Assembly: GCA_944372465.1 (NCBI GenBank)
Contig: CALVZG010000053.1
Location: forward strand, 1 to 41,631
DNA: 41,631 bases
Source of the DNA: an uncultured Clostridia bacterium
GTDB taxonomy: Bacteria; Bacillota; Clostridia; Christensenellales; UBA1242
Direction: 5' to 3'
Under the pieces are notes generated by a model, which worked only from the letters and a program-made list of their open reading frames with translations, ran no database searches and had not been told where the DNA came from. A program made the position numbers and the translations under genes. Positions 1 to 41,631 of the stretch are shown here, piece by piece. Numbering within the stretch: position 1 is the stretch's first letter; the number at the start of each line of letters is the position of its first letter.

Positions 1-1
1 T

Positions 2-967
2 TCAGGCGGAACAGAGGCAGATAACTGGGCAATAAAAGGAATAGCTCATGCTTATTCTAATAAAGGCAAACATATAATAACAAGTGCTATAGAACATCAT
101 GCAGTTTTAGATGCATGTAAACAATTAGAAGAAGAAGGTTTTGAAGTAACATATATTCCAGTCGACAAGGAAGGATTAGTTAATTTATCAGAACTTTTAC
201 ATTTAATAAGAAAAGATACAACATTAATTTCAATAATGGCAGTCAATAATGAAGTAGGAACAATCCAAAATATTAAGACAATCGCTAAAATAGCACATGA
301 TTATAATATAATTTTTCACACTGATGCAGTACAAGGATTGGGTGCTATTAAATTAGATGTTCAAGATATGGAAATTGATGCTATGACATTGTCAGGACAT
401 AAGGTATATGGACCAAAAGGTGTTGGTTGCCTATATTTAAAAAATGGAATAAGAATTGAGTCGCTTTTAGCCGGAGGGAATCAAGAGCGAGGCAAAAGAG
501 GCGGAACGGTAAATGTACCAGCAGTAGCAGGCTTTGGTAAGGCTGTCGAGATTGCTGTAAGAGATATTATTATAAACCAACAAAAATTAAGAAGTGAAAG
601 AGATTATTTTATTCGCAGTTTGAAGGAAAAGATTGATTATATAACCATAAATGGTCATCCACAACAAAAGATTAATGGAATATTAAATATATCATTTGAT
701 ATGGTAGATAATGAATCTCTTTTGATGTTACTAGATATGGAGGGGGTTGCAGTTTCAATAGGTTCAGCTTGCACATCTAATTCAGCAGAACCTTCTCATG
801 TGCTTAAAGCAATGAAGCTTGATGATGATATTGTAAAATCATCTATTAGGATATCATTTGGGAAAAATACAAGTAAAAGCGATCTTGATTATGTAGTAGA
901 AGCTTTGACTAAATCAGTAAATAAACTTAGATCAATTTCAGCAGTTACAAAAGCGGGGAGGAAATAA
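2..967 (+). CDS. iscS: Cysteine desulfurase (NifS/IscS family), 5'-truncated by the window edge
   Basis: Frame 2 is open from the window edge to TAA at 965-967 (SGGTEADNWAIKGIAHAY...). It has the PLP-lysine motif LSGHKVYGPKG and the catalytic Cys loop GSACTSNSAEPSHV. An IscU-like gene follows 2 nt downstream. Confidence 0.9.
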   Translation, partial: SGGTEADNWAIKGIAHAYSNKGKHIITSAIEHHAVLDACKQLEEEGFEVTYIPVDKEGLVNLSELLHLIRKDTTLISIMAVNNEVGTIQNIKTIAKIAHDYNIIFHTDAVQGLGAIKLDVQDMEIDAMTLSGHKVYGPKGVGCLYLKNGIRIESLLAGGNQERGKRGGTVNVPAVAGFGKAVEIAVRDIIINQQKLRSERDYFIRSLKEKIDYITINGHPQQKINGILNISFDMVDNESLLMLLDMEGVAVSIGSACTSNSAEPSHVLKAMKLDDDIVKSSIRISFGKNTSKSDLDYVVEALTKSVNKLRSISAVTKAGRK

Positions 968-969
968 TC

Positions 970-1371
970 ATGTATAGTAATGAAATATTAGAAAGATTTA
1001 AATCACCCAAATTTGCTGGTGGACTTCGTGGGGCAAATGGAACAGGCAAGGCAGGAGATGACAAATGTGGGGATCTTGTAAAAATTTATATACTTGTTGA
1101 TGATAATGGCATCATCACTTCAGCAAAATTTAAAGTTTATGGAGGTGTAAGCACTATTGTTGCTTGTGATATTGCTTGTGAAATGTTGATAGATATGACT
1201 CTTGAAGAGGCTTTAAGTGTTACAAGTGATGATATTTTAGAACATTTAGAAGGAGGTATTCCTGAAGTAAAATATTATTCAGCAGTTCTTGCAGAAGAAG
1301 CAATAAATAATGCTGTAGAAGATTATTACAAAAGGAAAGAACGCGAAGAAAAAAAACAATTATCAATATAA
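970..1371 (+). CDS. iscU: IscU/NifU N-terminal-domain-like Fe-S scaffold protein (non-canonical ligand set)
   Basis: 133 aa with RBS GGGGAGG upstream. KCGDLVKIYILV, FKVYGG and AVLAEEAINNAV line up with the IscU signature blocks. The second and third Cys positions are substituted (see finding). Confidence 0.8.
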   Translation: MYSNEILERFKSPKFAGGLRGANGTGKAGDDKCGDLVKIYILVDDNGIITSAKFKVYGGVSTIVACDIACEMLIDMTLEEALSVTSDDILEHLEGGIPEVKYYSAVLAEEAINNAVEDYYKRKEREEKKQLSI

Positions 1372-1380
1372 TATTAGAAT

Positions 1381-1413
1381 AAAACTATAAAATATTTTAT
1401 AGTTTTATTTTTG
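1381..1413 (+). terminator. AT-only palindrome plus T-run after iscU (weak intrinsic terminator)
   Basis: AAAACTATAAAAT/ATTTTATAGTTTT is a perfect 13-bp palindrome followed by a TTTTATTTTT tract. Confidence 0.4.
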
Positions 1414-1493
1414 TATAAAATAGAAAGTTTTCAAAAAATAAATTACATAGCAATTTTTGAGAATTTAATAATTAAATATTAAAAAATATTTAC

Positions 1494-1575
1494 AAGTCGA
1501 AAGCCAAATTTTGCCTAAAGTCAAAATTTGCAAAACTTTCAGTTTTTATTCGCTGTTTGCTCATGCTTTCGACTT
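1494..1575. repeat. Nested palindromic element: 11-bp outer stem enclosing two hairpins
   Basis: The outer stem is AAGTCGAAAGC (1494-1504) with GCTTTCGACTT (1565-1575). Inner hairpins are CAAATTTTG/CAAAATTTG (1505-1530) and AAAACT/AGTTTT (1532-1546). Confidence 0.6.
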
Positions 1576-1697
1576 AAAAATCTCTTCGCTTAACTGTATC
1601 TATAACTCATACAAAAAATTAGGTTTAAATATAAATTATATAACAAATTTGCATAAAAACTTGATTTTTGCCCATAATAACTCTAGAGGAGGGAATA

Positions 1698-1922
1698 ATG
1701 AAAGATATAATGATGTTAATGGGTTTCAGTATGGGACTTTTAACAGGTGCACTTCTTTATAAGTACTCTCAAAATGCCAAATCAATGATAGATCAAGGTG
1801 AAAAGAAAATTGTTAAAGAGGCAAAAAAATTGGAGAAGAAAGCCGAACAAGGTATGGAAGAACTTGAAAGCAAAGTAAAGAAAGGCGTAAAGAAAATAGA
1901 AGATAAGATAACAAACAATTAA
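1698..1922 (+). CDS. Small YtxH-like membrane-anchored protein
   Basis: ATG at 1698 follows RBS GGAGGG, so I prefer it to the track start at 1668. The protein has an N-terminal hydrophobic helix (MLMGFSMGLLTGALL) and then a K/E-rich helical tail. Confidence 0.55.
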   Translation: MKDIMMLMGFSMGLLTGALLYKYSQNAKSMIDQGEKKIVKEAKKLEKKAEQGMEELESKVKKGVKKIEDKITNN

Positions 1923-1940
1923 AAAAAATAATAATAAAGA

Positions 1941-1972
1941 TAGCACTCAAAACATTTATGAGTGCTATTTTT
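1941..1972 (+). terminator. Intrinsic terminator after the YtxH-like gene
   Basis: Hairpin TAGCACTCA...TGAGTGCTA followed by TTTTT. Confidence 0.6.
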
Positions 1973-2023
1973 AAATAAAAGAATATAATTTTTATGATTA
2001 TTAGTGTTTTTTGTATTAAAACC

Positions 2024-2050
2024 AAAAAAGGTAGGTTAAAACCTACCTTT
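2024..2050 (-). terminator. Intrinsic terminator of the SRP RNA gene
   Basis: The minus strand reads AAAGGTAGGTTTTAACCTACCTTTTTT, a 7-8 bp GC-containing stem plus a U-run, just 3' of the SRP RNA closing helix. Confidence 0.7.
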
Positions 2051-2060
2051 AAAATTTCAA

Positions 2061-2330
2061 GGCCGAGAACTTGATTTGATAAGATTTCACCAACTGCCTT
2101 ATAAACTTTAAGCTCCACCAAAGCTACCTCATGGCACATCAAAGTGTCCTCTTAATGATGCTGCCGCCAGGCTCTGACATGGTTCAAAGATTTTGATTGC
2201 ATAAGACCTTGATTTCAACACCTATAGTCTACACACATATTTGACAAAATCGAACCGCATTCAAGTGTTCAATCCCACTATAGCGGATTGTGGGTTACAG
2301 AGCACCGCTAACTCTCCATCTATCTCGACT
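2061..2330 (-). ncRNA. ffs: Signal recognition particle RNA, long (Bacillus scRNA-like) form with Alu domain
   Basis: The minus strand contains GAGUUAGCGGUGCUCUGUAACCCACAAUCCGCUAUAGUGGG. From memory this matches the B. subtilis scRNA Alu-domain block GGUAGCGGUGCCCUGUACCUGCAAUCCGCUCUAGCAGGG. It also contains GAACCAUGUCAGAGCCUGGCGGCAGCAUCAUUAAG, matching the domain IV block GAACCAUGUCAGGUCCGGAAGGAAGCAGCAUUAAG. The 5' GUCGAGA pairs with the 3' UCUCGGC. The ends are approximate. Confidence 0.85.
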
Positions 2331-2335
2331 ATAAT

Positions 2336-2364
2336 ATTTTACCATAAAGAGAAAAAAAATGCAA
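2336..2364 (-). promoter_or_regulatory. Sigma-A type promoter for SRP RNA
   Basis: The minus strand reads TTGCAT, a 17-nt spacer, then TAAAAT with an extended -10 TG (TGGTAAAAT). This places the transcription start near the predicted 5' end of the RNA. Confidence 0.6.
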
Positions 2365-2516
2365 TAAAAATATCTATTAATTTATTATAAGATTAAATTA
2401 TAAGAAAAAAATTTTTGAATAAAATCAAAAATAAATAGGAAAAATGTAAAAAATTGATATCTTTTTTGTAAAAATTATGTTATTATATCAATTAGATTAG
2501 AAGAATTGGAGATTTT

Positions 2517-3248
2517 ATGACTAAAAATTTAAAAGAAAGTAATGCAAAAAGATTTTTAGATGCTTATAATAATATCGATTATGCGTTAAAAACAAGATAT
2601 GGATTAAATAGGGCTATGGGATTTTCAGATTTGATTAGAAAATCAGTAGTAATGAATTCAGTTATAAGAAAATATGAAGATGAACTTATAGATTATGGAA
2701 GATTAAGAAATGCAATTATTCATAACAACAATGAAGACTTTATTATTGCCGAGCCTCATGATAGCGTAGTAGAAGATATAGAAAGGATAGAAAGGCTTCT
2801 TACAACTCCGCCAAAAGTATTAGATACCATAGGAAGTAGAGAAGTATTAGTAACATATGCTGGGAAAAGTATGAGAGAAGTAATAATGCTTATGGCATCA
2901 TCAAATTTTAGTAATATACCTGTTTATAAAAATAATGAACTTATAGGCGTGGCAAATGGTCAAAAAATTATTAATTCTATGGGAACATTTTTGCTGTCGG
3001 GTGGAAAATGTTCATCATTCCTTGACAATGTGCAAATAGAAGATATGCTTTCAAAATTACAAGATAGCAATTATTATGTTGTAAAAAAGGCAGATTGCAC
3101 AATAGAGGAGGCACTCGGAGAATTTGATAAAAATCATAAGTTGCTTGCAATTCTTTTTACTAAGAACGGAAATAATAATGAAATGCCACTTGGAATAATG
3201 ACAGGTGCAAATGTTGTAGAAGCACAAAAAATACTTGAAAATTATTAA
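2517..3248 (+). CDS. HEPN-like (Rx4H) N-terminal domain fused to a CBS-domain pair
   Basis: 243 aa with RBS GGAG. The N-terminal ~95 aa are helical and carry LRNAIIH (R64-x4-H69, nt 2706-2723). The C-terminal ~140 aa look like tandem CBS modules (NIPVYKNNELIGVANGQKI...; HKLLAILFTKNGNNNEMPLGIMTGANV). Confidence 0.7.
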   Translation: MTKNLKESNAKRFLDAYNNIDYALKTRYGLNRAMGFSDLIRKSVVMNSVIRKYEDELIDYGRLRNAIIHNNNEDFIIAEPHDSVVEDIERIERLLTTPPKVLDTIGSREVLVTYAGKSMREVIMLMASSNFSNIPVYKNNELIGVANGQKIINSMGTFLLSGGKCSSFLDNVQIEDMLSKLQDSNYYVVKKADCTIEEALGEFDKNHKLLAILFTKNGNNNEMPLGIMTGANVVEAQKILENY

Positions 3249-3331
3249 TAGTATTATATGTTAAATAAATTTGTAATTGTAAATAAAATAAATATAAAAT
3301 AAATAATAAAAACAAAAAATAAATAAAATAA

Positions 3332-3360
3332 TTGACAAATTTAAAAAAAATTATTAAAAT
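3332..3360 (+). promoter_or_regulatory. Sigma-A promoter of the ileS T-box leader
   Basis: TTGACA (3332-3337), a 17-nt spacer, then TAAAAT (3355-3360). Confidence 0.7.
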
Positions 3361-3366
3361 ATGCTT

Positions 3367-3697
3367 ATTATAAAAATGCGTTGATGAAAGACAAGATTTT
3401 TAAGATAGGTTCAAAAAGAGATTTATCGGCTGGTGAAAGATAAAAGAAAATCTTAAAAGTTATCACTTTCGGAGTTGCAATTTTGAAAAATCATTTTATA
3501 ATTATTTGTTTTGTAAATAAAATAAAACAAATAATAAGAATTATTATAAAATTTAAGATAATTAAAACTAAAATAAAAAATGATTTAGTAAAAATTGACG
3601 GTTCTTCCCGTTATAGAAGAGGCAAGTGCTAGCTTGCTAATAAGATTACAAGTGGTATAAACCCATTAGGTTCTTGTAACTTAATGGGATTTTTTAT
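3367..3697 (+). promoter_or_regulatory. T-box riboswitch leader (Ile specifier) controlling ileS
   Basis: Stem I has AGAGA (3417-3421) and CTGGTGAAAG (3430-3439). The candidate specifier is AUC+A at 3472-3475. A T-box-like AGTGGTA sits at 3651-3657. The terminator CCCATTA (3662-3668) / TAATGGG (3682-3688) plus TTTTT lies just before the ileS RBS. Confidence 0.8.
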
Positions 3698-3708
3698 AGG
3701 AGGATTAT

Positions 3709-6700
3709 ATGTATAAAAAAGTAGAATCAAAACTTGATTTTGTAGCAAATGAAAACAAAATCTTAAAATTTTGGGAAGAAAATAATATCATAAAAAAAGG
3801 GTTAGATTTTAACAAAAATAGTGATAAAAGTTTTGTTTTGCATGATGGACCTCCAACAGCGAATGGTAAGCCACATATAGGTCATGTTCTTACAAGGGCA
3901 ATGAAAGATGTGATTCCTCGTTTTAAATCAATGAAAGGATATTATATTTATCGAAAAGCAGGTTGGGACACACATGGATTGCCAGTTGAAGTGGAAGTAG
4001 AGAAAAAACTAGGAATAAATGGCAAGAAAGATATAGAAAATTATGGAATAGACAAATTTATTGAGTTATGTAAAAGTTCGGTATGGGAATATAAATCTAT
4101 GTGGGAAGACCTTACCAAAAAGATTGGATATTGGGTAGACATGGATAATCCATATATTACTTACGACAATAAATATATTGAAAGTATTTTTTGGGCATTG
4201 AAAGAGATGGATAAAAAAGGCTTGATATATCAAGGACATAAAGTAGTGCCATATTGTCCAAGATGTGGAACAAGTCTTTCAAAAGCAGAACTTGAAAATG
4301 GTGATAACTATAAGATTTTAAAAGAAAATTCAGTTTATGTAAAATTTAAAAGTTTAGAAGAAGAAAACACATATTTTCTTGTATGGACAACTACTCCTTG
4401 GACATTGCCATCAAATATCGCAATTTGCATGAACCCAAATGAAGAATACTCAAAAATTGCCTATGAAGGTAAAAATTATATAATGCTTAAAAAACTTATT
4501 CCAACTCTTTTTGAAGAGGGGACATATTCGATAATTGACACTAAACAAGGCAAAGATTATGAGTATCAAAAATATCAACCTCTTTTTGATTATGTAAAAG
4601 ATGAAGTTGAAAGAGGATATTTTGTTATAGTAGATGAATATGTTACAACAGAGGACGGAACAGGAATTGTTCACATTGCTCCAGCGTTTGGCGAAGATGA
4701 CTACAAAACAGGTATAAAATATGGTTTAACATTTGTACAACTTGTAGATGAAAGTGGTCATATGAGTGATAAGACAGAATTTAAAGGATTGTTTGTTAAA
4801 GACGCAGATAAATTAATAATAGAAAAATTACAAAAAGAAGACAAAATGTTTAAAGTTCAACCTATCGAACACTCTTATCCACATTGCTGGAGATGTAAAA
4901 GTCCACTTTTATATTATGCTCAAGATGCATGGTTTGTAAAGACTACAAAAATTCGCGACCAACTCGTTGCAAATAACCAAGGAATAAATTGGATACCAGA
5001 TCATATAAAAAATGGTAGAATGGGCAACTTCCTTGCGAATAATATTGATTGGAATATTTCTAGAAATAGATATTGGGGGACTCCTCTTCCTTTTTGGAAA
5101 TGTGAAGAAGGACATATTCATGTAATAGGAAGTGTGGAAGAGTTAAGAAAACTTTCAGGCGTCGAGGGCGAACTTGACCTTCATAAACCAACACTTGATA
5201 AAATAACATTCCCTTGTCCACAATGTGGAAAGATAATGAAAAGAACTCCAGAGGTAATGGATTGTTGGTTTGATAGTGGTTCTATGCCATTTGCGCAATA
5301 TCATTATCCTTTTGAAAATAAAGAAGTTTTTGAAAAGGCATTTTGTGCTGATTATATAAGTGAAGCAATTGACCAAACGAGAGGTTGGTTTTATACTTTA
5401 CTTGCAGTAAATACTGCTGTTTTTGGGAAAGCCCCATTTAAAGCATGCAATGTTTTAGGACTTGTGTTAGATAAACATGGTTTAAAAATGAGTAAAAGCC
5501 TAAAAAATGGTGTTGACCCTTGGGAGATACTTTCTAAATATGGTGCAGATGGCGTAAGATGGTATTTCTTTTCAAGTTGCAACCCAGCACAAGGGTTACC
5601 TTTTATTGAGGAAAATTTGGTAGACTTACAACGAAAATTTATGGGTACATTATGGAATGTCTATTATTTCTATGTTTTATACGCAGAAATTGACAAGATT
5701 AACCCACTCAAATATGAATTAAAAGATTGTAAACTATCATTTTTAGATAAATGGTTATTATCAGACTATAACGCTTTAATAAAAATAGTGGATAGTTGTC
5801 TTGAAAAATATGATATGCAGACACCAACAAAAGCCATAAGTGAATTTGTAGATAGGCTATCAAATTGGTATATAAGGCGTTCTCGTGAAAGATTTTGGGG
5901 AAGTGAAGAAAGTGAAGATAAAAAATCTGCATATAAAACCTTATATGAAGTACTAACAAGTTTAAGCAAACTTATTGCTCCATTCGTGCCATTTTTAGCA
6001 GAAGAAATTTATCAGAATTTGGTAAGAAGTTTAGATAAAGATGCACCAGAGAGTGTACATTTTTGCAATTATCCAACTGCAGATGAAAGCATGATAAATG
6101 CTAAACTAAATGAAGGCATGGATAAAGTTTTAGAGATAGTTGACCTTGGAAGAGCATGCCGAAGTGCAAGTAATGTAAAAAATCGTCAACCATTATCAAA
6201 AGTTATAGTATGCACGAGTAAAGAATTAAAATTAGATGACGAACTTCAAGCATTAATCAAAGATGAACTAAATGTTGAAGAAATTGAGATATTGCACAAT
6301 GCAGATGAATTTGTTTCATATGAACTTAAACCTCAACTTCGTACAGTTGGTCCTAAATACGGAAAACTATTAAGTGGTATTAAAGACTATCTTGCAAATG
6401 CAGGTAGTGTAGGAAATGTGAACAAGGTTCGTCATGGCGGTAAATTAACTTTCGAAGTTAATGGGCAGAGCGTAGAACTTGAAGAAGCAGATTTATTAAT
6501 AGGACTTAAAAATAAAGAGGGATATTCAAGTGAAACAAATGGCGAATTGACTGTTGTATTAGATACAAATTTAACACAAAAACTTATTGAAAAGGGAATG
6601 GTTAAGGAATTTATATCAAAAGTTCAAAATCTAAGAAAAGAAAGTAATTTTGAAGTTGTAAACCATATAAAAATAGAAATATGTGGAGATAATCAACTTT

Positions 6701-6840
6701 TAAATAAACTTATGAATTATCAAGATGCAATTAAAAAAGGAACATTGTGTGATATAATAGAGCAAGGTGAAACTGGCTCAAACTCTCTTGAATTTGAATT
6801 TGATGGTAAAAAAGTCAATGTGTTCATTTCAAAAATTTAA
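3709..6840 (+). CDS. ileS: Isoleucine--tRNA ligase, long form (type 2-like)
   Basis: 1043 aa. It has PPTANGKPHIGH (HIGH motif), KMSKS, a CP1 editing region and a long C-terminal extension without an obvious Zn-Cys cluster. Confidence 0.97.
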   Translation: MYKKVESKLDFVANENKILKFWEENNIIKKGLDFNKNSDKSFVLHDGPPTANGKPHIGHVLTRAMKDVIPRFKSMKGYYIYRKAGWDTHGLPVEVEVEKKLGINGKKDIENYGIDKFIELCKSSVWEYKSMWEDLTKKIGYWVDMDNPYITYDNKYIESIFWALKEMDKKGLIYQGHKVVPYCPRCGTSLSKAELENGDNYKILKENSVYVKFKSLEEENTYFLVWTTTPWTLPSNIAICMNPNEEYSKIAYEGKNYIMLKKLIPTLFEEGTYSIIDTKQGKDYEYQKYQPLFDYVKDEVERGYFVIVDEYVTTEDGTGIVHIAPAFGEDDYKTGIKYGLTFVQLVDESGHMSDKTEFKGLFVKDADKLIIEKLQKEDKMFKVQPIEHSYPHCWRCKSPLLYYAQDAWFVKTTKIRDQLVANNQGINWIPDHIKNGRMGNFLANNIDWNISRNRYWGTPLPFWKCEEGHIHVIGSVEELRKLSGVEGELDLHKPTLDKITFPCPQCGKIMKRTPEVMDCWFDSGSMPFAQYHYPFENKEVFEKAFCADYISEAIDQTRGWFYTLLAVNTAVFGKAPFKACNVLGLVLDKHGLKMSKSLKNGVDPWEILSKYGADGVRWYFFSSCNPAQGLPFIEENLVDLQRKFMGTLWNVYYFYVLYAEIDKINPLKYELKDCKLSFLDKWLLSDYNALIKIVDSCLEKYDMQTPTKAISEFVDRLSNWYIRRSRERFWGSEESEDKKSAYKTLYEVLTSLSKLIAPFVPFLAEEIYQNLVRSLDKDAPESVHFCNYPTADESMINAKLNEGMDKVLEIVDLGRACRSASNVKNRQPLSKVIVCTSKELKLDDELQALIKDELNVEEIEILHNADEFVSYELKPQLRTVGPKYGKLLSGIKDYLANAGSVGNVNKVRHGGKLTFEVNGQSVELEEADLLIGLKNKEGYSSETNGELTVVLDTNLTQKLIEKGMVKEFISKVQNLRKESNFEVVNHIKIEICGDNQLLNKLMNYQDAIKKGTLCDIIEQGETGSNSLEFEFDGKKVNVFISKI

Positions 6841-6877
6841 CAAAAAAATATAAAAAATATTTAAAAAATAATAAAAA

Positions 6878-6910
6878 ATCAGCAAAAAATGTAAAATTTG
6901 CTGATTTTTT
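6878..6910 (+). terminator. Intrinsic terminator after ileS
   Basis: ATCAGCAAA...TTTGCTGAT hairpin followed by TTTTTT. Confidence 0.75.
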
Positions 6911-7020
6911 AATCAATTATGAAAGATATAATGATAAAATAAAATTTTATTTTTATTTTGTCGTAAATTTATAAAAATATTTTTTTATCATTATTTTATT
7001 AATTTTATTTAATTAATTTT

Positions 7021-7040
7021 TATTTATTTATTTATTTATT
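7021..7040. repeat. Tetranucleotide repeat (TATT)x5
   Basis: Read directly: tatttatttatttatttatt, inside a ~330-bp almost pure A/T intergenic region. Confidence 0.9.
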
Positions 7041-7111
7041 TGATATTAATATTTAAAAATAATTTATTTTCTATATTATTAATTTAATTTTTTTAAAAAA
7101 TATATTAAAAC

Positions 7112-7140
7112 TTGTAAATAAATTAGTATTTTGTTATAAT
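7112..7140 (+). promoter_or_regulatory. Sigma-A promoter with extended -10
   Basis: TTGTAA (7112-7117), a 17-nt spacer, then TATAAT (7135-7140) preceded by TGt. Confidence 0.6.
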
Positions 7141-7173
7141 AATTCTATAATTATTTAAAAGGGCATATAATTA

Positions 7174-8025
7174 ATGAAAATAGCAAATGATTGGAAAGAT
7201 TATAAAGTTTTAGCAACGGGTAATGGAGAAAAATTAGAACAATGGGGAAGTTTTATACTTCTTCGTCCAGACCCACAAGTTATTTGGAAATCAAAAAAAG
7301 AATTATCAAAATTTGCAGGACTTGATGGGCATTACATTCGTTCATCATCAGGCGGAGGAAGTTGGCAGTTTTTTAATAAAGTTCCAGAAAGGTGGCAAAT
7401 CGAATGGAAAGGGATTAAATTTATTGTAAAACCTATGGGGTTTAAGCATACAGGTCTTTTCCCAGAACAGGCTGTAAATTGGAATGATATGACAAAAGCA
7501 ATAAAAGAAGCAAATAGACCTATAAAAGTTTTAAATTTATTTGCATATACAGGTGGGGCAAGTGTCGTTTGTGCTAAAGCAGGGGCTCAAGTTACTCATG
7601 TAGATGCAAGTAAAGGAATGGTGGAAAGAGCAAAAGAAAATGCGAATTTAAATAACATAACAAATATAAGATTTATTGTAGATGATTGTAAAAAGTTTAT
7701 AGAGCGAGAGATAAGGCGTGGCAATTTCTATGATGCTATAATAATGGACCCTCCGAGTTATGGACGGGGAACAAATGGCGAAATGTGGAAATTAGAAGAT
7801 AATCTTTATGATTTTGTAGAACTTACAAAAAAAGTTCTTTCAGATAATCCACTTTTTGTATTAATATCTTCATATACTACAGGTCTTAAAGCAAGTGTTT
7901 TAAAAAATCTTTTAACTTTAGTATTTGGGGAAGGTGGTATAGATGCAGACGAAATAGGTTTGCCAACTGAAGAAAAAATAGTTTTACCATGTGGTTCAAG
8001 GGGTATAAAAATATGGAAGAAATAA
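7174..8025 (+). CDS. Class I SAM-dependent methyltransferase (RlmI/RlmK C-terminal-domain-like rRNA methyltransferase)
   Basis: 283 aa. It has HTGLFPEQAVNW, LNLFAYTGGASV (SAM motif I), a THVDAS acidic loop and IIMDPPSYGRG (motif IV). Confidence 0.8.
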   Translation: MKIANDWKDYKVLATGNGEKLEQWGSFILLRPDPQVIWKSKKELSKFAGLDGHYIRSSSGGGSWQFFNKVPERWQIEWKGIKFIVKPMGFKHTGLFPEQAVNWNDMTKAIKEANRPIKVLNLFAYTGGASVVCAKAGAQVTHVDASKGMVERAKENANLNNITNIRFIVDDCKKFIEREIRRGNFYDAIIMDPPSYGRGTNGEMWKLEDNLYDFVELTKKVLSDNPLFVLISSYTTGLKASVLKNLLTLVFGEGGIDADEIGLPTEEKIVLPCGSRGIKIWKK

Positions 8026-8798
8026 AAAAAATAGAAGAAAATCAAGAAAAAATTGAAAAAAAAGAAGTAATTAATGTAGAAAATGATAAAATAGACGAAA
8101 AAAATAAACTTTTAGTATTGTATGAAGATAACCATTTGATAGTTGTAGTCAAACCACAAAATATACCATCTCAATCGGACATATCTGGAGATGATGATAT
8201 GCTTAATAAAGTAAAGAGATATGTTAAAGAAAAATACAATAAGCAAGGAGAGGCATATATAGGATTAGTTCATCGTTTAGATAGACCAACAGGAGGGATA
8301 ATGGTTTTTGCAAAAACTTCAAAATCTGCCTCTCGTTTATCAGAACAAATAAAAAATAATCAAATGAATAAGACATATTATGCGGTTACTACAAAAATTC
8401 CACAAAGTAGAAATGGGACATTAGTTAATTTTTTAAAGAAAAATGAAAAAGAAAATATTGTTAAAATAGTTCCGCAAACAGAAAAAGATTGCAAAAGAGC
8501 AGAATTAAACTATAAAGTATTGCAAACTGAAGGGGATTTGGCATTAATAGAAATTAAACTTATCACAGGCAGGTCGCATCAAATTAGGGTTCAATTTGCA
8601 GGTATTAATTGCTCACTTTATGGCGACAATAAATATGGAAAAAATAAACAGTCGATGTCTGATAATTTAGGATTATGGGCAGGACGACTTGAATTTGTTC
8701 ATCCTGTAACTAAACAAAAGATGATTTTTGCTTGTCCACCAAATTTAGAGCAAAAGCCATGGTCATATTTTTACATGGAAAAGTATTTTATTAGATAA
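8013..8798 (+). CDS. RluA-family pseudouridine synthase
   Basis: It has the catalytic motif HRLDRPTGG and the GRSHQIR motif. ATG 8013 overlaps the upstream stop and follows AAGGGG, so I prefer it to the track start at 7989. The start remains uncertain. Confidence 0.85.
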   Translation: MEEIKKIEENQEKIEKKEVINVENDKIDEKNKLLVLYEDNHLIVVVKPQNIPSQSDISGDDDMLNKVKRYVKEKYNKQGEAYIGLVHRLDRPTGGIMVFAKTSKSASRLSEQIKNNQMNKTYYAVTTKIPQSRNGTLVNFLKKNEKENIVKIVPQTEKDCKRAELNYKVLQTEGDLALIEIKLITGRSHQIRVQFAGINCSLYGDNKYGKNKQSMSDNLGLWAGRLEFVHPVTKQKMIFACPPNLEQKPWSYFYMEKYFIR

Positions 8799-8815
8799 GA
8801 TTAATGGGGGTTTCA

Positions 8816-10591
8816 ATGAAAAATCGTGAAGAAATAGATATAAAATATACATGGGATTTAAGTCAACTTTGTAATAATAGTGATGAATTTTACCAAAAAA
8901 TTGAAAAAATAAATGAATATTTACCAAAATTTAAAGAATTTGAAGGGAAATTAAATAATAAATCAGATATTTTAAAATATTTAAAATTAGAAAAAGAGTT
9001 TTCAAATTTTGTCGAACCTTTACAAACTTACACATTTTTAAAATTAAGTGAAAAGTTGTCAGATAACAAAAATCAAGAGTTATCAGAGCGACTATCATTT
9101 ATATTAAATAATTTTGAAGTTGAAACATCTTTTGCCACATCTGAATTAGAGAAATTGCCTATCTCAACTTTAGACCAATTTATTAAAGATGAGGATTTTA
9201 AAGATTATGACAGGTTTTTCGAAACAATAAAGAAAGACAAAAAGCATTCATTATCTAAAGCAGAGGAAAAATTGCTTTCAGGAATGGATTTTTTATCAGG
9301 TTTTTCAACTAATAGAGATATGTTATCAGATGTAGATATAAAATTTGGAAAAGTCAAAGATAGTAAAGGTAAGACTTTTGAACTAAATCATTCTAGTTAT
9401 TCTACACTTATGCGAAGTCAAGATAGAAAACTTCGAAAACAAGCATTTATAAAAATGAATGGAACTTTTGGTAAATATATTAATACATTTGCAAACAATT
9501 ATATAAATGAAGTAAAATTAGATTGCTATTTTGCAAAAGTTAGAAAATATAAATCAGCATTAGAAAGAGAATTAAAATCAGAAGAAATAGACAAAGAAGT
9601 TTATGAAATGTTAAAAAAACAAGTGAATAATAATTTATCTATATTATTTGATTATTTTGACATAAAGAAACAAATTTTAGGACTAAAAACCATGTATGTT
9701 TATGATTGCATGGCAGATGTTGGTAAATCTTCACAAAAAAAATATTCATATGATGAAGCAATAGAATTAATAAAAAAGGCAGTAAGCCCTTTAGGCGAAG
9801 AATATGTCAATTTGATAGACAAAGCAAAAAATGAAAGATGGATAGATGTATATCCAAATAAAGATAAATCATCAGGGGCATATGAAATAAATGTATATGG
9901 AGTTCATCCATATGTTATGACAAATTTTGAAGGAGATTTAGATTCTGTTTTTACACTTATACATGAGTTAGGTCATGCAATGCACTCATATTTTTCAGAT
10001 AAAAATCAACCATATTCAAAAGCAGCATATCCAATATTTTTAGCAGAGATAGCAAGCACAACAAATGAAATGTTATTGATTAATTATTTATTGAAGAATA
10101 CAAAAAATAAAGAAGAAAAGGTTGCTCTTTATAATAAACTTTTTGATGAAGTTAAAGGAACAATTTATAGGCAAACAATGTTTTCTGAATTTGAGGAAAG
10201 GGTTCATTCAATTTACGAAAGTGGTCAAAGTTTAACAAAAGACACATTAAATGGTTTGTATTATGTGCTCAATAAAAAATATTTTGGCTCAACAAGATTA
10301 GTTGAAGAAGTAAGATATGAATGGGCTAGAATTCCACACTTTTTTAGGTCGTTTTATGTTTACAAATATGCTACAGGATTAATATGTGCAATAAATTTTG
10401 TCAATAAAATTTTATCCAATGACGAAAATGCCATTGAAAATTATTTTAAATTTTTATCAGCAGGTAATAGTAAAAATCCTATAAAAACACTTCAAAATTC
10501 ACACTGTGATTTAAAAAATAAAGAAACTTTTGAAAGTTGTTTCAATTATTTAAAACATATGCTTAATGAATGGAAAGAATTAATAAAATAA
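8816..10591 (+). CDS. pepF: Oligoendopeptidase F (M3B family)
   Basis: The zinc motif HELGHAMH is present and the length and layout fit PepF. ATG 8816 follows GGGGG, so I prefer it to 8804. Confidence 0.9.
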   Translation: MKNREEIDIKYTWDLSQLCNNSDEFYQKIEKINEYLPKFKEFEGKLNNKSDILKYLKLEKEFSNFVEPLQTYTFLKLSEKLSDNKNQELSERLSFILNNFEVETSFATSELEKLPISTLDQFIKDEDFKDYDRFFETIKKDKKHSLSKAEEKLLSGMDFLSGFSTNRDMLSDVDIKFGKVKDSKGKTFELNHSSYSTLMRSQDRKLRKQAFIKMNGTFGKYINTFANNYINEVKLDCYFAKVRKYKSALERELKSEEIDKEVYEMLKKQVNNNLSILFDYFDIKKQILGLKTMYVYDCMADVGKSSQKKYSYDEAIELIKKAVSPLGEEYVNLIDKAKNERWIDVYPNKDKSSGAYEINVYGVHPYVMTNFEGDLDSVFTLIHELGHAMHSYFSDKNQPYSKAAYPIFLAEIASTTNEMLLINYLLKNTKNKEEKVALYNKLFDEVKGTIYRQTMFSEFEERVHSIYESGQSLTKDTLNGLYYVLNKKYFGSTRLVEEVRYEWARIPHFFRSFYVYKYATGLICAINFVNKILSNDENAIENYFKFLSAGNSKNPIKTLQNSHCDLKNKETFESCFNYLKHMLNEWKELIK

Positions 10592-10601
10592 AAGTTAATA
10601 T

Positions 10602-10752
10602 CAGACTGTACAATACAACTCGACAAGAAAACAAAAGTTTTTATGCTTTGTTAACTGCAAATGCTTAAAATAGCCATTTAATTATAATAAACTTTTGTTT
10701 TTGTCAGTTTTAGAGCCAATATTTCAGTATTTGCCTGCAGTCTGTTATTTTT
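10602..10752 (+). other. ~145-nt nested stem-loop element plus T-run, between pepF and the orphan cassette
   Basis: The outer stem is CAGACTG (10602-10608) / CAGTCTG (10738-10744). The inner stem is GACAAGAAAACAAAAGTTT (10622-10640) / AAACTTTTGTTTTTGTC (10689-10705). TTATTTTT follows the element. Confidence 0.5.
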
Positions 10753-10798
10753 AATCCTATAAAAATTGCTTAATAATTAATTTTCTTTGAAAAGGTTA

Positions 10799-10828
10799 TT
10801 GCTTTTTATAGAGTCAATATGTTAAAAT
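10799..10828 (+). promoter_or_regulatory. Candidate promoter of the orphan cassette
   Basis: TTGCTT (10799-10804), an 18-nt spacer, then TAAAAT (10823-10828) with an extended -10 TGt. Confidence 0.4.
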
Positions 10829-10858
10829 GTAATTGATGAAAAACAAAAAGGTAAGCAG

Positions 10859-12316
10859 ATGAAGAAAAATAGTTTACATAATAAGAACGCAATTTCAAAT
10901 AAGAAAAAGAAGCATTATTATATAAAAAAAGATGAAAATGCTTTCTTAAGAAAAGAAGTTGATGCATTTTTAATGACGAGTGGAGTGTCAGCAATTTACA
11001 AACTTACAAGTGCAATTTCTAAATTAAAAATTCCTCTACACAATGCAAAAGAAGTAATAAAATATGCAATATGTGAAGAGATAAAAAGATATAATAATGA
11101 GGCAAGTGAAAGTGGTGTAACTATTAAGAATAGACATAGCACAATGCTTATGAATTTAGATACTACTAATTTTATTGCAAGAGAATGGCAATATGTACCA
11201 TTTATATTAAAAAACAGAGATTATCTTGAACTTCAAACTACTCCAAAATTTCCTATTTTTATTGAGAATTATGATTATAGTTTACCTTTGTATGAGTTTA
11301 AAAATAATATAAAATTCAATAATGAAATAAATTTTCAAAGAAAAAATGTAATAACATCAAATGATGTGCAATTTTATATTTCCAATGACGAAAAGGTACT
11401 TTTTTCAAAAGTAACAAATTTATTATTTAGCCCAATAAGTTATAAACTAATAAAAGAATTTAAAAAAACATTATCGCCGAATGATAATGTTGAGCAAATA
11501 AAATATATGCCTTCATTATATGAAAGGTCTTTTTCTATTTCAATGTATGTAATTTTAGAAGGTGATACAAAGAAAACTCATATGTATATGCGTTATGATA
11601 GTTCAAGCAAAACGCATAAAAATATATATATTGGCAATGACAAAAGAGAGAATATCTTTGGATATGAAGCAGAAAATCCTCACTTTCATTTCCAAAATGA
11701 AGATGACAACCTTCTCTGCATAAAAAAGTTTAGAGATGGATATAGACAAATCAAATGGAAAACGGGAAGGTGCAATGCAATAGACTTAAAACATTTAATA
11801 AATTATTTAACAGAATTAGATAGTTTTACAAGAGAAAAGGTTGAAAAATTATATTTTGATGATATGCATTACAATATGCCTTTCTTAAAAGCGAAATTTA
11901 ATAATCAACCATTTTGTACAAAAAGTATTAATACCATGCTTTTAAATTATAAAAATGAAAAAGGTTCAATAGATGAAGAATATATAAAAAAGATAAAAGA
12001 TAAATTTGAAATTTTAAATCAACGAATTTATAATAATAGCAAAAATAAAGTATTTAAAAATTTAATTACCTCACTAAAATTTTTACAGTTTATTTGTGAT
12101 GAGAGAGTAAACACGAAAAACTTAAATGAACTTGAAAATTTATCAAAACTTGAAATAATAGTAGCAAGTGATATAATGAATGCTATAAATTGTAGTCAAG
12201 AAAAAGTTATTGAAAAAGATTATCAACCAAAATATATAATTAACGGCGATTATTTATTAAGTAAACAAAAGAAAAATCAACCAAAAGAACATAATGAAGA
12301 TAATCAAAAACAATAA
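10859..12316 (+). CDS. Hypothetical protein, 485 aa, no family recognised
   Basis: A long uninterrupted ORF with composition like its neighbours. It contains ENPHFHFQNEDD (H-phi-H-phi-Q, nt 11681-11695). I saw no TM segment and no Walker motif. Confidence 0.75.
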   Translation: MKKNSLHNKNAISNKKKKHYYIKKDENAFLRKEVDAFLMTSGVSAIYKLTSAISKLKIPLHNAKEVIKYAICEEIKRYNNEASESGVTIKNRHSTMLMNLDTTNFIAREWQYVPFILKNRDYLELQTTPKFPIFIENYDYSLPLYEFKNNIKFNNEINFQRKNVITSNDVQFYISNDEKVLFSKVTNLLFSPISYKLIKEFKKTLSPNDNVEQIKYMPSLYERSFSISMYVILEGDTKKTHMYMRYDSSSKTHKNIYIGNDKRENIFGYEAENPHFHFQNEDDNLLCIKKFRDGYRQIKWKTGRCNAIDLKHLINYLTELDSFTREKVEKLYFDDMHYNMPFLKAKFNNQPFCTKSINTMLLNYKNEKGSIDEEYIKKIKDKFEILNQRIYNNSKNKVFKNLITSLKFLQFICDERVNTKNLNELENLSKLEIIVASDIMNAINCSQEKVIEKDYQPKYIINGDYLLSKQKKNQPKEHNEDNQKQ

Positions 12317-12329
12317 ATAGGAGAAAAAA

Positions 12330-12701
12330 ATGAGTAATATTGATGACTGTTTAAAAGTTTTAAAAAAATACATAAGTGCAGATAAAATAAAACAAATGGC
12401 ATATAATAAATATTTAATTGATATGGATTTGATTTTATTTAATAGTCAAGATGTATTGCCAATATATCTTGTAGAGATAGATAAAAAATTATATTTAGCA
12501 GATTATGGATATACGACAAAAAATTTAAACTTATCTTTACAAACTCAACAATTTATTAAAAAAATTCTTGAAAATCATGGTGGTATAACTTATGAAGAAG
12601 GGAATTTATTATTAGGAACGAACATAGAAAGAATATATTTAGATTTAAACTATTTTATTATGGCAATAATGTTATGCCAATCGTTAGATAATTATAAATA
12701 A
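12330..12701 (+). CDS. Hypothetical small protein, 123 aa (possibly DUF1828-like)
   Basis: RBS AGGAG sits 7 nt upstream, and the start is 13 nt after the previous stop. The pattern LYLADYGYTTKNL...IKKILENHGG is reminiscent of DUF1828-type small alpha/beta proteins. That resemblance is recollection only. Confidence 0.7.
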   Translation: MSNIDDCLKVLKKYISADKIKQMAYNKYLIDMDLILFNSQDVLPIYLVEIDKKLYLADYGYTTKNLNLSLQTQQFIKKILENHGGITYEEGNLLLGTNIERIYLDLNYFIMAIMLCQSLDNYK

Positions 12702-12751
12702 TAAAACAATAAAAATTACAATTTGTATAATTTAAAAGATTTTTATATAAT

Positions 12752-12782
12752 GCTTAATTGTTTTACTTTTAAGCTTTTTTTT
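12752..12782 (+). terminator. Intrinsic terminator closing the orphan cassette
   Basis: GCTTAA...TTAAGC hairpin followed by TTTTTTTT. Confidence 0.75.
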
Positions 12783-12946
12783 GATATAATAAATTATAGC
12801 AAAATACTAATTACATTTGATAAATATTGCAAAATATCAACGCAAAATAAAAAATAATATTAATATATTAGTTTATTTTGTTATGAATGACATAAAATTT
12901 AATGAAAGAATAAAAATAAAAAGACATCTTCAAATTGGAGGACCAA

Positions 12947-13897
12947 ATGGAAAATATTATAGTTGTAGATAACTTAACACAGGACTATGGTCATGGAAGA
13001 GGTGTTTTTGATGTGTCTTTTTCTGTAAAAAAAGGTGAAGTATTTGGTTTTTTAGGCCCAAACGGAGCAGGAAAATCAACAACAATAAGACATATTATGG
13101 GCTTTTCTCGCCCTCAAAAGGGAGAGATAAAAGTGTTTGATATGGAAACCTTTAAAAATTATTACAAAATTTTAGGTAGAATTGGTTATCTTCCGGGAGA
13201 AATAGCATTGCCAGAAGGACTGACAGGTTGGGAATTTATAAAAATGATGTGGAGTTTAAGAAAAGTTGAAGATAAAGAAAGACTAGATTATCTTTTAGAT
13301 AAATTTAAACTTAATCCATCAGAAGAAACAAAAAAAATGAGTTTAGGAGATAAAAGAAAACTTGCCATTATAACTGCTTTTATGCATGACCCTGAAGTTT
13401 TAATATTAGATGAACCAACAAGTGGTCTAGACCCTGTAATGCAACAAACATTTATAGATTTTATTAAAGATGAGAAGAAAAAAGGCAAGACTATATTGTT
13501 ATCTTCTCATATGTTTAACGAAGTAGAAGCAACTTGTGATAGAATAGCAATTATAAAAGACGGAAAAATTGTTTCAGAATTTGACACAAGTGATATAACG
13601 CACAATGAAAATAAAAGTTTTAAAATAATATTTAAAAATTCTGAAGAATTTGATAAGTTTGTATCATCTCTTCCAAAATTAAGGAAAAATTCAATAAATA
13701 TAAAGAGAATTTCTATAAGAGAAAGTGATAAAGAAAAAAGATGTGTCATAGTGGCAGTAAATGATAAAGATATAAATAATTTAGTTAATATTTTAAGTGA
13801 ATATAAGATTATTGCTTTCGAACAAGAAAAATTTACTCTTGAAGATTATTTTATGCAGTTTTATAAGGAAGATAAAAATTTTGGAGGTGTTTTATAA
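12947..13897 (+). CDS. ABC transporter ATP-binding protein (ABC-2/NatA-like), copy 1
   Basis: Walker A GPNGAGKST, signature LGDKRK (degenerate LSGGQ), Walker B ILILDEPTSGLD and H-loop SSHMF. ATG 12947 follows GGAGGA. Confidence 0.9.
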   Translation: MENIIVVDNLTQDYGHGRGVFDVSFSVKKGEVFGFLGPNGAGKSTTIRHIMGFSRPQKGEIKVFDMETFKNYYKILGRIGYLPGEIALPEGLTGWEFIKMMWSLRKVEDKERLDYLLDKFKLNPSEETKKMSLGDKRKLAIITAFMHDPEVLILDEPTSGLDPVMQQTFIDFIKDEKKKGKTILLSSHMFNEVEATCDRIAIIKDGKIVSEFDTSDITHNENKSFKIIFKNSEEFDKFVSSLPKLRKNSINIKRISIRESDKEKRCVIVAVNDKDINNLVNILSEYKIIAFEQEKFTLEDYFMQFYKEDKNFGGVL

Positions 13898-15072
13898 TGG
13901 AAAATGTAATTAAAGTGGAACACTTAACCAAGGACTATGGAGAAGGTAGAGGTATATTTGATATAAATTTTGAAGTAAAGAAAGGAGAAACATTTGGTTT
14001 TGTTGGAACTAATGGCAGTGGTAAAACTACAACAATAAGACATATTATGGGATTTTTAAAGGCACGAGAGGGAATAGTAAATGTTTTAGGAATGGATGCA
14101 TGGAAAGATTCGTGTAAAATAAAAAAGTTTGTTGAATATATACCTGGAGAAATAGCCTTTCCAGATTTAAAAGATGGTACTACATTTTTAAAAACTCAAG
14201 CAGAATTACTCAATCTAAAAGATATGAATTATGCTAATTATTTGATAGAGAAATTGCAATTAGACACTTCTGCAAACTTAAAAAGAATGAGTAAAGGAAT
14301 GAAACAAAAGACTGCAATAGTTGCAGCGTTTATGGCAGATAAAGATATTTTGGTCCTTGATGAACCTAGCACAGGATTAGACCCATTGATGAGAGAAACC
14401 TTTATAGAACTTGTCAAAGCAGAGAAAGAAAAGGGCAAAACAATATTGATGAGTAGTCAAATGTTTGACGAACTTGAAGATGTTTGTGATAGAGTTGCTT
14501 TGATTTTTAATGGAAGAATCATAGATATTGCAGATATGCACCAATTAAACAATTTGCCATATAAAACTTATAAAGTTGAATTTAAACAGAGAGAAGATTA
14601 TTTAAAATTTAAAAGATTAAAATATGAAATAGTTCGCGACCAAGAAAAATACAATCAAGTAACAATTAAAGTATACACTAAAGATTATAATAGGTTATTT
14701 AATACATTAAAGAACTATAATTTAAAATTCATTGCAGAAATCAAATATAATTTAGAGAAACATTTTAAAGAAATTTTGAAAAAAGAATATGACAGAATAG
14801 ATAATGAAAAGTTATCACAAGAATATAATAATTATCAAAATCAAGATAAAGAATATACAAAACAACAAAAGAAAAAAGAAAAGCAAGAACTAATAATAGA
14901 AAAGAATGAAAAATTTTTCAATAAAAAAAAGGAAGATGAAAAGAAGGAAGAAGATAAAAAGTTTGAGATAGATAAAAAAGAATTTTTAAAATCAGGCAAG
15001 AAAGACAAAAAATTACGATTGAAACAGCAAAAAAAAGAAGAAAAATTAAAAAAGGAGAAAAAAGATGTTTAG
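13897..15072 (+). CDS. ABC transporter ATP-binding protein, copy 2, with a Lys/Glu-rich C-terminal tail
   Basis: Walker A GTNGSGKTT and Walker B ILVLDEPSTGLD. The ATG overlaps the previous TAA. The last ~100 aa are K/E/Q low complexity. Confidence 0.9.
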   Translation: MENVIKVEHLTKDYGEGRGIFDINFEVKKGETFGFVGTNGSGKTTTIRHIMGFLKAREGIVNVLGMDAWKDSCKIKKFVEYIPGEIAFPDLKDGTTFLKTQAELLNLKDMNYANYLIEKLQLDTSANLKRMSKGMKQKTAIVAAFMADKDILVLDEPSTGLDPLMRETFIELVKAEKEKGKTILMSSQMFDELEDVCDRVALIFNGRIIDIADMHQLNNLPYKTYKVEFKQREDYLKFKRLKYEIVRDQEKYNQVTIKVYTKDYNRLFNTLKNYNLKFIAEIKYNLEKHFKEILKKEYDRIDNEKLSQEYNNYQNQDKEYTKQQKKKEKQELIIEKNEKFFNKKKEDEKKEEDKKFEIDKKEFLKSGKKDKKLRLKQQKKEEKLKKEKKDV

Positions 15073-16735
15073 TAAAGCACTATTTAAACAATCAATGAAA
15101 GCAAATTGGGGAAAATGGCTTGCTGCGACACTCTCAACTTGTATTATGCTTGCTATTGTTATTATCGTGCTAGGCAATCTTGGCATTAATGATATAAGAG
15201 ATTCGCTCAGCGATGTTTTTACTCAAGCGGACCAAGAATCATATTTAAAAGAGAATGCGATAGATAGTTATGATTTATATCTTACTTCAGTTGAACTTGA
15301 AGGAACAATGCAAAATCTTGACAATGAAACAACTAAAACAGCATACGAATATATAATTGCACCTTATTTGAAAAATATAGAAGACTATAAAACAAATAAT
15401 GGTGGTCAAGAGCCTGACACACAAGCACTAGAAGAGATAAGAAATCAAACAATAAATGATGATATTTTGGGCAATCCTATGACATGGCTTGTTATATCAT
15501 CATATTTAGATATTTCCAAAGAGCAGGCAACACAATTATTAAATGTCGTATATGATAATTATGAACAAGATAAATTTACAGTTGAAGATGCACAATTTCA
15601 AACAAAAATGATAACTTTAATAAAAACAACATATTTAAATTATATATATATTTATACTTATCAAACTAGTTTATCTCAAGAAAATTCTACCGAAACAAGT
15701 GCAGAATATAATGCACAACTTATGCAAGAAATGATTGAAAAAGCAATGCAGTCATATCAAGCACCAGTGGGAGAATTTGATAAAACTCCTTATAAAGAAA
15801 CTGCATTGTCAAGTGTAAATGAAATGTTATATAATTCAACATATACAATGTATTATGATATGTACATACAACAAGGTATGACAACAGAAGATGCTGACAC
15901 AAATGCTAAACTATATGCAGTTACAGTAAAAGTTCTTTCAAATACTGCCATCAGCACATATGAATTATGGCTTACAGAATTAGGAGATGTAGAGGGGGCA
16001 CAAGAGCAAGCAAGGACAAAAGCAAGTGCTAGCATAACTGACCAAATTCCTGAAAAAGTAGCAGAGGCTTTGACAGAACTTGGGAATATGGATATATATA
16101 GTTTAATAATAGGTTCAATCTTTTATAGAATTGCAGGTCTATTGATGCCTATGGTATTTGTAATAATGACGGCAAATGGATTGTTAGCAGGGCAAGTAGA
16201 TTCAGGTTCAATGGCTTATGTACTTTCAACACCAACAAAGCGTAGAGCAGTTACAGTAACACAAATGACATATTTGGTAGTTGCACTATTTGCAATGTTT
16301 TCTCTTTTAACTGTAACAAGTGTGATAGCCGTTTGGGTTTCAGGCGGTAATTCATTTGCAATAAATTATGCCCAGATACTTTTGTTTAATTTAGGTGCAT
16401 TTTTATCAATGTTTGCAATAGCAGGTTTTTGTTTTATGTGTTCGGCATTATTTAATAGAACAAAATATTCTCTTGGTATAGGTGGAGGAATTACTATATT
16501 TTCACTTGTTTGTACAATATTAGGATTATTTGGTTCAAGCGTAGTGCCATCAGCCATGAGAATATCAGCAATGAATTTCTTTAATTATTTATCTATAATA
16601 ACATTATATGATACAGTTTCTATTATGGGAGGAACATTAAGTTATTTGTGGAAATTTGGTATTTTACTTGCAATAGGTGTTGTTACTTTTATAATAGGAA
16701 TTTTCAGATTTGATAAAAAAGATTTGCCTTTATAA
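15065..16735 (+). CDS. ABC-2 type transporter permease with a large extracytoplasmic domain
   Basis: There is one N-terminal TM segment, a ~300-aa polar domain and then about 5 TM helices. It is translationally coupled to the ATPase genes (RBS AGGAG). Confidence 0.8.
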   Translation: MFSKALFKQSMKANWGKWLAATLSTCIMLAIVIIVLGNLGINDIRDSLSDVFTQADQESYLKENAIDSYDLYLTSVELEGTMQNLDNETTKTAYEYIIAPYLKNIEDYKTNNGGQEPDTQALEEIRNQTINDDILGNPMTWLVISSYLDISKEQATQLLNVVYDNYEQDKFTVEDAQFQTKMITLIKTTYLNYIYIYTYQTSLSQENSTETSAEYNAQLMQEMIEKAMQSYQAPVGEFDKTPYKETALSSVNEMLYNSTYTMYYDMYIQQGMTTEDADTNAKLYAVTVKVLSNTAISTYELWLTELGDVEGAQEQARTKASASITDQIPEKVAEALTELGNMDIYSLIIGSIFYRIAGLLMPMVFVIMTANGLLAGQVDSGSMAYVLSTPTKRRAVTVTQMTYLVVALFAMFSLLTVTSVIAVWVSGGNSFAINYAQILLFNLGAFLSMFAIAGFCFMCSALFNRTKYSLGIGGGITIFSLVCTILGLFGSSVVPSAMRISAMNFFNYLSIITLYDTVSIMGGTLSYLWKFGILLAIGVVTFIIGIFRFDKKDLPL

Positions 16736-16763
16736 AACTAAATTATAACAAGAAAATAAAAAT

Positions 16764-16806
16764 AAAATGCACTTAAAAAATATTCTTTGAAGTGCATTTT
16801 TATTTT
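16764..16806. terminator. Bidirectional terminator between the ABC operon and glmM
   Basis: AAAATGCACTT...AAGTGCATTTT hairpin flanked by an A-run and a T-run. Confidence 0.7.
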
Positions 16807-16929
16807 AAAAATTTTTATAAATATATCGAAATAAAATTTCAAATTAATAAAATTGAAATATATTTTTTGATTTATTGATAATAATTTTTCAACCTTAAAT
16901 TTTTTAACCATAAAAATAAAGAATAATTT

Positions 16930-18228
16930 TTACTTATTATTTAATTCTTTAATAATTTTTTCTAAAGATTGAGCAGATTTTAAGGCTTTATTTTTGTTTG
17001 TATGTTCAACCATTATACGAACTTTGTTTTCTGTTCCACTTGCTCTTACAAGAACACGACCTTCATTTTTAAAACTTTGTTGTAATGACAAAATTTCTTT
17101 AGTTAATTTATCAGAATTTAAAATTCTAAATTTATCAATAACCTCAACATTAATGCTAATTTGCGGGAATTTTTTATATCCGACAAGTTTAGACATTGAT
17201 TTAGAGGTTTTTTTAAGGATATTAGCAATAAGTAAGCCTGTTAATATTCCATCACCGGTCGTGCTATGAGATTTAACTATGATATGTCCAGAAGGTTCTC
17301 CGCCAAGCAAAATATTTTTATTTTTCATAATTTCTATAACATATTTATCTCCAACATCAGCCCTGATTAATTCTATATTTTTTTTATTAAGAGCATTTTC
17401 AAAACCTTTATTAGATAAAGTAGTTCCAACTATATATTTGCAATCTTTATAAAAACTAGCAAGAATATAAAGAATGTCATCACCATCAATAAGCCTGCCA
17501 TTTTCATCACAAGCAATAATTCTATCGGCATCTCCATCGAACGACAATCCTAAATTAGCCTTTTCTTTTATAACAACATTTGCCATATTTTGAGGATAAA
17601 GAGCCCCACAATTTTCGTTAATATTTAAACCATTAGCATTATTATTTATAATAATTGTTTCAGCATTAAGATTATTAAAAATTTCTTTGGCAATTTTGCT
17701 TGATGCACCATTTCCGCAATCAATAACAATCTTCAATCCGCAAAGATTATCAATGTTCGCCACAATATTATTTATGTAATGTTTAATTAAATTAGGACGA
17801 AATTTATATCTTCCAACATTATAAAAAGGCACACTTGCAGGAAGCATAAATTTTCTTTCAATACTGTTTTCAAGTTCTTCAGGTATTTTGTATCCCTCAT
17901 TATCAAAAATTTTTATTCCATTATAAAGGGGAGGGTTATGACTAGCACTTACCATTACCCCAAAATCACATTTTAATTTTTTAGTAAGGAAAGCAACAGC
18001 AGGAGTTGTAACCATACCTACATCAATTACATCAACTCCATTTTGCATAAGCCCATTAGCAATAGATAAAGAAAGTATATCTCCAGTAACTCTCGGGTCT
18101 TTACCAATGAGAACTTTTTTGATTTTACAAAATCTACTTAAACTATTTCCACATTTGAAAGCGATACTAGGCGTTAATTCTTCGCTGTATATACCTCGCA
18201 ATCCATCTGTACCAAAATAAATACCCAT
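16930..18228 (-). CDS. glmM: Phosphoglucosamine mutase
   Basis: The phosphoserine loop SASHNP and the metal loop FDGDADR are present. 432 aa, RBS AAGGAG. Confidence 0.93.
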   Translation of the reverse strand: MGIYFGTDGLRGIYSEELTPSIAFKCGNSLSRFCKIKKVLIGKDPRVTGDILSLSIANGLMQNGVDVIDVGMVTTPAVAFLTKKLKCDFGVMVSASHNPPLYNGIKIFDNEGYKIPEELENSIERKFMLPASVPFYNVGRYKFRPNLIKHYINNIVANIDNLCGLKIVIDCGNGASSKIAKEIFNNLNAETIIINNNANGLNINENCGALYPQNMANVVIKEKANLGLSFDGDADRIIACDENGRLIDGDDILYILASFYKDCKYIVGTTLSNKGFENALNKKNIELIRADVGDKYVIEIMKNKNILLGGEPSGHIIVKSHSTTGDGILTGLLIANILKKTSKSMSKLVGYKKFPQISINVEVIDKFRILNSDKLTKEILSLQQSFKNEGRVLVRASGTENKVRIMVEHTNKNKALKSAQSLEKIIKELNNK

Positions 18229-18368
18229 AAATAAACTCCTTTAATAAAATAAATTAAATTAAATTAAAAAAATTGAAATCTAATTAATAAGATAAACAAA
18301 AATTGAAATTTTTTAATATACAAAAAAATCAAAAATAAATATTAATAAAATAACAAATTTTTTCATTT

Positions 18369-18980
18369 TTACCAATATTTATTTGCTCTATTTGCTTTGT
18401 TTTCTTGACGAACTCTGCCTATCACAAAGTCGTCTTTCTTAACATTATTAGTTACTGTAGTCCCTGCACAAATATAACAGTCGTCATCAATGTTAACAGG
18501 GGCAATTATATTACAATTAGAGCCAATAAAAATATGGTTACCAAGAGAACATCTATTTTTTTCTTTTCCATTATAATTAGCAAAAATTACTCCACAACCA
18601 ATATTGCATTCATTTCCAATATCACAATCTCCAACATAAGCAAGATGACTTATTTTATTCTTTTTGCCTATATTCGAATTTTTTATTTCAACAAAATTTC
18701 CTATTTTACATTCGTCATCTACAAAACAATTAGGTCTAATTCTTGCAAAAGGACCAATAGAAACATTGTTACAAATTTCACTATTTTCAAGTGTACTAGA
18801 ATGTATCATGCAGTTTTTACCAATAAAACAATCTTTGATATAATTATTAGGATATAAAATAGTTCCATCTCCAATAAAACATTTGCCTTCAATATAATTA
18901 TTTTGGTAAATTATAACATTTTTACCAATTTTAACTCTTTTGTCGATAAAACAACTTTTTTTATTTATAAATTTAGCCAT
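18369..18980 (-). CDS. glmU: Stand-alone left-handed beta-helix acetyltransferase matching the GlmU C-terminal (GlcN-1-P N-acetyltransferase) domain
   Basis: 203 aa. GPFARIRPN, GNFVEIKNS, ISHLAYVGDCDIG, FANYNGKEKNRCSLGNHIFIGSNCNIIAPV and AGTTVT align with the GlmU acetyltransferase half. No uridyltransferase half is encoded upstream. Confidence 0.8.
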   Translation of the reverse strand: MAKFINKKSCFIDKRVKIGKNVIIYQNNYIEGKCFIGDGTILYPNNYIKDCFIGKNCMIHSSTLENSEICNNVSIGPFARIRPNCFVDDECKIGNFVEIKNSNIGKKNKISHLAYVGDCDIGNECNIGCGVIFANYNGKEKNRCSLGNHIFIGSNCNIIAPVNIDDDCYICAGTTVTNNVKKDDFVIGRVRQENKANRANKYW

Positions 18981-19081
18981 TAAAACTCCTAAATACTTTT
19001 AGATAATATTTTTTATGATATAAATGTAAATAAGTTTCAAAGTAAAAAAACATCTTTAAGACAAAAAACATAGAATTAATT

Positions 19082-19116
19082 AAGGACGCAGTGCTAGCGA
19101 CCTTGTAATATTTTTT
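19082..19116 (+). promoter_or_regulatory. GC-rich hairpin plus T-run in the short glmS 5' region
   Basis: AAGGACGC (19082-19089) pairs with GCGACCTT (19097-19104), followed by GTAATATTTTTT, about 18 nt before the glmS start. Confidence 0.35.
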
Positions 19117-19133
19117 GCATTTTGGAGGTTAAA

Positions 19134-20894
19134 GTGTGCGGAATAATAGGCTATATAGGAATAAAGCCAGAAGAAATATTATATCAGGGGTTAGAAAGAC
19201 TAGAATATAGAGGATATGATTCTTCAGGAATGACAATACAAAGAGATAATGATTTTGTTACATATAAATCAATAGGAGATGTAAAGAAAATAAAAAATCA
19301 AATTGTTTTTAAAGATGAATTTGGTATAGGTATAGCACATACTCGTTGGGCAACACATGGAAAAATAAATATTAATAATTGTCATCCTCATTTTTCATCT
19401 AATGGGAATATAGCATTAGTGCATAATGGAATTATAGAAAATTATGAAGAATTAAAAGAACAGTTAATTAAAAAAGGTAAAAAATTTGAAGGTGAAACAG
19501 ATAGCGAAGTAATAGCAAAACTGTTTGAGAATAAACTTGATATAAACGATATAAGAAGAGTAAAAAAGAAAATTAAAGGTTCATATGCACTTGCAATTAT
19601 ATCAAAAACAAGTAATTGTATATATTTTGCCAAAAATAAAAGTCCTCTTTATATAGGCATAGGCGAAAATTTGGCAATTATAGCAAGCGACCCGACTTGT
19701 TTTGTAGGCTATACCGATAATTATATCACTTTAGATGATAATCAATATGGAAGGTTTTCGCAGAAAGAAATAGTAATTTATGATAAAGATGATAAAATTG
19801 TTAGTATAAAGCCAACTAAATTAGATTTTAAATACTTGTATGAAGATAGGGCAGGTTATGAACATTATATGATAAAAGAAATTTATCAAAGTAGGTTAGT
19901 TTTAGAAAATATAATTGAAAAATACAGGACATTTGAAATTAAAGAAAAGTTAAAACAAATTAAATCATTTGAATTTGATAGAATTTATTTGATAGGTTGT
20001 GGGACTGCATATCATGCAGGATTGATTGGCCAACATTATATGCGTGAAGAATTTAATATTGATATTTTCAGTGAAATAGCAAGTGAAGTAAAATATAAAA
20101 ACTTAAATATTGATGAAAAAAGTCTATGTATTTTTATATCTCAAAGCGGAGAAACAGCAGATACATTATCAGCATTAGAATATTGCAGAGAAAAAGGTGG
20201 CAAAATCATTTCAATTACAAACGCAGAACATAGCAGCATTTCAAGACATGCAGATATCAACTTGCCAATATATGCAGGGCAAGAAAAAGCCGTAGCATCA
20301 ACCAAAGCATATTTTGCCCAGTGCATTGTTTTGTATATATTGACCTGCTTTCTTAAAGGTAAAGACTATATAACTCCACTATATTATTTTAAAAGGCAAA
20401 TAGATTTTGGAGATGATAATGAAATAAAACTCTTATCTGAATATTTATCTAAATATGATAAAGTATTTTTTATAGGAAGAGGAGTTGATTATATATCAGC
20501 ACTTGAGGCGTCATTAAAATTAAAAGAAATTACTTATATATTTTCTACAGCACAGCCAAGTGGAGAATTAAAACATGGTATTATAGCATTGATTGATGAA
20601 AATATACCTGTGATAGTAATTGCAACAGATGAAGAACTTTTTTCAAAGACATTAAATAATTCATATGAAATTAAGGCTAGAGGAGGAAAATTAATATTAT
20701 TTACATCTTTAAATATTGATAACGAAATAAAAGAAAATTTTAGTTATATTATAAAAATCAACAAAACACAAAAAGAATTTATGCCTTTACAAGTTATTCT
20801 TCAACTTCAAAAATTAGCATATTTTACAGCAAAAGACAGGGGTAATGACCCAGATATGCCTCGAAATCTTGCAAAAAGCGTAACTGTAGAATAA
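19134..20894 (+). CDS. glmS: Glutamine--fructose-6-phosphate aminotransferase
   Basis: A GTG start gives the obligatory Met-Cys N-terminus (CGIIGY) 6 nt after GGAGG. Two SIS domains are present and the C-terminus reads KSVTVE. Confidence 0.95.
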   Translation: MCGIIGYIGIKPEEILYQGLERLEYRGYDSSGMTIQRDNDFVTYKSIGDVKKIKNQIVFKDEFGIGIAHTRWATHGKININNCHPHFSSNGNIALVHNGIIENYEELKEQLIKKGKKFEGETDSEVIAKLFENKLDINDIRRVKKKIKGSYALAIISKTSNCIYFAKNKSPLYIGIGENLAIIASDPTCFVGYTDNYITLDDNQYGRFSQKEIVIYDKDDKIVSIKPTKLDFKYLYEDRAGYEHYMIKEIYQSRLVLENIIEKYRTFEIKEKLKQIKSFEFDRIYLIGCGTAYHAGLIGQHYMREEFNIDIFSEIASEVKYKNLNIDEKSLCIFISQSGETADTLSALEYCREKGGKIISITNAEHSSISRHADINLPIYAGQEKAVASTKAYFAQCIVLYILTCFLKGKDYITPLYYFKRQIDFGDDNEIKLLSEYLSKYDKVFFIGRGVDYISALEASLKLKEITYIFSTAQPSGELKHGIIALIDENIPVIVIATDEELFSKTLNNSYEIKARGGKLILFTSLNIDNEIKENFSYIIKINKTQKEFMPLQVILQLQKLAYFTAKDRGNDPDMPRNLAKSVTVE

Positions 20895-20985
20895 ATTGTT
20901 AAAATTAAAAAAGTTTAAAATAGATAAAAATATTGAAAATGAATATTTAATTATAAATTTTTATTGTAAAATCAATATAAAATAT

Positions 20986-21014
20986 TTGTAAAAATTTTTT
21001 AAGTGTGGTAAAAT
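20986..21014 (+). promoter_or_regulatory. Promoter of the tRNA-Gly/tRNA-Pro pair
   Basis: TTGTAA, a 17-nt spacer, then TAAAAT with an extended -10 (TGGTAAAAT). The -10 block is the same as at the SRP RNA promoter. Confidence 0.55.
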
Positions 21015-21048
21015 CTAATTTAGACAAATAAAGTTTAAGTTAGATTAT

Positions 21049-21122
21049 GCAGGTATAATTTAGTGGTAAAATGTGTGCTTCCCAAGCACAATTCGCGGGT
21101 TCGATTCCCGCTACCTGCTCCA
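21049..21122 (+). tRNA. tRNA-Gly (anticodon CCC)
   Basis: I folded the cloverleaf by hand. Acceptor GCAGGTA/TACCTGC, anticodon stem TGTGC/GCACA, loop TTCCCAA, T-arm GCGGG TTCGATT CCCGC, discriminator U and an encoded CCA. Confidence 0.9.
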
Positions 21123-21141
21123 GATGATTTAACAAAAAATT

Positions 21142-21217
21142 CGAGATGTGGCGCAGTTGGTAGCGCGTACGGTTCGGGACCGTGAGGTCGTGAGTTCGAA
21201 TCTCGCCATCTCGACCA
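21142..21217 (+). tRNA. tRNA-Pro (anticodon CGG)
   Basis: Acceptor CGAGATG/CATCTCG with the C1:G72 pair typical of bacterial tRNA-Pro. Anticodon loop TTCGGGA, T-loop TTCGAAT, discriminator A and an encoded CCA. Confidence 0.9.
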
Positions 21218-21382
21218 TGTATAAAACAAAACAAATAAGAATAAATGAATAGTCTATATGTTTAATTAATTACGATATGTAGATTAATAATAAGAATAAA
21301 AAAATTAAAAAAATTAAAAAAAAAGACAAAAAATGAATGTTAAATATTTATGTATGTAGTAAAATAGTTTTAGGAGGGAGAT

Positions 21383-21607
21383 ATGGCAAAATTAGGAAAA
21401 GATTATTTTGGATTAGGCAGAGTAATAAGCATAATCCTTGCAATTATCCCTGTTACTGCATGGATTCTTGGAATAATAACAAGAATTTCTGAAGGCAAAA
21501 TTGTAGCAGGTATTTTGCGTATATTTTTAGGATTTTGGATTATATGGCTTGTTGACCTTATCTTAATGATATTAAATGGCCGAATAATGAGATTATTAAA
21601 CATTTAA
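21383..21607 (+). CDS. Small integral membrane protein (74 aa, 2-3 TM segments)
   Basis: A strong RBS AGGAGGGAG is followed by hydrophobic segments, then a terminator. Confidence 0.6.
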   Translation: MAKLGKDYFGLGRVISIILAIIPVTAWILGIITRISEGKIVAGILRIFLGFWIIWLVDLILMILNGRIMRLLNI

Positions 21608-21615
21608 TAAAAAAG

Positions 21616-21639
21616 ATGTCCTTAATAGGACATTTTTTA
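21616..21639 (+). terminator. Intrinsic terminator
   Basis: ATGTCC...GGACAT hairpin followed by TTTTTT. Confidence 0.7.
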
Positions 21640-21776
21640 TTTTCGTAAAAAAATATCATTAAATGTTTGACTTAATTTTAAAAATGTTTATAATATAGAG
21701 GTAATTATGCCTCGTTTTTTAATCAGATTATTGAAATAAAATAAAAAGTATGATATACTAAATGTGTGAGGAAGAA

Positions 21777-22010
21777 ATGAAAAGTTTATTATGTAATTGG
21801 TTTGATGATTGGGGCAGAACAATACATGATGGATTAGGTTCGACATGGATTACAATATTAATTGTAGTTTTTGCCGCAATATCGCTTTATTTATTGCAGG
21901 ATATCCTAAAAGCATCAATAAACAAAACAAAATTTAAAATTAAATGGTTTGAGATTTTTTTATTGATTATATTTGTTTTGTTTACTATTTGGTTTTGCAC
22001 AATTTTATAA
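21777..22010 (+). CDS. Small membrane protein (77 aa from ATG 21777)
   Basis: RBS GAGGAAG precedes ATG 21777. Two hydrophobic helices are present. No family was recognised. Confidence 0.5.
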   Translation: MKSLLCNWFDDWGRTIHDGLGSTWITILIVVFAAISLYLLQDILKASINKTKFKIKWFEIFLLIIFVLFTIWFCTIL

Positions 22011-22033
22011 AAATTATAGATAAGGAGTAAAAT

Positions 22034-22354
22034 ATGTTTAATGTTTCAATGTTACTAGATGACGCACTTGTAAGTGATTTTTGGGCAAGTTTTTTGCCAA
22101 TATTTAGATATGTAATGTTTGGTATAATTATTGCTTGTGCAATAGTAATGATAATCACAACACTTATGCAAGCAAATGACTCATCAAAAAGTCTAGATGC
22201 TTTTACTGGAGCAAGCCAAGAGAGTTATTATTCACAAAATAAAGGTGCTTCAAGAGATAGCATATTAAAGAGAATTACAATAGCAATGGGAATAATAATC
22301 TTTATTTGCATAATACTTTTCTTTGTAAGTGAAATTTTTATAGGTGTTAAATAA
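22034..22354 (+). CDS. secG: Preprotein translocase subunit SecG (probable)
   Basis: Two TM helices flank a polar Gly/Ser loop (LMQANDSSKSLDAFTGASQESYY). The position directly upstream of rnr-smpB-ssrA matches conserved Firmicute synteny. RBS AAGGAG. Confidence 0.7.
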   Translation: MFNVSMLLDDALVSDFWASFLPIFRYVMFGIIIACAIVMIITTLMQANDSSKSLDAFTGASQESYYSQNKGASRDSILKRITIAMGIIIFICIILFFVSEIFIGVK

Positions 22355-24451
22355 ATGCAGACAAAAAAAATTATTATAGACTTATTAGAAAAAGATAGTT
22401 TGGCGTACAAAAAGCTGAACAATCTTTTTTGTTTTATATCAGATACTTATAAAATTAATATTGAAGAAATAAAAAAAACATTTAATAATTTAATCAAAGA
22501 TGGTCAAATATTTGAAGAGCGAAAAGGGAAATATATAGTAGTTCCTTCAGAAAATTATGTAAAAGGAACTTTTATAGGAAATGCGAAAGGCTTTGGTTTT
22601 TGTCAAATAGATAATTCAGATAAAGAAGACATATTTATTCCTGCAAATATGCAAAAAGGTGCAATAGATGGAGATAAAATAATAGTAAAAATATTATCAA
22701 AAAATGGCGATGAATGTGATGGTGAAGTTGTAAAAATTTATAAACCTATAAATTTAATAACAGGAATAGTAGAGAAAAAAGGTTCAAATTATTTTGTAGA
22801 GCCTGATAACACACGCATACCTTTTAAAGTTTTATTGATAAAAGGTGGGTTAAAAGTTGAAGCAGAAGATAGAGCAGTTATTTCTCTTACAAGACATAAT
22901 GAGAAAATAACGGGAATAGTCAAAGAAATATTAGGCAAGAGAGATGATGTAAAGGCTTGTGAACTTGCAATAATACGCGACCATCAACTATATGAAACAT
23001 TTCCAGAAGATGTCTTAAAAGAAGCACAAAATATAAATCAACATATTACTGCAGAGCAGAAAGTGGGTAGACTTGATTTGACTGACAAGGTAATATTTAC
23101 AATAGATGGAGAAGATGCCAAAGATTTAGATGATGCCGTATCAATGGAGAAGATAGAAGATGGCTATATTTTAGGCGTCCATATTGCAGATGTAGGTGAA
23201 TATGTTAAATATGACAGTCTTTTAGATGGAGAGGCTTTTAATAGAGGCACTAGTGTTTACTTTCCAACTTCAGTATTGCCAATGTTGCCAAAAGAATTAT
23301 CTAATGGGATATGCTCTCTCAATGAAAATGAAGAAAGACTAACTTTATCTTGCATAATGACTTTAGATGAAGATGGAAATGTAAAAAAACATGAAATATG
23401 TGAAAGTGTAATAAAAAGTTGTGCAAGATTAAATTATACAAATGTGTATAAAGTTTTGTGTGGTGAACAGGCCGATGAGAAAACAGAAAGTGTAAAAGAT
23501 GAACTTCTTTTAATGTATAAAATTTCAAAAAAAATTCAAGAGAAAAAAATTCAAGATGGTTCACTTGATTTTGAAATTCCAGAAGTTCAATTTACATTTG
23601 ATGAAAAAGGAATGGTAAATGGATTTGAAAAACGAGAGCGAAATGATGCACATAGATTAATAGAAGATTTTATGGTTTTAGCAAATCAAACTGTAGCAAA
23701 GGAATATTGTGATAAAGAAATACCATTTTTATATCGTGTACATGAAAGTCCAAGAAAAGAAAAGGTTATAAATGTTTGTGAATATCTAAAAGGTTTGGGG
23801 ATAAAAGTACCACAAATACCACAAAATATTACTCCAGATTATTATCAAGATTTAATTAAATTATGTAGTGGTCAATCATACACTGAAACTGTAAACAAAG
23901 TTATTTTAAGGTCTATGCAAAAAGCAAGATATACAAATCAATGTTTAGGACACTTTGGTCTAGCACTTAAGTACTATTGCCATTTTACTTCTCCTATAAG
24001 GCGTTATCCTGACCTTACTATTCATAGAATAATTAAAGAAGTGCTTCATAAAGGAAATTTAAGTGAAACAAGAAAAGAAGAACTTGATAATTTTACTTTT
24101 GAAGCAGGAGAGCAATCAAGCCTTACAGAGAAGAATGCTGATAAATGTGAAAGAGAAGTTGATGATTTGTGGAAAGCCTATTTCATGCGTGATAAAATAG
24201 GCGAAGAATTTGAAGGGGTAATTTCTTCGGTTACAAATTTTGGAGTTTTTGTTGAATTACCAAATACTGTAGAAGGTTTGATAAAAGTAGAAGATTTGCC
24301 CGATCAAGGTTTCTTATTATTTGAAAAGCAATTAAAATTAAAAGGGCAAAAAATGTCTTTTTCTGTAGGAGATAAGATTAAAGTAAAGTTAGTTGCTTCA
24401 AATATATTTACTAGAAAGATAGATTTTGAATTTGTAAGTTTCATTAAATAG
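22355..24451 (+). CDS. rnr: Ribonuclease R
   Basis: The RNB catalytic region (DGEDAKDLDDAVS, HFGLALKYYCHFTSPIRRYPDL) and a C-terminal S1 domain (GVISSVTNFGVFVEL) are present. Confidence 0.95.
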   Translation: MQTKKIIIDLLEKDSLAYKKLNNLFCFISDTYKINIEEIKKTFNNLIKDGQIFEERKGKYIVVPSENYVKGTFIGNAKGFGFCQIDNSDKEDIFIPANMQKGAIDGDKIIVKILSKNGDECDGEVVKIYKPINLITGIVEKKGSNYFVEPDNTRIPFKVLLIKGGLKVEAEDRAVISLTRHNEKITGIVKEILGKRDDVKACELAIIRDHQLYETFPEDVLKEAQNINQHITAEQKVGRLDLTDKVIFTIDGEDAKDLDDAVSMEKIEDGYILGVHIADVGEYVKYDSLLDGEAFNRGTSVYFPTSVLPMLPKELSNGICSLNENEERLTLSCIMTLDEDGNVKKHEICESVIKSCARLNYTNVYKVLCGEQADEKTESVKDELLLMYKISKKIQEKKIQDGSLDFEIPEVQFTFDEKGMVNGFEKRERNDAHRLIEDFMVLANQTVAKEYCDKEIPFLYRVHESPRKEKVINVCEYLKGLGIKVPQIPQNITPDYYQDLIKLCSGQSYTETVNKVILRSMQKARYTNQCLGHFGLALKYYCHFTSPIRRYPDLTIHRIIKEVLHKGNLSETRKEELDNFTFEAGEQSSLTEKNADKCEREVDDLWKAYFMRDKIGEEFEGVISSVTNFGVFVELPNTVEGLIKVEDLPDQGFLLFEKQLKLKGQKMSFSVGDKIKVKLVASNIFTRKIDFEFVSFIK

Positions 24452-24480
24452 ATTTAAAATATTAGAAAAAATGATTTTAT

Positions 24481-24572
24481 GCACGGAAGAAATTTTGAAA
24501 GGTTCTTTCAAAATTTAAGGGGTTGTTATGACAACCCCTTTTTTCGTTTACAAACGAAAATTCCGTGCTTTT
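24481..24572 (+). other. Cloverleaf-like nested element (8-bp outer stem, three hairpins) containing the rnr terminator
   Basis: The outer stem is GCACGGAA (24481-24488) / TTCCGTGC (24561-24568). H1 is a 12-bp perfect stem at 24490-24516. H2 is AAGGGGTTGT/ACAACCCCTT at 24517-24540 followed by TTTT. H3 is TCGT/ACGA at 24544-24557. TTTT follows the outer stem. Confidence 0.65.
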
Positions 24573-24857
24573 ATTAAAGTTCAAACTTCATTCTTCGAAA
24601 AAGATATTTTTTCAAAAGACATTTTCGCTTTGTTAAAATAAAAAGGGGGAAATAAGTCTAATTAATTTACAAAAATATTATGCACAATTATTAAAAATGT
24701 ATATAATAAATATATAATGCTTTAATTAAAAAGACTGTATAAAGTAAAAAATTGTGATAAAATGTAAAAATAAATAGAAAAATCATAAATTTTAAGGCTT
24801 TTTTATCAAAAAAACATAAAAAAATTGATATTTTAACAACTTTTTTTAATTAGGGTA

Positions 24858-24886
24858 TTGAAAAACAACAAAATCAGTGATATAAT
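24858..24886 (+). promoter_or_regulatory. Consensus-like promoter abutting the smpB RBS
   Basis: TTGAAA (24858-24863), a 17-nt spacer, then TATAAT (24881-24886). AGGAGG and the ATG at 24897 follow immediately. Confidence 0.5.
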
Positions 24887-24896
24887 AGGAGGCGAG

Positions 24897-25340
24897 ATGA
24901 AGATACTAACAAATAATAAAAAAGTTTATCATAATTTCTTCGTTTCAAACTTACTTGAAGCTGGTATAGAGTTAAAGGGTGGCGAGATTAAATCAGTAGC
25001 AAGCGGGAAAATAAGCTTAAGCGATAGTTATGTTATTGTAAAAGATGGCGAGGCTTATTTAAAAAATTGTTATATTGCACCTACTGAAAGTTCAAGCCAA
25101 TCTGATAGCGAAACTAAGCGAACAAGAAAGTTGCTCTTACATAAAGAGGAAATCGAATGGCTTAGAAAAAAGACTTTAGAAAAAGGTTATTCAATAGTTG
25201 CCACAAAGGTATATATGAATAAGGGTAAAGTCAAAGTCGAAATAGGTCTTGCAAAAGGGAAGAAACTTTATGATAAGAGAGAGGTTCTTAAGGAAAAGGC
25301 AATTCGTAGGGACCTTGACCGAGTGCTAAAAAACCACTAA
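24897..25340 (+). CDS. smpB: SsrA-binding protein SmpB
   Basis: NKKVYHNFFV...GIELKGGEIKS...KLLLHKEEI fits the SmpB pattern, and the gene sits directly upstream of tmRNA. ATG 24897 follows AGGAGG, so I prefer it to the TTG at 24858. Confidence 0.93.
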   Translation: MKILTNNKKVYHNFFVSNLLEAGIELKGGEIKSVASGKISLSDSYVIVKDGEAYLKNCYIAPTESSSQSDSETKRTRKLLLHKEEIEWLRKKTLEKGYSIVATKVYMNKGKVKVEIGLAKGKKLYDKREVLKEKAIRRDLDRVLKNH

Positions 25341-25351
25341 CCCATTAAATT

Positions 25352-25740
25352 GGGGGCGTTATTGGTTTCGACGGGGAGCATTGGTTAAAATGTAAAGCAT
25401 GTGGTGAGTCTACACCTAAAAAAGACAAACAAAAACAAACGCAAATAATAATGTAACTCGTATGGGCACAGCAAGCCTAGCTTGTGCAGCTTAACGAATT
25501 AAAATCGGTTGAAGATTTCGACCAACTCTCATAACAATTTCGCCAAGTTGTTGTAAGGGTTAAAAAAGAGGCGCTCTGTAAATAGAAAAAGTCTTGGTTC
25601 TATTTATAACTTAAAAGACTAGTTATTAATTAATTTTGTTTATGTAGAGATTAATAATGAAAAAATAACATAAACTAAACATGTAGAAAAGTTTTAAACA
25701 AGTTTTTCGGAAGCGGGTTCAATTCCCGCCGTCTCCACCA
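25352..25740 (+). ncRNA. ssrA: Transfer-messenger RNA
   Basis: The 5' end reads GGGGGCGUUAUUGGUUUCGACGGGG and the 3' end reads GGGUUCAAUUCCCGCCGUCUCCACCA. The acceptor stem has G3:U70. The tag reading frame ends ...GTASLACAA, with TAA at 25492-25494. Confidence 0.93.
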
Positions 25741-25791
25741 AAACAAAGGTCAAAAATTGATGCCAAAATAAGAAAAAAGGAAGTGAAAATT

Positions 25792-26967
25792 ATGAGTTCG
25801 GTAATTATTATTGTAGTTGTTGTTCTTGGAATTATTGTAGCAGGAGGCTTTCTTCTTTATTTTATGGGCGACCTTTTCATGAGTTTGTCATACAAAAATA
25901 AAGATGCAGAAGCAATAAAAAAGAAACAACAATCAGAAACAGATGAATTAAAGAAGAGAATTGATGCTTTAGAGAAAGCAGATGAATTAAAAAAAGACCC
26001 AGAGATTGCAACAATCCTTTATAATGATGCAAATAGTGGTGCAGTAGTTGAGGATTATAACCCTGAAGCAGAATCAAACGAAGAAAACAAAGAACAAGAC
26101 GAAAACGAAGAAGTTAGTGAAGAAACTGCAGAAGATAGCGAATCAGAGGATTCAGCAGAAGAAACAACTGAAGAAAATGAATCAGAAGAGCAAGAAGAGA
26201 ATGAAGAGGATAATGATACTACAGACTATATAAGACAACGCCGTATGGAACTTCTAGAAAGACTTGCAAGAATGCAAAATGCTCAAGACGAGGATGAAGA
26301 GGACGAAGAGGAAAGCGAGGAAGAAGATACAGTTGATCTTACTAACGAAAACGAAGAATCAGAAGAAAATGAAGATAACGAAGAAAATGTAGAAGAAAAT
26401 CAAGAAGCAACAGAAACAAACCAAGAAGAACAACAAGACGATAACACTGACGCAAATGAAGAAAATACAAATAATGACAAAAAAGAAGATGTAAACACAC
26501 TTGCATCTACAATGACTATTGACGAATTAAAAAATAAATTAGCAGAAGAACAAGATAAATTAAAAGCAAATGAAAAAGAACTTCGTACATGCAAGAAAGA
26601 ATTTATTCCATTAAGAAGAATAAAAAGAACTTTAGAAAGCGACAAACGAAAATTACAAAGAAAAGAAGCTTTAGTTGTAAAACAACAGACAGTACTTTAT
26701 GGAGTAAACAACTATGCAGATTTAGATGAAGAAAAGGCAAAAAAACTTGCAGAAGATCTTGACCTTTATGATGGATTAAAACTTTCAGTTCAACATTGTG
26801 AAGAAGTTATGGAAAAGAATAAGGAAAGATATCCTCTTCTTGAAAAAATTTTCAATCTTTTGTCTTCTCAAAATGTAGAAATAAAAGAAAATATAAAAAA
26901 TCTTCAAGAAGCAATTGATAGTTTAAATACTAATGGTGCAGATGACGAAACTGTTGATGCTGAATAA
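25792..26967 (+). CDS. Membrane-anchored, extremely acidic low-complexity / coiled-coil protein
   Basis: There is an N-terminal TM helix (VIIIVVVVLGIIVAGGFLLYF), a ~180-aa E/D/N-rich region and a C-terminal heptad-like K/E region. ATG 25792 follows AAGGAAG. Confidence 0.7.
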   Translation: MSSVIIIVVVVLGIIVAGGFLLYFMGDLFMSLSYKNKDAEAIKKKQQSETDELKKRIDALEKADELKKDPEIATILYNDANSGAVVEDYNPEAESNEENKEQDENEEVSEETAEDSESEDSAEETTEENESEEQEENEEDNDTTDYIRQRRMELLERLARMQNAQDEDEEDEEESEEEDTVDLTNENEESEENEDNEENVEENQEATETNQEEQQDDNTDANEENTNNDKKEDVNTLASTMTIDELKNKLAEEQDKLKANEKELRTCKKEFIPLRRIKRTLESDKRKLQRKEALVVKQQTVLYGVNNYADLDEEKAKKLAEDLDLYDGLKLSVQHCEEVMEKNKERYPLLEKIFNLLSSQNVEIKENIKNLQEAIDSLNTNGADDETVDAE

Positions 26968-27000
26968 TTGAAAGACAAAATAAATTTTCACTAAAAATAT

Positions 27001-27030
27001 AAACGCAAACAAGTAATGTTTGCGTTTTTT
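27001..27030 (+). terminator. Intrinsic terminator
   Basis: AAACGCAAAC...GTTTGCGTTT hairpin followed by TTTT. Confidence 0.8.
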
Positions 27031-27045
27031 ATAATATGTATATTG

Positions 27046-27136
27046 AAAAAATATGTTTTAAATTAAAAAGTGCTAAAAAATATATTTTAAATTAAAAAAT
27101 ATGCTAAAAAAATATATTTTAAATTAAAATTTTTTG
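27046..27136. repeat. Three tandem ~30-bp A/T repeats (core AAAAAATATRTTTTAAATTAAAA)
   Basis: Copies start at 27046, 27075 and 27106. Two of them are followed by a GCT island. Confidence 0.7.
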
Positions 27137-27170
27137 TGTAATTTTTAAAATTATAATATATTTATGCCAA

Positions 27171-27830
27171 TTATCTCCAATCAATAGGAGTTTGACCATT
27201 TTTTGTTAAAAAATCATTGCATTTTGAAAAATGTTTACAGCCAAAGAAACCTCTATAAGCAGAGAGGGGGCTAGGATGAGGGGCTTTCAAAACTAAATGT
27301 TGCTTATCAATGAGATTTTCAAAACTTTGCGCATAAGAACCCCAAAGCATAAAGACTGCAGGTTCTTTTCTTTTACCAATAATTTCTATAATTTTTCTAG
27401 TGAGAATTTCCCAACCTTTATCTTTATGAGAATTTGCCAATCCTCGCCGAACAGTCAAAACAGTATTTAAAAGTAATACACCTTGATTTGCCCATCTTTC
27501 TAAGTTGCCGTTTTTGTAGCATTTTATGTGTAAATCATCTTCAATTTCTTTCATAATATTTACAAGAGAAGGAGGTATATCAACATTTTCTGGGACGGAA
27601 AAAGATAATCCTTGTGCTTGATTTGGCTCATGATAAGGGTCTTGTCCAATTATTACAACCTTAATTTTATTTAAAGGGACATGATTAAGTGCATTAAAAA
27701 TATTTTGTTCACAAGGATAAATTTCATAGTTAGCATATTCAGTTTTTAAAAAATTTTGAAGATTTTTAAAATATTCTTTTTGAAATTCATCTTTAAGTAA
27801 TTCAAACCAACTTTTTCTTATTTGTATCAT
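27171..27830 (-). CDS. ung: Uracil-DNA glycosylase (family 1)
   Basis: The catalytic water-activating loop GQDPYH and the HPSPLSA leucine-intercalation loop are present. 219 aa. Confidence 0.95.
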   Translation of the reverse strand: MIQIRKSWFELLKDEFQKEYFKNLQNFLKTEYANYEIYPCEQNIFNALNHVPLNKIKVVIIGQDPYHEPNQAQGLSFSVPENVDIPPSLVNIMKEIEDDLHIKCYKNGNLERWANQGVLLLNTVLTVRRGLANSHKDKGWEILTRKIIEIIGKRKEPAVFMLWGSYAQSFENLIDKQHLVLKAPHPSPLSAYRGFFGCKHFSKCNDFLTKNGQTPIDWR

Positions 27831-27896
27831 AGCATAATTATATCTTAATTAAACTTAAAGGTCAATAAAAGTAAATGAAAATATAAAAATTCCCTA

Positions 27897-27925
27897 TTGA
27901 TAAACTTATAAAAAGATGTTATAAT
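27897..27925 (+). promoter_or_regulatory. Strong sigma-A promoter of the MazF-domain gene
   Basis: TTGATA, a 17-nt spacer, then TATAAT with an extended -10 TGt. RBS AAGAGGTG lies downstream. Confidence 0.7.
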
Positions 27926-27943
27926 AAAAAAAAGAGGTGTAAA

Positions 27944-29449
27944 ATGGAACTTAAAATATGCTTAAATGAAAAAGATTTAAAGGAAGCATTAAAAAAATCA
28001 TTAAGGAAAGGGTATAAAATAATTAGTTATGATATAAAAGAGAATGATTATAGTAAACTAATATTAAAAATTCAAGACTTATATACAAATGATTTTATAA
28101 GAATAAGTTTATTTGACAATGATTTGAAAGTAAATTGTGTAAATAAAACACTTGAATTTGAAGTGAAAAAAGCAATTGTCGACTTAATTGTACATAAATA
28201 TCCTGAATTAGAAAAAATAAAAGAGAATTTTGATAATTTAGCAGAGGATTCGGCAAAAACGATTGAAGAAAACATTAAAAAATCAATTTATAATATTAAT
28301 TTTAGTGATTGGAATGGATTGATAAAATCAGATTCTAAAATAAGTTTAGTCGCAAATAATGGACAGATAAAATTTGACAATCATGTAACTTTTAGGACTT
28401 TAGAAAATCCATATTATTATAAAGATAGAAAAATTAAAATAAAAGATATTTATTTTGCAGATTTAAATCCTGTTGTTGGAGATGAGTTTGGAGGAAAGCG
28501 CCCAGTAGTAATTTTAGGAAGAAACTCAAGCAATACAATATACTATTGCGTTCCATTGACTGATAAATATAGAGTTGATGGTGTTTATATAGGTAATATT
28601 AATAATATAGAAAATTATGCAATTCCATTATTAAAGGCAATTTCCCCACAAAGAATATTTAATTATGCAGGTTGTATTGATAATAAAACATATTCATCAA
28701 TTCAAAATAAATTAGCAGAAGAAATGTTATATGAAGATGGGGAACAGGAAGAAGTAGAATATGAAAGTAGTATATCATATGACAAATTAAGAAAAGTCAA
28801 AGATACACTTTCAAATAAATTAGACTTATTTCCTATAAAAAAGATAAGTAAAGAAGAAATGTATGAAATCTTAAATCAAGAAATTATAAATATAGAAAAC
28901 GAAGGGAAAATAAGATTTGCAAGGGAAACTGTAGATGGAGAGAAAGTATTGAAATATAAACTTGAATACAGTTTAAACGGGGACATAATTTTTTGTTTAA
29001 ATCCAAATAGTAATAATACAAAAAATAAATATTATCCAAGAAATTATTCATTTTCATTATTTTCTGTAAAAAGAAATGACCCTTTAAAGTCAAATAAATA
29101 TGTTTATGATAAGGATTTAAGTATTCGATATAGATTGTATATGATAAAAAATAATGAAAATTATTTTTTACATTTAATAAAATTTTTATGTAATTATTTT
29201 AAAAATGGCTATGATTATTATATTGATAAACATTTATTAAGTGATGCGAAAGGAATTCAAGAATATATAGAGGAAGCAAAAAACAATTTAAAACAACAAT
29301 TTGAAGAGGTTGGCATATTTTATGATGGAAGTTATGAAAGTTTAGTGCAAAGTGGATTTTTTGCATTTGACATATCAAAGTTAAGACCTATTGAAGCAAA
29401 AAATATCTATAATTGTCAACAAACTGACGAAGATAGAGAAAATGAATAA
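27944..29449 (+). CDS. Large protein with an internal MazF/PemK-like endoribonuclease domain (residues ~163-262) flanked by unknown N- and C-terminal regions
   Basis: IKIKDIYFADLNPVVGDEFGGKRPVVILG...CVPLTDK...LLKAISPQRI is collinear with the canonical MazF in this window ([29 protein letters not shown]...SAITSQ...[13 protein letters not shown]). Confidence 0.8.
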   Translation: MELKICLNEKDLKEALKKSLRKGYKIISYDIKENDYSKLILKIQDLYTNDFIRISLFDNDLKVNCVNKTLEFEVKKAIVDLIVHKYPELEKIKENFDNLAEDSAKTIEENIKKSIYNINFSDWNGLIKSDSKISLVANNGQIKFDNHVTFRTLENPYYYKDRKIKIKDIYFADLNPVVGDEFGGKRPVVILGRNSSNTIYYCVPLTDKYRVDGVYIGNINNIENYAIPLLKAISPQRIFNYAGCIDNKTYSSIQNKLAEEMLYEDGEQEEVEYESSISYDKLRKVKDTLSNKLDLFPIKKISKEEMYEILNQEIINIENEGKIRFARETVDGEKVLKYKLEYSLNGDIIFCLNPNSNNTKNKYYPRNYSFSLFSVKRNDPLKSNKYVYDKDLSIRYRLYMIKNNENYFLHLIKFLCNYFKNGYDYYIDKHLLSDAKGIQEYIEEAKNNLKQQFEEVGIFYDGSYESLVQSGFFAFDISKLRPIEAKNIYNCQQTDEDRENE

Positions 29450-29466
29450 TAAAAATGACAAATAAA

Positions 29467-29497
29467 AACATCTACAGACAAAAGTAGATGTTTTTTT
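29467..29497. terminator. Bidirectional terminator between convergent genes
   Basis: AACATCTAC...GTAGATGTT hairpin with an A-run upstream and TTTTTTT downstream. Confidence 0.8.
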
Positions 29498-29513
29498 ATA
29501 ATAACAAAATAAT

Positions 29514-30497
29514 TTATTTTCTAGTTTCAACAGCAACTGCAAGAGCAACAGTTGCCCCTACTATCGGATTATTCCCCATACCAATAAATCCCATCATTTC
29601 AACATGAGCAGGAACAGAAGAAGAACCTGCAAATTGTGCATCACAATGCATTCTTCCCATAGTATCAGTAAGCCCGTAACTTGCAGGGCCACACCTCATG
29701 TTATCAGGGTGAAGTGTTCTTCCAGTTCCGCCACCAGAAGCAACAGAAAAGTATTCATGACCATTTTCGTAACACCATTTCTTATAAATACCAGCAACAG
29801 GGTGTTGAAAACGCATAGGATTTGTAGAATTGCCTGTTATAGAAACATCAACTTTTTCGTATTGCATTATAGCAACACCTTCAGGGACATCATAAGCACC
29901 ATAAACTTTAACTTTTGCCTTTTCGCCTGATGAAAAAGACTTGCTGTTAAGAATTTGCAGTTGCCCAGTTTTATGGTCATAAGAAGTGTTTACAAAAGTA
30001 AAACCATTAATTCTAGAGATTATATAAGCGGCATCTTTTCCAAGTCCGTTTAAAATTACATTAAGGGGAGTTTTTCTAACTTTATTTGCAGAAGTAACAA
30101 TACCAATAGCCCCTTCCGCTGCAGCAAAACTTTCATGACCAGCAAGGAAGCAAAAACTTTTAGTTTCTTCTTTTAAAAGCATGCTAGCAAGTTTTCCATG
30201 TCCTATCCCGATTTGACGATTGTCAGCAACAGAACCTTTTATACAATACGCTTGAAGACCTTCACCAAGTTTAAGTGCAACATCACAAGCCTTTTTAGTG
30301 TTTGTTTTTAATGCGATGGCCACTCCTAATTCATATGCTTTAACAGCATTATCAAAGCAAATTGGTTGAATACTTTTAACAATACTTTCAACATTTATGC
30401 CAGCATTTAAACAAATTTCTTTAGCTTCATTAAGATTATTTATATTATATTTTTTTAAAGTTTCTTCAATATTAGTTTGCTTTTTAGTTAATTTCAT
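29514..30497 (-). CDS. GGGtGRT-family protein (uncharacterised conserved family)
   Basis: The eponymous motif is in VASGGGTGRTLHPDN. The protein is Gly/Ala-rich and 327 aa long. Its start overlaps the stop of the upstream NifU-like gene by 4 nt. Confidence 0.85.
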   Translation of the reverse strand: MKLTKKQTNIEETLKKYNINNLNEAKEICLNAGINVESIVKSIQPICFDNAVKAYELGVAIALKTNTKKACDVALKLGEGLQAYCIKGSVADNRQIGIGHGKLASMLLKEETKSFCFLAGHESFAAAEGAIGIVTSANKVRKTPLNVILNGLGKDAAYIISRINGFTFVNTSYDHKTGQLQILNSKSFSSGEKAKVKVYGAYDVPEGVAIMQYEKVDVSITGNSTNPMRFQHPVAGIYKKWCYENGHEYFSVASGGGTGRTLHPDNMRCGPASYGLTDTMGRMHCDAQFAGSSSVPAHVEMMGFIGMGNNPIVGATVALAVAVETRK

Positions 30498-31168
30498 AAG
30501 TTGTCCCTCCTTGGGTCAATAAAAGTGATTGCTTCATTAAATCTACCATAAGTTTTTGTTGCATTTTTAATAGCCTCTTTTGCATCTATCCCTTCTCGCA
30601 AAGATTTCATAAGCGAACCTATAGCAACATATTCATAACCAATAATTTCACCATTTTCATCGAGTCCTTCTTTTGTAATGTAACCTTCTGCTAAATTGAG
30701 ATATCTCGTGCCTTTACCATCTTGTGAATATATTGTACCAACATTGCTTGAAAGAGTTTTACCAAGGTCTTCAAGAGCAGAACCTTCGGCAAGTCCATTT
30801 TCAGAAAAGGCAGATTGGCTTCTTCCATAAACTAATTGAAGAAATATATTTTTCATAGCGTCATTAATAGCATCACATACAAGGTCAGTGTTAAGTGCTT
30901 CTAATAATGTTTTACCGGGTAGTATCTCTGCAGCCATGGCCGCCGAGTGTGTCATACCACTGCAACCTATTGTTTCAACAAGTGCTTCCTTTATAATACC
31001 ATTTTTAACATTTAAAGTAAGTTTACAAGTACCTTGCTGTGGAGCGCACTTTCCACAACCATGAGAAAATCCAGAAACTTGTTTTATATCTTTTAATTGA
31101 ACCCAATTTGCCTCTTCTGGAATAGGAGAAGGTCCAAATCCTTTCATATTTATAGGACAACTCATCAA
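30494..31168 (-). CDS. NifU/IscU-like N-terminal domain protein with a C-terminal extension
   Basis: HGCGKCAPQQGTCKL, TIGCSGMTHSAAMAAE and LVCDAINDAMKN reproduce the three IscU Cys positions. RBS GGAGGT. Confidence 0.8.
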   Translation of the reverse strand: MMSCPINMKGFGPSPIPEEANWVQLKDIKQVSGFSHGCGKCAPQQGTCKLTLNVKNGIIKEALVETIGCSGMTHSAAMAAEILPGKTLLEALNTDLVCDAINDAMKNIFLQLVYGRSQSAFSENGLAEGSALEDLGKTLSSNVGTIYSQDGKGTRYLNLAEGYITKEGLDENGEIIGYEYVAIGSLMKSLREGIDAKEAIKNATKTYGRFNEAITFIDPRRDNL

Positions 31169-31197
31169 AATTACCTCCGTTTTTTATTTATAGTTTT

Positions 31198-31225
31198 ATT
31201 ATAAGAAAAATAGAATGATTTTCAA
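31198..31225 (-). promoter_or_regulatory. Promoter of the NifU-like/GGGtGRT operon
   Basis: The minus strand reads TTGAAA, a 16-nt spacer, then TATAAT, about 25 nt upstream of the start codon. Confidence 0.55.
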
Positions 31226-31275
31226 AATAATTATTAGATATTTTTATTAGCAAGTTAATGGTGAATTTCTATAAT

Positions 31276-31368
31276 ATTTGCGAAAGAAAATTTTTATAAT
31301 ATAAAAATTTCAACAAATTTTCTTGAAAAATTTGTTGAAAGCTTATAAAAGCTTTATCTTTCGCAAAT
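31276..31368. repeat. Cloverleaf-like nested palindromic element (12-bp outer stem, three perfect hairpins)
   Basis: The outer stem is ATTTGCGAAAGA (31276-31287) / TCTTTCGCAAAT (31357-31368). H1 is an 11-bp stem at 31288-31310. H2 is CAACAAATTTT/AAAATTTGTTG at 31311-31337. H3 is AAAGCTT/AAGCTTT at 31338-31355. Confidence 0.7.
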
Positions 31369-31434
31369 AAATTTCTTCGATAAAGTATTTTTGCAATTTC
31401 AAGATGCTTTCATAGGATAAAAACTAAAAAAAAG

Positions 31435-31463
31435 TTGACAAATTTTAATTTAACTTATATAAT
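31435..31463 (+). promoter_or_regulatory. Sigma-A promoter of the tyrS T-box leader
   Basis: TTGACA (31435-31440), a 17-nt spacer, then TATAAT (31458-31463). Confidence 0.7.
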
Positions 31464-31469
31464 AACCAT

Positions 31470-31793
31470 GAATTATTACTTTTTTGTAAATAATTTACAA
31501 TTTAACCAAAATGGCGGAGTAATCAAAGTAGTTTTATAAATATTCATAAAGAGATAGGGCGGGAGGTGCGAGCCTGAATGAGATTATAAAACCAATTACA
31601 ATTATTTCAAGTTTTGCGTATATCTTGCGAAAGAGATTAATAAGTTGTAGCAAAATCATATACTAATAATTGTTTGTATTAAATAATTTTAAAAAAATTT
31701 AAATAGAAAGTTATTTTATTAACATTATGATTTTCTACATGAAATTAGGTGGTACCACGGCACGCTCGTCCTAATAATGACAGTGTGCTTTTA
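31470..31793 (+). promoter_or_regulatory. T-box riboswitch leader (Tyr specifier) controlling tyrS
   Basis: AGAGA is at 31550-31554 and GGTGCGAG at 31565-31572. The candidate specifier UAC+A is at 31597-31600. The canonical T-box AATTAGGTGGTACCACGG is at 31744-31760. The terminator GCACGCTCGTC/GACAGTGTGC plus TTTT ends at 31792. Confidence 0.88.
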
Positions 31794-31833
31794 TTAATAT
31801 AAAAGTAAAAATTCATAAAAGGAGATAAATAAG

Positions 31834-33078
31834 ATGAAAATTGATACAAATTTATTTAATGAATTAAAGGGAAGAGGGCTTTTATATCAATGTACAGATG
31901 AAGAGACTCTTAAAAAAATGTTGGAAAGTGGCAAGCCAATAGCTCTTTATGAAGGCACTGACCCAACTGCTGACAGTTTGCATATAGGGCATTGTGTACC
32001 TTATGTTATTTTAAGACGCTTTCAAAAAGCAGGACATAAAGTATATCTATTGATGGGTGGTGCAACAGCCTGTATAGGTGATCCATCTGGAAGGTCTGAA
32101 ATTCGTAAAATTATGACAAAAGAGCAAATTCAAGATAACATTGATAAGATTAAGGATACATTAAAGGTTTTCCTTGATTTTGAAGGAGAAAACAAAGCAG
32201 AAATAGTCAACAATTATGATTGGTTTAAAAATTTAACATACATTGATTTTATGAGAGATATTGGACAATATTTTAATGTCAATGAAATGCTTTCAAGTGA
32301 AATTTATGATAATCGTTTAAAAGAGGGAGGGCTTACTTTCTTTGAAATGGGATATATGCCAATGCAAGCATATGATTTTGTACATCTAAATGAAAAATAT
32401 GGATGCTCACTTGAATGGGGTGGAGCAGACCAATGGGGAAACATTGCCGCAGGAGTAAAACTTGCAAGAAAATTAAGTTTTGCTGATGGCAAAGAGCGTA
32501 ATATGGTTGGAGCAACAAACCCACTTCTTTTGACACCAGAGGGCAAAAAGATGGGCAAGACTGAAAAAGGTGCAATATGGATTGATAAGAATAAAATATC
32601 TGCATACGATTTTTATCAAGGTATATATCAAACACCTGATTCTTGCGTAGAAATGATGTTTGCACTTTTTACTGATGAACCTATGGATAAAGTAAAGTCA
32701 CTTATCAAGGAAGATATAGTAAAAGCAAAAAAATTGTTATGCTTTGAAATCACTAAATTTGTTCGAGGAGAAGAAGACGCAATTAAAGCAAGAGATATGA
32801 GTGAAAATTTATTTGCTCAAGGTGGCGATGATGCACCTATTTTTGAGTTAATAAAAGACAATATTAAAGATGGAATATCAATTTGCGATTTACTTTTTGA
32901 AACAAAACTTGCCCCAACAAAAAGTGAAGCAAGAAGATTAATACAAGGAGGAGCAATATCGGTAAAAGGAGAAAAAGTAAGTGATATTGCATTAAAAATA
33001 ACAGAGGAAGATTTTGATAATAATTCTATTTTATTAAAGAAAGGCAAAAAGAATTTTATTAAGGTTGTGTTAAAATAA
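31834..33078 (+). CDS. tyrS: Tyrosine--tRNA ligase
   Basis: HIGH (SLHIGH) and KMSKS-equivalent KMGKT are present, with a C-terminal S4-like domain (EARRLIQGGAISVKGEKV). Confidence 0.96.
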   Translation: MKIDTNLFNELKGRGLLYQCTDEETLKKMLESGKPIALYEGTDPTADSLHIGHCVPYVILRRFQKAGHKVYLLMGGATACIGDPSGRSEIRKIMTKEQIQDNIDKIKDTLKVFLDFEGENKAEIVNNYDWFKNLTYIDFMRDIGQYFNVNEMLSSEIYDNRLKEGGLTFFEMGYMPMQAYDFVHLNEKYGCSLEWGGADQWGNIAAGVKLARKLSFADGKERNMVGATNPLLLTPEGKKMGKTEKGAIWIDKNKISAYDFYQGIYQTPDSCVEMMFALFTDEPMDKVKSLIKEDIVKAKKLLCFEITKFVRGEEDAIKARDMSENLFAQGGDDAPIFELIKDNIKDGISICDLLFETKLAPTKSEARRLIQGGAISVKGEKVSDIALKITEEDFDNNSILLKKGKKNFIKVVLK

Positions 33079-33217
33079 GTGTCAATTAAAAAAGTTTTTA
33101 TTTTTAAATAGTAAACAAAAATAATATTAAATTTATTTTTAATGAGAATTTGTGTTATAAAGAAACTAAAAATTATAATAATTCTACAAAAAATATAAAG
33201 ATGAAAGGATAAAAACT

Positions 33218-33571
33218 ATGAATTTTTCTAAAACAGTAGAAATAATAGAGAAGAAATCAAAGTTTTATGGATATCTTTTAGAATGTAAAAATGATAGTGA
33301 AATAAAAAACGCACTTGCTTTTTTAAAACAACAGCACAAAAAAGCAACTCATATATGCTGGGCATGTAGACTGAAATCTCCTTTCTATGAGAAAGTAGAT
33401 GATAATGGAGAACCAAGTGGAACAGCAGGACGCCCTATATTATCAGTTCTTCAAAAGAAAGATGCTTTTGATATTTGTGTTTTTGTAGTTAGATATTTTG
33501 GAGGGATAAAACTTGGAGCGGGAGGACTTATCCGAATATACGCAAAAGTAACATCAGAACTTTTCAAATAA
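33218..33571 (+). CDS. IMPACT/YigZ-family N-terminal domain protein (short form)
   Basis: GEPSGTAGRPILSVL and VVRYFGGIKLGAGGLIRIY are signature blocks. At 117 aa it lacks the usual C-terminal domain. Confidence 0.8.
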   Translation: MNFSKTVEIIEKKSKFYGYLLECKNDSEIKNALAFLKQQHKKATHICWACRLKSPFYEKVDDNGEPSGTAGRPILSVLQKKDAFDICVFVVRYFGGIKLGAGGLIRIYAKVTSELFK

Positions 33572-33627
33572 TTTAATTTTAATGATAATGAGTTTTACAA
33601 ATAAACAAAAATTAATTAAAATAAAAT

Positions 33628-33660
33628 AAAAAACAAAAAATGTTTTTTGTTTTATTTTTT
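33628..33660 (+). terminator. A/T-rich hairpin plus T-run after the yigZ-like gene
   Basis: AAAACAAAAAA tg TTTTTTGTTTT followed by ATTTTTT. Confidence 0.45.
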
Positions 33661-33678
33661 ATTTTGTATAATATAAGT

Positions 33679-34299
33679 ATGAAAACTATAACAGAAATAA
33701 AAAAGATAGGGAAAGGGTTTAGATACAATCTTTATCTTGACAATGAATTTTTTGGCGTTTATGAAGCAGAAATTCTTGCACGACATTGTTTAAAAACAGG
33801 ACAGTCTTTCGATGATGAATTTTTTGAAACATTAAAAATTGAAAACGGTGATTATGCTTGTTTTAATAGAGGGCTTAGTTTACTTGAAAAAAGCATGAAA
33901 AGTGAAAAAATGTTAAGAGATTATCTTTTGGAGAAAGGATATCCTAAAAGATGTATTGATAAAGCATGTGAAAAATTAAAAGAGTATGGTTATATAGATG
34001 ATGAAGCATTTTGCGAAAATTTTATTAATTCATATTCAAACATTAAAAGTAAGCGTAAATTAAAATATGATCTTTTATCAAAAGGAATAAAAGAAAACAT
34101 AATTAATGAAAAAATGCAAAATTTGATTGACGATAATCAAGAAAAGGAAAATTTATTAAATTTAGCACAAAAATACATGAAAAATCGTGAATTTGACATA
34201 AAAAATAAACAAAAATTTTATAACCACTTCGCAGGCAAAGGCTATGATTATGGTTTAATATCTAATGTATGGGAGGCAATTCAAAATGATAGGAATTGA
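33679..34299 (+). CDS. recX: Recombination regulator RecX
   Basis: It shows repeated three-helix modules (LRDYLLEKGYPKRCIDKACEKLKEYGYIDDEAFCENFI; LKYDLLSKGI). ATG 33679 is chosen because the upstream 13 codons lie inside the terminator-like T-run. Confidence 0.8.
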   Translation: MKTITEIKKIGKGFRYNLYLDNEFFGVYEAEILARHCLKTGQSFDDEFFETLKIENGDYACFNRGLSLLEKSMKSEKMLRDYLLEKGYPKRCIDKACEKLKEYGYIDDEAFCENFINSYSNIKSKRKLKYDLLSKGIKENIINEKMQNLIDDNQEKENLLNLAQKYMKNREFDIKNKQKFYNHFAGKGYDYGLISNVWEAIQNDRN

Positions 34300-34648
34300 T
34301 ATAATAGATATAGAAAGAGTTGATACAAGTGATGAATTTTTGCAAAAGATAGCAAATGAAAAAGAAATTGAATATGTAAAAAAATCTTTTTGCGAAAGTC
34401 TTCGTCATCAAAGAATAGGTGCATTATTTTGTGTAAAGGAAGCAGTAATGAAAGCACTTGAAATGGGCAAAAATAGTGGAGTTTTATTTAAAGATATTGA
34501 ATTAACGCATGAAGATAGTGGAAAGCCAACCGTAATTTTGCACGGAAAAGCATTAGAAAAATATAACAAAAATTATGCTGATAAGAAAATCGAGATATCT
34601 CTTTCTCATACACCCCAAATGGCGACAGCAATAGCAATTATACAATAA
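34286..34648 (+). CDS. acpS: Holo-[acyl-carrier-protein] synthase
   Basis: MIGIDIIDIERV at the N-terminus, FCVKEAVMKA and ISLSHT blocks are present. RBS GGGAGG. It overlaps the recX end by 14 nt. Confidence 0.9.
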   Translation: MIGIDIIDIERVDTSDEFLQKIANEKEIEYVKKSFCESLRHQRIGALFCVKEAVMKALEMGKNSGVLFKDIELTHEDSGKPTVILHGKALEKYNKNYADKKIEISLSHTPQMATAIAIIQ

Positions 34649-34658
34649 AATAAATTAA

Positions 34659-34712
34659 AAAATAAGCAACATTATTAAATGGGTACACCCAAAAACAGAT
34701 GTTGCTTATTTT
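34659..34712. terminator. Bidirectional terminator
   Basis: AAAATAAGCAACAT...ATGTTGCTTATTTT with an inner GGGT/ACCC hairpin. Confidence 0.7.
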
Positions 34713-34716
34713 ATGT

Positions 34717-35199
34717 TTATTCTCTTTCAGTTTCTTCTATTTTTTCTTTATTTGCAAGTTCATCAATCAATTCATTTAATGAATATTTATTAGCAATATT
34801 AAAATTATCAAAATGTTTAAGTGCTTTTTCAATCATTTTTTCTTCTCCAAGTTGTGTTAATACATCAAAATATAATTTGATTATATCATAATCATTCAAA
34901 TATGGTTTTAATGAATAAAGTTCTTTTAACTGTGAAAAAGATTGAATATTTTGTTTTTTTGAACAATATTTTAAGATATTTGTATTTTTATGATTTAAAC
35001 AGAAGACCATAATATCCATTGGTTCAAGTGAATCTAAATTTATTTCTTTATCACCAGAGGTTAAAATATAATACTTGCAAGCAGGTTGAAATTTTTGACC
35101 TGTATAATCACAATAAGTTTTTCTTTCTTGATTTTCCTTGTCAAGCCTTTCTTTACTTTTAAGGTAAATACTTTCTTCTAATTTTAAATCTTTTTTCAT
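34717..35199 (-). CDS. Hypothetical protein, 160 aa, no family recognised
   Basis: RBS AAGGAG precedes the ATG. The ORF is uninterrupted and divergent from the mazEF pair. Confidence 0.65.
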   Translation of the reverse strand: MKKDLKLEESIYLKSKERLDKENQERKTYCDYTGQKFQPACKYYILTSGDKEINLDSLEPMDIMVFCLNHKNTNILKYCSKKQNIQSFSQLKELYSLKPYLNDYDIIKLYFDVLTQLGEEKMIEKALKHFDNFNIANKYSLNELIDELANKEKIEETERE

Positions 35200-35349
35200 A
35201 ACGACTCCTTTTAAATTATAGCATAAAACAAAACATTTTTAACATAAAAAATTGAGTAAATTTTAAAACTTAATTAATATTGCATAATAAACAAATTTTA
35301 AATCAAAATAAAATAAAAAGTTTAAAAGCAAATAAAATAGGAGATAATC

Positions 35350-35625
35350 ATGTTTGAAAGATATAAATTAAAAAAACATCTTGAAAAAGAAATTAAGAAA
35401 AGACAGCAGACAAAAGATGACTTAATTTCTCAAGTTTTGCAGGCAAATTTTGAAGAGCAAGAGCATAATATGTTAGTAGAGGACGAAAAAGTTTTTCTAG
35501 AGATATCAAAAAAGACTCAAAAAGAACTTTTGCCTTTAGAAAAAGCCGATTTAATAGATTATTGGAAAAAGGAAACAAATGGACGGACAAATAAAAAGAG
35601 GAGAAATTTATTACGCCGATCTTAG
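35350..35625 (+). CDS. Putative MazE-position antitoxin (weak RHH-like N-terminus)
   Basis: RBS AGGAG. Its position immediately upstream of mazF fits an antitoxin. [20 protein letters not shown] resembles the helix of EndoAI-type antitoxins. The ORF runs 47 nt into mazF. Confidence 0.55.
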
Positions 35626-35926
35626 CCCTGTTATAGGAAGTGAACAGGGTGGTGTTCGTCCTGTTTTAATAATACAAAATGATGTTGGAAATAAGTATTC
35701 ACCAACAGTGATAGTATCAGCAATAACAAGTCAACTAGGCAAAGCAAAACTTCCAACACATATAGAACTTCCTGCAGAACGGTATAATTTACCCAAAAAT
35801 TCTGTAGCATTATTAGAGCAGATAAGAACTCTTGACAAAAGGCGTCTGCAAGAAAAAGTTACAACATTATCGCCAGACAAAATGAGAGAAGTAAATAAGG
35901 CATTATTAATTTCATTAGGTTTTTAA
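35579..35926 (+). CDS. mazF: MazF/EndoA (NdoA) type II toxin endoribonuclease
   Basis: It is near-collinear with B. subtilis EndoA as I remember it: [30 protein letters not shown]...AITSQ...KLPTHIEL...[13 protein letters not shown]. Confidence 0.92.
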
Positions 35927-35965
35927 ATATTGAAAAGTACATAAATAAATTTCAATATTTTTTAT
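35925..35965 (+). terminator. Hairpin plus T-run after mazF
   Basis: AAATATTGAAA...TTTCAATATTT followed by TTTT. Confidence 0.6.
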
Positions 35966-35986
35966 TTTAAAAGCATTTAAATTAGT

Positions 35987-36592
35987 TTATAAATTTTTTG
36001 ATTTATTTAATTTTGAAATAATTTTATAGATATCTTTCCAACCATTAGCCATAATTTTGTTTTTAGATTTTGCATTTTTATTTGAAGGATTTTTAAAGAT
36101 GATGACAGGGACAATTTTGCAAAGTTCATTTATATTTCTAAGAGAATCATCTATCATAACATCAATTTTGTGTTTTATTATATAATCTTTTTTTCCTACA
36201 GTTTCATTTGAAAAAGAAATATCATCATAATAAATTTTGTTTTTATCCAGCCATTTTTTTATTTTTTCTCTCATTTGTTTGCTTAAATCATTATTGTATG
36301 ATGAATATAACCTAGAAGTAATAATGATAATTTTATGACCATCTTTGTGCAATTTATTAATATAAAAACTTGAATGATTCATCATTACAGATTTTTTTGC
36401 ATAATGAAAAATGTATTGTTTCCAAAAATCATTTTCAGTTTCTAATGGAACATTATATTGTTGATTAAAGCACTCTTTATATTTTTTTAATTTAAAAGGT
36501 ATATTATTTTTTTTTAAATACTTTTTGAAATATTTTCTAACATAACTATTTAGATTGCAAATAACACCATCTATATCTATACCTATATTCAT
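35987..36592 (-). CDS. HAD-superfamily hydrolase, 5'(3')-deoxyribonucleotidase (NT5C)-like
   Basis: The start MNIGIDIDGVI carries the HAD motif I DxDG. IIIITSR is motif II-like and MIDDS is motif IV-like. ATG 36592 follows GAGG, so I prefer it to 36619. Confidence 0.65.
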   Translation of the reverse strand: MNIGIDIDGVICNLNSYVRKYFKKYLKKNNIPFKLKKYKECFNQQYNVPLETENDFWKQYIFHYAKKSVMMNHSSFYINKLHKDGHKIIIITSRLYSSYNNDLSKQMREKIKKWLDKNKIYYDDISFSNETVGKKDYIIKHKIDVMIDDSLRNINELCKIVPVIIFKNPSNKNAKSKNKIMANGWKDIYKIISKLNKSKNL

Positions 36593-36750
36593 GAAAACCT
36601 CACAATAAAAGTATAGCATAAAAAATTATAAAATAAAAAAATTATATAAAAATTATAAAATTTGCTAAATTTATTGACTAAATCAATAAGTTATAGTATT
36701 ATATAGAAGTATAAAAAAATTTTTTTTAAAAATAAGATAAAGTTAAGTTT

Positions 36751-36824
36751 AGGGGTGTAGTTCATCGGTAGAATAAGAGTCTCCAAAACTCCTGAGGTGG
36801 GTTCGATTCCTACCACCCCTGCCA
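36751..36824 (+). tRNA. tRNA-Trp (anticodon CCA)
   Basis: Acceptor AGGGGTG/CACCCCT, anticodon loop CTCCAAA, T-loop TTCGATT, discriminator G and an encoded CCA. Confidence 0.92.
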
Positions 36825-36833
36825 AAATTAAAA

Positions 36834-36859
36834 AGTCAAACATAAGGTTTGATTTTTTT
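36834..36859 (+). terminator. Intrinsic terminator after tRNA-Trp
   Basis: TCAAAC...GTTTGA hairpin followed by TTTTTTT. Confidence 0.75.
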
Positions 36860-36960
36860 ATTTAAAAGTATTATACGAGATAAAGTAATATTTATTTTAA
36901 AAAAGTTTTACAAAATATGAAAAAGTGTTATAATAAATCCGATTTTAATAGGGTGAAAGA

Positions 36961-37575
36961 ATGGAAGTAAAAAAGTTACAAGGGGAATATTTAGACGCTC
37001 AAGTTTATGTTTTATGTAAATTAGGTCAAGCATTAATAATAGATTGTGGAGCAAAATTAGAAGATGTTAAAAAAGCGGTCGGGGGACATGAAGTTGTAGG
37101 CATTTTGCTTACTCACGGCCATTATGACCATTCATGTTTTTGTTTAGAATATGCAAAAGAATTTAATTGTAAAATTTATGCAAATAAAAATATAGAAACA
37201 ACATTAACCGATAAAATAGCAATTTATAGTGAGGATTATTCAACAATAAATGATTTTTCAAAATTTGAATTTATAGAAAATGATAAGCAAATAAAATTAG
37301 GGAATTTTGAAATAAATTGTTATAGTTGTGCAGGACATTCAATATGCAGTGAGTGCTATATAATTGACAATATGATGTTTGCAGGCGATGTGCTTTTTGA
37401 AAATGGGATAGGACGCACAGATTTAAAATATTCAGATAAGAAACAAATGTTTGAAAGTCTTTGTAAACTTGAAAATCTAAAATTTGATAAAGTTTACAGT
37501 GGTCATGGAAATGAAAGTAATTATGATTTTCAAATGAAAAATATAAAAGTTTTTAAGAGGTTTTTATCAAGATAA
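36961..37575 (+). CDS. MBL-fold metallo-hydrolase
   Basis: The THGHYDH metal-binding motif is present, with downstream GHS and GD...GR..L blocks. 204 aa. Confidence 0.85.
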   Translation: MEVKKLQGEYLDAQVYVLCKLGQALIIDCGAKLEDVKKAVGGHEVVGILLTHGHYDHSCFCLEYAKEFNCKIYANKNIETTLTDKIAIYSEDYSTINDFSKFEFIENDKQIKLGNFEINCYSCAGHSICSECYIIDNMMFAGDVLFENGIGRTDLKYSDKKQMFESLCKLENLKFDKVYSGHGNESNYDFQMKNIKVFKRFLSR

Positions 37576-37590
37576 TTTAAAATAAATAAT

Positions 37591-37621
37591 AAAATTGCGT
37601 AAAAAATTTACGCAATTTTTT
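37591..37621. terminator. Bidirectional terminator
   Basis: AAAATTGCGTAAA...TTTACGCAATTTT. Confidence 0.7.
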
Positions 37622-37693
37622 AAATATTAGTCAAAAAAATAATTTAAAAATTAAAAATAAATAAACCATTAAACACAATTTTGATAAAACGAA

Positions 37694-38602
37694 CTATTTT
37701 TTAATATTTTTTAATCTAATATCTTCACCATTAATATAGACACAAATTGATGATGATTTATCTATAATTCTACTAGAAATTCTTTCATCATAATAATCTT
37801 TAATCTCATCAAGATTAAGATTTGAAGTTATAATTGTAGGAAGTTTTTTAATTTTTCTTTCATTGATAACTTGATAAAGATAATTTATTGTAATATTATA
37901 TTGTCTTAATTCAGTACCTAAATCATCAATAAAAAGAAATTCGCAATTAAGGTATTTGTCAATTAAAGCATTTTTTTCATCTAAATCTTTTGTTGAATAA
38001 CTCTTAACAAAATCTTGATGCATAGAAAAAGATGAAGTAAAAAACACGACATGATTAAGATTGATAAGTTCATTTGCCATACATTTTATAAGATGAGTTT
38101 TACCAACACCAGTATCTCCGGCAATGTAAATAATATTTTTATCGAAGTTTGAATGACACCATTTTTGCATTTTTTGATATAGTTTTTTCATATATTCAGC
38201 ATTATTAAACACTTGAAAATTAACCTCATCAAAACTTTCAAATTTATCAAACCCACTTTCTTTTTTCAAAATGTTGTTAACTTCTTTTATAAGACAAGAG
38301 CAATAATTTCCATTAACAAAACCACTATCATTACATTTTTTGCAAGTGTAATCAGGTTCAATGGAATTTATACCTAATACTTTTAATCTTTTTAGATATT
38401 CCTCTTTAAGATTTTTGACATCAGTCGATAAAACTTCATTATTTTTACTTGCTTCAATCATTTTTGCCATATAATCTTGATAAAGAGTTTTAAATTTTTC
38501 ATCTTCAAAAGCCTTTATTTTATTATTTATTGCTTGATTTTCAGCCTGCCATCTATTTTTGTCAATTACGACTTTTGCTTTTTCAATAATACTTGTTTTC
38601 AT
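37694..38602 (-). CDS. dnaI: Primosomal helicase loader DnaI (DnaC/IstB-like AAA+)
   Basis: The N-terminal Cys module is CKKCNDSGFVNGNYCSC. Walker A is GDTGVGKTH and Walker B is LFIDDLG. It lies immediately downstream of the DnaD-domain gene. Confidence 0.85.
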   Translation of the reverse strand: MKTSIIEKAKVVIDKNRWQAENQAINNKIKAFEDEKFKTLYQDYMAKMIEASKNNEVLSTDVKNLKEEYLKRLKVLGINSIEPDYTCKKCNDSGFVNGNYCSCLIKEVNNILKKESGFDKFESFDEVNFQVFNNAEYMKKLYQKMQKWCHSNFDKNIIYIAGDTGVGKTHLIKCMANELINLNHVVFFTSSFSMHQDFVKSYSTKDLDEKNALIDKYLNCEFLFIDDLGTELRQYNITINYLYQVINERKIKKLPTIITSNLNLDEIKDYYDERISSRIIDKSSSICVYINGEDIRLKNIKK

Positions 38603-38610
38603 ACATACTC

Positions 38611-40056
38611 CTAAACATCAATTTCGTCAATGGACTGGAATAGAGCATTTAATTCACCTTTAGTATAACTTCTTCCACCAAAATTAGTTTTTTTGGACGA
38701 ATTAATCTCTTGAATAGGTAGATTATTTTTAGCCTCATCTAAAGTTTTAATTCCCTTATCTCTATAATCTGCAAGAACTCTAGAGAGATATTTCATAGGG
38801 TTATCTTTATTTTTAGCAAGAGAGGCGGCGTATTTAATAATATCATCATTAAGTTTCCACTCTTCAATCCAAATTTTATAATTATTTCTATCATACGAAC
38901 TTACATTTCTATTAATACACATAATAGAAAGAAGTTCTTTAATTTTGTTGTCATCAGCAATGACTTGTCCCATATATTCATTGAAAGCATTGATTGATAG
39001 TATGCCAAGTTTATAAAATTTAGAAACAGTTTTATCCATTCCTTGCAAAGTTCTGATAGAGTTTTTAAAGCAATAATTAGCAATTTCTAGAAGTAAATTT
39101 TTGTCAAAACCCATGTTTATCCATTTGAGGATATAATTTTCAACAACACCTTCAAGATTTTCATAATATACACCAATAGTTTTGTTTATATCTTTAGCAA
39201 GTTCGTATAATAATTGTTTTTCTTTTTCAAAATTATCAATTTCCATAATAGAAAGCAGACGCATTTCAAAGTATTTGGTAAGTTGATTATCAACTTTTTC
39301 AAAAGAAAATCTTGATTTTTTCTTAAAGTTTTTGCAAACATGTAAAATAACATCAAGATTAAAACCATAATCATTAATCCATTTATTTAACAAAGCTCTT
39401 TCTTCAACATAAGGTGCTCTTTTTATTCCCATAGCATTAAAGATTTCACACAAATCAGGATTTTTGTCTTCAAATGATTTCAGTCTTTCTTCAACTTGTG
39501 CGGTAGAGGTTATCCCTTCATTAGCCCAATTTTTAGCAACTGTCAAGATATAGTTATAACCGACAGCAGATTTTTTTGTTTCCACACAGTATTGCATAAT
39601 CATAAGAAGAGCCTCTTGTTCAACATGAAATCTTTCTAAAAAGTCGTAATATTCTTCATATTCATGTTTAGATATACTTCTTTTACCTTTAAAAATTTCA
39701 TTTGCTTGTTGATTAAAAACTTCATACTTATCAGGTTTATAAAGTTTATTTGCAGTGAGAACATTTTTAAGAGGGATAAAAGTAACTTGAATAGGATTAG
39801 TTTTAAGAATACGCACAAGTCCCTGTTCTTCCCAATATTCAAAAGCCCCAACGACATCTTCTTCACTCATATTAAGCGTTTTAGCAAAGTTTTCAAGGGA
39901 GTTGTCAAAAGAAGAACTATTGCACAAATAAAGACCATAGATATAAACTACAACAAATTGAGGTTGAGCAAAAGGAAGATAATCATTTAAGAAAATATTA
40001 TCAATTTCCGTTTTAGAACTTGCGATGAATTCAGTTGAATATTTACAAAAAGCCAT
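38611..40056 (-). CDS. dnaB: Replication initiation/membrane attachment protein DnaB (Firmicute DnaD-domain type)
   Basis: It has repeated DnaD-like domains (e.g. MKYLSRVLADYRDKGIKTLDE) and forms an operon with dnaI. ATG 40056 follows GGAG, so I prefer it to the TTG at 40101. Confidence 0.8.
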   Translation of the reverse strand: MAFCKYSTEFIASSKTEIDNIFLNDYLPFAQPQFVVVYIYGLYLCNSSSFDNSLENFAKTLNMSEEDVVGAFEYWEEQGLVRILKTNPIQVTFIPLKNVLTANKLYKPDKYEVFNQQANEIFKGKRSISKHEYEEYYDFLERFHVEQEALLMIMQYCVETKKSAVGYNYILTVAKNWANEGITSTAQVEERLKSFEDKNPDLCEIFNAMGIKRAPYVEERALLNKWINDYGFNLDVILHVCKNFKKKSRFSFEKVDNQLTKYFEMRLLSIMEIDNFEKEKQLLYELAKDINKTIGVYYENLEGVVENYILKWINMGFDKNLLLEIANYCFKNSIRTLQGMDKTVSKFYKLGILSINAFNEYMGQVIADDNKIKELLSIMCINRNVSSYDRNNYKIWIEEWKLNDDIIKYAASLAKNKDNPMKYLSRVLADYRDKGIKTLDEAKNNLPIQEINSSKKTNFGGRSYTKGELNALFQSIDEIDV

Positions 40057-40228
40057 TTTAATCTCCAAAATAAGTTTAACATAGAAAAATATTTTTAGCA
40101 AATGATTTCAATATTTACAATATACACAAATTAACTAAATAGGTAATTTGATTTTATATTATAATACTTCGACATTATTTTTGTAAGCAACAGGTAATTA
40201 TTTTTAAATTTATCAAGTATATTATAGC

Positions 40229-41631
40229 ATGAAAAAAATAGTTTTAAATAAAAAAGTAAAAATAATCTCAACAATTTTGTTATTTTTGGTTGTTATTTCT
40301 ATAGTAACATTTTTATGTTTAAATTCTTTAGATAAAGAAGAAAAACCTTTATCAACATATAAAATGGAATTAAATTATAATGCCGAAGAAAAAGTGTTAA
40401 ATGGTGAAGAAGAGATAACATTTATAAATAACTATGATAATATGTTCACATATTTATATTTACATTTATATCCAAATGCTTTTAGAGAAGGGGCAATAAA
40501 CAGTGTAGTTTCATCAAGTGATGAAGATAGTGCATATCCAAATGGCAAAAGTTACGGCGACATAGAAATAATAAGTGTAACCTACGGGGAAGAAGAATTA
40601 AATTTTACAATAGAAGGGGAAGACAAAAACATCTTAAAAATAGATTTACCATTTGAATTATTCCCAGATGAAAGCATAACTTTTAATATTAATTATAAAG
40701 TTCAACTTGCAAACATCAACCATAGATTAGGTTATGGGAATAATACTATAAATTTTGGCAACTTTTATCCAATAATTTGTATGTATGAAGAAGGTAAAGG
40801 GTTTATTACTGACCTATATCATTCAAACGGAGATCCATTTTATAGTGAATGTGCAAATTATGAGGTTAAAATATCATACCCATTTTCATATATGCTAGCC
40901 TCGTCAGGTCAATTTTTATCCTCTTCAAATGAAGATAATAAGACAACATCAATTATAAAAGAAGAGAAAATAAGAGATTTTTGTTTTGTATTAAGCGAAA
41001 AATTTAAGCATTCAAGCGTAAAAGTCGGAGATATAATAATAAATTATTACGGCTATGTAAATGATGATAATATAGAAAAATGTTTAAACATAAGTGCAGA
41101 CGCACTGACAACCTTTAATGAAATGTTTGGCAAATATCCTTATAGTCAATTAAGTATTGTAAAATCAAATTTCGTGCACGGAGGAATGGAATATCCAAAT
41201 TTAGTTTTGATAAGTGATGAAGTTGCAAGTGAAGATTTAGCCTATGTAATAGTTCATGAAATAGCACATCAGTGGTGGTATGGTGTAGTAGGCAATGACG
41301 AGTATAATCATGCATGGCAAGATGAAGGCTTGGCAGAATATAGCACTCTATTATTCTTTAAAGAAAATCAAGAATATGGTGAAGATTTTGACGAAATGAT
41401 AAATAATTCAACATTAAGTTATAAAACATTTGTTAGAGTTTTTACAGATGTACTCGGAGAAGTTGATACCAGTATGGATAGAGCATTAAATGAGTTCAAT
41501 ACTGAACCTGAATATGTTGAGTGCACTTATACAAAAGGATTGCTTCTCTTTAACGCAATTCATGAAATGGTTGGTGATAAAAAGTTTTTTAAAGCACTAA
41601 AAGACTATTATAAAAATTATTCCTTTGAAAA
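40229..41631 (+). CDS. M1-family (gluzincin) metallopeptidase with an N-terminal membrane anchor, 3'-truncated by the window edge
   Basis: The frame is open from ATG 40229 to the window end. An N-terminal TM segment (ISTILLFLVVISIVTFLCL) is present. HEIAHQWWYGVVGNDEYNHAWQDEGLAEY gives HEXXH-X18-E. Confidence 0.85.
   Translation, partial: MKKIVLNKKVKIISTILLFLVVISIVTFLCLNSLDKEEKPLSTYKMELNYNAEEKVLNGEEEITFINNYDNMFTYLYLHLYPNAFREGAINSVVSSSDEDSAYPNGKSYGDIEIISVTYGEEELNFTIEGEDKNILKIDLPFELFPDESITFNINYKVQLANINHRLGYGNNTINFGNFYPIICMYEEGKGFITDLYHSNGDPFYSECANYEVKISYPFSYMLASSGQFLSSSNEDNKTTSIIKEEKIRDFCFVLSEKFKHSSVKVGDIIINYYGYVNDDNIEKCLNISADALTTFNEMFGKYPYSQLSIVKSNFVHGGMEYPNLVLISDEVASEDLAYVIVHEIAHQWWYGVVGNDEYNHAWQDEGLAEYSTLLFFKENQEYGEDFDEMINNSTLSYKTFVRVFTDVLGEVDTSMDRALNEFNTEPEYVECTYTKGLLLFNAIHEMVGDKKFFKALKDYYKNYSFE

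Follow-up and report, generated by a model that had tools for sequence, protein, structure and literature searches.

A MazF endoribonuclease domain flanked by two probable copies of an undescribed domain in a fast-diverging protein family of uncultured gut Clostridia

The window, i.e. the whole stretch of DNA of 41,631 nucleotides that was analyzed (contig CALVZG010000053.1 of assembly GCA_944372465.1, from an uncultured Clostridia bacterium), contains a gene encoding a 501-residue protein in which a MazF/PemK endoribonuclease domain is located between two regions designated X and X'. This gene, referred to as X-MazF-X', lies in a neighborhood of RNA and translation housekeeping genes (secG-rnr-smpB-tmRNA, tyrS, and others) and is adjacent to the genes encoding UDG and GGGtGRT. 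Its GC content is 23.4%, versus 30–36% for the flanking genes. The initial annotation had described a self-contained unit with a promoter harboring an extended –10 element, a strong ribosome-binding site, and a bidirectional terminator. All of these elements were found, the hairpin being placed at 29464–29495, where it is bordered by an A-run on one side and a T-run on the other. Thus, the X-MazF-X' gene is a self-contained transcription unit with its own promoter and terminator. A TTGAC...TATAAT promoter with the same spacing to the start codon is kept in three relatives (L011, L012, and L006), and AGGAG-type ribosome-binding sites are found at the matching position in relatives. The promoter of X-MazF-X' looks constitutive. 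The features of the locus are the following:

27897–27925, plus strand: SigA/sigma-70-type promoter (TTGATA-17 nt-TATAAT, matching at 11 of 12 positions) that includes the TG of an extended –10
27932–27939, plus strand: ribosome-binding site AAGAGGTG, read from the sequence, 4 nt 5' of the ATG
27944–29449, plus strand: X-MazF-X' coding sequence, 501 aa, ATG start, stop codon included
27944–28318, plus strand: N-terminal X domain, residues 1–125 (helix, four-stranded sheet, long helices; AF2 pLDDT 80–90)
28319–28423, plus strand: linker 1, residues 126–160, with an NHxxF...N motif immediately 5' of the MazF core
28424–28729, plus strand: MazF/PemK endoribonuclease domain, residues 161–262, assigned by Pfam, PDB sequence matches, Foldseek, and conserved catalytic residues
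28499–28501, plus strand: R186 (cgc), aligned with the Arg of GGVRP in the window's canonical MazF
28559–28561, plus strand: T206 (act), aligned with the Thr of AIT(S) in the window's canonical MazF
28730–28843, plus strand: linker 2, residues 263–300, acidic, poorly modeled
28844–29398, plus strand: C-terminal X' domain, residues 301–485 (helix, six-stranded sheet, then four helices)
29399–29446, plus strand: acidic disordered C-terminal tail, residues 486–501 (...QQTDEDRENE), pLDDT below 50
29464–29495, no strand assigned: hairpin terminator AAAAACATCTAC-loop-GTAGATGTTTTT, 12 pairs, common to the convergent GGGtGRT gene
35350–35625: canonical MazE, 6 kb downstream of the fusion, fast-evolving

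The central domain matched the Pfam profile PF02452 (PemK_toxin) over residues 168–259 (model positions 4–107 of 109) with a score of 38.9 bits (E 1.1e-9), above the gathering cutoff of 23.1, and the precomputed Pfam annotation of the relatives concurred on a MazF/PemK domain. EndoA/MazF were matched by this domain in a sequence search of the PDB. The domain was modeled by AF2 with a pLDDT of about 90, and comparison of the model with solved MazF/EndoA/Kid structures by Foldseek gave target-normalized TM scores of 0.7–0.8 and rmsd values of 1.9–2.7 Å (about 2.4 Å). The best 50 matches were all MazF or Kid, including PDB 1ub4 and 4me7. The modeled domain therefore has the SH3-like barrel fold of the MazF/Kid/CcdB type. 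The sole match in PHROGs was a MazF-like family, over residues 160–209, which correspond to the first part of the domain. These results bear out the initial proposal that a MazF/PemK domain is present inside the 501-residue protein. The additional proposal that this domain aligns block for block with the canonical MazF of the window (35579–35926) holds at the profile and structure level only, since the BLASTP alignment of the two proteins covers just residues 161–197 (51% identity, E 5e-10). Past these first 37 residues, the MazF domain of the fusion is only about 29% identical to canonical MazF.

R186 and T206 are the counterparts of R25 and T48 of EndoA (the beta1-beta2 loop Arg and the Thr/Ser). 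Their assignment as the catalytic residues is supported by the family alignment, in which R186 is unchanged in all 21 members and position 206 is occupied by Thr or Ser in 21 of 21; G184 and P204 are likewise invariant. In the central MazF domain, the catalytic Arg and Thr/Ser are thus intact. The domain looks catalytically competent, and the Pfam, PDB, and Foldseek searches are concordant. It shares with canonical MazF/EndoA (PemK/Kid; for example EndoA from B. subtilis, PDB 4mdx and 4me7, and MazF from S. aureus, PDB 4mzm) the fold, the GGxRP loop arginine, the Thr/Ser, and a conserved C-terminal R-containing strand. Unlike canonical MazF, this domain of roughly 100 residues is embedded in a much longer chain between two X domains.

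The regions flanking the MazF domain had been reported as unrecognizable. Neither matched Pfam, the N-terminal X in a scan of the whole protein and X' in profile and sequence searches that also covered the PDB, but the two regions were related to each other by hhalign (probability of 81%, E 1.3e-5, 117 columns). The score of the alignment was 36.2, versus 19.3 or less for reversed and shuffled controls. The N- and C-terminal regions therefore probably represent a single duplicated domain, X, which has not been described before. Modeling of the flanks followed by Foldseek searches had been proposed at the outset, and the fold searches were performed with the separately modeled C-terminal copy (pLDDT 87.6, pTM 0.81). 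This model had no significant match in the PDB (best E 0.58) or in the viral library BFVD (best E 0.04, TM 0.2). The arrangement of the domains is not predicted because the pTM of the full-length AF2 model is only 0.44.

The linkers and the tail have features of their own. AF2 confidence was low for residues 126–150 of linker 1, which contains H147 (28382–28384), invariant in the family alignment, and N155, which is near-invariant. Linker 2, with a pLDDT below 50 for residues 265–275, ranges from 34 to 111 residues across the family and has a mean charge of –4.6. Between 4 and 8 Asp or Glu residues are present within the last 15 residues of 18 of the 19 full-length members, in which the acidic tail accompanies X', and the same acidic ending is carried by every stand-alone X protein (see below). 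The N-terminal copy of X has no acidic tail. When net charge was calculated per domain, neither a markedly basic MazF core nor markedly acidic X domains emerged; consistent acidity was confined to linker 2 and the tail.

The protein had been introduced as an orphan. This designation does not apply since it belongs to a family of about 20 clusters. An exhaustive HMMER search retrieved 17 proteins at E<1e-10, and word-indexed homologue searches were far less sensitive (3, 3, and 1 proteins). Searching with a 3-sequence alignment matched two 'uncultured Clostridia bacterium' MAGs and no viral contig, and no match was found in phage and plasmid records by tblastn with the C domain. About 20 full-length divergent relatives of 460–565 residues, all from uncultured gut Clostridia, have the three-part architecture in common and intact reading frames. 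Their genes consistently adjoin the UDG and GGGtGRT genes, and adjacency to UDG is maintained family-wide, down to about 17% identity. On the basis of this lasting adjacency, X-MazF-X' resembles a chromosomal gene of long standing more than it does a mobile immune gene.

Comparison of close relatives revealed four allele states, which are natural variants that dissect the system: the fusion, the fusion with a stand-alone X, X alone, and an empty site. An additional stand-alone X gene follows the fusion at a distance of 25 bp in L093 and precedes it by 15 nt in L095, where its product is 194 aa long. In L094, this chromosomal site is occupied by X alone, MazF being absent. In the close relative L015, the site is empty and otherwise identical. 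The last two alleles indicate that the X-MazF-X' gene is dispensable, and an essential housekeeping role was rejected on these grounds. One allele (L095/L096) may be frameshifted.

X-MazF-X' is the fastest-evolving gene of its neighborhood, with 26–51% identity versus 75–95% for the flanking genes, and its dN is 5 to 8 times that of the neighbors. In close pairs, dN/dS was about 0.42, versus 0–0.33 for the flanking genes, these values, all below 1, being based on two close pairs only with few substitutions; between-species values are unusable since dS is saturated. The mean pairwise identity is 19–21% for X and 33% for the MazF core. The faster divergence of X was likened to the same asymmetry in the canonical pair of the same genomes, in which MazE proteins are 47–61% identical and MazF proteins 93–97% identical, the fusion (26–51%) thus evolving far faster than canonical MazF. 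By its fast divergence, its high dN, and its absence in L015, X-MazF-X' looks like a conflict-type accessory gene. This case shows that a toxin-type gene can reside long-term among housekeeping genes and yet evolve severalfold faster than they do.

These data bear on two explanations that do not involve a toxin. According to the first, the protein would be a domesticated non-toxic RNA-processing enzyme, in which MazF cuts one specific cellular RNA and X provides substrate-recognition or localization modules. The location among RNA and translation genes, kept throughout the family, the constitutive-looking promoter, and the conserved catalytic residues are in favor of this possibility. We nevertheless regard it as unlikely: the gene is dispensable, such rapid divergence is unusual for a housekeeping RNase, and the additional stand-alone X genes are hard to accommodate as substrate adaptors. 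According to the second, the protein would retain the MazF fold without being an RNase, either as an RNA- or protein-binding scaffold or as a gene drifting towards loss. The very fast divergence, the low GC content, and the empty, truncated, and possibly frameshifted alleles would be accounted for, and a MazF-like domain has been found in a non-toxin role in CalpT (bioRxiv 10.1101/2024.05.08.593097). However, frames are intact in about 20 divergent lineages, and the invariance of R186, G184, P204, and H147, the restriction of position 206 to Thr or Ser, and dN/dS values below 1 argue for purifying selection on exactly the catalytic positions, making loss of the RNase activity improbable.

As initially reported, no antitoxin gene is present upstream: the intergenic gaps on the two sides of X-MazF-X', of 113 and 64 bp, contain no ORF of 40 aa or more. 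No antitoxin gene adjoins the fusion in the window or in about 12 independent relatives examined, and a conserved small neighbor gene was not found in the latter. The adjacent co-transcribed antitoxin of two-gene type II mazEF/pemIK systems is therefore absent, and the fusion differs from canonical mazEF both by the lack of an adjoining mazE or pemI and by the lack of a DNA-binding antitoxin domain. The toxin of type III toxin-antitoxin systems has a Kid-like fold. A type III (ToxIN-like) RNA antitoxin was rejected, as no adjacent tandem-repeat array and no Rfam match were found. The full protein, the N region, and the C region had no match among the defense profiles of PADLOC-DB v2 at E values up to 10, and no defense island surrounds the gene.

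An ordinary MazF might be neutralized in trans by an antitoxin whose gene lies elsewhere, the canonical MazE being one candidate, and the flanks would then serve another purpose. In agreement with this possibility, the conserved block that contains the fusion also includes a canonical mazEF pair in the window, L005, L095, and L097, its MazE diverges quickly, which its MazF does not, and there is a precedent for a solitary MazF under the control of an unlinked protein (Myxococcus MazF-mx, cited in PMC2701414). We assign little weight to this explanation since cross-recognition by the canonical MazE is not expected at about 29% identity between the two MazF domains beyond the first 37 residues, and since this explanation accounts neither for the duplicated X nor for its stand-alone genes and the X-only allele. 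A secreted or contact-dependent polymorphic toxin, in which X would be a delivery or immunity-related module, is very improbable. Fast evolution and a nuclease domain within a larger protein would be expected for such a toxin, but the Pfam scan of the whole protein revealed no secretion- or delivery-associated domain, the N-terminus (MELKICLNEKDLKE...) is unlike a signal peptide as judged by eye, the toxin domain occupies the center of the chain and not its C-terminal end, and no conserved adjacent immunity gene was found among the examined relatives.

The explanation that we favor, tentatively and with a probability of about 45%, is that X-MazF-X' is a self-restrained single-chain MazF RNase in which X acts as a built-in antitoxin or sensor. 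A strong promoter and ribosome-binding site are conserved and no antitoxin ORF adjoins the gene, so that an active toxin would need internal restraint, which it probably carries itself. X appears to behave like a partner module of MazF, being duplicated around this domain, encoded by stand-alone genes beside the fusion, and retained in an X-only allele. Orphan antitoxins can survive alone and orphan toxins cannot; the X-only allele of L094 was counted as antitoxin-like for this reason. All MazF/Kid proteins dimerize, and the MazF domains of the fusion would do the same. Structures of MazE bound to MazF show that the RNA groove of the toxin dimer is occupied by an acidic segment at the C-terminus of MazE. 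By analogy, the X modules would stand in for the missing MazE. The main contribution would come from X', its acidic tail, and linker 2, also acidic, which would act in cis by covering the groove for RNA and thereby render the constitutively made protein harmless. Release could follow when a protease cuts the long flexible linkers or the tail, or when the fast-evolving X domains bind a trigger. Once freed, the RNase would cleave RNA of the cell or of an invader and halt translation, with growth arrest or abortive infection as the outcome. In some relatives, additional X may be supplied in trans by the adjacent gene. The stand-alone X genes beside the fusion, the X-only allele, the empty site, and the fast divergence fit the idea of cis-autoinhibition or sensing, already put forward in the initial annotation, but are not proof of it. 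Net charge per domain is not decisive in this respect, and the invariant H147/N155 motif is left without explanation by the self-restraint model. The unpredicted domain arrangement, the lack of a PADLOC family and of a defense island, the lack of relatives in phages, plasmids, and viral contigs, the steady adjacency to UDG, the tailless N-terminal X, and dN/dS values below 1 that derive from few substitutions are observations that stand against self-restraint.

A more specific and rather doubtful version of the self-restraint model is that X is a new antitoxin or sensor family and X-MazF-X' a one-protein immune or stress switch, long resident in a lineage of gut Clostridia. In this switch, diversifying X domains would keep the MazF dimer shut via an acidic tail mimicking RNA, and opening would follow binding of a phage- or stress-derived trigger or clipping by a protease. 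If so, the protein would be the MazF counterpart of CapRel-type fused toxin-antitoxin defense.

MazF is among the best-studied bacterial toxins and, to our knowledge, almost everything known about it concerns the two-gene MazE-MazF form. The present family appears to combine, in a single protein, a MazF domain with intact catalytic residues and a duplicated partner domain of unrecognized fold. If X does neutralize MazF or sense a trigger, the family would provide a new class of antitoxin domain, a single-chain regulatory logic for MazF proteins, and a compact model for the origin and triggering of fused toxin-antitoxin proteins. Single-chain toxin-antitoxins are exemplified by CapRel-type proteins, which are fused toxSAS. 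In EzeT, a cis-acting antitoxin domain and a zeta toxin are likewise present in one chain (PMC4826407, in which elongated PemK proteins are mentioned as uncharacterized), and toxSAS neutralization has been reviewed (PMC11782079). X-MazF-X' resembles EzeT and CapRel in combining toxin and non-toxin domains in one polypeptide that needs no partner gene, and in the proposed neutralization in cis with release by a trigger. It differs from them in the class of the toxin, a MazF RNase, and in its partner domain, which is unrelated, new, and present twice, neutralization being only a proposal. The architecture is compatible with a single-chain toxin-antitoxin, which is also suggested by the occurrence of X in stand-alone genes and in the X-only allele.

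The embedding of MazF in a larger protein, initially considered as an undescribed way to deploy this fold, is not wholly new in view of CalpT and GajC. CalpT, a component of the type III CRISPR system CalpL-CalpT-CalpS, is also a multidomain protein, in which a MazF-like domain is joined to DUF2080 by a cleavable linker (bioRxiv 10.1101/2024.05.08.593097). X-MazF-X' does not belong with CalpT, as DUF2080 was not matched even at E values up to 10 and no gene for a Lon-SAVED protease, a sigma factor, or CRISPR components is located near the fusion, its neighbors being the UDG, GGGtGRT, and translation genes. GajC of type II Gabija contains a split MazF-like domain (PMC13069673), which is the presumed nuclease effector of a defense system other than a toxin-antitoxin. 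In GajC, MazF is broken by a five-helix insertion and partnered with the GajB helicase, whereas the fusion has no adjacent helicase gene and its MazF domain is contiguous.

The open reading frame at 27944-29449 (+) proved to be real and encodes a protein of 501 residues (the fusion), in which Pfam recovered the MazF/PemK domain claimed by the initial annotation (PF02452 on residues 168-259, nearly the whole model, E 1.1e-9, 38.9 bits, gathering score 23.1). Matches to the NCBIfam MazF equivalogs and to the PDB sequences of EndoA, MoxT, S. aureus MazF and E. coli MazF were confined to the first third of this domain. The proposed block-for-block alignment with the canonical MazF of the window was obtained by BLASTP for residues 161-197 (51% identity, E 5e-10) but stopped after the same first third; in a separate alignment of the two proteins, R186 and T206 paired as proposed, with the arginine of GGVRP and the threonine of AIT(S), respectively. 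We take these residues to be the equivalents of R25 and T48 in the established catalysis of EndoA and MazF. The gap across the rest of the domain was closed by a predicted structure: an AlphaFold2 model of the fusion built from 21 family sequences had a pLDDT of ~90 over residues 160-262, and its best 50 Foldseek matches in the PDB were all MazF or Kid (target-normalised TM 0.6-0.8; rmsd ~2-2.7 Å for most). Every testable feature of MazF/PemK family membership was found in the domain.

The orphan status initially attributed to the protein did not hold. Relatives form ~20 clusters of 460-565 aa with a common three-part layout, and 17 proteins at E<1e-10 were retrieved when 1.84 billion representative proteins were searched exhaustively with HMMER. 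Close relatives were found in two 'uncultured Clostridia bacterium' MAGs, at least one related contig was labelled human gut metagenome, and no annotated name was present for any family protein in the sources searched. In 21 members, H147, G184, R186, and P204 were invariant, N155, L174, P176, E181, and R237 were near-invariant, and position 206 was always T or S. Judged from its sequence, the MazF domain is apparently catalytically competent. A non-catalytic or decaying MazF-fold protein is improbable, since the catalytic positions are invariant across ~20 intact lineages.

The regions flanking the MazF core had not been recognised initially. This still applies to the C-terminal region, which matched no Pfam or PDB sequence, but both flanks are probably copies of one domain. 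In predicted structures, residues 1-125 and 301-485 display the same order of elements (helix, beta meander, long helices). Profile-profile comparison of the two regions gave a probability of 81% (E 1.3e-5, 117 columns), and the score of 36.2 was far above those of the controls (15.2 for the reversed N-terminal alignment, maxima of 12.8 and 19.3 for 30 column shuffles and 30 block shuffles); comparison of either region with the MazF block gave E 0.15-0.26. The profiles therefore indicate that the protein is probably X-MazF-X', with one domain duplicated internally around the MazF core:
Residues 1-125, X
Residues 126-160, linker 1, holding the motif of invariant H147 and near-invariant N155
Residues 161-262, MazF core
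Residues 263-300, linker 2, acidic, 34-111 aa among family members
Residues 301-485, X'
Last 5-24 residues, disordered acidic tail, in 18 of 19 full-length members

The acidic tail accompanies X' and stand-alone X. Modelled separately, X' reached a pLDDT of 87.6 and a pTM of 0.81, and neither the PDB (best E 0.58) nor the viral BFVD (best E 0.04, TM ~0.2) contained a significant structural match to it.

The expression signals initially described were all found; they are strong and conserved among relatives:
27897-27925, promoter, TTGATA-17 nt-TATAAT with an upstream TG
27932-27939, strong RBS, AAGAGGTG
29464-29495, terminator, 12-bp hairpin with A and T runs on either side

A 16-nt inverted repeat, TGTTATAATAAAAAAA / TTTTTTTATAATAACA (27917-27932 and 29491-29506, 15/16 complementary), brackets the gene, with one arm overlapping the -10 box and the other the DNA immediately beyond the terminator; it may be due to chance in DNA of 27% GC. 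As reported initially, no small antitoxin gene was present, the intergenic regions of 113 bp and 64 bp containing no ORF of at least 40 aa. The adjacent antitoxin that defines a two-gene mazEF module is thus absent. Neither a tandem-repeat RNA array nor an Rfam match for an antitoxin RNA was found at the fusion, which excluded a type III toxin-antitoxin assignment.

An active MazF made constitutively would kill the cell, and for this reason the protein would have to restrain itself. We tentatively propose, with a probability of about 0.45, a single-chain MazF RNase restrained by its own X modules and released by a trigger. In solved MazEF complexes, the acidic C-terminal segment of MazE lies in the RNA groove of dimeric MazF. 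The most economical restraint would be occupancy of this groove by X, or by X' with the acidic tail and linker; release could occur by proteolysis of the linker or tail, or by binding of a ligand to the fast-evolving X domains. Against self-restraint, the full-length model (pTM 0.44) does not predict how the domains are arranged and so offers no interdomain contacts to inspect, the gene lies outside any defence-island context, and the H147/N155 motif is left unexplained. Neutralisation in trans by an unlinked antitoxin, for example the nearby MazE, has a low probability. The latter (91 aa, no Pfam match) is encoded with a 47-nt overlap with mazF in the canonical pair downstream of acpS (35350-35926, +), whose MazF is a clean PF02452 match.

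The fusion is by far the fastest-evolving gene of its block.

Table. Identity to the window across related loci.
UDG: 71-89%
GGGtGRT: 77-91%
NifU-like: 83-95%
TyrRS: 78-92%
Canonical MazF: 93-97%
Fusion: 26-51%

Its dN was 5-8 times that of its neighbours, and dN/dS was ~0.42 versus 0 for GGGtGRT and 0.33 for partial UDG (two close pairs with few substitutions). Mean pairwise identity was 19-21% for X and X' versus 33% for the MazF core; the canonical MazE was 47-61% identical in the same genomes in which MazF was 93-97% identical. GC content was 23.4% for the fusion, 30-36% for the flanking genes, and 27.5% for the window.

A scan for genes related to the adjacent UDG, combined with short family matches, revealed four states at one site: fusion only (most loci), empty, X alone, and fusion with an extra stand-alone X. 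In the empty locus L015, 270 bp without a gene separate GGGtGRT and UDG, and the flanking genes are 81-89% identical to those of the window. Locus L094 carries, between UDG (79% identity) and GGGtGRT (78%), a gene for a 181-aa protein (P0121) with X alone, an acidic end, and no MazF (C-domain HMM, E 9e-21). Extra X genes lie on the same strand as the family member in L093 (P0029, 193 aa, E 4e-36, beginning 25 bp past its stop) and L095 (194 aa, E 2e-16, ending 15 nt upstream of the fusion start). Enolase occupies the site in L017 and L019 (UDG identity ≤78%). The empty, X-only, and extra-X states indicate that the fusion gene is dispensable and that X is an autonomous module accompanying MazF.

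That the protein is a non-toxic enzyme processing a specific RNA, with X as adaptor, is unlikely, this reading being weakened by the dispensability and the fast evolution of the gene. The self-restraint model fits several analogies: the X-only allele would resemble an orphan antitoxin, the extra X genes would resemble antitoxin genes in a bicistron, and the faster divergence of X relative to the MazF core parallels that of MazE relative to MazF. Rapid evolution of the whole gene and its presence/absence variation fit a conflict-type function. At the P0018 locus, the fusion is disrupted at its 5' end by a frameshift at a G8 homopolymer (L095 1771-1782, L096 426-437), striking in such AT-rich DNA, and an upstream 30-aa ORF resembles the N-terminus of the family; both contigs have low coverage, and misassembly, a pseudogene, or phase variation could each account for the frameshift.

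In a literature search of incomplete coverage, neither the X-MazF-X' architecture nor the X domain was found to have been described. An undescribed deployment of MazF, as first suggested, may apply to this architecture but does not apply to multidomain MazF-fold proteins in general, since CalpT pairs a MazF-like domain with DUF2080 (bioRxiv 10.1101/2024.05.08.593097), GajC of type II Gabija contains a split MazF-like domain (PMC13069673), and elongated PemK proteins are listed in Pfam and noted as uncharacterised (PMC4826407). The fusion did not qualify as CalpT. EzeT is a single-chain toxin-antitoxin (PMC4826407), but built on a toxin other than MazF. The initial interpretation is partly supported and has been sharpened: the lack of a partner gene and the retention of the catalytic positions hold, its orphan component is lost, and a cis-autoinhibited or sensor-effector protein would fit the comparative evidence.

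The gene belongs to a housekeeping block, in the order secG-rnr-smpB-tmRNA, a gene for a 394-aa acidic protein, UDG (-), fusion (+), GGGtGRT (-), a NifU-like gene (-), T-box-tyrS, an Impact_N (UPF0029) family gene, recX, acpS, and the canonical mazEF pair. This neighbourhood is retained around family members whose identity to the window protein is only 17-30%, no relatives were found in viral contigs, phage records, or plasmid records, and PADLOC recognised nothing in the fusion protein, which matched none of its families. Together, these results indicate that the fusion is a long-term chromosomal resident and not an obviously mobile island. A secreted polymorphic toxin is very improbable. Other features of the window are:
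2063-2328 (-), large SRP RNA
21049-21214 (+) and 36751-36821 (+), three tRNA genes
25352-25740 (+), tmRNA, directly after smpB
25783-26967 (+), 394-aa protein
31506-31776 (+), tyrS leader, full-length T-box match below threshold (48 versus gathering 93 bits, E 2e-9)

The 394-aa protein, syntenic in all relatives and without a Pfam match, has a hydrophobic helix at its N-terminus, followed by a very long low-complexity stretch rich in D/E and a C-terminus resembling a coiled coil; its gene is the second fastest-evolving of the block (49-70% identity). At the P0023 locus, a 414-aa gene divergent from the fusion lies between it and UDG (L097 5610-6854, -; L098 1405-2649, -); its product has an HExxH motif (..VAHENQHLL..) and no Pfam match, and is possibly a metalloprotease. 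The gap between the fusion and GGGtGRT holds extra genes that differ among relatives (L003 2539-3486, L005 9712-11784, L009 9750-10957). Their products are a protein of 315 residues that matches no Pfam family and has a hydrophobic segment at its N-terminus, a hydrogenase-rubrerythrin fusion, and a small HTH protein; this spot tolerates insertions.
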